From: Podarcis gaigeae
Lineage: Eukaryota
DNA length: 64,000 nucleotides
Assembly: GCA_964106915.2 (NCBI GenBank)
Contig: OZ066919.1
Strand: one strand, 5' to 3'
Under the pieces are notes generated by a model. It was not told the origin of the DNA. It did not search any database and saw only the letters and a program-made list of their open reading frames with translations. How positions within the stretch are numbered: the first letter of the stretch is position 1; the number at the start of each line of letters is the position of its first letter. The translations under genes and the position numbers were made by a program. Positions 1 to 64,000 of this stretch are shown one piece after another.

Positions 1-405
1 AAGAAAAATTGATGGACTATGCAGAACTGGCAAAATTGACATATAAGCTACAGGACAAGGATAACTGGCTTTGTAAAAGGTTCCCATTCATCCTTAAAGT
101 ATCTGAAGATGCAACAAAGCAAACTGGACTCCCTGGCAGGTTTTGAATAAACATTCACAATTTTTTTACTGATAATAATCAGCTAAACAGTTTGAGGATC
201 TATACAACTTTGTAACATGCAGAAAACAGCATTATTAGAGAAACCAAAGACTGGAACTGAGGGAAGTCCGGGGGGGGGGGTGGATTCTGTGTGGGAGGGG
301 GGAGGGAGGAAAAATGGGGGGGGGAATAAGGATGATATGTTTTTGGATAATATGTCTTGTTATAATTTTGAACAAACAAAAAACAAAGAGCAAGTTGTAT
401 TCATA
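1..405 (+). mobile_element. L1-clade LINE 3' end fragment
   Basis: Begins with an ORF2 C-terminal-like EKLMDYAELAKLT, followed by a G-rich/A-rich 3' UTR; homologous to fragments at 43916 and 51550. Confidence 0.7.
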
Positions 406-3400
406 TAAGCAGGCCACTCTGTTTCACCAATTTTTGAGTTGTTGACATATGACATTGCGAGGAAGACCACCTGAAGGCCTGGCACCAAATCTGCTTATAT
501 GTGATGGTTTGTGCAGTGCTTGGTTTTCCTCAAACACCATAGAAGATATTGCTGCTGGAAATCAGTACAAATTTACTAAGAAGCCCATAAAATTTTTTTA
601 TTGCCAGATAAAACCATTTCTGTGTGCATAGTGAATAAATGCTTTTAATTCTCAAATGGCACAGTGAGAGACTCCAAAGATTATGCCCTTACTTAGGTCC
701 TGCGACGAATCTGCATTTTCCAAGAATCCATTAAGAACGATGGGATTACTAGAACTGTAACACAGACCCAAGTCTGTCCATAGTTTATGACTTATTTATT
801 CCATTACCATTTTCCCAAGTAGTCCAGGTTAGCATATATGTGTTCACAAACACTCACACACCAGCTTTATTACCACAACAACCCCATGGTTGTTGCATAT
901 CAGTCGTTGGGAGCTATTAACCAAATAATTTCTCTTCTGCCTTTTTACATCTGAAAGCTTCATATGGCAATCAGAAAGAATCTTTCTCTGAGAACAAGAT
1001 TTACGCACACACAAACGTGTTTACGGGGCTGAAACATCAAATGCATTTAAATGTCTATGGAATGATGACCACTTTGATGCATTAAGCTATCCTTTTTATT
1101 TATTTAGATTACTTACCCACACTTTAACATAAGATCCTAGTGCTGATTACCAAAATTAAAAATATAAAAAATCCAGTTATAAAATAAAGAAAACCGTTAC
1201 AGCCATAAAAAAGGAAAATGTAAAAGCACTTAAAAACAGTTTCATCTGTAAAACAACTCCACATATGAAAACAATACGAACACTTTAAAACAATTCTGCA
1301 TATAAAAACAGTTAAGTTTTTAAAAAATCCAAAACAGATGCAGACTGGGACCTTACAACTTTGTCTTCCTCACCTACATTTCCCATGATTCCTCAGAACA
1401 TTTCCGTGTCTACTCTTCTTCGCCAAGAACAACACATGCCTATGTGGAAGGTGTGTGGGTTTCCCTTGGTTCTCTTGTTTCCTTTCCTCAACTTCTTGTC
1501 TGTTTCCATTCAGGTCCTTGCCTCTCACCCTTGTGCATTCCTAATTCTCTTCAGCTCATCCCGCTTCATTCAGTCACCCTGCCTGCTAGTCCTGCCATCA
1601 CTGGTCTCCCAATTCCTGGTTTCTCTTCTTACCCAGCTTCCAAAACTTCATGAAACTCTTTTCTGCCTCTGGGGTCAAAGAATATGCACTATTTACACTG
1701 CTTACTGGGCCTTTGGCTGCGCTAGAGATGTCTATGGACATTCTGTGACATCACAGCAGCTCAGTCTATGGTAAGGAGGGATTGCACACAAGTATTTGGT
1801 GGGTTTTCACCTTATTAAAATATGTTGCATGATAACCGCCCATTGTTCCTTACAACTTTAAAAAAAATAAAAATACCTTTCAGCCAAAGTCCTTTAATTT
1901 CCCTCTAGGGGAAAAAAGGGGGAGGGGAGACATTAAAAATGCCTCAAACTAGTGTAAATAGCTGAAATGTTTTATGTCTCACATGAGTTTTACTTTAAAG
2001 CCAAAAGAGAGAGAGGACATTTATCTGCAGGCACAGCTACATAATCAGTTACCAAGGGGACATAACAAGGACTATTCAGCTGCCTCCATTTCTAGAGATA
2101 GTCAAGGTTAGACTAGACTAGACAAAGGACTCTTGGGATACTCCAAGAGGTGAATTTATGCTTCCCTGCAGCAGACCTTGCAAGAGGACAAAGCTGAATC
2201 ACACATGGCTTGTGCCTTGCACATCCTAAATGCTGATAAATTGAAATCAATGAGAAGTTTGCCAGAACATAGAAAAAGAGCAATACTTTGCCAGTCACTG
2301 TCCTTCATGACACTGTAGTATATTAGTGAACATAACTGATTTCAATGGGGAAATTAGGATACAGTGACATTCCAACTGTCTTTACTATAATTAACTGCCA
2401 TTCATTTAAATAGGACTTGTTTTGCATGCTTAGGACTGTGGCCTGAAGCAGACACTGGTTACCTTTCATTGGAAGTGGGAAACCTTTAGCTCTCCAGATG
2501 TAGCTAGCTGGGTTACCATTTTCATCATCCCTGATCATTGGCCGTGCTAGCTCGGGGCTTATGGGAATTGAGAATTCAACATCTGTAGAAGCTATGAATT
2601 CCCCACCTTGCCTTACATGCAACTGAGATGCAGGAGAACACAGTTCAGGCTGCTAGAGTCAAGGTGTATCTCTCTCTCTCTCTCTGAGCTCTTAACCAAA
2701 GTATCAGGAACCTCATGCAGAGGATTGTCTTGCTTTGGGAAGGATAGGAATAAATGGACACAGAATGAAGGTAGACTCCGTCGTAAGGGAGCTCCTTGGG
2801 ACTTTTTACAGCAGCTCTTTGGTCCAGTACTGTAATGTGTGTAGCTATTTCTTGACTAATTTCCTCTCTAGAAGATCATATTGGTTTGTGTAGCATTAAT
2901 GACTAGGTCACATATCATCACTGTCTGCCTGTCAGAGATATGGACCAGATCCTAGGCTGGTGTAGATTAAAATAGCTACTTTGATTTCAGAGCTCAGCAA
3001 AAACTAGCTCAGCACATCACTTGCAAAGGGTGCTCAATTAAGTAATTGTAATTACAATAACAACAAAAATGGTGCTCTCCCTGGCACAGTGCAATTGAAA
3101 TAGAAGCTACAACTCATTGCCTTTCAACTCCCTGTTTTATGGATTGTATATTAGCTCATTTTGAGATATTCCCTTTTGTTTCTGAGATAGTCCAAGGGTC
3201 TATGATTGGCTGGGCAGATTAAAATTTAAAAGACACTTTGAATCTCCTATTCCATGCAAAGGAGCCCCAAAGACTTTCTTGTTTTGTACAAGGCTAAGGT
3301 CATTTATTAATTCTTATTGCTTATTATATAAATGTATGCCCTGACTTTCCACACTAGGCTCTCAAAGCTGCTTTCCCAATGGTTTTTTGCATAGATCTGC

Positions 3401-5099
3401 TGATCATCCTGGATCTCTGACGCTTCAATATGTGGGATGGGGAACAGACCTGTAGCCTTCCGGAAGCTGTTAGACTCCCAACTCCTGTCAGTCCCAGCCA
3501 GCATAGCTAGTGCCACATCTTAGAAGCCCACATTGTGCTAGGGGCCAGCGGGGCTGCAATGTTTAGCCACCTAACTGGTTGGATTTATCAGTTGAAAACC
3601 CTACTGGATTATTAAAAAGGAGCACCTGATTAATTAGACAGCAGCACTTTTCAAAAAAAAGATAAATGGTTTTTATAAAGAAGTACGGTACTTGGAAAAA
3701 GTGAATGTGGCAGGTGCTATTTCAGAAGAAGCCTCTTTCCTTCTCTTCCAACATGGGACAATCCCTCTAAGATAGTGGCAGGTGTAGCAAAAATTGTGCA
3801 TCATCTAAAAACCAAGAAAACACTACTTTTTGTCAAGACTCTGTTTTTCATTCATATGCAAATATATGCAGATGATGTATTAAATGGTTAGAAGCTATAC
3901 AATGAATTGACTGAAGATTATCTTCTGTTGGAAGACAGCACTAATTCCAAGTAATGCCTTTCAGCAACACCATCTGTTGAGACACTTGTAGGCCTTTCTT
4001 CTTCTGCCAGCTCAAGTTCTTAGAAGAGTCACCCCGCTCTCTGAAACATTGAGGATAGGACACTTTCAAGATGGCCACCATTCAGCAGCGCAGGCTAAGA
4101 GTAGCAGAGTGCACCACTATATTTGTTTATGCTCACTGCCACCAGAGAGCCACTGGTGTAAATAGCAGGGCGGTTTATAGATCTAGTAGCACACACTCCT
4201 CTTCCTCTATTGTCATCAAATATGTTTAGGCTGGATCAGTCTTGCAGGTAAATGAACAAGATATATCCAACCACCTCCATAGACCTGTGAGTCTGCAAGC
4301 CACTTACACAAGAGGAGTCTAAGACTCTAAGCTGCTCACTCAGATGTTTGAACTACTCACTCAGAAGTCTGAGCTAGACAGACATGTAGTTGATCCTGAT
4401 CAACCCCACCCAGAGTTCTGTAAGTCTCATGGGCTTCTGCTTTGTTTACTGTATTTATACTCCACATGTCTGTAGATAACAACCAAAGCAACTTACCAAA
4501 CAATGAAAAAACAACTTGCAGCTGACGTCAGATGCCCACATTTTCTCAGCAACGTTCTGGAACAACTGGATGAGTTTTATAAGAGGATTGGGTAGTCATT
4601 GGCCTACCCCCATCCTCTGAGTGTTGCTACCTAGCCAGTTGAAGGGTCAGGGCCTTCTGCAGCCACTGGCTCCTTCTGGGCAATATTTCCACTTCTGAAG
4701 ATCTCTCTTGATACCCCAAGGTGTCTGTGGACTGGCCATTAGAGCCAGGTAGCAAAGGTGTCTCCTCAAGGCTCAGGAAAAGTGGGCTATGGTGCCCATG
4801 GATATCTGAAAGACAGCTTTTCTCCCCTTAGCAATCTTACTTGGCAAAGTACAGTGGCAGGAGATTGCTGGCCATGTTCCAGACACAATGTCAGTCTGTT
4901 TGGGGTAGGTGGGCATGATAAAGAAGTTCAACAGGACCTTCTGGTGCCCAATGCAGGCAGAGAGGGCATCCCAGATTGGGCCCCACCAGAGACTAAGGCA
5001 CACAGGAGTTTCCTGGCAGACAAATTAATGGGTAAAGTATTCCCTTGAGGGAGAAGGTCTGAAAAAATATCCAAGAGACAAGAACAGCTATCTACAGTA

Positions 5100-5119
5100 A
5101 TATCTATCTATCTATATCT

Positions 5120-5167
<48 letters not shown>
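5100..5167. repeat. Compound (TATC)/(TATATC)/(TA)n microsatellite
   Basis: Directly visible. Confidence 0.95.
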
Positions 5168-5169
<2 letters not shown>

Positions 5170-6920
5170 TAACATTGTTCCTCAGCTTTGTGAATTACAG
5201 TGCAATCCCCCCCCACACACACATACTCTTGATGACAAAGGGGATGGGGAGGATTCAGCCTAAGCTCCGCTTTGCCATGGGACTCCACCATTGAGGCTCC
5301 ATTTTCACCTAAGTGGGCAATAAGCTACCACCAATGGTAGTCCCACCAACAGCTGCAGACAGTAGTCACCAAAAAAAGAGAATGGTGGGTGGCAGCAAAA
5401 TGGCTGACAGTTTTGGATCTGCTGAATGCAAAGCCCCATGGGATCCCCTTCAGAACAGGGATGGGGGCATCTTAGGCCTGAGGGCTAGATGCAGCTATCC
5501 AGGACTCTGCATTGCCCTTGGGACTCCTCCCATGCCATACAACCTCCCATGCCACACCTCTCACCAGCCCTGCTCTGCTTTCCCCCCAAGAGCTTTTGCT
5601 AGGCCTGAATGCATCTGATAATGCCTTTTGCTTGCATGGATGGAGGTGAGGAGTACTGTATGTGAAGAGGCTAGCCTACTACTGCACAAACATAAAATTC
5701 ACATTTATCACTCTCCGCTCACTTTTGCTTCTGGCCTTGCCTGTGGCTGACATTTGACCCCTGAAAGGTTTTCTGGAGCAGAATGTGGCCCTCAGGCTGA
5801 AAAATGTTTCTCATCCCAGCTTTAGGGGTCCCAATCTTCAGGCCTGTCAACTTCAGTGGCCTGGAACAGTTGTAGCAAAAACCACCATGGCATGGGCAAG
5901 CCAGCAGCAGGGGATCCACCACCACTGTCCTTCTGGGCCGCTTGTTAGGCATGTTCTTCCAGTTCAATTTTTATTCTGGGTTTTATTGTTGGTCATCGTT
6001 TATAGAAAGGCAGAGTGTAAATGCAATAAAATACTGTAAATATAAATAAACCCTACTGGTGGTGTGTGTCGAATAAGCAGCCTCACTTCTGCATAAATAT
6101 AGCAGTGGTGCTTAAGCTTCAGTTTCTAAAAAGTATACTTGATACTCTACCACTGAAGCATCACAGATAATTTCTCCCACTTTAGAAAGGGTCATCTGCA
6201 AGGCCAGTGTGCCTTCCAAATCCCTCTAAAGGGCTTAATACTGGTGTAGCACAGAGTTTATGCTCCCTCCCAGGGCAGACATGAGTGCGAGCCTGCATTT
6301 AAAACTAAAATAAAGCTTTTCCCTACTATCTGTTCATCTGTATCTTTCCCCACTCAGCACTCTGCTTTTTTATTGTGACCAATGAATCATGGCACTCTTA
6401 TCTCTTTGATACCTAACAGTCGTGGAGATCACATTGTCCATTTCTAAATAGGGGCCCAGCACAGTGACCCCCATTCTCTTCCGTTCTGCTTGAGCGACAG
6501 GTTTTTGCAGCAAGATTTATTGCTGAATCAAAGTATGTGACTACCCGTAACCAGATCAAATGTAAGATAAACTTTTGCTGTTAGGGAGAAGATTCCCTTT
6601 AATTTGCATGTTAGTGATATGAAATTGCAAATTGTGAAATGAGTTTGCTCGTTTTTATAAAAACAAGAACAACAGATAAACAATAAAGGCAAGGGAATGT
6701 TTAAAAGTGGGGTAGGAGAGAAGAAAGTTTTACCAGTGAAATGGAACATCGCAGGTGCAGTATTCAATTACTCGTCTAGCATAATCCTTGAGCAGGCAAG
6801 TAGTGAATGTGTGTCAGATAGTCAGTTGTCCGCAGCTGTAGTCCAGGGCATTGAATGCTCCCTCCCTTAGGAATGCGTGTATTTATATTAATCAAAGATG
6901 AAGTGCCAGAAAAAAACACA

Positions 6921-7248
6921 GGTAAAGGACCCCTGGACAGTTAAGTCCAGTCAAAGGTGACTATGGGGTGTGGCACTCATCTCACTACAGGCCAAGGGAG
7001 CTGCCATTTGTCCACAGACAGCTTTCCGGCTCATGTGGCCAGCATGACTAACTGCTTCTGGCACAACAGGACACCGTGACGAGTGCCAGGGCGCACAGAA
7101 ATGCTATTTATCTTCCTGCCACAGTGGTACCTATTTATCTGCTTGCACTGGTGTGTTTTCAAACTGCTAGGTTGACAGAAGCTGGGACAGAGCAATGGGA
7201 ACTCACCACCGTCGAGTGGATTTGTACCGCTGACCTTCTGATCGGCAA
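6921..7248 (-). mobile_element. Sauria SINE (5'-truncated, diverged)
   Basis: ggtaaaggacccctggacagttaagtccag...gtggccagcatgact...cctatttatct...accttctgatcggcaa; reverse complement of the 8976 copy. Confidence 0.85.
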
Positions 7249-7839
7249 ATATACTTAGGCTTCTGCATAAAGGCTGACAAGGTGGGCCAACAGACCTGGC
7301 AGTCTTAGTTAGGTCCACACTCCAGAGTCCCAGTTTTAAAAAACTCTCAGCTTGTCTAAAATGAGGCCAATCCCTCCCCCCTCTTCAGTGTTAAGAGGAT
7401 GAATGCATTCAGAATCATGAAGTGTACTATCCCTATGTTCCATTTAAAAGAACAACAAAATTCAACACACTCTAGATTTCCTAAACTAACAGAGCTGCTG
7501 TACATCGTCTGTGGTTCCCTACTATAGGGAGATGAAAATGACTCATAATCCTCATGAGATCGTTTTCAGATTCAAAACTGCAACTGCCCAATTGGATAAA
7601 TTATCACAGCTCAAGCTGACGCAAATGCCTTGCTAATACCCATTTGTCAACTTAATGAAATTCAGAAACAAGTTGCATGCTCATAATGAGCACAGATGCC
7701 TTCATGATGGGATCACAACCTTGAACAAGAGGAAAGCCAAGCTCGGAACAACAGATCAGTGCTCATTTAAATAAAAATGCATTCATGACTCTTACATATA
7801 GGCCATGGGTATCATGACGCACAGAAGGCACTGATATTA

Positions 7840-7916
7840 TCCAATTTCGTTGCACTTGTGCAATGTTGCACTTGTGTAATGACAATAAAGAATCTATCTA
7901 TCTATCTATCTATCTA
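7840..7916 (+). mobile_element. Rex1/Babar-like LINE 3' tail with (TATC)n
   Basis: aatttcgttgcacttgtgcaat...gacaataaag followed by (tatc)n; includes a short internal duplication. Confidence 0.5.
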
Positions 7917-8975
7917 TTTGGATCATGTTCAAAAGGTGGCCTACTTTTTAAATTGCAGGTGAGCAAGATTTCTTCCTTTCTCCTGCCTGAAAAATCTCAT
8001 AGTTTTCAAAAATAAAGCCAGGGAACAAACACTGGTAAAAGGCTTGCTGTAATAAAGTAGCCACAAGAACCTCTGAAATATAAACATAAAGATCATTCTG
8101 CCAAATACTTACTCTATTCTTTCACTAGACTCAATTAGCATTAGTAAGGCATAACAATAGCTGTAACACTTTGATTGCATTAGAGGAGGTTGTTGTGCAA
8201 GGTATGTGAGTGCAAGAATCACTCATTTCTTGAAGACTCGTCACAGAGCTATGCAGCAATTTGATGCAATGCACCAAATAATAAAAACAGGAAAAAACCC
8301 TCATCTCACTCTACATCCAGAGTTAAGACTGTATACTTTTTTTCCCTACATGCACAGGTATTTCTTCACGAAACTTGTAGACAGCTGAAATGCACCATGG
8401 CAGTGACAGTGATGGGGTCAGATGGGCTCCTTCACTCCGAACATCTTTATGTCCCTCAAGCTGTGGAGTCTGCCTGGTGTTCTCTACTGTGCTGTCAGTC
8501 TAAGCAACTCAAAGAAGCAAATTGTTATTCCCCACACTTGGAAAGGCAGAAGGTCTTGAGTGTCTGGATCTAGGATGATTTCCTGGCCAAAGGTTTGTGA
8601 ATAACGTAACCCATAAGAATCATATTTATTCAGTGAACTCATATATAACCAAAACAGCACCATTCCTGCACAAGAAGGAGCTATCATCAGGATTTGGGGG
8701 GACTCCAACATTGTAGGAGTACAAAAACTTTGGGCAGAATTAGGAGAGAACCCCTCCCCCAAAAAAGAAAAAAACTCGAAGAGGCCTGAACATGAACATA
8801 GTGACTGTGGAATGCTGGTTTATGATTGGATAGAGAAGGGGATGGTAAATTGAGGTGTGTAGAAGGGAATGGAATATCCTGGCTGGAATCAGCTTGTAAA
8901 TCTTCTCATTGGTTGAGTGGTGTTTTCAGGTATCAGTATGGTTCACGTATATTATCTAGCTGTAAGCCTTTCAAC

Positions 8976-9338
8976 GGGACGCAGGTGGCGCTGTGGGTTA
9001 AAGCCTCAGCGCCTAGGACTTGCCGATCGAAAGGTCGGCGGTTCGAATCCCTGCGGCGGGGTGCGCTCCCGCTGCTCGGTCCCAGCGCCTGCCAACCTAG
9101 CAGTTCGAAAGCACCTCCGGGTGCAAGTAGATAAATAGGGACCGCTTACCAGCGGGAAGGTAAACGGCGTTTCCGTGTGCGGCTCTGGCTCGCCAGAGCA
9201 GCGATGTCACACTGGCCACGTGACCCGGAAGTGTCTCCAGACAGTGCTGGCCCCTGGCCTCTTGAGTGAGATGGGCGCACAACCCCAGAGTCTGTCAAGA
9301 CTGGCCCGTACGGGCAGGGGTACCTTTACCTTTACCTT
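8976..9338 (+). mobile_element. Full-length Sauria SINE with 13-bp TSD
   Basis: tRNA-derived head (gggacgcaggtggcgctgtgg, B box ggttcgaatcc), (TTTACC)n tail, TSD taagcctttcaac at 8963-8975 and 9339-9351. Confidence 0.95.
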
Positions 9339-9363
9339 TAAGCCTTTCAACACTGCTGTAAAG

Positions 9364-9701
9364 CAGGGCCGGGGCATGTTTTCAGCTGCACTGACTTATG
9401 GTCAATTCTAGGGGCCACATGCAAGTGCTGGATGAGGCCAGAGGCAAAAGTAGGTGGAGCAACAGGTGTGAGTTTTCCCTTTGCAGAAGAGGCTACATTC
9501 CAGCTGTGCAAAAATATCTCTCTATCCCAGCAAACAAAAGGCATTTTCTCAGTTTAAGGACACTTCCCACTAGGCAAAAGCACTCAAGGAGGGCATGGAG
9601 CGGGAACACTGAGAGGTGTGGCCTGGGAAGAGACCTGAGGGCTAGACAGAGAATCCCAGATGGCCACATTTGGTCCCTGGGCCTAAGGTTTCCGACCCCT
9701 G
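9364..9701. mobile_element. hAT (Charlie-like) non-autonomous element
   Basis: CAGGG...CCCCTG termini; imperfect 8-bp TSD ctgtaaag/ctataaaa. Confidence 0.55.
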
Positions 9702-10602
9702 CTATAAAAGTTTAATCAGTAGTATTATTCCCCGCACTGCAAATGACACGACTGTGTCAGAGAATGTGTAGCTTGCTTACAGTCAGCTTGTGAATCAAGG
9801 TAGAAGCAAGATTCAGACCAGAGACTTTCCGACTTAAAGTTCAGATCCCATAGCCATTCTACTCAACCAAATCTAGCAACTATGTTTTTTTGCAAAACTC
9901 TTAGCAAAGTAAAACTGCATTTTGCTTCATGTCGTATCTATCCTATGAGGTAGATCATGTCCGCGTGAAAGCTGAGAGAAAGCACACATGGACTGCACAT
10001 CAAGATGAGAGAATTATGCTCATTCTTAGACATTAGAACAAAAAGTAAGTTCTATATCATGGGGAGATATATATACAACTTTAGGGAAGAGTATTACTTT
10101 CTATACCCAGCTCCCAACTGAATTGAGGGTTTTTTTGCATCAAGAGACCCATTCTGTGCTCAGAATGCACTGCTTGCATATGATTTCCGTCTTGTATTGT
10201 AGTAGCAGAATCTGGAATATTATCGAATACCAAGTGACCACGTTGTAACTTACCACAGCTTGAATATAACCGCAGTGAATGTGGTGAGCCAGTTGCTTTT
10301 ATCATCCTGCGAAGTGGTGAGGAGAATTTTATTGCGTATTGTGTGTGGAATGTATGTTGAAAAGTAATCTCTATATATTCTTTCCAACAGTGGGCAGCTA
10401 AAGTTACAGTAAAAGCAGGGAAACAATAGATGGATTCAGAGTAGGCATTTCCACTGCTTCATGAGGCTCAAAACGCTTAATTGCTTGAAAACATGATGGT
10501 CACAAAACCATCAGAACCCTTGAAATTACCCTGTAGGATGATCTCACAAGTATGTAAATTGCTGCAGGAATATGCAGTGTACACTTGCTTGAAATAATAA
10601 TA

Positions 10603-10828
10603 CAGTGGTACCTCGGGTTACAGACGCTTCAAGTTACGGACTCCGCTAACCCAGAAATAGTACCTTGGGTTAAGAACTTTGCTTCAGGATGAGAACAGAA
10701 ATCATGTGGCAGCAGCGTGGTAGCAGCGGGAGGCTCCATTAGCTAAAGTGGTACTTCAGGTTAAGAACAGTTTCAGGTTAAGAACAGACTTCCAGAATAA
10801 ATTAAGTTCTTAACCCAAGGTACCACTG
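10603..10828. mobile_element. Tc1/mariner (Tigger-like) MITE
   Basis: TIRs CAGTGGTACCTCGGGTTA/TAACCCAAGGTACCACTG, TA TSD; same family at 29465, 54494 and 61781. Confidence 0.9.
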
Positions 10829-12599
10829 TAAGCATGACTTGGGAGAGTACAGCAATTTACACATGTTCACAACTGTGTGATTATACATGTATATAGCATT
10901 TGCAGAAGTAGTTTCACTGAAAAGGTAAACTGAAGCAGCCATCCAATCATAGAATTGTAGCGTCAGAAGATACCACAAGAGTTATCTAGTCCAGCCCCCT
11001 GCAATTACTAAAGTATAGCTGACAGAGGGCTATCCATCAATCCAACAGTCCTTTCTTACAAATCTTGGAGTGGAGACATGCAAGATTTGTTGCAAAATGG
11101 GTGGAGACATGATGTGAATGGATGCTCACCAAAGGAAGGAATGACTCAAGTATCCAATAGGTTCAGTTAATATATCCATTGCTGTCTCTGTCCAATGGCT
11201 CTGTCTCCCTAGAGCAGGAAACAAAAACAAAAAAACAATGCAGTGCTTCAAGAGAATCATATTGTGATCACAACTCTTTGTTTATTAATATTTTACCCTT
11301 CCATTCCTCCCAAAGGAAGTATGAACACAGTGGTATTCATGGGGTTTACACCTTGACAAACTGCAGCCCAAGTTTCCTGTTCCATTTCTTCCCCACTTCT
11401 TGCTTGGCAAGTGCAATTTAGCTTCTTGACGAATGTGAAAAGTTGGTCCTCAGGTCTCTGCTTGGCATCCTTTCTGGGAGTCTTTGTATGGGCAGCTGAT
11501 GCATTGCAAACCCCCCCCCCCCCATTTTTAAGTCCGTGACTGCATCCTCTAAACTAATTTCCCACCAGCCAGCAAAGCTGGTTGGCAAGAGCTGCCTAGA
11601 GGAGGCCTCCTGCTGTTTGGGCCTGGCAAGAGCCTGCTCATTAGCACAGATGGGGGTTCTCATCTTTTAGGCTAATAGGAGCTTAATGGACTGGTTTTAT
11701 TATCTGCCTGCTCCGGGCAAAAGCTTCACTGCCCACAGTGCTCTGAAGTTGTTGGGGATTTATTTTATTTTAATTTTGGACTGCCAGGATGTGTTACTGG
11801 CTGAAGGGTGACCCCGGACCAGCACCGAGATAAACAAAGGAGGACTCTTAACTCTTGTGTCACTTCTCTGCTGTTTAATCATGACCCTGGTTCTTATTTC
11901 ATTTCTATATTTGCAGTCATTTTTCCTGGCAGCCTTAACTGGTCACCCCTCCTGCACTCATTTATTCAGAGAGAGAATTCCTTCCAGAGTGTTTATTTAT
12001 GGACAGTGCAAGGAGTTTTGCACTTTGCAGGGGAGCTACCCTAGAGGGAGCGAAACATCACTGGCTGGCATATTATGCATTCATAGTTACCTGAGCAATA
12101 TAAATGCAGGGTGAATGAGAAGCCATAATTGGGTGGCATTGTGCTCCTGGCCCTTTGGTGACATCATGCTGAGCAAAAACAAACAAACCTCTAGCAAGTG
12201 GAAGAGGTCACATCGTATGCATCACCATCACCTGCATTTTTGGCAGTAAAAGGCACAGTTGCATTATTGGGGTGCTTTCACCCCATGGTGTCACCATTCC
12301 TAAATAGAAATGCTGAATATGAACTGAAGCAGAAGACAAAATTACAATCAACCCAAGGTTAGAATGACACTGGGGCTCCAGGAGCCCTAAAATCTATTTC
12401 ATTCTGAATATTTAAAAATAAGAGGGAGGATTCACTTAAGGGATGGAGCTTCCTCGCTTTCCTTCTCTACCATGCCCTCTGAAATTGGCTTGGGGAGGAG
12501 TCAGGAGATCCCTCCAGCACATGGGGAAGAGAGGGGAGGTTGTTCCTTCTGGCAAGCTGGAATGCTTGTGCAGATGGAGAAGTTGGAAGAGCACAATTG

Positions 12600-12700
12600 T
12601 TCCCTGCTGGCCTCTGTTTGGCCACTGTGTGAACAGAATCCTGAACTAGATGGGCCATTGGCCTGATACAGAAGGCTGTTCTTATGTTCCTATGTCCTTA
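12600..12700 (+). mobile_element. CR1 LINE 3' end
   Basis: gaactagatgggccattggcctgat...ttcttatgttcctatg tail. Confidence 0.7.
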
Positions 12701-12744
12701 TCATGTTGAATTTAATCAAAGATCTTTTGCTGCACTCTTTAGCC

Positions 12745-12993
12745 CATGGGTAGGTAAACTAAGGCCCGGGAGCTGAATCCGGCCCAATCGCCTTCTCAAT
12801 CCGGCCCGCGGACGGTCTTGGAATCAGCATGTTTTTACATGAGTAGAATCTGTGCTTTTATTTAAAATGCATCTCTGGGTTATTTGTGGGGCACAGGAAT
12901 TCATTCATCCCCCCCAAAAAAAATAGTCCGGCCCCCCACAAGGTCTGAGGGACAGTAGACCGGCCCCCTGCTGAAAAAGTTTTGTGACCCCTG
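12745..12993. mobile_element. hAT-Charlie-like MITE
   Basis: catgggtaggtaaactaaggccc...tttgtgacccctg; same family as 47546-48105. Confidence 0.75.
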
Positions 12994-14930
12994 CCCTTCC
13001 TTTAATTTCCTTTAATTGATTGCAACTTTCTTCCTGGTGCCCTCTCTTACGTATAACAAACTCGGACATTATCACAAGATGCAGCAAATGATGCTTACAC
13101 TGACTCCCCATCACATTATAAGGACCCTTTGGAGTTTCTTCCTATTAACAGCAGCTTTGCAATCAGCTAAAAGCAGGTCTATCACTGTGGGTCCACACAG
13201 CACTTAATGTGGTGTTAAATTCTGCATAACACTCCTGCAATGTCCATCCTCATATCAAGGCCAAAAAATCGGCAGCATGTTAGAGTGCCAGCCACAGCAA
13301 TAACAAACCCCCGAAACTGTCAACATTATTTTTAAACGTTTTGTTCATTAATATACTATTGGGTCAATACTCCAAAAACATACCGAAAATTTAAAAAGGC
13401 AAATGCATTCTCCTGCTATGTAATGACAGTGGTGTGAACAGCTCATACACCTTATAGGTACACTTGCAAAAATGTAGTGCAGATTCCCTTTAAAAACACA
13501 CACAAACACTGACTTATTTAGCACTAAACATTTCCTACAGATTCCTTCCTATTTAATCCCACAAATCCACATTTCTTGTTCCGCCATTGAGGATGGAGAA
13601 GAATCAGTGGACAGAAGATGAGATTTCTCCTCCTCAAGCTCAGAAATATTGCCTGCAAAATACCCAAGGAATTTACATGAGTAGATAATGACCAAAATCC
13701 AGCCCACAGCTAAGCAGGCTTAAGCATATTAACTCCTTTTTTGGTTAGAGGCCAATGTCTTTCACGTGTGCTCCTCCAGACATATTTTTCCATTGGGGGG
13801 TGGGGGTGGAGGAATGCCAATGTGGAATGGACATTTTCCATCCTCTCTCGGCCCCGAAGCAAGAAACCAAGTATTTCTGATGGTGGGAGTTTGAGTCCCA
13901 TCAAAATATCCTAGGATAAATTATTTTACATGTGCAAAACTTAACACAGGATCTCTTCAGAACTGAGTCTAACCAAGCAAATGTTGTTTCCTTTTGGTTG
14001 CATGAGCAAACTGTGCTTGCTGATTCAGTGATTAGAAGCCACCTGCAGCCTCACACATAAGTTTCTTCCCTTAACCCACTTCCTGTTACATGTTACCCCA
14101 GCTCCTAACTTTCATTAGATCAGCACTAATTTGAGATCTCTGGCCCAGCAGTTGTTTTCTTTTTTCTTCCCTTGAAATAGAAACTAGTGGTGAGCCAATT
14201 CCTCAATGTGAATTGATGAATTCTTTCTCCCTGTCTAAACAGCACAGATATTTCCTTTTTATATATAACTGCTAGGGGCTGCTAAAACCAGGGTGTAAGA
14301 GGAATATGGCTGTAAGAAGAAGGAAACAGCGTGCTAACAGATCCTTTTATTTGAAGTACTACCACAACTTAAGGCATGAACTTAAGTTTCATGCTTCGCA
14401 GCAGTAGAAATAACAGCACCAATTTGTCTTGCCCACGCTTCTTACAGGATTGTTTTGGCAAACACAAGTTTCACTGCCCCTCCACCAAGGCAACCTCTCT
14501 TTTAGGTAGCATGTGTTGATCACAAGTCTGCAATGGTCCCTGTTCTGACTAATTACCCTACTTTTCACAAATGCTTTTCAATGAAGCTGCAACAGTAAAA
14601 AGCAACATGAGTATGTTGTCTCCTTGAAATTACGGCCAAGGTCTGCTTCTCCCAAGAGTCTTTTTCTGGTTGTTTACACAGCAAATTAAAATGACAATAA
14701 TTACGTAGACATATTGGGTAAGTATGTCTCATCATGAGTGATGGACACTTGATTGGACAATGCCAGTGACATGACAATCCCTCAGTCACGTTCTGAAAGC
14801 AGCCTCAATACCAACAGGAGTGAGGTCCAGACCATTTACTTCCTGTGAATTTGGGTTTCTAAGCAATGGTGGCACGCTTTGGAGAAGTGTGACTAAATAG
14901 ATATGGGGATCCGTTGATTTCTCAGAATAA

Positions 14931-17690
14931 TCTTCTTCAGCGATCACTTGTAGCTAAGTAAGATTGTCTTCCATGAACACTTCCTTAACATAGGTGACTG
15001 TGGAGGCCAATTCTGGATCCACACGCCCTTTCACAGTGGGGACATAGGTTTCCAGGCGGGAGTTGATCATGGTGAGGGTTTGCCAACCGTGCCTTCCTCT
15101 TAGCAAGTTTATCCCTTTTGTCCTATGTTTGAGCGTCTTCAAAGTCCATGACACCTTTGGTAAAGGCTGTTCTCCAATTGGAGCGCTCACAATTGTCGGT
15201 ATTTACATTGTATTTACAATTGTCGGTGTTTCCCAATTGTCGGTATTTACATTTTTTAAGATTTGCCTTGAGAGAGTCTTTAAACTTTTTGTTGACCACC
15301 AGCTTTATGCTTTCCATTTTTAAATTTAGAATAGAGTACTTGTTTTGGAAGTACTTGGATAATCAGGCATCCAAACAACATGAACAGTCCAACAAAGCTG
15401 ATGTTGACAAATCATTGCTTTGATTCTGGTGATCTTTGCTTCTTCCAGTACATTGGCATTAGTTCGCCTGTATTTCCAAGTGATATGTACAATTTTTCAG
15501 AGACACCAAGGTGTTGTATATGGCATTTATAAGTGTTCCATGTTTCACAAGCATACAATAGCTTTGTAAACAAGCATTTTGGTTTCCCTGTGAGTGTTCC
15601 TCAAACATTCTATGCTTCAATCGAGATAAAGCTGCACTCGCAGAGCTCAGGCAATGCTGGATTTCAGTATCAGTGTCGGCCCTTGTGGAAAGAGAACTGC
15701 CCAGGTAGGAGAAGTGATCAACATTTTCCAATGTTACACCACTGAGTTGGATTTGTTGTGCTGCAGAGGGGTTGTTTTGTGCATGTTGGTGTAGCACTTT
15801 TGGTTTTTGTGATGTTGAGCAATAGGCCAAGCTTTTTGTAAGCTTCTGCAAATATATTTAGGATAGTTTAGAGGTAATCCTCTGAGTGCGCGTACACTAT
15901 GTTGTCCTCAGCATACTGAAGCTCTGTGACGGAAGTTATGGTAACCTTACTCTTGGCTTTCAGCCTACTCAAATTAAAGAGCTTTCCATCTGTTCGATAT
16001 ATGATTTCTACTTCAGTGGGGAGTTTCCCTTTGACAATGTGTAGGATCATGGAAATGAACATAATAAATAGAGTTGGGGTGATAACATAACCCTGTTTAA
16101 CACCTGATCCCACTGTGAATGGTTCACTTTGAGAGCCATTGTTATCTGCGATTGTTGCTGTCATATCACGGAGGAGCCAAAGGATGCTCACAAATTTATC
16201 TGGGCAGCCAATTTTCAGAAGGACAGTCCACAGGGCATTGCAATTTACAGTGTTGAAGGCCTTAGTCAGGTCAATAAACGCCATATGCAGGGGTTGGTTT
16301 TGCGCTCTGCATTTTTCTTGAAGCTGTTGAGCAGTGAAAATCATGTCCACTGTTCCCCTAGAAGGTCAAAAACCATTTTGGGATTCAGGAAGGGTAGCCT
16401 CGGATATAGTTAGGAGACAGTTTGCTAAGATCCTTGCAAGGATTTTGCTAGCTGCAGCTAATAAAGAGATGCCTTGATAGTTTCCGTAATCCGTTCCATC
16501 TCCTTCTTTAAAAAAGGTTGATAATTTTGCCATTCCTATAGTCAGCAGGGATCTTTTTTTCTCTCCCAAAATGTTTTAATGAGCTTCTGAAGTTATTGTG
16601 TAAGTTCAGTTCTGCCCCCTTTGAAGACTTCGGCAGTTATCCCATCAGGTCTGCTGACTTTGTTGTTTTTCATTTGGTTAATAGTTGTACACAACTCTCC
16701 CAGATTTGGAGATACTACAAGCTCGTCTCTAATTTGTTTTTGCGGTATTTATGAGAGGACCTCAGCAGCTATGGGGGGGGGGGTTGCAGTTAAGGAAATG
16801 CTGGTAATGTTATTTCCAGTGCAATAGCTTCTTTATCTTTTAGAAGTGTGGTACCATCTGTTGAGCATAGGGATCATATGCCATTATTTATTGGCCCATA
16901 GATGGTCTTTGTGGCTTTAAAGAAACTCTGTGCATCATAAGTGCTGGCTAAGTGCTGGATCTCTTGAGCTTTTTTTATCCACCAGGTGTTCTTTACTTCT
17001 CTGGTTCTTCTTTAAACCTCAGCCTTAGTGTTGGCATAGGTTTTTTCCCCTAGTGGCGCAGTTTCTATCTCTTTGCCAGGTCTGAAAGGCCTTCCTTTTC
17101 TTGTCAATAATGCGTTCAATCTCACTATCATTCTCATCAAACCAGTCCTGGTGATTCTTGGTCTGGTATCCAATAGTTCACAGGTTACAATAATGGATGT
17201 TTTTAGCTTGGTCTAGTGTTCCTCAATGTTATCAGGGAACTCCAAAAGCAGATGGTCCTTAAGAGTCGTTTGGAAGCAATCCCACTTAATAGGATCTTGA
17301 AGGGCTTGATTGTTCATTTTGCACCTTGGTTTTCTTGCTTGAAGCCTGTGTTGAGTTATAATCTTGATAGCCATCATGGAATGTATTAATCAGTGATCTG
17401 TCCAGCATTGGCACTTGTCATAATTCTGGTAAGGAGCACTTTGCAGCGATATTCAGCTCGCAAAATTACATAGTCTAAGAGGTGCCAGTGGTTCGACCAA
17501 GAGTGCCTCCATGATGTTTTAAATTTATTTATTTTGTTGAAAGAGTGTGTTGGTAATATCAAGGTTGTGCACTGCACATATAGTCAAAAGTAATATTCCG
17601 TTCTGGTTGCCAATTCCTTCTTTCCCAATAGTCCCAGGCCACAGGTTGAAATCTTGCTCAGCTCTTGCATTAAAATTACCCACTCATCAT
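14931..17690 (-). mobile_element. Degenerate RTE-clade LINE (endonuclease 3' part, RT, zinc knuckle, (GAA)n tail)
   Basis: Minus-strand fragments GNFNAR, WHLLDYV, NYQGISLL, LPESQNGF, DMIF..QQLQEKC...AFIDLTKAF, GVKQG, RTDGKLFNLSRLKAK, LQYAED, LENVDHFSYLGS, CPHC..CGSRIGLHSH; many stops and frameshifts. Confidence 0.95.
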
Positions 17691-17809
17691 GACAAGATGA
17701 TATTCCAGCGAGTGAAGGAAAACAATAGCTGTACACTGACAAGATGGTATAAGCAGTGGGGTGGATGTATAGTTGTGTCACTGATCACTAGTGACATCAC
17801 AGGTACTGT

Positions 17810-18113
17810 CCAGTAAGTACTGTTGATGATGCACTGCAATGTTCTACATGCATCTCAATGGCAACAATTACACATTTGCCCAGGGCAAAGTATTCTCTTT
17901 TGAGGGCAGAAACATAGGATGCTATTCAACCAAGCTTTACCCAGAGTAGCCTCATTTAAATTAAAAGACCTAACTTAGTCATGTTCATTCATTCATTTCT
18001 ATGGATCTACCATCACTCCATGCATCAGCACTGGTGATCACATGCTTGAGGTGGTAGACAATTTTGTCTACCTGTGTTCCACCATATCCAGTGACCTCTC
18101 CACTGATGCTGAA
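17810..18113 (+). mobile_element. Older RTE LINE fragment, interrupted by a palindromic MITE
   Basis: LEVVDNFVYLCSTISSDLSTDAE (18042-18113) resembles the RTE post-RT motif; a DDA-like remnant lies near 17825. Confidence 0.6.
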
Positions 18114-18369
18114 TATAATTTAGTAATTATGACTAAATTTGCATCTATGCATATAATTCCTATATACATATTCTATGTAAATCTGCCCCCACTTTGTTTT
18201 GCAATGTGTACATTGTCATCCATCTAGCCCAGTGCTATTTTACTAGAAAAAGACATTCCAGAACTCACCATGAACACCTCCCTTGTTCTCTTAGAATGGC
18301 AATGAAGAGGTGCCAGAACCCACCTGAGGTTCCAGAACTTAGTTCTGGAGAGTTCCAGCTGGAAAAAAG

Positions 18370-18555
18370 CCCTGATCTAGCCCAATATTGTGTTATTCTG
18401 ACAGGCAACAGATCTAATGGATCTCAGGCAGTGGGCTTTCCCATCATCTGCCACCACCTTTAAAAACACACACGACCTGGAGATAACAGGAATTGAACCT
18501 GGGCTATTTTCACCATGCAAATCATGTGCTTTACCACTAAGATATGGTCCCTTCC
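18370..18555 (-). mobile_element. tRNA-derived Squam-type SINE
   Basis: Reverse complement reads ggaagggaccatatcttagtggtaaagcacatg...cccaggttcaattcctg (A/B boxes); related copies near 23083 (+) and 47390 (-). Confidence 0.6.
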
Positions 18556-20799
18556 ATATACACAGAAGCACCAGCCTGATGGAAGACATTTGAACCCCAG
18601 ACAGCAAAATCCCAGGCACACCTGTATGGGGGGGGGGGGAAGTGTGGAAGGGTACACAATGCCCAAGCAAAGTGAAAATAGAGCATGCAGCTTTGACTGA
18701 GGAAGCACATACAGTACCTGGCTAAATGGGCTTTTCAGAAAGGATGGTGAAGTGACTATGCACGAGGAGAGAACTCTCTCACTCAATTGATGTGGTGCTT
18801 TCCAACCAAATTATTCAGCCCATGACCTTGATAGCCACTCGGCTAGCAGCTGCGGTGTCTACTCTCTTTCACTATTGCAGGTGCAGTTAGCAACAGTTGG
18901 ATCTCCTGCTTGGTTGAGTTTACTTCTCAGCTTTATAACAAAATTAAATCACACAAGGAACATTTATAACACTATGTACTCTCCAAGTGGCTTGCAGACA
19001 GCAAGCACATAGTAAGGGCTCGTCCACTTCCTTCTGCTCAGCCACTAGGTTTGCATAGTATTTTTTTCCCCCTGGAACAAAAATTCTTGCAAATTGTGAA
19101 GTCAGCTGTGTGGACTGCCCAGGGCACGCACTTGAACTCAGAGGACCAGTGGGAGTCGGTATAAGTTAGAACACCCACAAGACTAAGTGGAAATCCTTGC
19201 ACTGATGGGATACATTACTCAACGCTCCTTTGGATGCAATCCAAGGAAACCAACAATTAAAGCTTCCTTCTCTCCACCCCTTGTGAGAAAGGAATCTATC
19301 TGACACTGGGGCAATAAACAGAAGCTGTTCCCTTTGAATTATCATGGCTTTTGGCCAACACAATTCATTACAGCTCCAGCTCCACCCTCCTCTACCTTTC
19401 AGACCAACCACCACGTAACTAATTGGTGCCATTCTGCTGCTATTTGCTAGAGTGCAGAAAGGGGAAATATCACAAACAAAAAAGCATGCCAAATCTCACA
19501 GCTTGCGTTGTCTTTGTTACATTACCTTACATTCAGAGCTTATGCTGATTAGAATAAAGCAAGCCACTGATGATGACCCATGATCATTCAAGACCCGCAC
19601 CCCACTGACCTGGCTGCTTCCCTGGCTTCATCTGTTTAAAGCCACGTAAGCTGTTCTTCTATCTTCTTGTTGCTAAGGCTTATCCCAGTGGGATCCTGCT
19701 CCTCGTAAATCTTTCTCTGTAAAGTCACTTGAACTCTGGCATTCCAAGGGACCAAGAAACAGAATTGCAAGGAAAAACCTAACTGTATTCACAGGAGGAC
19801 ACAAAGTGCTAGAAGTAAAACCTAAACAGAAGCCAAGCCGAACCCTTATTTCTCCTGGTCTACAAAAGGCAAAAAATAAATAAATGGGGGGTATTGTCTG
19901 TCAAACCCAAATCAGATCACAACAAAAAATATTTTTCTCATATCAGTTCATGGTGAGGGTGTGAACAACAACAACAACAACAAAATGATACAGTAGTACC
20001 ATCTGTCACCATCCCCGACAGAGTGAATCACAAGTGCATAACACAAGAGCTTCAGTGCTTAGCTGTTTAACTGATGTCTTGTTTGGTCCAACAGAATGAC
20101 AAATTGGGAGATAATCATTTTTCTCCATAAGGCTCAGGGGTCTAATTAAGGCTAAAGACCCAATAAACAAAATATCCCAACAATGAAGGACAGAGGCAGG
20201 TGATGCAATGATTTTAATGATTTCAACTGATGCATTTTAGCTTCTGGATGATTTAATACTTTTAAGCCCTTACCACGCGGAGGAATATTCATGTTCAGCA
20301 GCCAGTGGACCTATTACTTCTTGCCCTTTCTCATGTCCCCTTCCCCCAAGTATTTCTTGGGAAATGGGATGAGGACAAATGGACAGCCACAGCAGGTCAC
20401 AGCACAGTTGTATAGAAGGGAGACTCCAGGAGATCAGACTTAGGAGGGCTATATGATCAGGGTGTCTATGAGACATTCTCTCCTTCTCTGCTGAGTGCAT
20501 GCACACCCTTCCCCACATACACAGCATGCCCCAGGGACACAATTACCTCTCCAAAAGGCTGCCCTTCATTTCCATGCTTCATATGTGAATACCTTGCCTA
20601 TGCAAAAACAACAAGTGCACATTTTAAAAGGGAAAACAATCTACTTGGCATATTGGCTGCTTAAGGCTGCAGGAAGCAGCAGTTGCAGCCTGCCGCAGAC
20701 CACAGCTGCAGGCGCCCGTCTGGTATCTGGGCAGCCAAAGGATGGCATCATTTCCTCTTCCACCAGCCGCTCAGGATTCTAGGGGGTGCCTGTGATTTT

Positions 20800-21260
20800 G
20801 ACTAATCATGGTCAAGCCTGGAGGTGTGACCTGGGGACGCAGAGAAGATTGATGACTTCTGTCTAGTCTGCTCCTTGGACATAAAAAAAGCCATGCTGGG
20901 GTTCCTCTCGCAGTTGGAGCTCAGGCTCCCCACTCGCCACCTGTAGCTCTATGTGTGGCTCTGCCTGTCTTAGACCTTGCTATGAAAGTATTCAGTCACT
21001 GTATTGGGGGCCAGGGAAGAATTTGCCTTCAGAGAAACTGGGCCTGTCTGGGAGTTTTGCCTTCCTCACAGCAATCATTACAACTTGAGGGTGGATAAGG
21101 CACTGGGGTTTATCCTTAGTCGGTTGGACAGCGGGTCGGGACCTCCACCACCAACAGCTGGTCCAGTGAAACAGGGTATCCCCTTAAAGGATTGTGGAGA
21201 TGCTTCTGTCCAAATGCCCAGATGGAGGTAAGCAAGCCATAGATCCACCCAGGTGATCTC
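20800..21260 (+). mobile_element. Diverged DIRS/Ngaro-like remnant
   Basis: Shares ordered motifs gaccttgctatg, gaattt, gttttgcct, caacttg, aggcactgg and ttaaagga with 52370-53165. Confidence 0.45.
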
Positions 21261-22248
21261 GGGCAGGATCACCCTGATTTGGTCAAACCTGCCAATATAA
21301 TCGATACACTCCCAATGCCTGCACTAAAACCTGTTGACACAGCTTCAACTTTCTTGAAGTTGTAGCCTATTTAAATCCCAAATGGTAGCCCTGGGTTTAC
21401 TGCAATTCTGCCAGCTGTAGAGCCCACAGCTTCTGGCTTCACTGTGGCTGAGGCCCATCATAGCTTTTACCACATTGCTCAGGCTTTGCGTGGAGGTATC
21501 TGTTTGTTTAAATGAGACTGGGTGGGTTTTAAAATAGCCTGGTGTTTAGCAATAGAAGGAAGTTATGATAAAAACAGCAGAGTATGATATGAGAAGTGTA
21601 ACAGATGGCCTTCCTCTATGTAGCTAGCTTCCCCCAGTTTTCTGTTTCAGGGCATTGAAATTGCAGACTTGCAAACAGCCACAGATCAGGAGAGATCAAG
21701 CCAAACACAGGCCTCACAGGGTCACTGTTGAGAACCGGATGCTGCCCTAGATGGACTCTAATAGACTGCAATCCTTTGCACACTTTTCTGGGAAGAAGGC
21801 CTACTGAACAGCATGGAACTTATTTTGAAGTAAACATGCATAGGATTGTGGTGCTAGTCTATTTTGGCAGGCTGTGCTAGATGATAGACTAGCAGACCAA
21901 CCCAAGGAAATTAAAACTGCAAGGTTGAAAACCAAAAACAATGAATACTTCAGAATTGTGATGTCTCAAAAAATAGAAAGAGCAATATTTTTCAAACCTA
22001 GATAAAACTGACATACAAATCCCTTCTAAACTTGAGCCTCAATAGCATAGCCACACAGAGCCTATGGCTCCTGCTTGACTTTTTCTGCCTATGACCAAAC
22101 CCCACACACAAACATCATGGCCAGTTTGCCTTCCTGACTTTTGCACATGCCCAATATCATGCCTGTTATACATATTTATAGTGACTTCAATAAAGTCATG
22201 ATCTTTGCTTTGTAACTGAACCTGCATTGGCTGTATATAGACCTAAAA

Positions 22249-22590
22249 AAGGTAAAGGTAAAGGACACCTGACAGTTAAGTCCAGTCGCAGATGACTCGC
22301 TTTGCATGCCGAGGGAGCCAGCGTTTATCCGCAGACAGTTTTTCTGGGTCATGTGGCCAGCATGACTAAGCCACTTCTGGTGAAACCAGAGCAGCGCGCA
22401 GAACACCATTTACCTTCCCGCTGGAGCGGTACCTATTTATCTACTTGCACTTTTGGGCGTGCTTTCGAACTGCTAGGTTTGCAGGAACAGGGACCAAGCA
22501 ATGGGAGCTCATCCTATCGCGGGGATTCGAACCACCGACCTTCTGATCGGCAAGCCCAAGAGGCTCAGTGGTTTAGACCACAGCACCAAC
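22249..22590 (-). mobile_element. Sauria SINE
   Basis: aaggtaaaggtaaagg tail, gtggccagcatgactaagcc core, ggattcgaacc B box. Confidence 0.9.
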
Positions 22591-23082
22591 AAATGCAAAA
22601 AATGATTCCCCCCTTCCACTTCAAGACTTGGAGAAATACTAAATGAGGGGCAACGAACCGTAAACAAGGGGTCTCACTGTTCCAGGATGAGCTTCCAGTA
22701 CAGAAGAAAAAGTGTGTCAAAAAGCATGCTCACAAGGAGAGGTGGGGGGGGGGTGAGACAGGGTCCTTTGGGCTTCCAAGATTCTAAATTAATCAGCTTT
22801 AGCTGCGGCTTGGAAAGAAAAATGCTGCAGAAATCAACAGTTTTAGCATTAAGGAGAGGGGAGCAGGAACCAGAATTCTGGTAGTGAAGGGTAAGGAATG
22901 AAGCACCAACTATGTGGGACTGCCATTCATCGGAAAGCTTGTCTGTCTTAAAAGGAGGTTATCCAGAACACAAGTGGAGCACAAAAGAGGAGCAAGAAGT
23001 CAGCAGGCTGCTCTTCTTGCCTCTCGTGGGTTTTAAGTAGCAAAATTCATGGGGAAAAATAGCCAGTCTGGTCGTGTTCTAA

Positions 23083-23266
23083 GAGGGCCGTGTTCCACAC
23101 TTCTTGGTGATACAGCACATGCCTTGCCTGCAGAGGTTTCCAGGTTCAGACTCTGGCACCTCCAAGTAAAAGGACCTCAGGTAGTAAGTGATGGGGAAGG
23201 CTTTCATCAGAGACCCTGGAGAGCTACTGCCAGCCAGCAGAGACCGTGAGGAGCTAGATGGACCAA
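23083..23266 (+). mobile_element. Squam-type SINE
   Basis: ccaggttcagactctggcacctcca...accctggagagctactgccag...gagctagatggaccaa. Confidence 0.6.
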
Positions 23267-26200
23267 AACGTTGGTTCAGAGAACGTTGGTTCAGTTCACA
23301 TTTTAATGCGAACCTGCCTAAATGGCCACTGTCTGAACCAACACACAAACCAAAACACAGCTATCCTTCAAAATGCACACTCCTCTGAATTGTGTGACAC
23401 AGTCCTTCAAACAAAAAACTTGTATTATGAGCCATTGGGAGAAATGGGCACTCAGACGCTTGTGAATTTTCATGAGGAGCATTTTTAAAAAATCACAAAC
23501 TGGGAATGTGGTAAACTCAATTTAAGACTGAGAAATGAGAGAACAGATTTGTCTATCCCTAATCTGGCCTGATATAAGACAATAAGAAAATAAGAGTTTA
23601 ATGACTTTCCTAGGAAAGTGAAGATATCAGGGATATCATGCTACCTAAGACCAACTAGCCCTCCCATCCAAGATGGAATGGCAACTTCTCTCAATTCTCT
23701 AGAAAACAACTAATGCAGGCTTACCTGTTTCTCCTGTGTGCTAGTGGCCCCTTCATAATTCAATTACCAGTGATTTATCCTGTCTCTACAACTGTGAACG
23801 CATACTTTATTTCCCCTCTGGCTTTGCAGGAGAAGAGGACAGCATGCCAAAACCTCGTACAGCAGATATACTCAATTCCTGCTTTGGGAAATGCTCGGGT
23901 TTTCATCCACCAGAGTTGCAGTTGTTGAAAAAAGAAAGCATAATGCATTTTTTTCCATTTCACAGGAGTAACAAAGTATTCATCATAAACATTGGTCTAG
24001 GTTGCAGGCTATAAAACATGGAGTTCAGCTGACAGAATGCCTCATAAACTTCCCAGTGCTGAGATCTAGAAGACTTTTGATTTACTCCGTGTATCTGAAC
24101 TGAGACAAACTGCAGCACACGACACATTTCGCCCTCTCTGCCTCTGGATTCTTTCAATGACACCGAGACAACCCTCTTCCCCACCCCCTTGGCAGAGCAA
24201 TTTTTAATTATTAATTCGTACGGTGGTGCTGAGCCGTTTCCTTTGTCCAGCAATAACCGTGCCCTAGTCTCAGAGTCTCTCTGTGGTGAATGAGTTTTGA
24301 TGTGGAATGTGGTTTGCAGAGAAAGGTGAGTTTCCTACCGTGTGACTCTCCATGTGGAAACTGACATGGAACAACTGGGAAGGCTACATCAATGCAGTGG
24401 TTGAGTATTTGAATAATTCCTCCTCCTGCCTACCTGACATTTGAGGCTGGGAAATGTGACCTGCCTTCCTCTTTTCTGCCAGGTATACCTCTCAGTTATG
24501 GAAGACTCAATCCCACATCACTGTATTTCTAATGCATTACATTGTTATCTCATCCTCCTTCCATGGAGTCCTAATTTTGTACCCAGTGATCACAAATTTC
24601 AAAAATGTTTGGCCTGCTCTCTATTGCAGCAGCATAAGTTCCATCCCTGCCTGACATCTTCAACTGAAAAAGACATGGTGGCATATGATAGGAAAACTCT
24701 CTTCCTGGGACACTGGAGAACTGTTGCCAGTCAGAGTAGAAAACGCCTGGTATAAGGCTGCCTCCTGTGTTACTATGAGAGAGCTGTTCTGTCTTCCATG
24801 ATCTGCATTTATGCAATTGATACCAGGTTGCTGCAGACTTGCAATTGAAGGGAGCAACACTCTAGGGAGGAAATGAGAAAAAAACACTAGGAAGAACATT
24901 TTTTATAAAATCGGAGCATTTCCATAAAACATTCAGGCTTGTGAAAATGTTCTCTTTTGATTTAAATAATAACATCAGTCCTCCCTTGCCACATGAACAA
25001 GCGCTCTCAGTGCACGAGTAGCACAGCTAAATTCTGAGTTATACCTGCTGCTGTTCACCCAAATTGCCAGTCACGTACAATTTAAGGCTGTACCAGCAAC
25101 GGATAGTTTGAGATGAAGGGTTGGAGTAAGATAGCTCCATCCAAACCACCAACATGTTCAAGCGCAACTTGTAATCTGTTGCAGCTTGATGTGCTGTCAT
25201 ATTTCATCACCGGAACAACATTTCTAAAACTTTGTAATCTTGTTAGTGAGATGTTCAGTTTGTATGTGATCTGTGCTGATTCATCTCCTGACCAGGCAGT
25301 CCTTCCTGCTATCTGGCACGCATCGTTCTCGGCCTGAGGAACCCATCTGCATGGCTCCTGAGAACCACTGGCAGGTCCCCTCTCACCACTAAGAAATGTG
25401 CCTCAATCCCCTTGCACTGAGCTATTATGGTATGTATTGTTGTACTAATCCTCTCATTCTGGTTTCTCAGCACATTAATCCACTGTGGCATGTGTCCACA
25501 GACACCTTATGTAATGAGCCAAAAATAACTATCTTCTGTCAAGCCAAATTTCCCAGGCCTGGCGCATCCCACAAGCTAGGATCCTCATTCTAGGCTCTCC
25601 TCCTCCTAACCACTAGACCTCCAAACCACATACAGTGTCATGTGCCGTATAAGGCTGCCTGTAGGCTTTTCTGTCTTGAGAGCCTTTGCAGAACTTTTAA
25701 AAATGAAATCTCTCATGATGGTGAAGATGCATTAGAAAAAGAGAATGTGGAACCGGGATGCAAATAAAAAGAAGGCAAATGTGGTTTTTCAAATTTCATT
25801 GTTTTTATGCCCATTACATTGTTTTGCATGAAGGCTAATTCCAGCATTGGAATGTGAACCTGTGCTCAGACCTAAAATAGGTGATGTAATGACAAAAATA
25901 AAAAGGCTATCTGAAATTGCAAATTGCCCAGCTCTGTGGGGTTTCAAGATCTTCATGAAATTTGTTAGCAGTTTTTGCATATAACATGACTGTTCAAACC
26001 AGCAATAATCCACCTGGGAGGCAGGGGCAGCTTGCAAACCCTTGGGCTTATCTGAGTTTCAAAGGTGATTTCCAGACATGCTTGAATCCAGCCCGCTCCT
26101 TTTTTGGAACCTAAGAGCACAAGTGTGAGTAATAATTCCCAAATTCTTTCTATTTCACGCACGCCTCCATTCATCAGATTAGCACCAGACCCCAACCAGT

Positions 26201-27444
26201 CACCATCCTCATGTAAATTCTGTGGACTGCCTGCTTATAAACCATGTAAAGCCACGATTGCTCTTGACTCATGGAGCATTTCCAGTGTGTGAGGTCTGAC
26301 TTCAAATTGCTTTCTCAACCCGACAGTCAATCCCCGTTTCCTCCCTGAGTCAGAAGCTGAAGAAACACTGTCTGGAGGTTCCTCGTTAGCCCATCTCTAC
26401 TCACTCCGGTCTTGTTAGGCATGGTTTCAGTCTGCTCCTCGAGCCTTACTCATGAACCGAGTTCCTGGCTTGTGCGTTCAGGAAATGTACTAGGCAGGAA
26501 ATAGACTGGGAGCCATTTCCTTTCCTGTGGGGGAGGGAGGTGATGATGAGCCTACAGAGAAGGTGGAGCCGCACATTAACACAGCTGGAATATAGAGAGC
26601 TGCATGGTGCAAGGATGTTATTCTTGGGTCGTGGGAGGAGAACGACTGCCAGCAAGGAGGCTCCAGTGCCTTGGGCAACAGCACAGCCAGCCACTCCCTT
26701 GGAAGAGAGTCATTGTTTCCTATTTCTGCATAGCAATGAAGCAGCCACTTTCAAAGATCAGCCCAACAAGAAAACGGGATTTGATCTGAGAGTTCTCCAA
26801 TCCAGAGACCTCAGTTTCTGAATAGCGATGAACATGAGTGGGTGGGAATGTAGCGGTGACCTTTCCAGGCAACTTGGAAGAGACACAGTGGGGAAAAGGA
26901 TGGAGGTGATTTGTGTGTGCGCCTGTTCCCTGGGCTCTCCTGGCTCTCCTTTGGCTGGCAATGACACGGGGCTCAAGCTTCTGGAATTTTATTGCTGATC
27001 TTATCAGTCTAACAACTCACTGATTTCAGTGAGCTGAAGGACAACAAGAGCATGCGGTCCTTTCTTTTTTAAAAAAGACAACAACATAACTCCGATTAAA
27101 TTGTAAACATGTGATGGTTATTAACATCAAACCAGTTTAATTCCACTCACCAAATGACAGCCAAATCAAGAATGCAGAGATGGCCGATGTTTTATGTGTC
27201 TTTTTTAAAAGAGCATTTTATTGATCTTTTAGTGAAATAGCATTGATCAAGTCCAACAAAACCTCTAGAGTGTTACATGCTTATATCAGTCCAATATAAG
27301 AAGGAGAAAAATGAGCGAGGGCACTGTCAAATTACTGGCTCATTGAATATATTGTCAAGGCTTTAACTGTCTGTGACACAGCCTCTCCATAAGTAAGCAA
27401 GAGTGGCTGGAGGTCTTACATCAACGTCACTTCTGCTGACATAA

Positions 27445-27660
27445 TTGATACATGGGGGATCAGGCCAATGGCCCATCTATTCCACAGTGGACAACTGGGT
27501 GCCTGTGGGAAACCCCCAAGCAGGATTTGAGCAGAAGAGCACACACACACACCCCTTTCCCCTGGTTGCCTGCCACGTCTATTCAAAAGCACTGCTGCCT
27601 CCAAACATAGCCATCATGGCTACTCGCCATTGATAGCCCTCCTGTCTAAGCCCATTTAAA
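27445..27660 (-). mobile_element. CR1 LINE 3' end
   Basis: ggatcaggccaatggcccatcta...gccattgatagccc; homologous to the 32627 copy. Confidence 0.7.
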
Positions 27661-29102
27661 AGTATTTTTGCATTCCTGCACTGCCCCATTGTGGACTTAT
27701 AACATTAAAAAAATTAAAATTTTAATTGCCTCAGTTGATCTGCAAGGGTTTTTGCATTAAAAAAGAAAGTTCACTATACACACTAAACAACAACCTGTCA
27801 TTGCAATAATGGTTGCAATCCCAAGCACATTTACCCCAAAGCATACTGAATTCAATGTGGCTTTCTTTAGAGCATATATGTTCTGTATTCTTCACTGTTG
27901 GATAGAAGAAGGTGCTCCTTGCCAAGCAGGGGTAAGAATCTTCTGAAATTTCCCCTGCTAACCTGCCCTTCCCCTTTCTTTTTGGCCTCTGGCTTCCCTA
28001 GAGGGCAAAGGTGGGAAACCTGTGGTCCTCTGGGAGTTTCATGACCTCCCATGAGGCAGCCCCAACAAAGTCAGTGGTCAGAAATCATGGGTGTTGCAGT
28101 CACAAGTTCCTTTCCCTGCCTTAGTGATAGTGAGTTGCCCAAGGGTAGATTTCTGAATGCTCATTCATTACCCTATGACTACAGTACGCAAGTGAGGACT
28201 TGCATGCATAGAAGAGACATCACAGGTTTGACAGAGCCAGCATACCCTTAAATATAGGACTTCATTTATTCTAATCATTTGCATGCTCACCTGGCAGTCC
28301 TCAAGTGATAACAAGAGGTATGCCATCATGTATGGATCAGCCATAAGACCATGTAAAAAATATACATAGCTGAGATGAGCGTGCAAAACCCAGTTCTAAC
28401 AACAACAAGGCGCATTTTGTTTCAGGACCTACTAGCATCAATGGCTGGGGCAGCCCATTCAGATGGGCAAGGTACAAATAAAATTAACAACAATTAGACA
28501 TGACATCACAGATCAGATCTCTCAGTGTCTTTTTCTTTAATTAAATTATTATTTTTCACCGCCCTTCATCTTAAGATCTCAGGATGGTTAACAGAATAAA
28601 ATACAGGATAAACAAGTATATAATTTATTATTAAAAGCAAGTGGGGAAAATCTGATTTTGAACATGGCTTTTGCCCCTGTGCTAGGCACAGCAGAGGAGG
28701 GGGAGGAGGAAACTTGCACATGCTGGTGTATTTGTATAGATACAAATAATTACTATAATATAAATAGGAATACAGTACATCTAACCACTGCAGGAAAGGC
28801 AGTGACCCAGGTGCATGCTTAGCCTGCTATTCAGGCGGCAAGTGTTGATGGGCACCTTCAGGGCCCCTCCTCTCCCCTCATATGATTATTTGCCTTTAAG
28901 TTAGACTTGGATCAGATGGGCCTTCCAGTAGAAGACCCCTTCTAACAGAACTTTTCCTCCAACATCCCTTCAAATATAAGACTAGCCTCTATAAAGTCAG
29001 ACATATGGCCTCCCTACCCTGTACCTGTTTTCCAGCCCCAACCAATGGCAGGGCAATGATATTAGCCACCAAGGGGACAAAGGCAAGTACCCATATTTCA
29101 GC

Positions 29103-29743
29103 TGGGGATGGGAAAATCTGTCGATCTCAGTTTTTCTCGGTTTCTCATTGTTCCAATCTTAGTTCAGTTATTCATATTTATCCATCAGTTTGTGAATTTT
29201 TTACAGAAAGTCCAAATGCAAATCTATCAGCAAATTTCTCTCCATGTGGATATTTATACAAATACACATTGCCTACATATTACACATTTTTGCAAATCCA
29301 TTTGCCCTAATATAAAGCACCCTTGCATGTTATTTTCACTAAGATATATACTTCTATATTATCCCAGTGTATATGTGTATTCTTTTACACATTATCTAGC
29401 TGGAGAACTGCATTGCAAAATTCAGAGAAGTGTGAATTTTGAAGGATTGCTGTGTTTCAGTGTACAGTGGTACCTCGGGTTAAGTACTTAATTCGTTCCG
29501 GAGGTCCGTACTTAACCTGAAACTGTTCTTAACCTGAAGCACCACTTTAGCTAATGGGTCCTCCTGCTGCTGCCGTGCTGCCGGAGCACGATTTCTGTTC
29601 TCATCCTGAAGCAATAGTTCTGGGTTAGCGGAGTCTGTAACCTGAAGCGTATGTAACCCGAGGTACCACTGTATTGTTTCAAAAAGTACAAATTAGGTAG
29701 GTTTGTCATTCAATTAGAACTGAATTGAATTGCCCCCTCCCTA
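29103..29743. mobile_element. hAT(Ac-like) non-autonomous element hosting a Tigger-like MITE
   Basis: GGGATG...TCCCTA-type termini; related copies at ~23270-23561, 36148-36541 and 46259-46969. Confidence 0.55.
29465..29671. mobile_element. Tigger-like MITE (nested)
   Basis: CAGTGGTACCTCGGGTTA...TAACCCGAGGTACCACTG flanked by TA. Confidence 0.9.
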
Positions 29744-31813
29744 ACTGCAGCTTATTTTTGCCCCTTTGTAGCCAATACAGCATTGGGGGGGGGCAATTTT
29801 CCAAGGAAAAATGGGATAAGAAGAAAGAGTTAAACCTCCCTACCACCACCAGTGCTGTAGCCCCAATCCAAACTGCCTTATCAGCAAAACAAAGGACATT
29901 GGACCTCCCACATCACATTAACGTCAGCCCTGAATATGTGTGGAACTTGTGAATTGCATGACCTGATTCATACAATCCCCCCCCCCCCCGAACATGTTCA
30001 ACACACCTTCAGGAGGATGATTGGCAAATGAGAGTCTGTGGAGTTCAAAAGACACAGATCAAGTTTCTGTCAACTACCTTTTCTTTTCACCAACACTTTC
30101 CACCCACTTTATGATGTTCAGCTTAAGGTACAGAAAGAAATACTGAAGTACAAGGTGCCCCCATCCAGTGTTTTAAGCAAATGCTCTTGGGAATTGTAGT
30201 TTTGCAAGATACTGCGGAAAAAAAGTTGTATAAAAAGGTTGTATAAGAACCACATTAGGAAACCACATTAGGAAACCATTCATCTTTTAATTTTGAAACT
30301 GGCACAACTTGTGATAAAATCCTGACTGTTTCTTGCTAAATAATAGCGGCTGTCACCATTTTTTTAAGAAATGCATTTTTCAAATCACATTATCCCAAAA
30401 GCAGATATTACATGATTCACCACAACATATTTATTAGTGTTGGAAGGCAACTTTGCCTTCCGATAATTGATAAATTTCACAGGAATCTGCAATAACAATG
30501 AAAAAACGTTACGGCTTTGTTCAAGAAAACCACATCATTTATTTAAATCAGAGTACCACAGAAGTCTCTTTGGTACAGTGATTTAATAGACATTGTGCAC
30601 ATGAACAGCAAGTCCTGTTCATATGTCAACCTATCATTTCCCTACAGTTACTAATGTATTCTAAACAGAGGTGGCTCCATGTCTTGGGGGCGCACTTGGA
30701 AAAGATTCCTGCAGGGAGCCACCCTCCTTGAATAGCCTAAACTTCTACTCCCCCTGTGGCTGCTGCCCATTTGCTTAATTTGTCCTTCTGAACCCAATCT
30801 GTTATGCTGACCAGAGGGAGAGGCCAAGGCACGTAGAGGGAGCCAAGGCAGCTTCTCCTGTTGCTGCTCTGAAGTACCACTAGCAAGCAGGGTCACAGGA
30901 CTCGGGGGGGGGGGGGAGGGTGTGGCAGGAGGGATGTCAGAGAATTCCAACGAAAACAGAAATCACTGATGTTTGCTTATTTGTTCCATGTTCAGAATGG
31001 AAGTCAATCCAGTGAATATGATCTGTGTTCACTATTGTTGCTTTCAGTCTACAAAAATACATAATTGATTATAATCAAAATCTTTCTTGGTCTTCTCTCT
31101 GCATTGTGTTCTCTCTGCATTAAAATGAATGGGTTGGAATACTTAACACACAATTTACATATTTATGTACTTCACACCTCAAAGTAAATTGTATAAATTT
31201 CGTAATTTGTTCATCCTGCTGCCCACAGGGGCTAATGTATTATTTTTTGCAGAAGACAAACTGCAGCAGAAAAGAAGCAGGGCTGCATGTAATAAATATA
31301 GGGTGAAACAACAGCAACAACAAAAAGCCTTATTACAATCCCAGTGGGCAGTTGTTCTCTGTTGGTGCCCTGATTATATGCCCTACCTATACAAGGGCAG
31401 ATAACTGATCAGTAGCGGCTAGGGTTTTCAAACTGGTTTTCACACAGTGAAAATCCAGACAGAAAAGTTTTTGAGCCTTTTTAAAAGGAAAAACACCCAA
31501 AATGACACTGCCAGCATGGGTTGCTATACAGCTGGATTTTCCCAGATATTTTAGTGATTCCTGCCTCTGACTACAATATTCCAGATATGTCTGGGATATA
31601 TATATATATACACACACACACAAACACACACACATTTTACTACTGAAGGAGAGTAAGCTACTTTGGTTCAAAAAGGGAATATCCAATCCTATGCATGCTT
31701 GCTTAGGAGTACGTCATACCAAATTCAGTGTGACTTGCTCTCGCGTGTGTGAATAATATTGAAGCCTTTGTTGTTTTAAAATTATAGATAATTTACACTT
31801 TGCTCAACTATTA

Positions 31814-32095
31814 GGGCTTATCCACACTTACCTTTCCTCCATGCTTTCCAGGCACAGTCTGCACTTTAAAGCTCTTTGTCCAAGTGCTCTTTTCCCCCTC
31901 TAGACCTTTCCCTGCACAACCCCACTTTTTAAATCCGTGAATAATCTGAATTGTCATTTGTTCATCTTTAAAGAGTGAGATTTCACAGGGAAAGCTTGAG
32001 GACAAAAAAAGGGGGGGGAGTGCTTGGACATAGAGCTTTAAAGCATGGACCTGGGCCTGGAAAGAGAGGGGTGAAAAGGAGGTGTGGATAAGCCC
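31814..32095. mobile_element. PIF/Harbinger-type MITE
   Basis: TIR GGGCTTATCCACAC/GTGTGGATAAGCCC, 3-bp TTA TSD, long internal inverted arms. Confidence 0.85.
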
Positions 32096-32626
32096 TTAGA
32101 TGTTGTCTTGGGGGATTGGTTCACTTTAAGAATTTATATTTATTCCACTTGACAAATGTCTAACAGGAGACATTTTGCATTCAAGGCATGCTCATGGCCA
32201 GCTCTGCAAAACAAAGGGCTTAAGCGGTCCCTCTTGTGGTAATCTGTGGTTCATTTTCTCTTTGTAAAGCGTGTGAGCAGTAAATTAAACAGGGAATATC
32301 TGCCATCACAACAAAGAAAATAATTTACTATGGCTAAACCAATATTTGAAGAAAGGCAATGGAAAATTAAGCATAAGGACAAGATGGTGGAGGACAATTC
32401 TGAAAGGTGAAAAGGGAGCCAAAAAGCCCACAGTCAGATTATAGGAGCAGAACATTTCCTCTAGGAATGGGATATGGTCCTCAACATTAAATTTCTTGTT
32501 TGCATTTCTTTCTGTTCTTAACAAGCCAACATAAGCACACAATTCCAGGAAAGAATGAAAAAACGCCACTTTTCTGCTGCTATATTAGACCCCTCTCCTT
32601 GGTTCCAAATGCTTATCACATCTTTT

Positions 32627-32895
32627 ACATAAGAACATAGGAGTCTGGATCAGGCCAATGACCCATCTAGTCCAGTATCCTGTTCTCACAAAGGCCAGCC
32701 ATATGCCTGTGGGAAACTCCCAAGAAGGACCCAAGCACAAGAGCATTCTCCCCTCCTGTGGTTTTCAGAACTGGTATTCAGCATCATTATTGCTTCCAGC
32801 TATGGAGGGGGGCAGCGCCTTCATGGGTAGTAGCCATTGATAGCCTTCATGAATTTGTCCAGCCCTCTTTTAAAGCCATCACTGCCTCCTGTGGG
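32627..32895 (-). mobile_element. CR1 LINE 3' end
   Basis: acataagaacata tail, ggatcaggccaatgacccatctagtccag, gccattgatagcc, cttttaaagccatc. Confidence 0.8.
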
Positions 32896-34309
32896 AACAA
32901 GTGTTGACATTATAGGGCTGGGCTTACCCTGGAGAAGGGAAAGCTTGGTTTCCTTTCTCCACTCGAGGGTAATTAAAAAATGCAAATATTAAAAGTGTAC
33001 AGAAAAAAAGCAAACAAATTCATCTAACAGGTGATTTTGCTTATCCAGCTCCCCCCCCCAAAAAAAAAATTCTCTGGGGATTCCTATTTTATAGTGAGAA
33101 ATAGCAATGTATCGTGTTGCTTTAGGCTCCATTGAAATGAACAGGAGCTGTGCAAGAGCTTTGATGTGAGCTTAAGAGAGAGAATATCCTGGAGGGCTGT
33201 GCCTAAAATGGCTGCTTACAATTACCAGATGGTACTGTTGAAGACCAGTTTCCACTGCCTACAAATTACCCATTTGATATAGTGATGCTGCTATTCTCGG
33301 AGCCATTTAAAACAAAGTTTGCTTTAGGTCACCTAGAAACCTGAAGTGCTGGGAATTATTCCCTTACGGTGCTGCCTCTCATATCTAACTTGTTTCCGTA
33401 ATGATTGCCATATATCGTATGTGGTCATCCTGATGCCAGTCTGGCAGAGGAACTGGATTTCCTCCATGAATTGGACTTCCATGAGATAAGAAAGCCAAAT
33501 ATTTGCCAGCGTTTAGCAAACAGCCACAGAGAGAAAGGCACAGAGATGCATTGCAGCAAATGACATTTAAGACATTTTCTTCCACATAGGTTGCATTTTA
33601 AGCAGAGTACAAAACACAAAAATTACCAGGCCGGTAAGCTGCTACTCTGGAGTGAATGTGGCAATGTAACACAGAAAAGAACCATGTTCACACAATCAGG
33701 CTGCATCAAAGATCTTTCTGATGTAAGAGATGGCCTACATTCAGTCTGTTTATCCTGCTTTCCCACTTTTCATTCATTCTGTTCTTTCTTTGCCCGAGTG
33801 GGCTGCAATGTTTTTGCATGAAACTTCTTGCTATGTTTGCTATTTTTTCTGAAGATCTCTCCCTGGGGGGCCCTCCAGATGTCCTTTTTATTGTGCTTTA
33901 ATGATGATTTGTGCTCACGATGCCATTGCGGCAGTCACATGCAATTCTGCTTTCAATACTGTTTATACCTCCAAAAACTCCGGCAGTCACACTGCTTCCT
34001 TTCCAACCAGTTCATATCCTACAACTTCCTGCTGTAATCCCATAGGGTTTTCTGGATCACAAATGGTCTAGTTTATTTATCTTCCACTTTCAATGCACAA
34101 TAGCCTCTCCAGGCAGCAGAAATGTGGTAGCACTGGTGAAGCATCACAAAACAAAGTGAAGCAAAATAACTCCACCAATAATACACCACTACAGTGTCCA
34201 TAACATGTTTCAGAATGCATATGCAGTAAAACACCAGCTGGGAGATGGCCAACACCTTACAATCCAGCACTAAAATAATCTGAACTACAGCTGCACTTAA
34301 GTGACAGTT

Positions 34310-34312
<3 letters not shown>

Positions 34313-34377
<65 letters not shown>
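34313..34377. repeat. (CT)n(CA)n microsatellite
   Basis: Directly visible. Confidence 0.95.
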
Positions 34378-34378
<1 letters not shown>

Positions 34379-34471
34379 TATTTATAAGACTCAGATAAGT
34401 TAAGGGACCACCCAAACAAGGTTCTGCTTTAATTGATACCTTTGAACGAACCATAGAATCATAATTGGAAG

Positions 34472-34561
34472 CATAGCTGTCAACCTTTTCCTTTTCTTGT
34501 GAGGAATCCTATTCGGAATAAGGGAAATTCCCTTTAAAAAGGGGAAACATCGACAGCTATG
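34472..34561. mobile_element. 90-bp hAT MITE inserted in a SINE/CR1-type tail
   Basis: TIR CATAGCTGTC/GACAGCTATG, 8-bp TSD attggaag/gttggaag; host catagaatc...gttggaagagatcccaagggtcatctag resumes after it. Confidence 0.8.
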
Positions 34562-37500
34562 GTTGGAAGAGATCCCAAGGGTCATCTAGGCTAACCCCCT
34601 AAAATGCAGGTATTCTGCCCACAGCCATCCCTGGGTGGGCTCAACCCACCAATCCCCTGGTTAACAGCCAGATGTATTAACCTATTGCATCTTCAGTTCC
34701 TCTGGTAAACACTCAAAGTTGTATTCCTACCCCCCCTCCATTTTTTCCTACCTAGGGTCTTTAAGCACCATCCTACAGACAAAAGTAAAGGAGTGGGTGC
34801 CTTATCTTACTGTGCTCTGATCCCCATTCTCAATATTTCATCTTGAGCAAAATCTTTCCAGCCGTTCCATCATCATCTCATGCAAGATCTTCCATCATGC
34901 TGCATTCTTTTCTTTTTTTAACTAGCCTCCAAAGAGCCATCAGGCTGCATGAAATAGCCACTCAATGGTTTGCCTGCATTACTCAAAATCATGACATTAT
35001 AACTTGGCAAACAATAAACTCTATTAATTTCTCCCCTGCTTTAGAATGAATGTTCTGTCCGGAGCCAGCCTCTCACTGAGCAAAGCAGATTGCAACGAAG
35101 CTCAGAGCACTCACTCAGCTGGGGCTCAAAGAAACTCCTGTTGCAGACTCCCCTGATGTTTCTGAGATCACAGCAGCAACACAAAGATTGACAGCACATT
35201 CGTCTTGGAAACAGTGATGCTATAAATCTAGCTGTAAGCCAAATCACCAGGAAATGTTGGCAATCCCAGTGGGGGCAGCCAGGGCAAATTGGGCAGGCTT
35301 GGGGACTGGATAACTTTTTAAGGCCAGGACTTACAAGAGATGGGAAAACTGAGATGAGGAAGGTGAAACAGCTTGATCTCGCTGGGATTACAGATCACAC
35401 CCACACTCAGGCTTTCTGAGAAGCTATAAAACCGTATGCAATCACACTAAACACTTTGAGTAGGATGAGGCAGGTTTACTGTCCTCCACATGACTGTTCT
35501 ATAGGATCTGCATAAGCACAGAACTAGAGCACACCATTCATCATCTTCAAGGTGTCCCTGTTCTTTTTTCCTTTTTATTAAAAAAAAATGCTAGTCCTCA
35601 GGTCTGTGCAGATAGACTAGAAAGGGCATGGTCAATCCCTAGTGAATCCTTAGAACCTGGGATGGAAGAAGAGAAGCTGAGCATGATCCCAGTGGGCAAT
35701 GGTAGAATTACATTGTCCTAGCTCTTTTGTTCCTTGCCACGACTACCAAAAGAGGAATGAATTGTACACGTATTGTCCTGATGTGCCGTAATTATTGCAG
35801 GTTGCACAGTTTTGGTCATCTTGGTCCATTAGCTGAACTACCTAGGGGCACAATCTTTGTTTCCCTGGGTGCTAATGGAGAAGTGTGGAAAACAAATCAG
35901 TATCATGTTTTTGCAGGCCCACAACAGAACTCCTCTTGTGTGGATCAAGCAGTCCATGTCAGTCCCATTATAATTTGCACTTGCCTGTGAAATGGCTTAA
36001 AAGAGACTGATGGAGGAACCATCACTGGAACTGATCAAGTATAGTGTAGTGCCAAGAATATGCGCTGGAAAATCCTTCGTTCAAACCTCACAGCAGCCAA
36101 TTCCATACTTTGTTAACAACTGTGTTCAGAAGAATTTTATTCCCAAGTAGGAATGGAAGTGAAATTTGCTTCACAATTTCATTTGATTCAGAATATCACC
36201 TTCCCACTTTCCTACACAATATGCAGTCTGAAACACAGCTATCCTTCAAAATTTGCCTGAACCTTGTGACACAGTTCTCGAACTGTTTACAAAAATGGAC
36301 GTGTGTGCATAAAAATGAAGATTTTTATGAAAATTGCATACAAAATGCATTGTATTAGGAAAAATGAATACATTAATCAAAGCTGCATATAAAAATGTGT
36401 TTATTAGGAGAAATTTGTCCTAATGTGCAAATTTCAGGAAGATTAAAAAAATCACAAATTGCTGCAAAATGTGGAAAGCTGAATTCAAAACTGGAAAAAG
36501 GAGAACTTGAGAGAACAGAAAATGACTGATCCTTCCATCTGTACTCTCAAGTAAGTGTGCATTGGATTAAGCCTACGTGGCCAAAAGCAAGCCGTTGTTC
36601 TTTCAGTCCCAGCCCCATATCTGCAAAATGGGGTTGATGATGACAATGCCAGGGCTATTTTAAGCATCAAAAAGTTAATGTATGTGATGCCTATGAAACA
36701 TCTAGGCCATTGGGGCCACTAGAAGGAAGAATTAGGTTCCAAAAAGAAGGAGGAAGCAAGCACCGCTGAACATGGTGGGACTTACTTTCAAGTAAACATG
36801 CATCGAATGTGCTTAGCTTTCATGTATTAAACAAGGTCAAATCAGTAACATTCTCCCATGGGTGTATGCTGTTGTTACACTTTTTTAAAAACAAGAAGGG
36901 GGTGGCTATTTTGTATTTCTGATTATTCAGAAGAAAAACAGTTGCCACTGAACCATTTACAGATCAAAGGCACTCTCAAAACCTTCAACTTCTGTTGTGG
37001 AAAAAGACAGACTCCAAAACACACAAGTTGCATCTAAAATAGGATATGCTTCCTTTCCAAAGCTCTCTTCAAACTTATTATGCTGAAATATTCTAGTGAG
37101 ACAGGAACCATCATCCTGAAAACTTTCCTGAAAGGAAATGGACAGCTTGTCTCTGGGGATTCCTAAGGGCTGACCCCCACAATATTTTTCTCTTTTGTTG
37201 GGGAGTGAAGTCTCATCTAGAGACCTTGCAGTTGCCTATACTACAAATGTAAGAGATGGATCGTGTAAAGAAGGGCTGGTTAATCTTATTTTTGGCCCAA
37301 AGGCTCCATTAACCCTTGGCCAGCTCTCTGAGAGACTGCATTCCAGTGGTGGGTGGCTGCACTCTGCACACACACCGCCCCCCACATATCCACACAGATC
37401 CACTGAGGAGATCATTGTCCTCTCTTGGCTCATCAAATGATGGATCTCATGTCAGTGGTGGGGCCAACTACAACCCCTGCTGGGCACTGGACTCACCTGC

Positions 37501-37699
37501 CAAAGTGTATTGTTGACTTAATTTCCCCTCCCTTTCACTGCCAAATAGATGAGGTCTTGGGGGGCCAGAAAAAATGGCTGGGACAGACCAGGTCGGGCCC
37601 TGGAACTGGAGATTGCTCCACAGGCAACTTTTATAGGTGTAGCTAGACTACAACTGGAATGGAGCTCTAGGTTGGTTCTGGACATGGAGCTTCACCAGG

Positions 37700-38072
37700 A
37701 AAACCCAGTCCTATGAGGAAAAGTAGAAAGAGCTGGAAGTGGCTAGCTTGGAGGAAGGAAGACTGAGACGACATGATAAGCTTCTTCAAATAACTAAAGG
37801 GCTGTCACCTAGAAGAGGGCAAAATATTGTTCTCTGCTGCTGTACAGGACTTAATGGGCTTAAGTTTCGATTGAACATTAGGAAAAACATCTTAATGGTT
37901 GGCAATGGAAGTAGCTACCAGGTGGGAGGTGTCTCTTCCTCCCTGGAAGTTGTCAGGTAGGAGCTGAACAAATCCAGAGCATGTTGGAGATGCTCTAGCT
38001 CTGGATTGCCTGCATTAGGCCAGTTGGCCTGCAAGGGCCTCACCACTCTATGCTTCTCCAACTCTATGATTC
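37700..38072 (+). mobile_element. CR1 LINE 3' fragment
   Basis: cctatgaggaaa..gagctgg..agcttggag..aagactgaga (YEERL.ELG..SLE.RRLR-like), aacattaggaaaaac, tail ccaactctatgattcta. Confidence 0.85.
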
Positions 38073-39162
38073 TAGTGCCTGCCTGTGCTGGTGGCAGCGG
38101 ATCGATTCCCCATTACTGGTTAAACCACAGATTTTTGCACTGTTACACTCATTTAAAGCACATAGCTTCCTCCCGAAGAATCATGGGAACTATAGTTTAC
38201 TCACCACAGAGCTAGAATTCCCAGCTCCCTTAAACAATTCCCAGCACCCTTTTCAAACCATATTTATCATTAAAAGGCCCCTGAGTGATAATGTCTTGTT
38301 TTGCTCTACCATGTGTGGAGCAAACTGGCAGAATGTTGCAGGAAGGAGGCTATTTTCAAATCTTTCACCCTTGTCTGAACTTCCTATGCAGGAAAAGAAC
38401 ATGGGGTGAGGGATTACTTTGGCTCCTATAGTACAGGAAGCGCATGATCACTTCATGAACATGGTGACTGGTTGTTTCCGCTGCTTCTTCCCACAGCATC
38501 CCGATTTGAATCAGCTACAATGCTGCAATTCACTACCCACAATCCTTCACTGCTACAGCTTTGACTCATGCTAAGAAAATCTTGGAAGCCCCACTATTGT
38601 CTCAGCACAGCAGAAGATGGTGTAACTCGGTATCTAATCATAGCACACTCCGGCCAGGACATAAAGCCTACACAGAGAGCTTATCTCAGATGACAAGGGT
38701 AGTGTAGCATAGGGTTTTATCTTTCTGGTCACATGATGTATGGGCTTAGAGCTCACAAGGAGGGGCTGTGCCAAGGGAAGCAGTAGAGAAAGGAAGTTTA
38801 GGGAAGTTTTTAATGTTTAATGTTTTATCGTGTTGTTAATATTCTGTTGGGAGATGCCCAGATTGGCTGAGGCAACCCAATCAAATGGGTGGCATACAAT
38901 TTATTTATTTATTAATTTATTATTATTATTATTATTACACTTAGTTTGCCTGACTTCATGACACTCTTCGAAACTTGAGCACATTTCTAGGTTGAAAACA
39001 TCCCTTATAGTTGCATTCACTATTATTAGTGCTAATTACGGTATTCAGGTGGGGGTCAATATATGCTATTCTACTTTCAGTACTGCTTGTGCCTGCAAAT
39101 ATTTTGTTGCTGTCATACTTCTTCATTACCAAGCTGTGTGTCCTGCAGCTTCCCTGTAAGTC

Positions 39163-39322
39163 CTGGACCTTTCCATACCACAAACGTCCCAGGCGTTTTG
39201 TCAGTTTTTGTCCTGCTTTTGTTGCATTCCAGTGCAAGAGTGCACCTCCAGGCAGCAATAAAGCAGGGAGGGAAAAACATTGCAGAACAGGTAATAAAGC
39301 AGAATGGTGTGTGGATGGTGCA
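39163..39322. mobile_element. Degenerate Harbinger-like palindromic MITE
   Basis: cctttccatacca...tggtgtgtggatgg termini with internal inverted arms. Confidence 0.45.
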
Positions 39323-40727
39323 GTATGAATCAACCACCACAGTACTGTTATTGTATCAGTACCATGTTGCAGAATACACTCACAAAAGACACCAGCCCGG
39401 AAGGGGCCCTTAACGCACCCCTCAGGATTCAAACACCAAACTCTACTCTGAGAAACAGTGGTGCCAGAGCACCCCACAGAAGTAAAGAAGGGAAGTGGGC
39501 AAGCATGCTACAAAATGCAACCTCTGAAAATAAATCTTCCCCCGCAAATGCTGTGTTTTGTCTGAACTGTATTGCTCCAATACTCTTCCCAACTTCAGCA
39601 GTGGTGCTCCAAGAGCCCACTGATTTTTTTAACTTCCACCAGCAGTGAAGCTGAATCATGGAGCACCTATGGCACTCCTGGTCATCTTGCCCTGGAACCC
39701 TTTCCTCTCTCTGGAATTACCCATCGTAGCCGATAGCTATGAACTGGGCCCCATAGCAGGTTATGGCTTCCTGCTCCTGTCACTTCCAGGCACATTCTGG
39801 GCTGCTTGGGACACTCACGTTATCAGGAAGCAGTCGCGATGGAATGCTTGATCACATCTGTTCAGGCTGCCCTGGAAGGAGGGCATGGTTGTTCCCCAGG
39901 GGCCACTGGACCTTTGTCACTCTGGCACAACATCTGACTGCCGGGAGCCTCCTCCACCCCCTCAACATTGAGGGAGCCTAGCCCTTTGGCCAGGGATTTT
40001 GAGGGGGGCTCTTAAATGAGCTAATTCAAAACAGCAACACATCTTCAGCTTCCTAGACATTTTTCTTCTGCTCCTTCTTCATCTCTGGAGCAGTGAGCTT
40101 AATGAGTCTTCCCTTCTCATTGACACCTGTCAGGGCCCCCAAGGAGCATTTGTTTGCCGCCACCTGTCAGGTGCATAATAGCAGGTAAATGGAAAGAAAT
40201 TGAGAAGTAATTTCCTGTAACATTATGTAGGAGACAAGCTCGCAGAGCGATTATCACTCCGATGTGTTTCGTGGCTCTGTCTAAGGAGGAAGCAGGAGAA
40301 TCAGCCCCCTGGAACAAAGCGCTTTCTTAAAGGAGCTTGGGGAGAAAGTAAAACTATTTCTTAACTTCTGTTTGCTTCTTCAAAACAATGTTTATTTTAT
40401 CATCAGGCCAGATGGATTTGGGTGGATATGCAATTCAGAGGGGGGAGCAAAGCTCATTGGATTTTATATACCAAAGTGAAAGCACTAGGCAAAAGGCAAA
40501 AATAGAACTGGAATCCCCTTCTGGGTCTCTTGATTGCTCTTGGAGAAGGAAACCTGTAGCTTCCACAGACATTGCTGGATTCCAACTCCCATCAGCCCCA
40601 GCCAACACTGTCTGTCATCCCTGCAGCATAGCAGAATTTAGCTTTGAGACTTCAGAGTCCAAAAAGGAGGCTGAATGCAAGAAGAGCCCTACTGGATCAG
40701 ACCCAAGGCCCATCTAGGTCAGCTCAA

Positions 40728-41324
40728 TGTCATGCTTCAGGGGCTAAGGTCCATGTCACAGGAGATATAAGCCATCACCAAAGTACTCACCAGTGAAGAC
40801 AAGGTTGCAGATACAGTACAAACAAACCAAAGTCAAGCATGGATAATCAGTCTAGGCCCAAACATGACCCAGGGACAAAGCCAGGCAACAGTCCATGGTC
40901 AACATCGCAAGAGGCACCATATGGAAACCTGGAGCCAGATAACCTACACTGGAAGGGATAAATAAGGAGGGCTTATATACTCTGGCCTCCTCACTTTCTT
41001 CCTAACCATAGCTGCTGGTGGTGAATGGGTATCAAGGATTGCTTACTCACAAGTATACCCCTCTACTCATGAGTAGATGCATGCTTTGCCATAAGTCTTC
41101 AGCGTGGACCTGAGGCTTTTGCCTTCAGGGTGCTCAAGGATATGGGGGGGGCAGCTCCTCCTCCTCCTCTGACAGTTCTAGGGGTATCAACCCGGAGGGC
41201 CCCTAAAAGGGATTATCAGTATTGTGTTCAGGAGGCCTTGCTTGTTCCTCTTCAACCTGTGGGATGTCGGGTTTGTACTTTGAGGACTTCTTGCCTGGTA
41301 CCAGGTCAAGACTAGAGGGTGACA
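40728..41324. mobile_element. Solo LTR (Gypsy/ERV-like) inserted in a CR1 3' end
   Basis: TGTCA...TGACA termini, TSD ctcaa/ctcac; CR1 sequence 40682-40722 continues at 41325-41580. Confidence 0.65.
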
Positions 41325-41964
41325 CTCACAGTGGCCAGTCAGATGGGAAGTTCACAAGCAGGACATGAGGACAATGTATCTCTCCCTCAGGTATTCCTTA
41401 TCAGTTGGTATTCAGATGAAGGCAGCCTCTAATCCTGGAAGTAGCATGCAGGTGTCATGGCTACTCGGCTACTCGACATTGATAGCCTTCTCCTCCTTGA
41501 ATTTGTCTAATCCCCTTTGAAAGCTGTTCAAGTTGGTGCCTATCACCGCATGCTGAGGTAGCAAATTCCATAGTTTAACTTAGGGGGACTTAGGGATCCA
41601 AAGCTCCAAGTCACTTGTGCTGCTCCCCACATCTCCTGCCTCTTCCTGCTCCTTGTCAAAAACATAAGGTGGTATCTAACAAATTCTTTACAGAGTAGAC
41701 CTATTGAAATCAATGGACCTCAGTCATGCCTATTGAATTCAACAAGTCTACTCTCAATATGATGGACACTGAATACATCCCTGAATACATCCCAATATCT
41801 CGGAGAGAGATTGTTTTTACTTCTCTGTGGTAAAACAGCCATTACAAAACATTCTCTTCCTCGTTGTGTGATTTCAAGGTGGGGAAAGTACTGGAAAATC
41901 TGGATAAAACAATGGCATCCATGTTATTGGATAATGGAGCTGCATGTTAATATTGTGTCAGCTA

Positions 41965-42218
41965 AGTTTTGGCGGTTCCCTCATTGCGAGAAGCAAAGCT
42001 ACAGGGAACCAGGCAGAGGGCCTTCTTGGCGCCCGCCCTGTGGAACGCCCTCCCATCAGATGTCAAAGCGATAAACTACCTGACATTCAGAAGACATCTT
42101 AAGGCAGTCCTGTTCAGGGAAGTTTTTAATGTGTGATTTTACTGTATTTTTGGTTTCTGTGGAAGCCGCCCAGAGTGGCTGGGGAAACCCAGCCAGATGG
42201 GCGGGGTACAAATAATAA

Positions 42219-42248
<30 letters not shown>
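41965..42248 (+). mobile_element. L2 LINE 3' end with (TTA)n tail
   Basis: agggccttc...ctgtggaacgccctccca...ctgttcaggga...gccgcccagagtggctggggaaacccagccagatgggcgggg then (tta)n. Confidence 0.85.
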
Positions 42249-42249
<1 letters not shown>

Positions 42250-43228
42250 GTTGGCTTTTGGCAGCAAAAAGGGCCTCTGGGTCATATTTTTCAACAAATG
42301 ACACAGCTAAAACACAGCTAAAATTCTGCGTTACTAAAACCCCAAGATTTTCATTTAAACAGCAAAATCAAATATTATCTGTTATGAGGAAAGATCATAT
42401 TTAATATTTCCTTTAGTTCCCTATTGTAGCACACAAGATAGCTTCGGAGGTGCAAAACAAGTGTGTCCTTAACTCCCAGCTCCGCTAACAAAAGCTTCAA
42501 ATAATTAATCTATTGATTAAAGCTTGCAACCCTAGTTAAAACAGAATCACAGCTGATTAAAGATGACAGTCAAATGACAACATTCTCACTGTCTAGGTAT
42601 CACATCCTCCAGAAAACAGAATATAGCTCATTAGCGGCAGATAGTTCAGTTCACATATCTTCAAGAGAGAGAGAGAAATCTCTGGCAAATGGAAGTGTGC
42701 TTTTCCTTTAGACAGGATGTCCCCAGCTTTCAAGCAGATTTGGCTTTTTGAACATCAGGTGTGTAGGACCCACATTGACAAGCAAATTGCTCACATTAAA
42801 GGATATATTCTGAAGGCTGAAAATACCACGAGCATCCAAAGAAACAACAAATTAGAAGGATGGTTTTAGAAAGGCTGAAGCCATGGAAGGGTTGGAAATG
42901 GTCAGGGTTCCTACTCTGCAGACAACAGCTCACTCCACCGGTGGTCAGGAGGAGAACACTGAATGGATAATCCTGAGGAGTTGAGCCAGAATCAGCCGCA
43001 TCACAGGGCTGCATTGGGAGCCTGCTGGCTTCTTGCGACATTCAGCCTCAGTTGACCTGGAAGCTGTAGGCTTTTTAATGGGTTTTTGTAGATTCAATTC
43101 CTAGTATCTCCAGGGATGGCTGGAGGAGAAGTGCATCTGAAATCCTGGAGAGCTACAGGCATTACTGAGCTCAAGGAACTCATATGTTTCTAAACTGTTT
43201 GTAGCACATCTTAGCTTTTCACATTTTA

Positions 43229-43883
43229 CCGTATTTTTCACCCTATAGGACGCACTTTTCCCCCTCAAAAATGAAGGGGAAATCTGTGTGCGACCTATGG
43301 GGCGAATACAGGCTTTCGCTGAAGCTTGGAGAGTGAGAGGGGTCGGTGCGCACCGACCCGTCTCGCTCTCCAGGCTTCAGGAAGCTATCAGCAAGCCTGG
43401 GGAGCCCGCGGGATAGCAGCCTCCCGCCCGGCGCGCGGGGCGCCCTGAAGCAGAGCGCCCCTCGCGCCGGGCAGACATCTGCAGCGTAGGGAGCTCTGCA
43501 GGAACTCCCGCGGGGCTCCCCACGCTGCGGATAGCAGCCTCCCTCCCAGAGCGCGGGGCACCCTGAAGCAGAGCGCACAGCGCGCCGGGCAGACATCCGC
43601 AGCGTGGGGAGCCCTGCGGGAGTTCCTGCGGGGCTCCCCAGGCTGCGGATAGCAGCCTACTGCACAGAGTGCGGGGTGCCCTGAAGCAGAGTGCCCCACA
43701 TTTCGGGCAGACATCAGTCAGCCCCACAAGCTCGGAGGACAGCGGGGAGCCGCAGCGCCATCATCCCGCTGTTCCCCGACCTGGTTTTGGGGGGGAAATA
43801 AAGGGGAAAATTTCCTTTATTTCCCCCCAAAAAAACTAGGTACATCCTATGGGACGGAGCGTCCTATGGGACGAAAAATACGG
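43229..43883. mobile_element. Tc1/mariner (Tc2-like) MITE with internal 118-bp GC-rich tandem repeat
   Basis: TIR CCGTATTTTTC/GAAAAATACGG, TA TSD; gatagcagcc recurs at 43412, 43530 and 43648. Confidence 0.9.
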
Positions 43884-43915
43884 TATTTTAAATTGGGTCA
43901 TGCTACAAAACATGA

Positions 43916-44301
43916 TGGAAAGAAGCAGAAGTTCCAGCAAAGGAAAAATGGGTACAAAAACTTATGGAATACTGTATGCAGAAATGGCGAAACTTAGTGG
44001 AATAATAAGAAATCAAGATAACAAACTTTTTATAAAAGAATGGAAATGGTTTATTGAATATTTTCAGATAAATTGCAAACAGATAAAAACATGAGCAGGA
44101 TTATTGTAATAACCTGCAGTTTCATTAGAGTATATATTTAAAGTAGATAATTAAATGAATGTGGATATGCAGAAGATATTAAAAAATAAATTTAAGGAAC
44201 TGCAGAAAGAGCGGGAAGGAAGTCAAACTTTGAAATCTTAAACTGATTGTAAAACTAATGAAATGTATAAACTTGAAAAGTATAAATAAAAACTTTTTAA
44301 A
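43916..44301 (+). mobile_element. 5'-truncated L1 with 16-bp TSD
   Basis: YAEMAKLSGIIRNQDNKLFIKEWKWFIEY; AATAAA at 44285; TSD atgctacaaaacatga at 43900-43915 and 44302-44317. Confidence 0.85.
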
Positions 44302-47300
44302 ATGCTACAAAACATGAAAAGGTGTCTTGTCATAAGAAATAGTGAGATTAATGCAACAGAGGAAAGACCCCTTGGGGCGGGGGGTGTAAGCATAAAACAA
44401 CAGTACATTCTTCTAATAAGGATAGAAAGGTTATGTGTTTGTGTTTGCCTATATCTGTGTTTTTGCAATGGAATTTCAGTCATTCCAGGCGCCAGCGACA
44501 CCTGCTCTCCATCTGGTACGGAGCAAAGGCATTCAAGAGAAACTTAAGGAAGCATTGTGCTTTCCACTTGATTTCGTTGGTGTGACCTAATGCAATGAGA
44601 CAAGGGCCAATTCATCTTTGTGCAATGTGTCGCAATGCGAAACATCAGCCTGCACTAATGGAAAAGGAAAAAATGTAGCCTGAGGAGTCAGAAAGGGTGT
44701 TAGCTACCTGCAGAGATGTAGGTCAATGGCATACAAAGCCATTTGGAAGTTCTTGGAAACAAGTACAAGTGGCTGGGTGAGAAAACACGGCTTGGCATCA
44801 CCTTTCCTTGTCTGGATGAGAGCCTTCCTAGGGCAGATGAAAGTGGGTAACTCAAGGAGTCGTAATGATTTCCAGGAGTAGATAGGCTTTTCTCTGCCCT
44901 TGTCTCAGATTGGCTCAAAAATAAACCGAGGAATTCCCCTCCCCCCAATTATGGAAATAGCTTGTCATATTTCCAAGTAACTGTAAAGTGGATTCAGATT
45001 GAGTGTGAATACACACCGTACTTTTGAAGCTCATTTAAAGCACCTTCCGCAAATAATCTTGAGAACTGTAGTTTACCACCCAAGAGCTTAAACTGGAAAG
45101 AAGTCAAGTTATTTTGCAATGGGACAGAGGGAATAACCTGGCTTGCTTCCGAGTCAATCTGAGACCAGGGCAGAGTGCAAGGGAGAGATCACCCATCCCT
45201 AGAAATAATATTAATGATATAATAGAAGACTGTGGAATGTATATATGTCTTGCATGGAATGGAAGTTAAGACAAACACTTATAACCTGTGATTTCTATGT
45301 TGTTGTTTGCATACAAGTGACTTTGCAATCACCTTAACTCTTCCCGTAAAATGAAGGCTTTCTGACCCTAGAATGGTGTTTCGAATCCCTTCCTTCTTTT
45401 GCATCACTTTAGTTTATAGCACAACTAAATAGTACTGACTCCCAGCTGCCACTGACAGCGCACAAGGACTGAGTTTTTCATCTGTCTAAGAGAGAAGGAG
45501 GCTATCTGCACATAGCCTCTTTGAAAGAATTCTAACAGCCAGCCATTAGGAGTGTGATTGCTCTTCTCCGCTCGAAAGAATACCATCACCCTACATGGAA
45601 GCAAGAAATATCATGCAAGTCCTCTGTACTTACAAGGAGCTTAGCAAACTTTGCAGTGGAGACCTGGCAGCCCATCTCCCGGAGGCTCTCTGCCCAAAAG
45701 CACTTGTAAAACTTCTGCTCACCCCCATTCCCTTTCTGCCCACCCCGCAGGCCTGCTGTACATCCACACGCAAGAGGTTGGATCTGTGTTTTTGAAACCT
45801 GTCAACTTGCCGTGCTATTAATCTCTCTCCCAAGCCAGGCCGCCGGCAAAATCCCCCGAGAGAGAGCGATGCAGGAGGCTCTGCCATTGTTTACAATGTC
45901 AAATCTTTCCGGGGAGGGACAATATTTGCCAAGTCTGCAAACTCTTGTATTTGCTAAAAGGGGAAGGGTATGCTCTAAAGTTTCACAGTGTCAAAGAACC
46001 TTATCTTGACATGTGGCTCCAACTGGAGGCTTGCCAGGAAGAATCCTTTATTATACACACATACACACAGAGCCCACACCAAAAGGTTTCTTACAACTCT
46101 TTAACCGAGGAACTGGTTTTAACTCGGAGACTTTGGGGCCAGTTTATTGTCCAGTTTTTCAGGTATCATTCAGAATCAGATGAAGAACGATGCCAACATC
46201 TTGTATCATGATCAAACCAACTTTCATCATTGCTCACTAGAATTCTGCCTGGGGTTGTGGGATGGATGGCTCAGGCCATTTCTGGCCCACATCGGTTTTG
46301 CATGTGTTCATTCATATGTCAGTTCTGTGCCATTTCCACATTAATCTGGGGTTTGGTTTTTAAATATATATATATATACAAAAAATGATATTTATTATAC
46401 ACAGGGTGGGATTTACCTAACAAATCCCATCAGAGGAAGCCCACCCAGGAATTTCCACTTGCACATTTGGGCTTTCACCACTCTCATCCCTCTGTGTGCC
46501 CTTGCACTCCCTGAGAACCCCCAGAGCAGCGTGTGGGGTGAGGAAAGAAGGGATCGTTCCACCTGACAAGCCAAAATGCTTGCGATGATGGAGCACAATG
46601 TTGAATTCCTCCCACAGTGTTGCATCCAACTTAAGCCCCATTGAAATTAACAACACTGAGGAGGTCATATGTATTACTTTCAATGGGCCTCCTCTGAATA
46701 GGACTAGCATTGGATATAACCCATACCTTAACACAAATTATGGTATTTAAATCTATTTTCCCCCTTAATTTACACATTTCTAAGCATATTTTAACCTAAA
46801 ATATTCCATTTTAAAATACATTATGGTACCTTTTCTCAGCCAGGAACTACACTGTAAGATCTGAAGAAATGTGAAATCAAAGAGATAATCACATCTATTA
46901 GATCAGGAGGTGAGAATAAGGTCTGTTTACTCAAAAATGTGAGCTGAACGAAGGTCTCCTCCATCCCTACCATGTCAGCTGCATTGAGCCAATTTCACCA
47001 TTCGACCAGTAACTGAATGAAAACTCTCCTGTATCGTCAAAGGCACAGTGGGATATATTTTAAAAAGAAATACTGCAAGTGGTAACATAATAAGCATCCT
47101 TTGCAGAGACTGTAGCTAGCCTAACAGATCCAATGCACCCTCATATCATAAGGACAGCTTGAATTTTGAAAAATGGGTTTGTCTTTCATGCACAATATTA
47201 GCACAGAACATGTCAAATGGCTCATGAATATAAATGTTGGGTTGCAGGAATCCAGTCATAGACCTGCTGAAAACAGGCTCATTGAGATAAATGAGACAAC

Positions 47301-47545
47301 TGAAGTCCTATTGATTTCACAGGGTGGGGGTCAACTCTAAGCAGGACTATATCTGGATGCAACCCACTGCTAGGCATATATGAAGATGCCTCAAACTGAA
47401 TCAGACCCCCTGGTCCATCAAGCTCACTCTTGTCTACATTGATGGACTGTGGCTTTCCAGGATTTCAGAGACAGTTTTGCCCCAGCCCTGCCTAGAGATG
47501 AATCAAAGCTGGGATATGCAGAACAGGTGGTCTGAGGCTCTAAGC

Positions 47546-48105
47546 CAAGGGTAGGCAACCTAAGGCCCGTGGGCTGGATGCGGCCCAATCGCCTTCTCAA
47601 TCTGGCCTGTGGACAGTCCGGGAATCAGTGTGTTTTTCCATGAGTAGAATGTGTCCTTTTATTTAAAACGCATCTCTGGATTATTTATGGGGCCTGCCTG
47701 GTGTTTTTACATGAGAAGAATGTGTGCTTTTATTTAAAATGCATCTCTGGGTTATTTGTGGGGTATAGGAATTTGTTCATTTCCCCCCCCCCAAAATACC
47801 GTATTTTTCGCTCTATAAGACGCACCAGACCACAAGACGCACCTAGTTTTTGGAGGAAGAAAACAAGAAAAAAAATATCCTGAATCTCAGAAGCCAGAAC
47901 AGCAAGAGGGATCGCTGCGCAGTGAAAGCAGCAATCCCTCTTGCTGTTCTGGCTTCTGGGATAGCTGTGCAGCCTGCATTCGCTCCATAAGACGCACACA
48001 CATTTCCCCTTACTTTTTAGGAGGGAAAAAGTGAGTATTATAGAGCAAAAAATAGTCTGAGGGTCTGTGGACCAGCCCACGGCTGGAAAAGGTTGCTGAC
48101 ACCTG
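47546..48105. mobile_element. hAT-Charlie-like MITE with nested Tc2-like MITE (47799-~48054)
   Basis: caagggtaggcaacc...ggttgctgacacctg, TSD ctctaagc/gtctatgc; the inner element starts TA|CCGTATTTTTCGCTCTATAAG. Confidence 0.8.
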
Positions 48106-49113
48106 GTCTATGCTATGACCCTTTCATTCTTTCCAGTATTCCATATTCTTAGATCTGCCTTCATGTCACCTCATGCTCCATTCATATGCATTGTGTGCCT
48201 CTTTAAGACACCGTCACATGCCAAGCATTTTAGAGAAAAAGGGGGCAGATGCTTGGCTGGTGTAAATCTGCTGCCAGCCAGTGGAAGTCAAAAGAGAGCA
48301 GCTCAGTAATTGAAATCAATGAGGCTATGATCGCTCTGACACCAGCTGCAGCACTGGATCTCTGCTAAAAACAAAGCTGTGTGTCGCTGAGCAGAGCTTT
48401 GGGTACAAATTGCATTCTCTCAGCCAGCACATCTTATCTCCTTTCCTGTAGGTGCCGACTGACACAGTAGTGGGAAAAGCAAAGAGTCTATCAAGTTTTC
48501 CTCTCTTATCCAGAGGCATCAGCAAAAATTTCCCAGCTTCTCTCATTACTGTGCTCTACAGAGATTACTGTTGGCTTAATTAATTTGCTGCTGTTACTGT
48601 TTCATTTATAGAAGGCAGAGCTAAATTACAAAGAATTACACATCAGTTTAGCTGCAGACCTCCAGCCGCACATGCCAACATTAAAGCCACTAATTTAATT
48701 CGGATGAATAAATGGCTGGCGGGTGACTTACGGTCTCTGTCTGATTCAGCTTTTCTTTTTTCTTTTTTTCATTTATCCGTTTATTAAAATATTTCTACCT
48801 TGCCCCATATTGGTTAATCTCAACAGTAAAACAGTTAAGTGCCACCTGAAACCTTAAAACAGGTTAAGTGTTCACTCATTACATTCAGTGAGTGTGCAAT
48901 CTGTCTGTACACAAATAACTGATCTGCACACTCATTCAGCTATTCCTATGGAACGTTCAATGAGTGTACAGTCTGTGTACCTGTACATTCAATTGTTCAG
49001 CTGCACCAGTCAAGAAGTGTAAATTCTTTCACACAAACACTTCCCCATGTATACAGATAACTTGTACCTGTGTTCAGTGTATTGTGTGAACAAGCCTATA
49101 ATAATCCATAATA

Positions 49114-49747
49114 AAGTTGAACCTCGGCTGTCGCACGCTTCGGAAGTTGAATGTTTCAGCTTTCGAACGCCGACAACCCAGAAATGAATGCTTCTGTTTC
49201 TGAACGTGCCTCAGAGATCGAACAGCTTCCAAGAAACGTTTCTCCATTGCCGACCAACAATTGTGCCTTGGTTGTCGAACGTAATTACAGATTACCATAT
49301 TTTCCTGTGTATAACACCCCCCCCCCGGTGTATAACCTGACCCCTATTTTTGGAACTCCAAATTTAGGAAATGGGGGGAAATTGCCCAGAGTTGTTGAGC
49401 TTTTGGGGGGGGGGGTTGCCGACAGTTGCTCACCCGCCAGACCGCTGCTGCCAATCACATACCTCAACGAAGCCACCAATCATCTGCCCATTCACCGCCA
49501 GCAGCCGCCAATCGCCCACCCACTTGCTGCAGCAGCAGCCAATCACCAGCAGACCTTGCCACAGCCACCGATCACCCACCCAATCGCCAATTACAATCTC
49601 CTGCTCACGGCTGCCACCAATCACACAACCATCCTCTGCGCTATCCGTGTATAAGATGACCCCCAATTTTTAACAATGATATATAATTTAAAAACCTTGT
49701 CTTAGACATGAAAAAATGCAGTACGTTTGACAACTGAGGTTCCACTG
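49114..49747. mobile_element. Tigger-like MITE with nested Tc2-like element (49295-49721)
   Basis: Outer element ends gaggttccactg|TA; inner TA|ccatattttcctgtgtataa...aaaaaatgcag|TA. Confidence 0.7.
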
Positions 49748-51549
49748 TAGTAATATTCAGCATAAGCAGTCAAATACTGAGTGTATACCCTCCACATGGC
49801 CCAAACGTCTGAGTAAAAAGCAAGGTTTTATCTAGGCTGAAGCATAACTGGAGCACCGTGGAGGAAAAGGCACTCTGCTGTGCTTCCACATAACGTAGAG
49901 CTCTCAGAGGTGGAGCACAATCGACAGCGCCCCAGAAGATCTTAATTCTCAGGAATATATTTTAACTGTCTTAAAATGCCTGCTTAAACAGGAAAGCACT
50001 TGAAATTCATCAGGGAGGAGGCTTGTTTATTCTCGGTCAGGAGGGAGTTCCACAGGATTTGGCCCACAATACTGACTGTACAACTCCTGATAGGTATAAA
50101 CTGTTTGTTTCTGCAATAATTTAGGAATAGATGAACCTGGTCCATGTCACTTTTGCATGTTTCGCCAGTATTAATTAAGGATTTCAAAGGAAACAATCTC
50201 TAAGTATTATTTAAGTGGGTGCTTCCTTTCAAAATACTGTAGAAATGTATTATTTTTAAAAATTTTAAAGTGAAGCACATCATAAATGGAGAAGAGTAAA
50301 TCCACCAGGTAACTAAGTGTCTATCTACATATTAGTCTGAGAAGTGTAGATCAGGCCATTTTGTAGATCAAAGACGGAATTCCTGAACCATCCCGGAAGT
50401 TATAGCTACAGAATTCCAGGGCTCCCCTGTACAGAGACCATGAAATTACTGCACATGTGTCCAACCAACTTTTGAAGCTTATAAATGCTTACAGTTTTCT
50501 CCTCCTAATTCTGAATGTGATGAGGAGACTCAACTTCTATAAGGATATTCCACTGAGAAGTAAACTAAGGCTTAGAAATCCCAGATTAGAGAGTAGGAAG
50601 AACTGGAAGATGGAGGCGTATACTAGGCATCCCCAGATGTCCAGGAGATAGATGGCTCCCTTCATCTTATCTTCTGGTACTTTGCATGATGTAGTTATGT
50701 AAAATGCTTCAGATCCTGCGCTGGAGTTTGTATCACATTGATAAGCAAGAAGTAAGTTGCATTCTATCAAAACAAGCCTACAGTGTACTTTGCATAAATC
50801 CAGCAGGAACATGCATGATGTTGAGCAAGAGTGGAGAGGCAAAGGCCCGAGGGCCTAATTCAGCCCTCCAAGCCTCTCTGTCCGCCACCCCCCGGAACTC
50901 TTCTCAGGTGACACAACCTTTTCAGCCACACCTTTTCTCTGCAGACCGCATCCTGCACAGGCCCAGCTCTTGCAACCTTCATTTGGTCCTTGAACGGTCA
51001 TAAAGACTCTTGCTTGCCTAGATGGGCAACAGAGAGGTGTGTGTGAAGAAACAAGCCCAAATTTTACATTCACTGTTGTACCCATTTTTGCTCCTGGCCT
51101 CACAAGGCAATCTCAGAAACAAGCTTTAGTTCTATATTCAGAGCAAGAAACCCCGTGCTGACATAGTTTACAATGTTCTGGGTCCGTCATCTTGCAGAGA
51201 AATACCCAAATCAACACAGGGACCTCTGGATTGTTAGAAACGTACGGTAATCTGCAACATTTGCAAAATTGTAAAGTGACAGTTGTTTTGATTTTGTCTT
51301 AAAATTTCTTTAAATTATTTAAGAACAAAGAACACATTGCTGGTGACCTTTTTTGTATTTTTGAAGTCACACACACACCCTTCATTGTATGGGCTGTAAT
51401 CTTTGTATCTGGAATTAGAGAGCCTTAGGGAGTTGATAAACATTAGCTGAACTAAGTAATCAGCCCAGAACTGATGGTGAGTTAAAGCCATTGGCTAGTT
51501 ATCTCCCTGTGATGATGTAAGCTCATCTAAGCTAAAAAAAAAAGTCTCT

Positions 51550-51929
51550 GTTTTTTTTCCCATCCAGAGATGGAAAGAAGATAAAGTCCCTACCAGAGAA
51601 GAATGGCAGATCAAGTTGATGGACTATGCCAAAATGGCTAAAATGACCGGAAGAATCAGAAATCAGGAAGACAAAAATTTTAATAAGGAATTTGGAAAAT
51701 TTATAATTTATCTTAAAAACCATTGTAAACAGTTAAAATCCTTAGTAGGATTGGAATAACACTTGTAGTTTAATGGTGAATTTTGGATACAATGGAGAGG
51801 TAAAAGACTGGATCATCATAAAAGATGCAGGAGGAAATGATTAACAATAGGACCCACAAAGGGGAGGAGGGAAGTCCAGGAGATTCTCTGGAATCTTATT
51901 TTTATGTTGTATGTTGGATATGTGACTGT
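51550..51929 (+). mobile_element. 5'-truncated L1 with TSD
   Basis: RWKEDKVPTREEWQIKLMDYAKMAKMTGRIRNQED; TSD aaaaagtctct at 51539-51549 and 51930-51940. Confidence 0.8.
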
Positions 51930-52369
51930 AAAAAGTCTCTATTTATTTCTCCACTCCCATAGTCATGCATTGTGCCGCTTTGCACCAAACAATTTGAACA
52001 GCCTCTCCTTCTACATCCAATTAGCTACCTCCCTATCTTGCCTTAAGTTCTTCCTTGAAACCTATTTCTTTGGCAAAGCCGTTCCTGGACAACTGTTACT
52101 TCAGCTCTCACAAAGTTTGCTGTTACATATCAAACACATGAAGCTCCCTTCTACTCACTCAGACCTTTGTCCCATGTCGCTCAGTACTGTCTATGCTGAG
52201 TGGGCACAGCTCAGTATGATTTCAGAAAGGGAACCTCTCCTAGCCATACCTAGACATACATCAGTCCTTAAAGGGTTGTTAACTGAAACCTAGTAATGGA
52301 GACAGAGTCTGTTCCTAGCTGTCTGGCTGATTTTTAAGGACTCAATTGATTAAATTAACAAGGAGAGCA

Positions 52370-53165
52370 CATGTTGCGGTTGGGGCCAACAGAACACTCC
52401 AAAGTTGTGGGGTGGGCTAATAGATCATTGGCCACCGTTGTGATTGGGCTTCCCTTGTTGTTGGGAAGAAGTTAATGTTGCCATTTGTTGATTGACAGCC
52501 AGAAATGCTAAAACTCCCTGCACGAAGCATAGAGCTTCCTCTTTTCGCCCCGTGCATCAGATTGCCCATCCCCCCCTCCCTAAAATTAGTGTTGTTCGCT
52601 TTGACCTTGCTATGCCTGTCATGGGGTCTTCTGCTCTTGGGACAGGGGCCTGGTACGAATTTTGTCCATCTGGCAGATTGGCTGGGCCAGTTGGGTTTTT
52701 TGCCTACTGCGTAGCAAATCGTTCCAACTTGTAAGGTTGCGGTTAGGCATTGGTTTATGGTTTGGTTGGTTGAGGGTAATGGATTGGCTGTGCCTGCCCC
52801 TCTAATGCTGCTGCTGCAAGGGATTCCATTAAAGGAATACAGGGGCTCACTATTGCTTTTGTCTGAACCCTGTCAAGGGGCTAGGGCCACACAAGAGCCC
52901 CTGATTGCATTTGGGGAGGGCTGAGGGCAGGTTCCCTGCTCCGTCGCTACCCCCAAGTGTATACCCCTTTTCTGACTTTCGCAGGCGTGTGGAATGCCAG
53001 TCTGTCCCCCACTGGGGGGGCAGATAGTCGCAACCAATGCCTAAGCAACCACTCACATTTTTGTATTTAATAAAGTTGTGGCCAAAATTATGCCAAAAGC
53101 CCTAAACAAAATTTCTATGTGATGTGTGAGTTATTTGGGGTGGCCCTGGGGACCTCGACATGCAA
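52370..53165 (+). mobile_element. DIRS/Ngaro-like non-autonomous retroelement
   Basis: aataaagttgtggcc 3' motif; internal complementarity (ggttgcggttaggcattggtt ~52735 vs aaccaatgcctaagcaacc ~53032); no TSD seen. Confidence 0.5.
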
Positions 53166-54129
53166 CGCTTATGTTGCAGAAGGGAAACTGCAAAAGCAGT
53201 TAAATCTGTGTTCGCTTCACCTCAAGAAGGGCTTTTAAAAATAAAAAAATAAAAAAATAAAAATCCCTTTTTGTGAGCACACCATTTTTCTAAAAGCGGT
53301 TTAGAAATGGAAGGGATGGGTGCCAATTGAAATGGGAAGTGTGCAGCTTGCAGAACGGGAAGGTCTGCCTCAGCAGCCTTGGGTAGCGGGTTTGCTGTCA
53401 GTCTTGGGGAGTTCCCAGAAGCCAAAAAACAAAACAAAAACAGAACAAAAAAACCCCAAACCAGATGAAGAGTATGTCTGCAGGGGGTTTGGGGAAAAGA
53501 TCATCTTTGCTGCACCATTTTAGAATAACCCAAACCTAATGTCTGGGTTGTCTGACTTCAGGCAGGAAACTTATGCTGGGAGACATATGGACAAAAGACA
53601 GGCAGTTTGTGATGTGCTTGCGGGTCAGTGGGCTTTTTTCACTTGGACTGAGATGCCTAACATGGCCATGTCCTGCTCAGATGCTTTTGATACTAGCCGG
53701 AGGGTGTTGGACTTGTGAGCTCACTATCTAAATATACATTCCAAAATGAAGAACTGGGCCCCCAAACTGATGTTTGGGTCTAAATAGGTTAACGACCTTT
53801 GGACTGGAGCACAGAAATGGGTCCTCTAAGCTTTGCTGTTGCACATGTATGCTTTGCAGAGTAGTGAAATCAGCTGTTGAGGCCACAAAATAGGTCTAGG
53901 TCTGTTGAATTTATGTCTTGCTTCCCACAACCATAACCAGAATTCCCTTCAAAATCTAGGGCCATTAATTCAATGGAACGGATGAGAAACTGCTATTGGT
54001 TGAGCTCTGGTGTGGATTTGAAAACAACTCACTCATGGATGGTACGCTGGCTTGCAGTGGAACCTGACTAACCAGAACTTTGAATCCACTCCAAAGGACT
54101 TGCCAGGTTAATTTGATGGTGTCAAAGCA

Positions 54130-54220
54130 ACACAAGAGATTTGTGGTACCTTCAATGTGAACATGTTTATTGTGGCATAAGCTTTTTGAGGACTAGAGCT
54201 GACTTCAGCAGGTGCTTGAA
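54130..54220 (-). mobile_element. Penelope-like element terminal fragment
   Basis: Reverse complement aagcttatgccacaataaacatg...gaaggtaccaca resembles reptile Penelope termini. Confidence 0.5.
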
Positions 54221-54493
54221 ATGCTATTATTGAGCAGTATGGCAAAGAAAGATGCTAGATTGGTGTGGGGTGTGTGTGTGTTCGTGTGTACAAAGATTGG
54301 GGCCAAAACTCCATGAAATCCAAGGGGTAGCAGGGGTCTGAAAGACTTGTACAGAGAGGTCAAATTGACATAGAGGTAAGAACATCTTGCATCCACTATG
54401 GTACTTTTCTTGGATCCATATATTGTGGGATGATGACCTATGGACTAATGACACGCAAGAAAGGAAGCAAACCATTGTGTGCATTCCAGAATA

Positions 54494-54719
54494 CAGTGGT
54501 ACCTCGGGTTACAGATGCTTCAGGTTACAGACTCCACTCACCCAGAAATAGTACCTCGGGTTAAGAACTTTGCTTCAGGGTGAGAACAGAAATCGTGCTC
54601 TAGCGGCACAGCAGCAGTGGGAGGCCCCATTAGCTAAAGTAGTACCTCAGGTTAAGAACAGTTTCAGGTTAAGAACAGACCTCCAGAACGAATTAAGTTC
54701 TTAACCCGAGGTACCACTG
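54494..54719. mobile_element. Tigger-like MITE
   Basis: CAGTGGTACCTCGGGTTA TIRs, TA TSD. Confidence 0.9.
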
Positions 54720-54954
54720 TATGCACAAACAGCAGATTAAATGGGGATGTGGGTTTTCTTTCCAACAGGAAGTGAGTGTGGGAAGATGTTAGTCTGACAG
54801 CACACTCACCACTTCTCATGGAAGCTGACCATCCAACAACCACCACTGGTGGAGTTCAGCACAGACACTTTTAACAGAGGAGTCATGTAGGATAAGAGCT
54901 TCTCACAGGAAACTGCTGCCATCCTGTGGTCATTTATTTCCAAGCACCTTTTGG

Positions 54955-55135
54955 CTGTTGTTGGTATCCGTTTGTCTCTGGAGTTTGCCATCGGGGGTGA
55001 AGGCAAACTGTTGGAGAGTTACAACACCAGCTGTGGCTGTACAGACCAATTTAGGGGAGACGTGTTTGTTGCAGCCGCGGCAGATGAAGGAAGGCGTCTG
55101 GTTTCGCCAGTGCAGATGCACCAGGGAGGTTCTTC
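54955..55135 (-). mobile_element. RTE LINE 3' end (zinc knuckle and tail)
   Basis: FICRGCNK then, after a frameshift, IGLYSHS.CCNS; ends cggataccaacaac. Confidence 0.7.
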
Positions 55136-55610
55136 TGTGACCGTAACATGCTGACATTTTCAGAAGGATAACCATCATGGAACACTGTATACACACCATA
55201 CCTTTGTAAAGCAAATTGCTTCCGCCAGAGAATCCTAGGAACTGTCATTTGTTAAGGGTGTTGGGGATCGTAGCTCTGTGAGAGGAATTTTATTCCATTG
55301 TTATTTTAAATGCCCCACGTGGTTTACAAAGAAGAAACAAAAGTGCAGCAAAGCACTTGGAAACATAACAAAAAGAAGTGAAAAAACGAACCACGCTAGG
55401 TCCCATACAAGGAGCCGTGGAGAAAACACGTGCATTTGGAGACCCTTATGCTCCCCACCAAAAACATGCTCCCCCAAAGAGGATTCTTAGTTTGGGTCAA
55501 ACTGAACACTGTGTGCGCATACATGTGCATCTGCACCCTCCCAGTCTAGAAATGTCCAACCTCACAAAGAGTAGAGGAAATGAGGATATGTATTATGAAG
55601 CTAGTTTTAA

Positions 55611-55970
55611 NNNNNNNNNNNNNNNNNNNNNNNNNNNNNNNNNNNNNNNNNNNNNNNNNNNNNNNNNNNNNNNNNNNNNNNNNNNNNNNNNNNNNNNNNN
55701 NNNNNNNNNNNNNNNNNNNNNNNNNNNNNNNNNNNNNNNNNNNNNNNNNNNNNNNNNNNNNNNNNNNNNNNNNNNNNNNNNNNNNNNNNNNNNNNNNNNN
55801 NNNNNNNNNNNNNNNNNNNNNNNNNNNNNNNNNNNNNNNNNNNNNNNNNNNNNNNNNNNNNNNNNNNNNNNNNNNNNNNNNNNNNNNNNNNNNNNNNNNN
55901 NNNNNNNNNNNNNNNNNNNNNNNNNNNNNNNNNNNNNNNNNNNNNNNNNNNNNNNNNNNNNNNNNNNNNN
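55611..55970. other. Assembly gap (360 N)
   Basis: Run of N. Confidence 1.
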
Positions 55971-56081
55971 AAAGCAATATTCTAACACAATCACATTTCT
56001 AACTTAAAGAAAGTTAGAGTGCTAAACTCTAAAGGGAAAATAACATTGAATGTAGAGATAGTGACAAAGTTTAGCTCTCTT

Positions 56082-56439
56082 AGGTAAAGGGTAAAGGGAC
56101 CCCTGACCATTAGGTACAGTCGTGGCCGACTCTGGGGTTGCGGCGCTCATCTCACTTTATTGGCCGAGGGAGCCGGCGTACAGCTTCCAGTTCATGTGGC
56201 CAGCATGACTAAGCCGCTTCTGGCGAACCAGAGCAGCGCACAGAAACGCCATTTACCTTCCCGCCAGAGCGGCACCTATTTATTTACTTGCACTTTGACA
56301 TGCTTTCAAACTGCTAGGTTGGCAGGAGCTGGGACCGAGCAACGGGAGCTCACCCCGTCACGGGGATTCGAACCGCCGACCTTCTGATCGGCAAGTCCTA
56401 GGCTCTGTGGTTTAACCCACAGCACCACTCGCATCCCTC
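56082..56439 (-). mobile_element. Full-length Sauria SINE with 11-bp TSD
   Basis: TSD ttagctctctt at 56071-56081 and 56440-56450; B box and ggtaaa tail present. Confidence 0.93.
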
Positions 56440-57702
56440 TTAGCTCTCTTGGCTGTGGTTAAAAGCCTAATGTTGATAGATATGCTCACTGAACTTCTTT
56501 GTACTTGACACCACCATCTTCAAGATCCCTGATGCAGATCTTAACATGTCAGCAGATTCATGTGCAAAGGGGCAATCACCTTTAGTTAAAACGTTGCAAG
56601 TAGTCAATTCTGTTTTCCTTAGGAAAAGAATATAGACTAGCCATGAACTCATGCAACCTCTGAGTATCTGCGGACTTCACGTTTCCTTCCACTTCAGTCT
56701 GACCCTATGTAAATGTCTTTGGTGTTCATCAGTCGATTTTCAGAGGGTTGCAAAGTGACACTCTCGCTTTCTGTTATTCCTCCCATCTAATGTCCTTTTA
56801 TATATATAAAAAAGCCACCTTTCTTGCAAGATTCAACATTTTCATAATATTGTTGTTGCACCCCATGAATACTCCTTACAAAGTATATTCTTGTGGTTTG
56901 TGTCACTTAAGGCATCAAGCCTGATTTGGATCCAATGGCTATACCATCCTGATCAAGTCTGATCAGGCCTGACTGTCCGCCTCTCACCCCATCAACTGCT
57001 TTGATCACTGTGAGCAGCCAGGATGCAGATACATTGGTGGCTCTGAGACTCTGCAAAGCTCCAGATTAGTACTGCAGCCTTAGTGAGTTAATTACGCTGT
57101 CATCCTGTCTATGCCTGGCAGCTCAGAAATAAGTCCCACTGAGGCCAGTGAGGATTTCTCCAAGGTATTGTAGCCTTACAGGTGAATCTTGTAGAGTCAT
57201 CATTCTTCACCTCATAAAACTGTACAATTGGCTTGGAGGAAGGTTTGCTGTAAATGCTTCTTTCTTTCTGAAATTAACAGACCTTTGCTTTCAAATGAAT
57301 TTGTAATGCCTGTTATTAGCACTACTTTGCTATGGTCGGGAATCAGGAATCTCAGGTCTGTCCATCTGGTCTTCAGTACTCACCCAAGGCTGTCTCTCTG
57401 TCTCTGGGCCACACAATCCTTCTCCACAGGCCACCCCCCTCACTGACTGTGCTCCATAAACTCCTAGACTGCTTTTGCCTGGCTGGAATGAGTCCTTGAA
57501 CTGTCATAAAGCAGGTGGATGTGGGTGTGTAAAAACCCTCTAGGGTTTTGCATGACTGAAATGTAACCTACTGTACATAGGGAAGAGTTATATCCATTGC
57601 TCCGCCCACTTTTCCCTCTGGCCCCACCCACCGCTGGAATGTGGACCCTGGAAACTTGTTCACAAGGGAATGAGACCCCTGTCGTAAGTGAAGCTTTAGG
57701 GT

Positions 57703-58180
57703 TGTGGCGATCACACAGGGTCCCTGGACGTTTGACGGTCTATTGATCCCTGTGCCACCACTGTGATTGCTTCCCCGCTGCCACCAACGCGTTTCACTCG
57801 GCTACACACGGAGTCCAGACAGTTGTTAACATTAAATCAAGTAAGCAAGTTTATTTTATAAGCATTAACAAGGTTATGGTTTATGGTTTCAGATCATTTT
57901 TCTTGTCAGTTTCTTAATCTTAGTTTCTTTACTGACCTATACCTTCCTAATAACTTCTAACTGATTATCCCAACTGTCTATCTGACTCCTCCTAAGAGTT
58001 TCTCTCACTCTCACACATCAAAACTAGACCAACCCACAGACTTATCCTCCCTCTTCCTTCTCCAACTCCCAACTGACTTCCCGACAACTCCAACTCTAAC
58101 TCTAACTCCTCCCCTTGGGTTCCCACTGGCCAATCACTTCACCCTTTCCTTATGACCCACCTAGGAGGGCAAACGCCACA
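57703..58180 (-). mobile_element. Solo LTR, 478 bp
   Basis: TGTGGCG...CGCCACA inverted termini, perfect 5-bp TSD AGGGT (57698-57702, 58181-58185), AATAAA on minus at 57855-57850. Confidence 0.88.
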
Positions 58181-59199
58181 AGGGTTATTAGGGTTATTAG
58201 AGATGCCTATTCTGGTGAAGCAAATGAGTCACCACAGGGCAATGTGCACATCAGGAAGTGACATGCATTTGAAACTATGTCCCCAAAGAGACTAAACATC
58301 ATCAGTACAAGCAAAATTCAACCAGTAATGAAAAGGATGGTGAATTAAGCCAGGGTTTGTTCTGGGAAACTGGTTAGTTCATGATAAGCTTTGTTACATG
58401 CCAATGGAACTGAAGGAGAACGGCAGAGCATGAGAGAAACTGAGAGGTCAGGTTCCTAAAATTGCTAACAAAGAACATGAAAGCCCATTTGGATAGACCA
58501 GAAGATGTGGCTTCTCCTTGCCAATCTTTCTTTGCATTTCTAAACCACTTAATATTTTAAAGTATCTAAGCGGGATACAAAAATCCATTTTAAAAAAGGC
58601 ATTGCTCCATCACAGTGGCATGAAGAACAGGGAAAAGCCAGCAGTCAGCTTCCCAAAGCAGTCTGCTGGACCAGCAAATTAAGCAAAACAAAAACAAAAA
58701 AGCTTAATGATGAGAGCCATGTGGGCTGCCCTGAGAAGGACATTCCATAAGGTTGGTGCCACATCTGGAAAGGCTCTGCTGCTTCTGGTCACCTGTCATG
58801 CTTCAGTTGGAGAATGAGATGGAAAAGGATCTCAGATGTTGAATGGAGAACACAGGAAAGAGAATGCAGTCCCTATGACAACCAGGCCCTAACCTGTGCT
58901 GGTAATTTTCAATACCAACTTTAAAGTTAACGTTTCAAAAATTAATTAATAGACCACACTAGCCACCAGACCTATGACTGTGCCCTGTTTTCATTGATTT
59001 CCTTATTCTGCAACAAACAGACCTGCATTTTTATAGTATTAAAGTAATGAAATCAAATGTTATCTAACAAATGTGGGAGGGCATGGAATTTACAGTGTTC
59101 CAACTATCTTGGAGTCTCTCATTCAGTCATATTAAATACTCACACTGTGGAAGGAAGGAAACAAGGAATTTTGGTGAGGAAATACTCTTCCAGTGTTTT

Positions 59200-59824
59200 T
59201 CAGATACTTTCTTCTATCACCTGATCCGAGGACGTGTTCTCCATTTTAGATGTGTCTGGTTCTTGTTTCAGGCAGAAGACATGGGTTTTCAAAATCAAGA
59301 TATACATTTTTCGGAACCTTTTGATTCTCAAGGCATACACAATGGGATTTAAGGAAGAATTGGCATGGGAGAGTAGAATGGCCACATCTAACACCGGCAG
59401 GGGGACACGACATGTTTGGCAGAAATGTGAGACGGAGTTGATAATGAGCAGAGGCAGCCAGCACACAATGAACAAGAAGAGAACCAGAGCCAAAGATTTG
59501 ATCATTTTGAACTCCCTCCCATAAAGGATCCGTGTTCCTTTCATGCATGTTGCATTTTGTTTCAGCTTTGTTTGGAGGATGTTGAAGATCTCTGAGTAGA
59601 GAGCACACATGATCAGCAGTGGGACAAGGATCCAGGAGAAGAAGCTGAAGTACACCACGTAATCCATGCTCATCACCGTTGGGTAAGAACACTTCAAGTA
59701 GATGGGGTTTTCAGGCTTCCTTAGGTTCCATCCAAACATGGGCACGAGCCCCACCAACAGAGACGTGATCCAGCAGAAACTCAGAGCCGCCCAGATTCTT
59801 CTCCGTGTGACCATTGCTTTGTAT
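59200..59824 (-). CDS. ADORA3: Adenosine receptor A3(-like), coding exon 2 (TM4-TM7, C-tail)
   Basis: Branch point CTAAC plus ctgctttttcaaatAG acceptor (AG 59826-59825) gives in-frame R|YKAMVTRRRIW. Motifs PMFGWN, YGREFK..KSL, CWLP, LLSHANS.LNPIVYA; TGA at 59202-59200. Spliced CDS is 954 nt = 317 aa. Confidence 0.96.
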
Positions 59825-60022
59825 CTATTTGAAAAAGCAGGTTAGTTTAAAATATTTTACAGATGGGATTCTGCTTGCAGCACCATCCTTATACTATGAT
59901 TTGTCACAGACTTTTTCATTTTCGGCAGGCTGGGAGAAAGCACAAGGAGCATTACTTTGGTGCATGGGATATATTGTAACTTTTCCAGTGAAAATCCACA
60001 GCCATGACTTCATGGTACTCAC
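59825..60022 (-). other. ADORA3 coding intron, 198 bp, phase 2
   Basis: GTGAGT...CTAAC...TAG; lies just after DRYLRVKxxxR, as in mammalian ADORA3. Confidence 0.93.
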
Positions 60023-60351
60023 CGTATGGCCAGTTTCACTCTCAGATATCGGTCTGTTGCAATGGCCAGCAGGGACATGATGGAAGCGTGACAAAAGATC
60101 ATCAAGATGCAGCAGATGAAAAGGCAAGCGTAGAAGTGGAGAACAACCTCCAGCCTCAGCACAACGGCCAGAGGGGCAACAAGGACCCCAACGGCAATAT
60201 CAGCCAGTGCCAAGGACACGATGAAGTAAAAAGTGGTGTTCTGGTAGGCCGGGATCCGTCTCACCACGCAGATCACTAGAGCATTTCCTAAAGTGGCAGT
60301 CACTGCTATCAGCACCTCAACGATGATGTAGACAATGTGCAAAGTATTCAT
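60023..60351 (-). CDS. ADORA3: Adenosine receptor A3(-like), coding exon 1 (TM1-TM3)
   Basis: ATG at 60351 with an in-frame TAA upstream. [16 protein letters not shown]...GNALVICVV...[23 protein letters not shown]...[23 protein letters not shown] matches human ADORA3 ([39 protein letters not shown]). Ends at phase-2 donor CG|GTGAGT (GT 60022-60021). Confidence 0.96.
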
Positions 60352-60713
60352 GGACAAACTTCTCTCGGTCCTCTTCAACTTATGGAGTTATGGTGCCCTC
60401 ACAGAGCAAGAGCCCAATGTAGAAGAGTTGGAATCTAAGGCTTCCTCTCATGCGCTAACTGGTCTTTTTTTTAAAAAAAAAAAACTCTTCCCGATACCTT
60501 GTAGAATTGCAGAAGTTAAGTAAGCTGTTCTCTTGTACTCTGCCTCTCAAAGAGTAGCTTTCATGCGGGAACCCACAAAGTAAAATAGTTCCTGTTAATG
60601 CTTCACACATTCCAACCTGCTTTGGCAAGTTGCTATGAAACAAAACAAAAAAAACCATATAAAAAAAACAAAACCATATGAAAAAAAACGAGGGGAAAAA
60701 ACACTGGCACAAG

Positions 60714-60715
<2 letters not shown>

Positions 60716-60748
<33 letters not shown>
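60716..60748. repeat. (TG)n microsatellite upstream of ADORA3
   Basis: Directly visible. Confidence 0.95.
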
Positions 60749-60750
<2 letters not shown>

Positions 60751-60759
60751 GGTCTGTAC

Positions 60760-61077
60760 TTTAAATAAAGATAATACAGGAAATGAAAATCTGTAAGATA
60801 AAGAAATCATTTAACTTTATCAATAGGTTTCCTGAAGCTTCTGATAGCATCTCATGCTTGATAAGGATGGCATTTTGATCGCTGTTCATGACAGGTTCCT
60901 AGGCACCCTCTGTTACGTTGGTTACTAAGAAGTTTTCAAAAAAATCTTATTTTAACAACTTCCATGAAATGTAGCAATAAAGGGGTGAGGTAACTTTAGG
61001 AAACAATGTAGTAACATCCAACCTGACAGGAAGTTACAAACTTGGTTTTTATGTGAAAGAAATATTTAAGAGGAAGT
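60760..61077 (-). promoter_or_regulatory. Putative ADORA3 proximal promoter (TATA-like, GATA cluster, ETS/EICE)
   Basis: TATTTAAA on minus at 60767-60760; five WGATAR sites within 60769-60864; GGAAATGAAA 60779-60788; CAGGAAGT 61027-61034; AAGAGGAAGT 61068-61077. Motif evidence only. Confidence 0.4.
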
Positions 61078-61360
61078 TAAAACATTTAAGTGCCAGGACA
61101 TAAATGTGCCCTTTACAGTGAGGCACCTGGTGAAAAAAATCCTCTTCACCTGCAAATCAATAGCCTTTTAAAGTGAGGAGGGGTGGGTTATTGCCTTTTT
61201 ATTATGTGTTCTATGTTATAAACTTTCTTGTGGTCTCTTGATGAAGGGTGGTATATAAATTTAACAAATGAAAATAAATAAAAGCGGCAACAACGGGCAG
61301 TAGATTCCAAAGAAGGCCCCATACTTCTGTCTCCAACTCGACATTCCTGCCACCCAGTTA

Positions 61361-62093
61361 CAGTGGCACCTCTAATTACAAACTTAATTCATTCTGGTGG
61401 TCCGTTCTTAACCTGAAACTGTTCTTAACTAGAGGCGTGCTTTCACTAATGGGGCTTCTTGCTGCCGCTGCGCTACTGGCGCACGATTTCTATTCTCATC
61501 CTGGGGCATGGTACTCAACTCGAGGTAACTCTTCCAGGCTAGCGGAGTTTGTAACCTGAAGCGTTTGTAACCTGAGGCAGTTGTAAGTAGAGGTTCTACT
61601 AGTGGTACCTTGTTTTACAAACTTAATTCATTTCGGAAGTCCGTTCTTAAACCAAAGCATTCTTAAACCAAGGCGTGCTTTCCCATAGCAGTGGGGGACT
61701 CAATTTACAAATGGAACACACTCAACAGGAAGAGGAACACGTTCTGCTTCCAAGGCAAAGTTCACAAACCAAATCACCTACAGTGGTACCTCGGGTTAAG
61801 TACTTAATTCATTCTGGAGGTCCGTTCTTAACCTGAAACTGTTCTTAACCTGAAGCACCACTTTAGCTAATGGGGCCTCCTGCTGCTGCCGCACCGTCGA
61901 ACACCGATTTCTGTTCTTATCCTGAAGCAAAGTTCTTAACCTGAAGCACTATTTCTGGGTTAGCGGAGTGTGTAACCTGAAGCGTATGTAACCTGAAGCG
62001 TATGTAACCCGAGGTATCACAGTACTTCGGGTTTGCAGCGTTCTTAATCCAGTTGTCCATAAACTAAGCTGTTCTTAAACCAAGGTACCAATG
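61361..62093. mobile_element. Cluster of three Tigger-like MITEs: 61361-61600, and 61601-62093 with nested 61781-62022
   Basis: Three (C)AGTGG(T/C)ACCT starts; the inner copy is flanked by TA. Confidence 0.85.
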
Positions 62094-63091
62094 CACAAAG
62101 GCTGATACTGCTAGTCCCAATGCAACATCAGTATAGCAACAGGAAATCCTAAACCATATCTCTGCCAGCAAGCACTAAACTTCTGCTATTCTGTTCTCCA
62201 TTTCCACATGTGGAATCTAGGTCATATATGTACAGAGAGCTGGCTAGCAAGTAAGATCCATATCTCCACTCAACCACATAGGCCAAGTTTGACCCACCTG
62301 TCAACCACCTGACATCATGATGGCACCACTGACCATTTTTGCAGCACTTTGCTAGTGTTGACTATCAGCTGATTGCTGGCATTAGGGAAATCCTGTGTAC
62401 ATGCTTCTCAAACACCGGCTCTAAGCCAATAGGCAGCACTTGGGAAGTACTGGGCAAGGGGCTTTGCAGGCAGCGTCAATCAGCTGCTTGGTGGTGTTTG
62501 CACACCCCCTTTCATCCAAACCATGTCTTTACCTGCCCAACACCTGCTGGCATATATGAAGTAAAGTATAGGGCAGGTGCTTGTGACTTGGCCAAAACAG
62601 CCTTGTGAGGCAAATAGGGAGCCCTAATGGCTGTAATTAGACTCACAAGCCAGAGATTCCCCTCACCTACATTCAAGATCAATAATAAAAACAGGTTTCA
62701 GCCTCCATCCTAGCAAATGGGGGTGGCTCACATCTCAGCTTGTCTAGTATTTCCATTTAAAGAGGTCTGAAGCACTAACATATTCTCCTTTCTGAGAGAA
62801 AGGAGGACCTAACATATCAGGTGAGGGTCAACTAAGTTTTACTCAGATTCTGAAATTAATCAACATGACTTAAGTTAGGTCCATTGATTTCAACTAGTCT
62901 TCCCTGAGTAAAATTTAGTTGAATTTTACCCATTGCTTTCAGACATACCCCACAAGCCTCTAGTCACTCCAAATACTTTTAGATACAAATCTGATGAATT
63001 TTTAATGTGATTAAAATGCTTCCCTAAAATGCATGTTGATTGCAATAAGAATCCAAAGGAACTCATGACAAGTACAATTTTGATCAATGTA

Positions 63092-63325
63092 CAGTGGTAC
63101 CTCAAGCGTCTCGGAAGCTGAACAATTTGGAACCTGAACGCCGAAGACCTAGAAGTAATTGCTTCCATTTTCAAACGCACCTCAGAAGTCGAATGGCTTC
63201 TGCTGCGTATTGTTGTATTTTTTCCATTTACTTTGCTGACTGCCCTTAGTGCCTCGGTTGTCGAACGTTTCAGAAGTTGAACTGTCTTCCGGAATGGATT
63301 GCATTCGACAACAGAGGTACCACTG
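63092..63325. mobile_element. Tigger-like MITE (different subfamily)
   Basis: CAGTGGTACCTC...GAGGTACCACTG with TA TSD. Confidence 0.85.
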
Positions 63326-63628
63326 TACATGAATCCAGAGAAAATGAATGAATGCTTAGAAATGACCACTGTGATTATCTTCAGAGGCCCTCCCAGTTTG
63401 TTGCAACTTGCAGGTGTGCAACTGTCAACATCCAGGAAAAGAGCCTTCTCTGTGGTGGCTCCCATACTCTGGAATATCCCCCACCCAGAAAAAAGGCATG
63501 TATCAACTACATTGTTTTAGTTTAATGCATGCTAAAAACTTTTTTGCTTAACTTGGCTTTTGCTGGTTCATGATGCCTGCTATGGTTTTAAGTCTGACTA
63601 CTGGTAATTTTTTGGTTTCAATAATATT

Positions 63629-63858
63629 GGGCGGTATCCAACTAACTTGTTTCATCAGTGCAAGGATTTCTGCTTGCACGCTTGAACTTCCTGACATTCT
63701 TTCCCCCTGTGAGCCCCCAAAATCTATTCTGGGTATTTCTCCAACTCTCTGGAGTGGATTTGGGGAGGGTACAAGGTGCATGCTGGGATAGGAAGTGGGG
63801 AAGTTCTGTTGCGCAAGCAGAAATCCTTGTGCTGATGAAATGAGTTGCATACAATCCC
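63629..63858. mobile_element. Palindromic MITE-like element
   Basis: tttcatcagtgcaaggatttctgcttgc pairs with gcaagcagaaatccttgtgctgatgaaa; gtatccaact/agttgcatac ends. Confidence 0.7.
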
Positions 63859-64000
63859 TTGTATTTTGTTTTATTATTAATATGCAGTGTCTGAAGATGA
63901 TATATTAAAATTTTAAACAATCACCTGCAATGCAAACAGCTAATTTGAACAAATAATATAGTCTGTCTCCCTCTCTTAGCATGGTAGCTATCAGCAAGGA

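Follow-up and report, generated by a model that had tools for sequence, protein, structure and literature searches.

A predicted adenosine A3 receptor paralog with altered pocket residues in Podarcis gaigeae and other sauropsids

The closest described relatives of the gene analysed here, an ADORA3-like gene of Podarcis gaigeae lying in a 64,000-nt stretch of DNA (the window), are the human and sheep A3 receptors (PDB 8x16, 9ebh and 8yh0), which were the best matches of its protein in both sequence and fold (58% identity). The window protein has H3.37, S5.42, W5.46, I5.47, S7.42 and H7.43 in common with these receptors and, with human A3, a locus beside RAP1A and ATP5PB. It differs from them in carrying C3.36, Y45.52, V5.38, L6.52, S6.58, D7.36, R2.65, M3.33 and I6.34, in an extracellular loop 3 (ECL3) that is two residues longer and retains a CxxC pair like that of A1 (human A3 is without such a pair), in having no extracellular N-glycosylation sequon, and in having a second copy adjoining its gene. 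The combination of H3.37 and S5.42 (H88 and S170 in the window protein) is described as A3-specific in the accessible text of PMC11021478. Orthologs in Podarcis, Lacerta and Zootoca, identical at 298-314 of the 317 residues, are already predicted in databases as 'adenosine receptor A3(-like)', as are proteins of geckos, Hemicordylus, crocodilians and birds, under names that do not separate the two classes of A3 described below.

The survey of the adora4 and adora5 clades is reportedly the work of Kowatschew and Korsching, from 2021. Like the window gene, adora4 and adora5 are extra non-mammalian adenosine receptor genes with putative ligands (PMC8462279). Unlike them, the window protein fell inside the tetrapod A3 clade (support 99/97; its best PDB matches were also A3), away from the shark and salmon outgroup, proteins that we called adora4-like by judgement; this placement ruled out a surviving adora4. 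A separate gene on C17 (L007, L019; G000:C17:79.36 Mb, minus strand) resembles the python adora5 in the accessible sections of PMC8462279. D3.49, R3.50 and Y3.51 are missing from its translation, in which 7.36 is R; judged from that translation, it is a more altered adenosine-receptor relative than the window gene. The survey sampled chicken and python, and its accessible sections give one chicken adora3, of the type called class B here, and mention no pair (PMC8462279); nor did we find a description of a sauropsid ADORA3 pair in a literature search for which subscription journals lay mostly outside coverage.

The gene and its locus

The window gene lies on the minus strand and has two coding exons (954 nt, 317 codons, the sole stop codon being the terminal one). 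Its intron was absent from a preliminary description of 59200..60351. The features, in transcript order, are:

60352..60654, minus strand: likely 5' untranslated region; contigs of runs X1 and X5 (two studies) end at 60654 and 60653, beside simple repeats, so these ends are not a mapped transcription start
60023..60351, minus strand: coding exon 1 of ADORA3 class A, TM1 to ICL2, with R66 (2.65), M84 (3.33), C87 (3.36), H88 (3.37) and DRY
59825..60022, minus strand: intron of ADORA3 class A, 198 nt, phase-2, GT..AG, at the same position as in the neighbouring copy
59200..59824, minus strand: coding exon 2 of ADORA3 class A, ICL2/TM4 to C-tail, with Y157 (45.52), P158, V166 (5.38), I218 (6.34), W232, L236 (6.52), N239, S242 (6.58), D256 (7.36), S262, H263 and NPxxY
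58952..59199, minus strand: likely 3' untranslated region; the spliced X5 contig extends to 58952

The 198-nt intron was skipped in contigs of 2 of the 4 runs compared (X5 and X9, from different studies; probable RNA of related lizards), with the splice joint at 59824/60023 in the X5 contig and the skip aligned 2 nt off in the X9 contig; contigs of runs X1, X2 and X3 covered the intron. The RNA nature of runs X1, X2, X3, X5, X9 and X10 was guessed, and they carry no tissue or expression level. The intact frame and the spliced contigs ruled out a pseudogene.

The protein has the features of a rhodopsin-like (class A) GPCR: D2.50, DRY, P5.50, CWxP, NPxxY, C3.25-C45.50 and seven TM helices. P0003, a 98%-identical protein, scored 154.9 bits against PF00001 (cut-off 30.5), and its AlphaFold model (pLDDT 86) has seven long helices, with the A3R-Gi-NECA complex 8yh0 as the closest fold. 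The human A3 structure 8x16_R matched at E-values of 6.4e-60 (exon 2) and 3.9e-37 (exon 1), so the resemblance to A3 is not chance. The P1 anchors N6.55, S/T7.42, H7.43, L6.51, I7.39 and an aromatic 45.52 are all present, the last as Tyr, not Phe. The N-terminus is 7 residues shorter than in gecko counterparts.

Alignment to 8x16_R bore out the eight changes relative to human A3 listed in the preliminary description, namely T94>C87 (TGT, 60093-60091), F168>Y157 (59685-59683), V169>P158, M177>V166 (59658-59656), S247>L236, Y265>D256, S73>R66 and L91>M84, together with the residues it had reported as retained (E12 (1.39), H88 (3.37), W232, N239, S262, H263, DRY at 100-102 and NPxxY at 269-273). 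Its view that the signalling core is kept while ligand contacts are altered agrees with this residue comparison, to which we add two further changes, I253(6.58)>S242 and A229(6.34)>I218.

The preliminary description had asked how many ADORA3-like copies the genome holds; there are two, as an adjacent pair. A genome search with each exon placed the beginning of the second A3 gene 11.8 kb from the ATG of the window gene, on the opposite strand and outside the window. The two genes share the intron position and 158 of 302 residues, and they stand head-to-head, the ATG of exon 1 of the window gene pointing towards the second copy. T3.36, F45.52 and M5.38 of the human subtypes, missing in the window protein (C87, Y157 and V166), are retained in the second copy, as is Y7.36; the second copy also carries Q3.37, G5.46, T5.47 and T7.42. 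The locus order is INKA2(+), RAP1A(-), window gene(-), second copy(+), ATP5PB(-):

C15:37.108 Mb, plus strand: FAM212 (INKA2), from the locus search
C15:37.174-37.192 Mb, minus strand: Ras-type GTPase read as RAP1A, from the locus search
G000:C15:37334166-37337944, plus strand: second A3 copy (class B), intact, 309 aa
C15:37.342-37.346 Mb, minus strand: ATP synthase b (ATP5PB), from the locus search

The pair sits, as ADORA3 does in the human order, between RAP1A/INKA2 and ATP5PB. We take the human layout to be ADORA3 head-to-head with RAP1A and tail-to-tail with ATP5PB. On that layout it is the second copy that would keep the original orientation, and the duplicate that became inverted is likely the window gene. 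No further A3 fragment was found in the 334 kb around the pair, and outside the coding exons the DNA likeness of the two loci was repeat-like only. The remaining genome matches, named from their translations, were A1, A2A, A2B, intronless adorb2-like and adora5-like genes located elsewhere.

Between the two A3 genes, just past the window, a 331-nt stretch is present twice at 99% identity (L021:496-826 and L021:5046-5376), having been repeated recently or duplicated locally. From the class B stop codon to an inner ATP5PB exon is only ~4 kb (G000:C15:37337944-37342158). TMIGD3/CD300-like exons were found neither in 164 kb near the pair (tblastn) nor among the matches listed at the locus, and two proteins, the caecilian model P0202 and the mammal-type P0330, join A3 to a TMIGD3-like Ig domain; the ADORA3 locus of lizards may no longer contain TMIGD3 and C1orf162. 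The window gave 0 Rfam matches, and its other features are:

15459-16365, minus strand: decayed reverse-transcriptase (LINE) fragment (PF00078, E 2e-13)
43411-43715: GC-rich 118-nt tandem array, 2.6 copies
55611-55970: run of 360 N
61260-62180, upstream of the gene: high-copy short repeat with very deep run coverage

Two classes of A3 in sauropsids

To place the pair, we compared proteins from three homolog searches (the best 120 of 366, 247 and 1677), one search of 50% representatives and cluster look-ups, with 20 later cluster members or representatives added and 13 short fragments left out of the counts. The sequences are cluster representatives, mostly of birds, and not independent events. 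Class A, the type of the window protein, comprised 50 proteins (7 lacertid, 6 other squamate, 4 crocodilian and 33 bird), and class B, the type of the neighbouring copy, comprised 137 (20 squamate, 4 crocodilian and 113 bird). All 50 class A proteins had a residue other than T at 3.36 (S, C or P), 43 had Y45.52 and 47 had V5.38, with the three combined in 42 of the 50. Y45.52, V5.38 and H3.37 each occurred in 0 of the 137 class B proteins, a non-T3.36 in 14 and T-F-M in 114. Neither Y45.52 nor V5.38 was seen in turtles (n = 11) or mammals (n = 4): turtles and amphibians (n = 2) had F45.52, M5.38 and N3.37, and the mammals (3 marsupials and 1 partial pangolin) had T-H at 3.36-3.37, F45.52 and M5.38. 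The class A anchors were close to constant (N6.55, S7.42, H3.37 and Y1.35 in 50/50 and H7.43 in 49/50).

Six lineage groups were still recovered after the removal of 23 pocket columns, so circularity does not explain the grouping within lineages. Only four columns had a majority residue exclusive to squamate, crocodilian and bird class A (3.33, 3.36, 45.52 and 5.38), although M3.33 was also present in 7 of 20 squamate class B proteins. All four lie in the pocket, which accounts for 23 of about 290 columns; the probability of this by chance is 3e-5. R2.65 was confined to lacertids (7/7), D7.36 and L/I6.52 to lacertids and Hemicordylus, and I6.34 occurred in 7/7 full lacertid proteins; R2.65, D7.36 and L6.52 are later lacertid/cordylid additions. 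Other A3 proteins, those of marsupials among them, vary at 45.53, 6.52, 6.58 and 7.36, and the changes at Y7.36, S6.52, V45.53 and L3.33, which are present as first described, are weak evidence because these positions vary so widely.

Both classes were found on equal-sized contigs in Podarcis muralis, three geckos, Hemicordylus, Alligator sinensis, emu, egret, roadrunner (a 54-kb contig) and others, and under consecutive accessions in two alligators, a crocodile, Podarcis lilfordi and Lacerta agilis. An adjacent A3 pair is present also in geckos, a cordylid, crocodilians and birds. The preliminary description had offered a diverged ortholog or a squamate paralog: the paralog stood, since a copy with T3.36, F45.52 and M5.38 adjoins the gene, and the restriction to squamates fell, since the same core signature occurs in 4/4 crocodilian and 26/33 bird class A proteins. 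The residues, whose generality in sauropsid ADORA3 it had held would count against its reading, are general in one of the two classes and absent from the other.

Among the matches listed (best 120 each), iguanians, anguimorphs, skinks, tegu, Rhineura, turtles and passerines showed class B or a single type and no class A, and repeated loss of class A in those lineages is possible. No named snake protein was among the matches listed (best 120 each). The supplement of PMC8462279, as far as it was accessible, gives python adora1, 2a, 2b and 5 and no adora3, and the main text calls adora3 present; both A3 copies may have been lost or strongly changed in snakes. Squamate class B proteins have changed in ways of their own (G5.46 in most; T5.47 and Q3.37 in 20/20; M6.51 in 6/20; P3.32 in 3/20) and sit on longer branches than class A.

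The pocket and its predicted ligand response

Published structures and mutants, as given in the accessible portions of each source, suggest what these changes might do. The 5' group of adenosine or NECA is in contact with 3.36, 5.38, 5.42 and 6.52 in A2A (PMC5736361), and the 5' sub-pocket of A3 is H95/S181/S247 (PMC11021478). Human A3 T94A had an adenosine pKi of 4.9 versus 5.0 and a NECA pKi of 4.6 versus 6.3; adenosine pKi was 4.6 for S73A, 4.5 for Y265A and 5.0 for V169E; Y15A and H95A cost ten- to twentyfold in adenosine; S271A gave no measurable binding and N250A and H272A no signal (PMC12361428). These are single-mutant data, which do not sum eight changes, and D7.36 is harsher than Ala. 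M177A lowered the IB-MECA pIC50 of human A3 from 10.73 to 7.65 and F168A abolished the response (PMC7695835); M177A left NECA binding to A2A unchanged (PMC4186821). For an F-to-Y mutant at 45.52 (F168Y), we found no literature.

All residues essential for adenosine in human A3 (N6.55, S7.42, H7.43, H3.37 and Y1.35) are present in the window protein, and the class A changes appear, from residue positions, to ring the 5' end of the ribose, with the adenine and diol anchors unchanged. In the mechanism we propose, adenine would stack on Y45.52, where Tyr would keep an aromatic ring, and bond N6.55; the 2' and 3' hydroxyls would be held by S7.42 and H7.43 via a Y1.35-E1.39 network; and activation would be relayed by W6.48, PIF, DRY and NPxxY, with Gi coupling assumed from family membership. 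The 5'-uronamide drugs NECA and IB-MECA would lose contacts they depend on through the absence of T3.36 and M5.38 combined with L6.52 and M3.33, and adenosine potency would shift modestly, probably downward. Because the changes ring the 5' end and the anchors stay, adenosine would be expected to remain an agonist, perhaps a weaker one, and the 5'-uronamides to lose most. In lacertids, R66 and D256 may form a compensating salt bridge, proposed because S73 can bond to Y265 in human A3 (accessible text of PMC12361428), and I6.34 may raise basal activity, proposed because human A3 A229E (6.34) is constitutively active (accessible text of PMC5471610). We therefore favour, with moderate confidence, an intact and spliced ADORA3 paralog that is likely still a Gi-type adenosine receptor, its ribose-5' pocket retuned and held by selection.

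Methylthioadenosine is known as a receptor ligand. A switch of class A to an endogenous nucleoside other than adenosine, with a 5'-modified adenosine (for example, 5'-methylthioadenosine) as the most plausible candidate, is the strongest alternative, and we think it unlikely. It is suggested by a less polar 5' sub-pocket (C/S/P3.36, V5.38, M3.33 and L/I/C/G6.52) with the adenine and diol anchors kept: the altered positions line the 5' group, the signature, confined to the pocket, persists in lizards, crocodilians and birds and has escaped homogenisation, and the sister copy, retaining T/F/M, could cover adenosine. Yet every essential adenosine anchor is kept, and T94A leaves adenosine unaffected in human A3 (accessible text of PMC12361428). 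Of the ligands raised in the preliminary description, inosine is favoured by no residue and by nothing else that we found. In the accessible text of PMC11544091, m6A requires a hydrophobic 6.58, and I253N and I253Q reduce m6A more than adenosine; the window protein does not have the hydrophobic set at 45.53, 5.35, 6.58 and 7.35 (S242 at 6.58; P, M and L elsewhere), and the polar S242 counts against an m6A preference.

History of the pair and constraint on class A

Histories of the duplication were compared by AU tests (IQ-TREE, JTT, fast searches; 54 rows in the whole-protein tree, 34 in the AU set and 32 in the segment trees). Whole-protein trees left the deep nodes without resolution, and AU rejected 0 of 6 histories. 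Without pocket columns, the best constrained tree was a squamate-only duplication (two-class sauropsid tree, p 0.064), and classes A and B joined within crocodilians (0.92) and within squamates (0.40). Segments differed: in the ECL2-TM5 tree, partly circular because two signature columns lie inside it, class A formed one side of a 92% bootstrap branch; in TM1-ICL2, three independent duplications were rejected (AU p 0.028); and in ICL3-H8, two clean sauropsid classes were rejected (AU p 0.030). Alligator A and B were 95% identical in residues 211-250 and 90% in 251-290 versus 54% in 144-180 (ECL2-TM5), where alligator A was 72% identical to emu A and 43% to emu B; the alligator copies look partly homogenised. 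Because of this patchy identity and the segment trees, the likely history would be that ADORA3 duplicated once, no later than the split between lizards and archosaurs, and that gene conversion then homogenised the copies in part, sparing ECL2-TM5 and 3.36/3.37.

Separate ADORA3 duplications in lizards, crocodilians and birds, with one copy of each converging on S3.36-H3.37, Y45.52 and V5.38, seem improbable to us. The joining of A with B in crocodilians and squamates without pocket columns fits such a history, as does the single class among the turtle matches listed (11 proteins), and Xenopus laevis, with three tandem adora3 genes in the accessible supplement of PMC8462279, indicates a locus that duplicates readily. 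However, four to five parallel changes would be required three times, the TM1-ICL2 segment rejects it, and the patchy A-B identity in alligator fits conversion. Whether by one old duplication or by repeated convergence, selection on the pocket is needed. H3.37, common to class A and mammals only, fits a duplication of amniote age or convergence; AU rejected neither a class A nor a class B grouping with mammals, H3.37 linking mammals to class A and T/F/M and, on the human layout given above, gene orientation linking them to class B. Taking one old duplication with conversion further, an unrecognised sauropsid A3 subtype predating the lizard-bird split, with a conversion-protected pocket retuned to a 5'-modified adenosine metabolite (for example, methylthioadenosine) and tuned further in lacertids by I6.34 and a salt bridge between R2.65 and D7.36, perhaps with higher basal activity, is a speculative reading that we rate as rather unlikely.

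Identity between lacertids and geckos was 71% for class A and 66% for class B, so class A is not decaying faster than B. The coding differences listed in related lizards were 13 synonymous and 9 non-synonymous (sites 224 and 727), a ratio of ~0.21, which is rough, the 22 differences coming from 40 of 74 difference rows. Functionally meaningless drift in a redundant copy is thus very unlikely: A3 pockets do vary a lot, and the lack of class A among listed matches (best 120 each) of iguanians, anguimorphs, skinks, tegu, Rhineura and turtles suggests that it is dispensable in some lineages, but an intact gene in 7/7 lacertid proteins, the lacertid-gecko identities, the rough dN/dS and a signature fixed across three lineages stand against it, that conservation already largely refuting it.

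Together, these comparisons point to a real, conserved variant of a known receptor that is wider than squamates and whose pharmacological consequence is predicted; two A3 receptors with different tuning are likely to be present in many reptiles and birds. The usual view of adenosine receptor pockets is that 3.36, 45.52 and 5.38 hardly vary. Class A has changed all three and kept the changes in lizards, crocodilians and birds, which makes it a natural multi-site mutant whose matched control lies 12 kb away. With the pair, one can test which contacts are required for adenosine and whether some other nucleoside has a receptor to itself. In a reptile or bird, an experiment with NECA or IB-MECA may reflect just one of two A3 genes, which database names do not tell apart.
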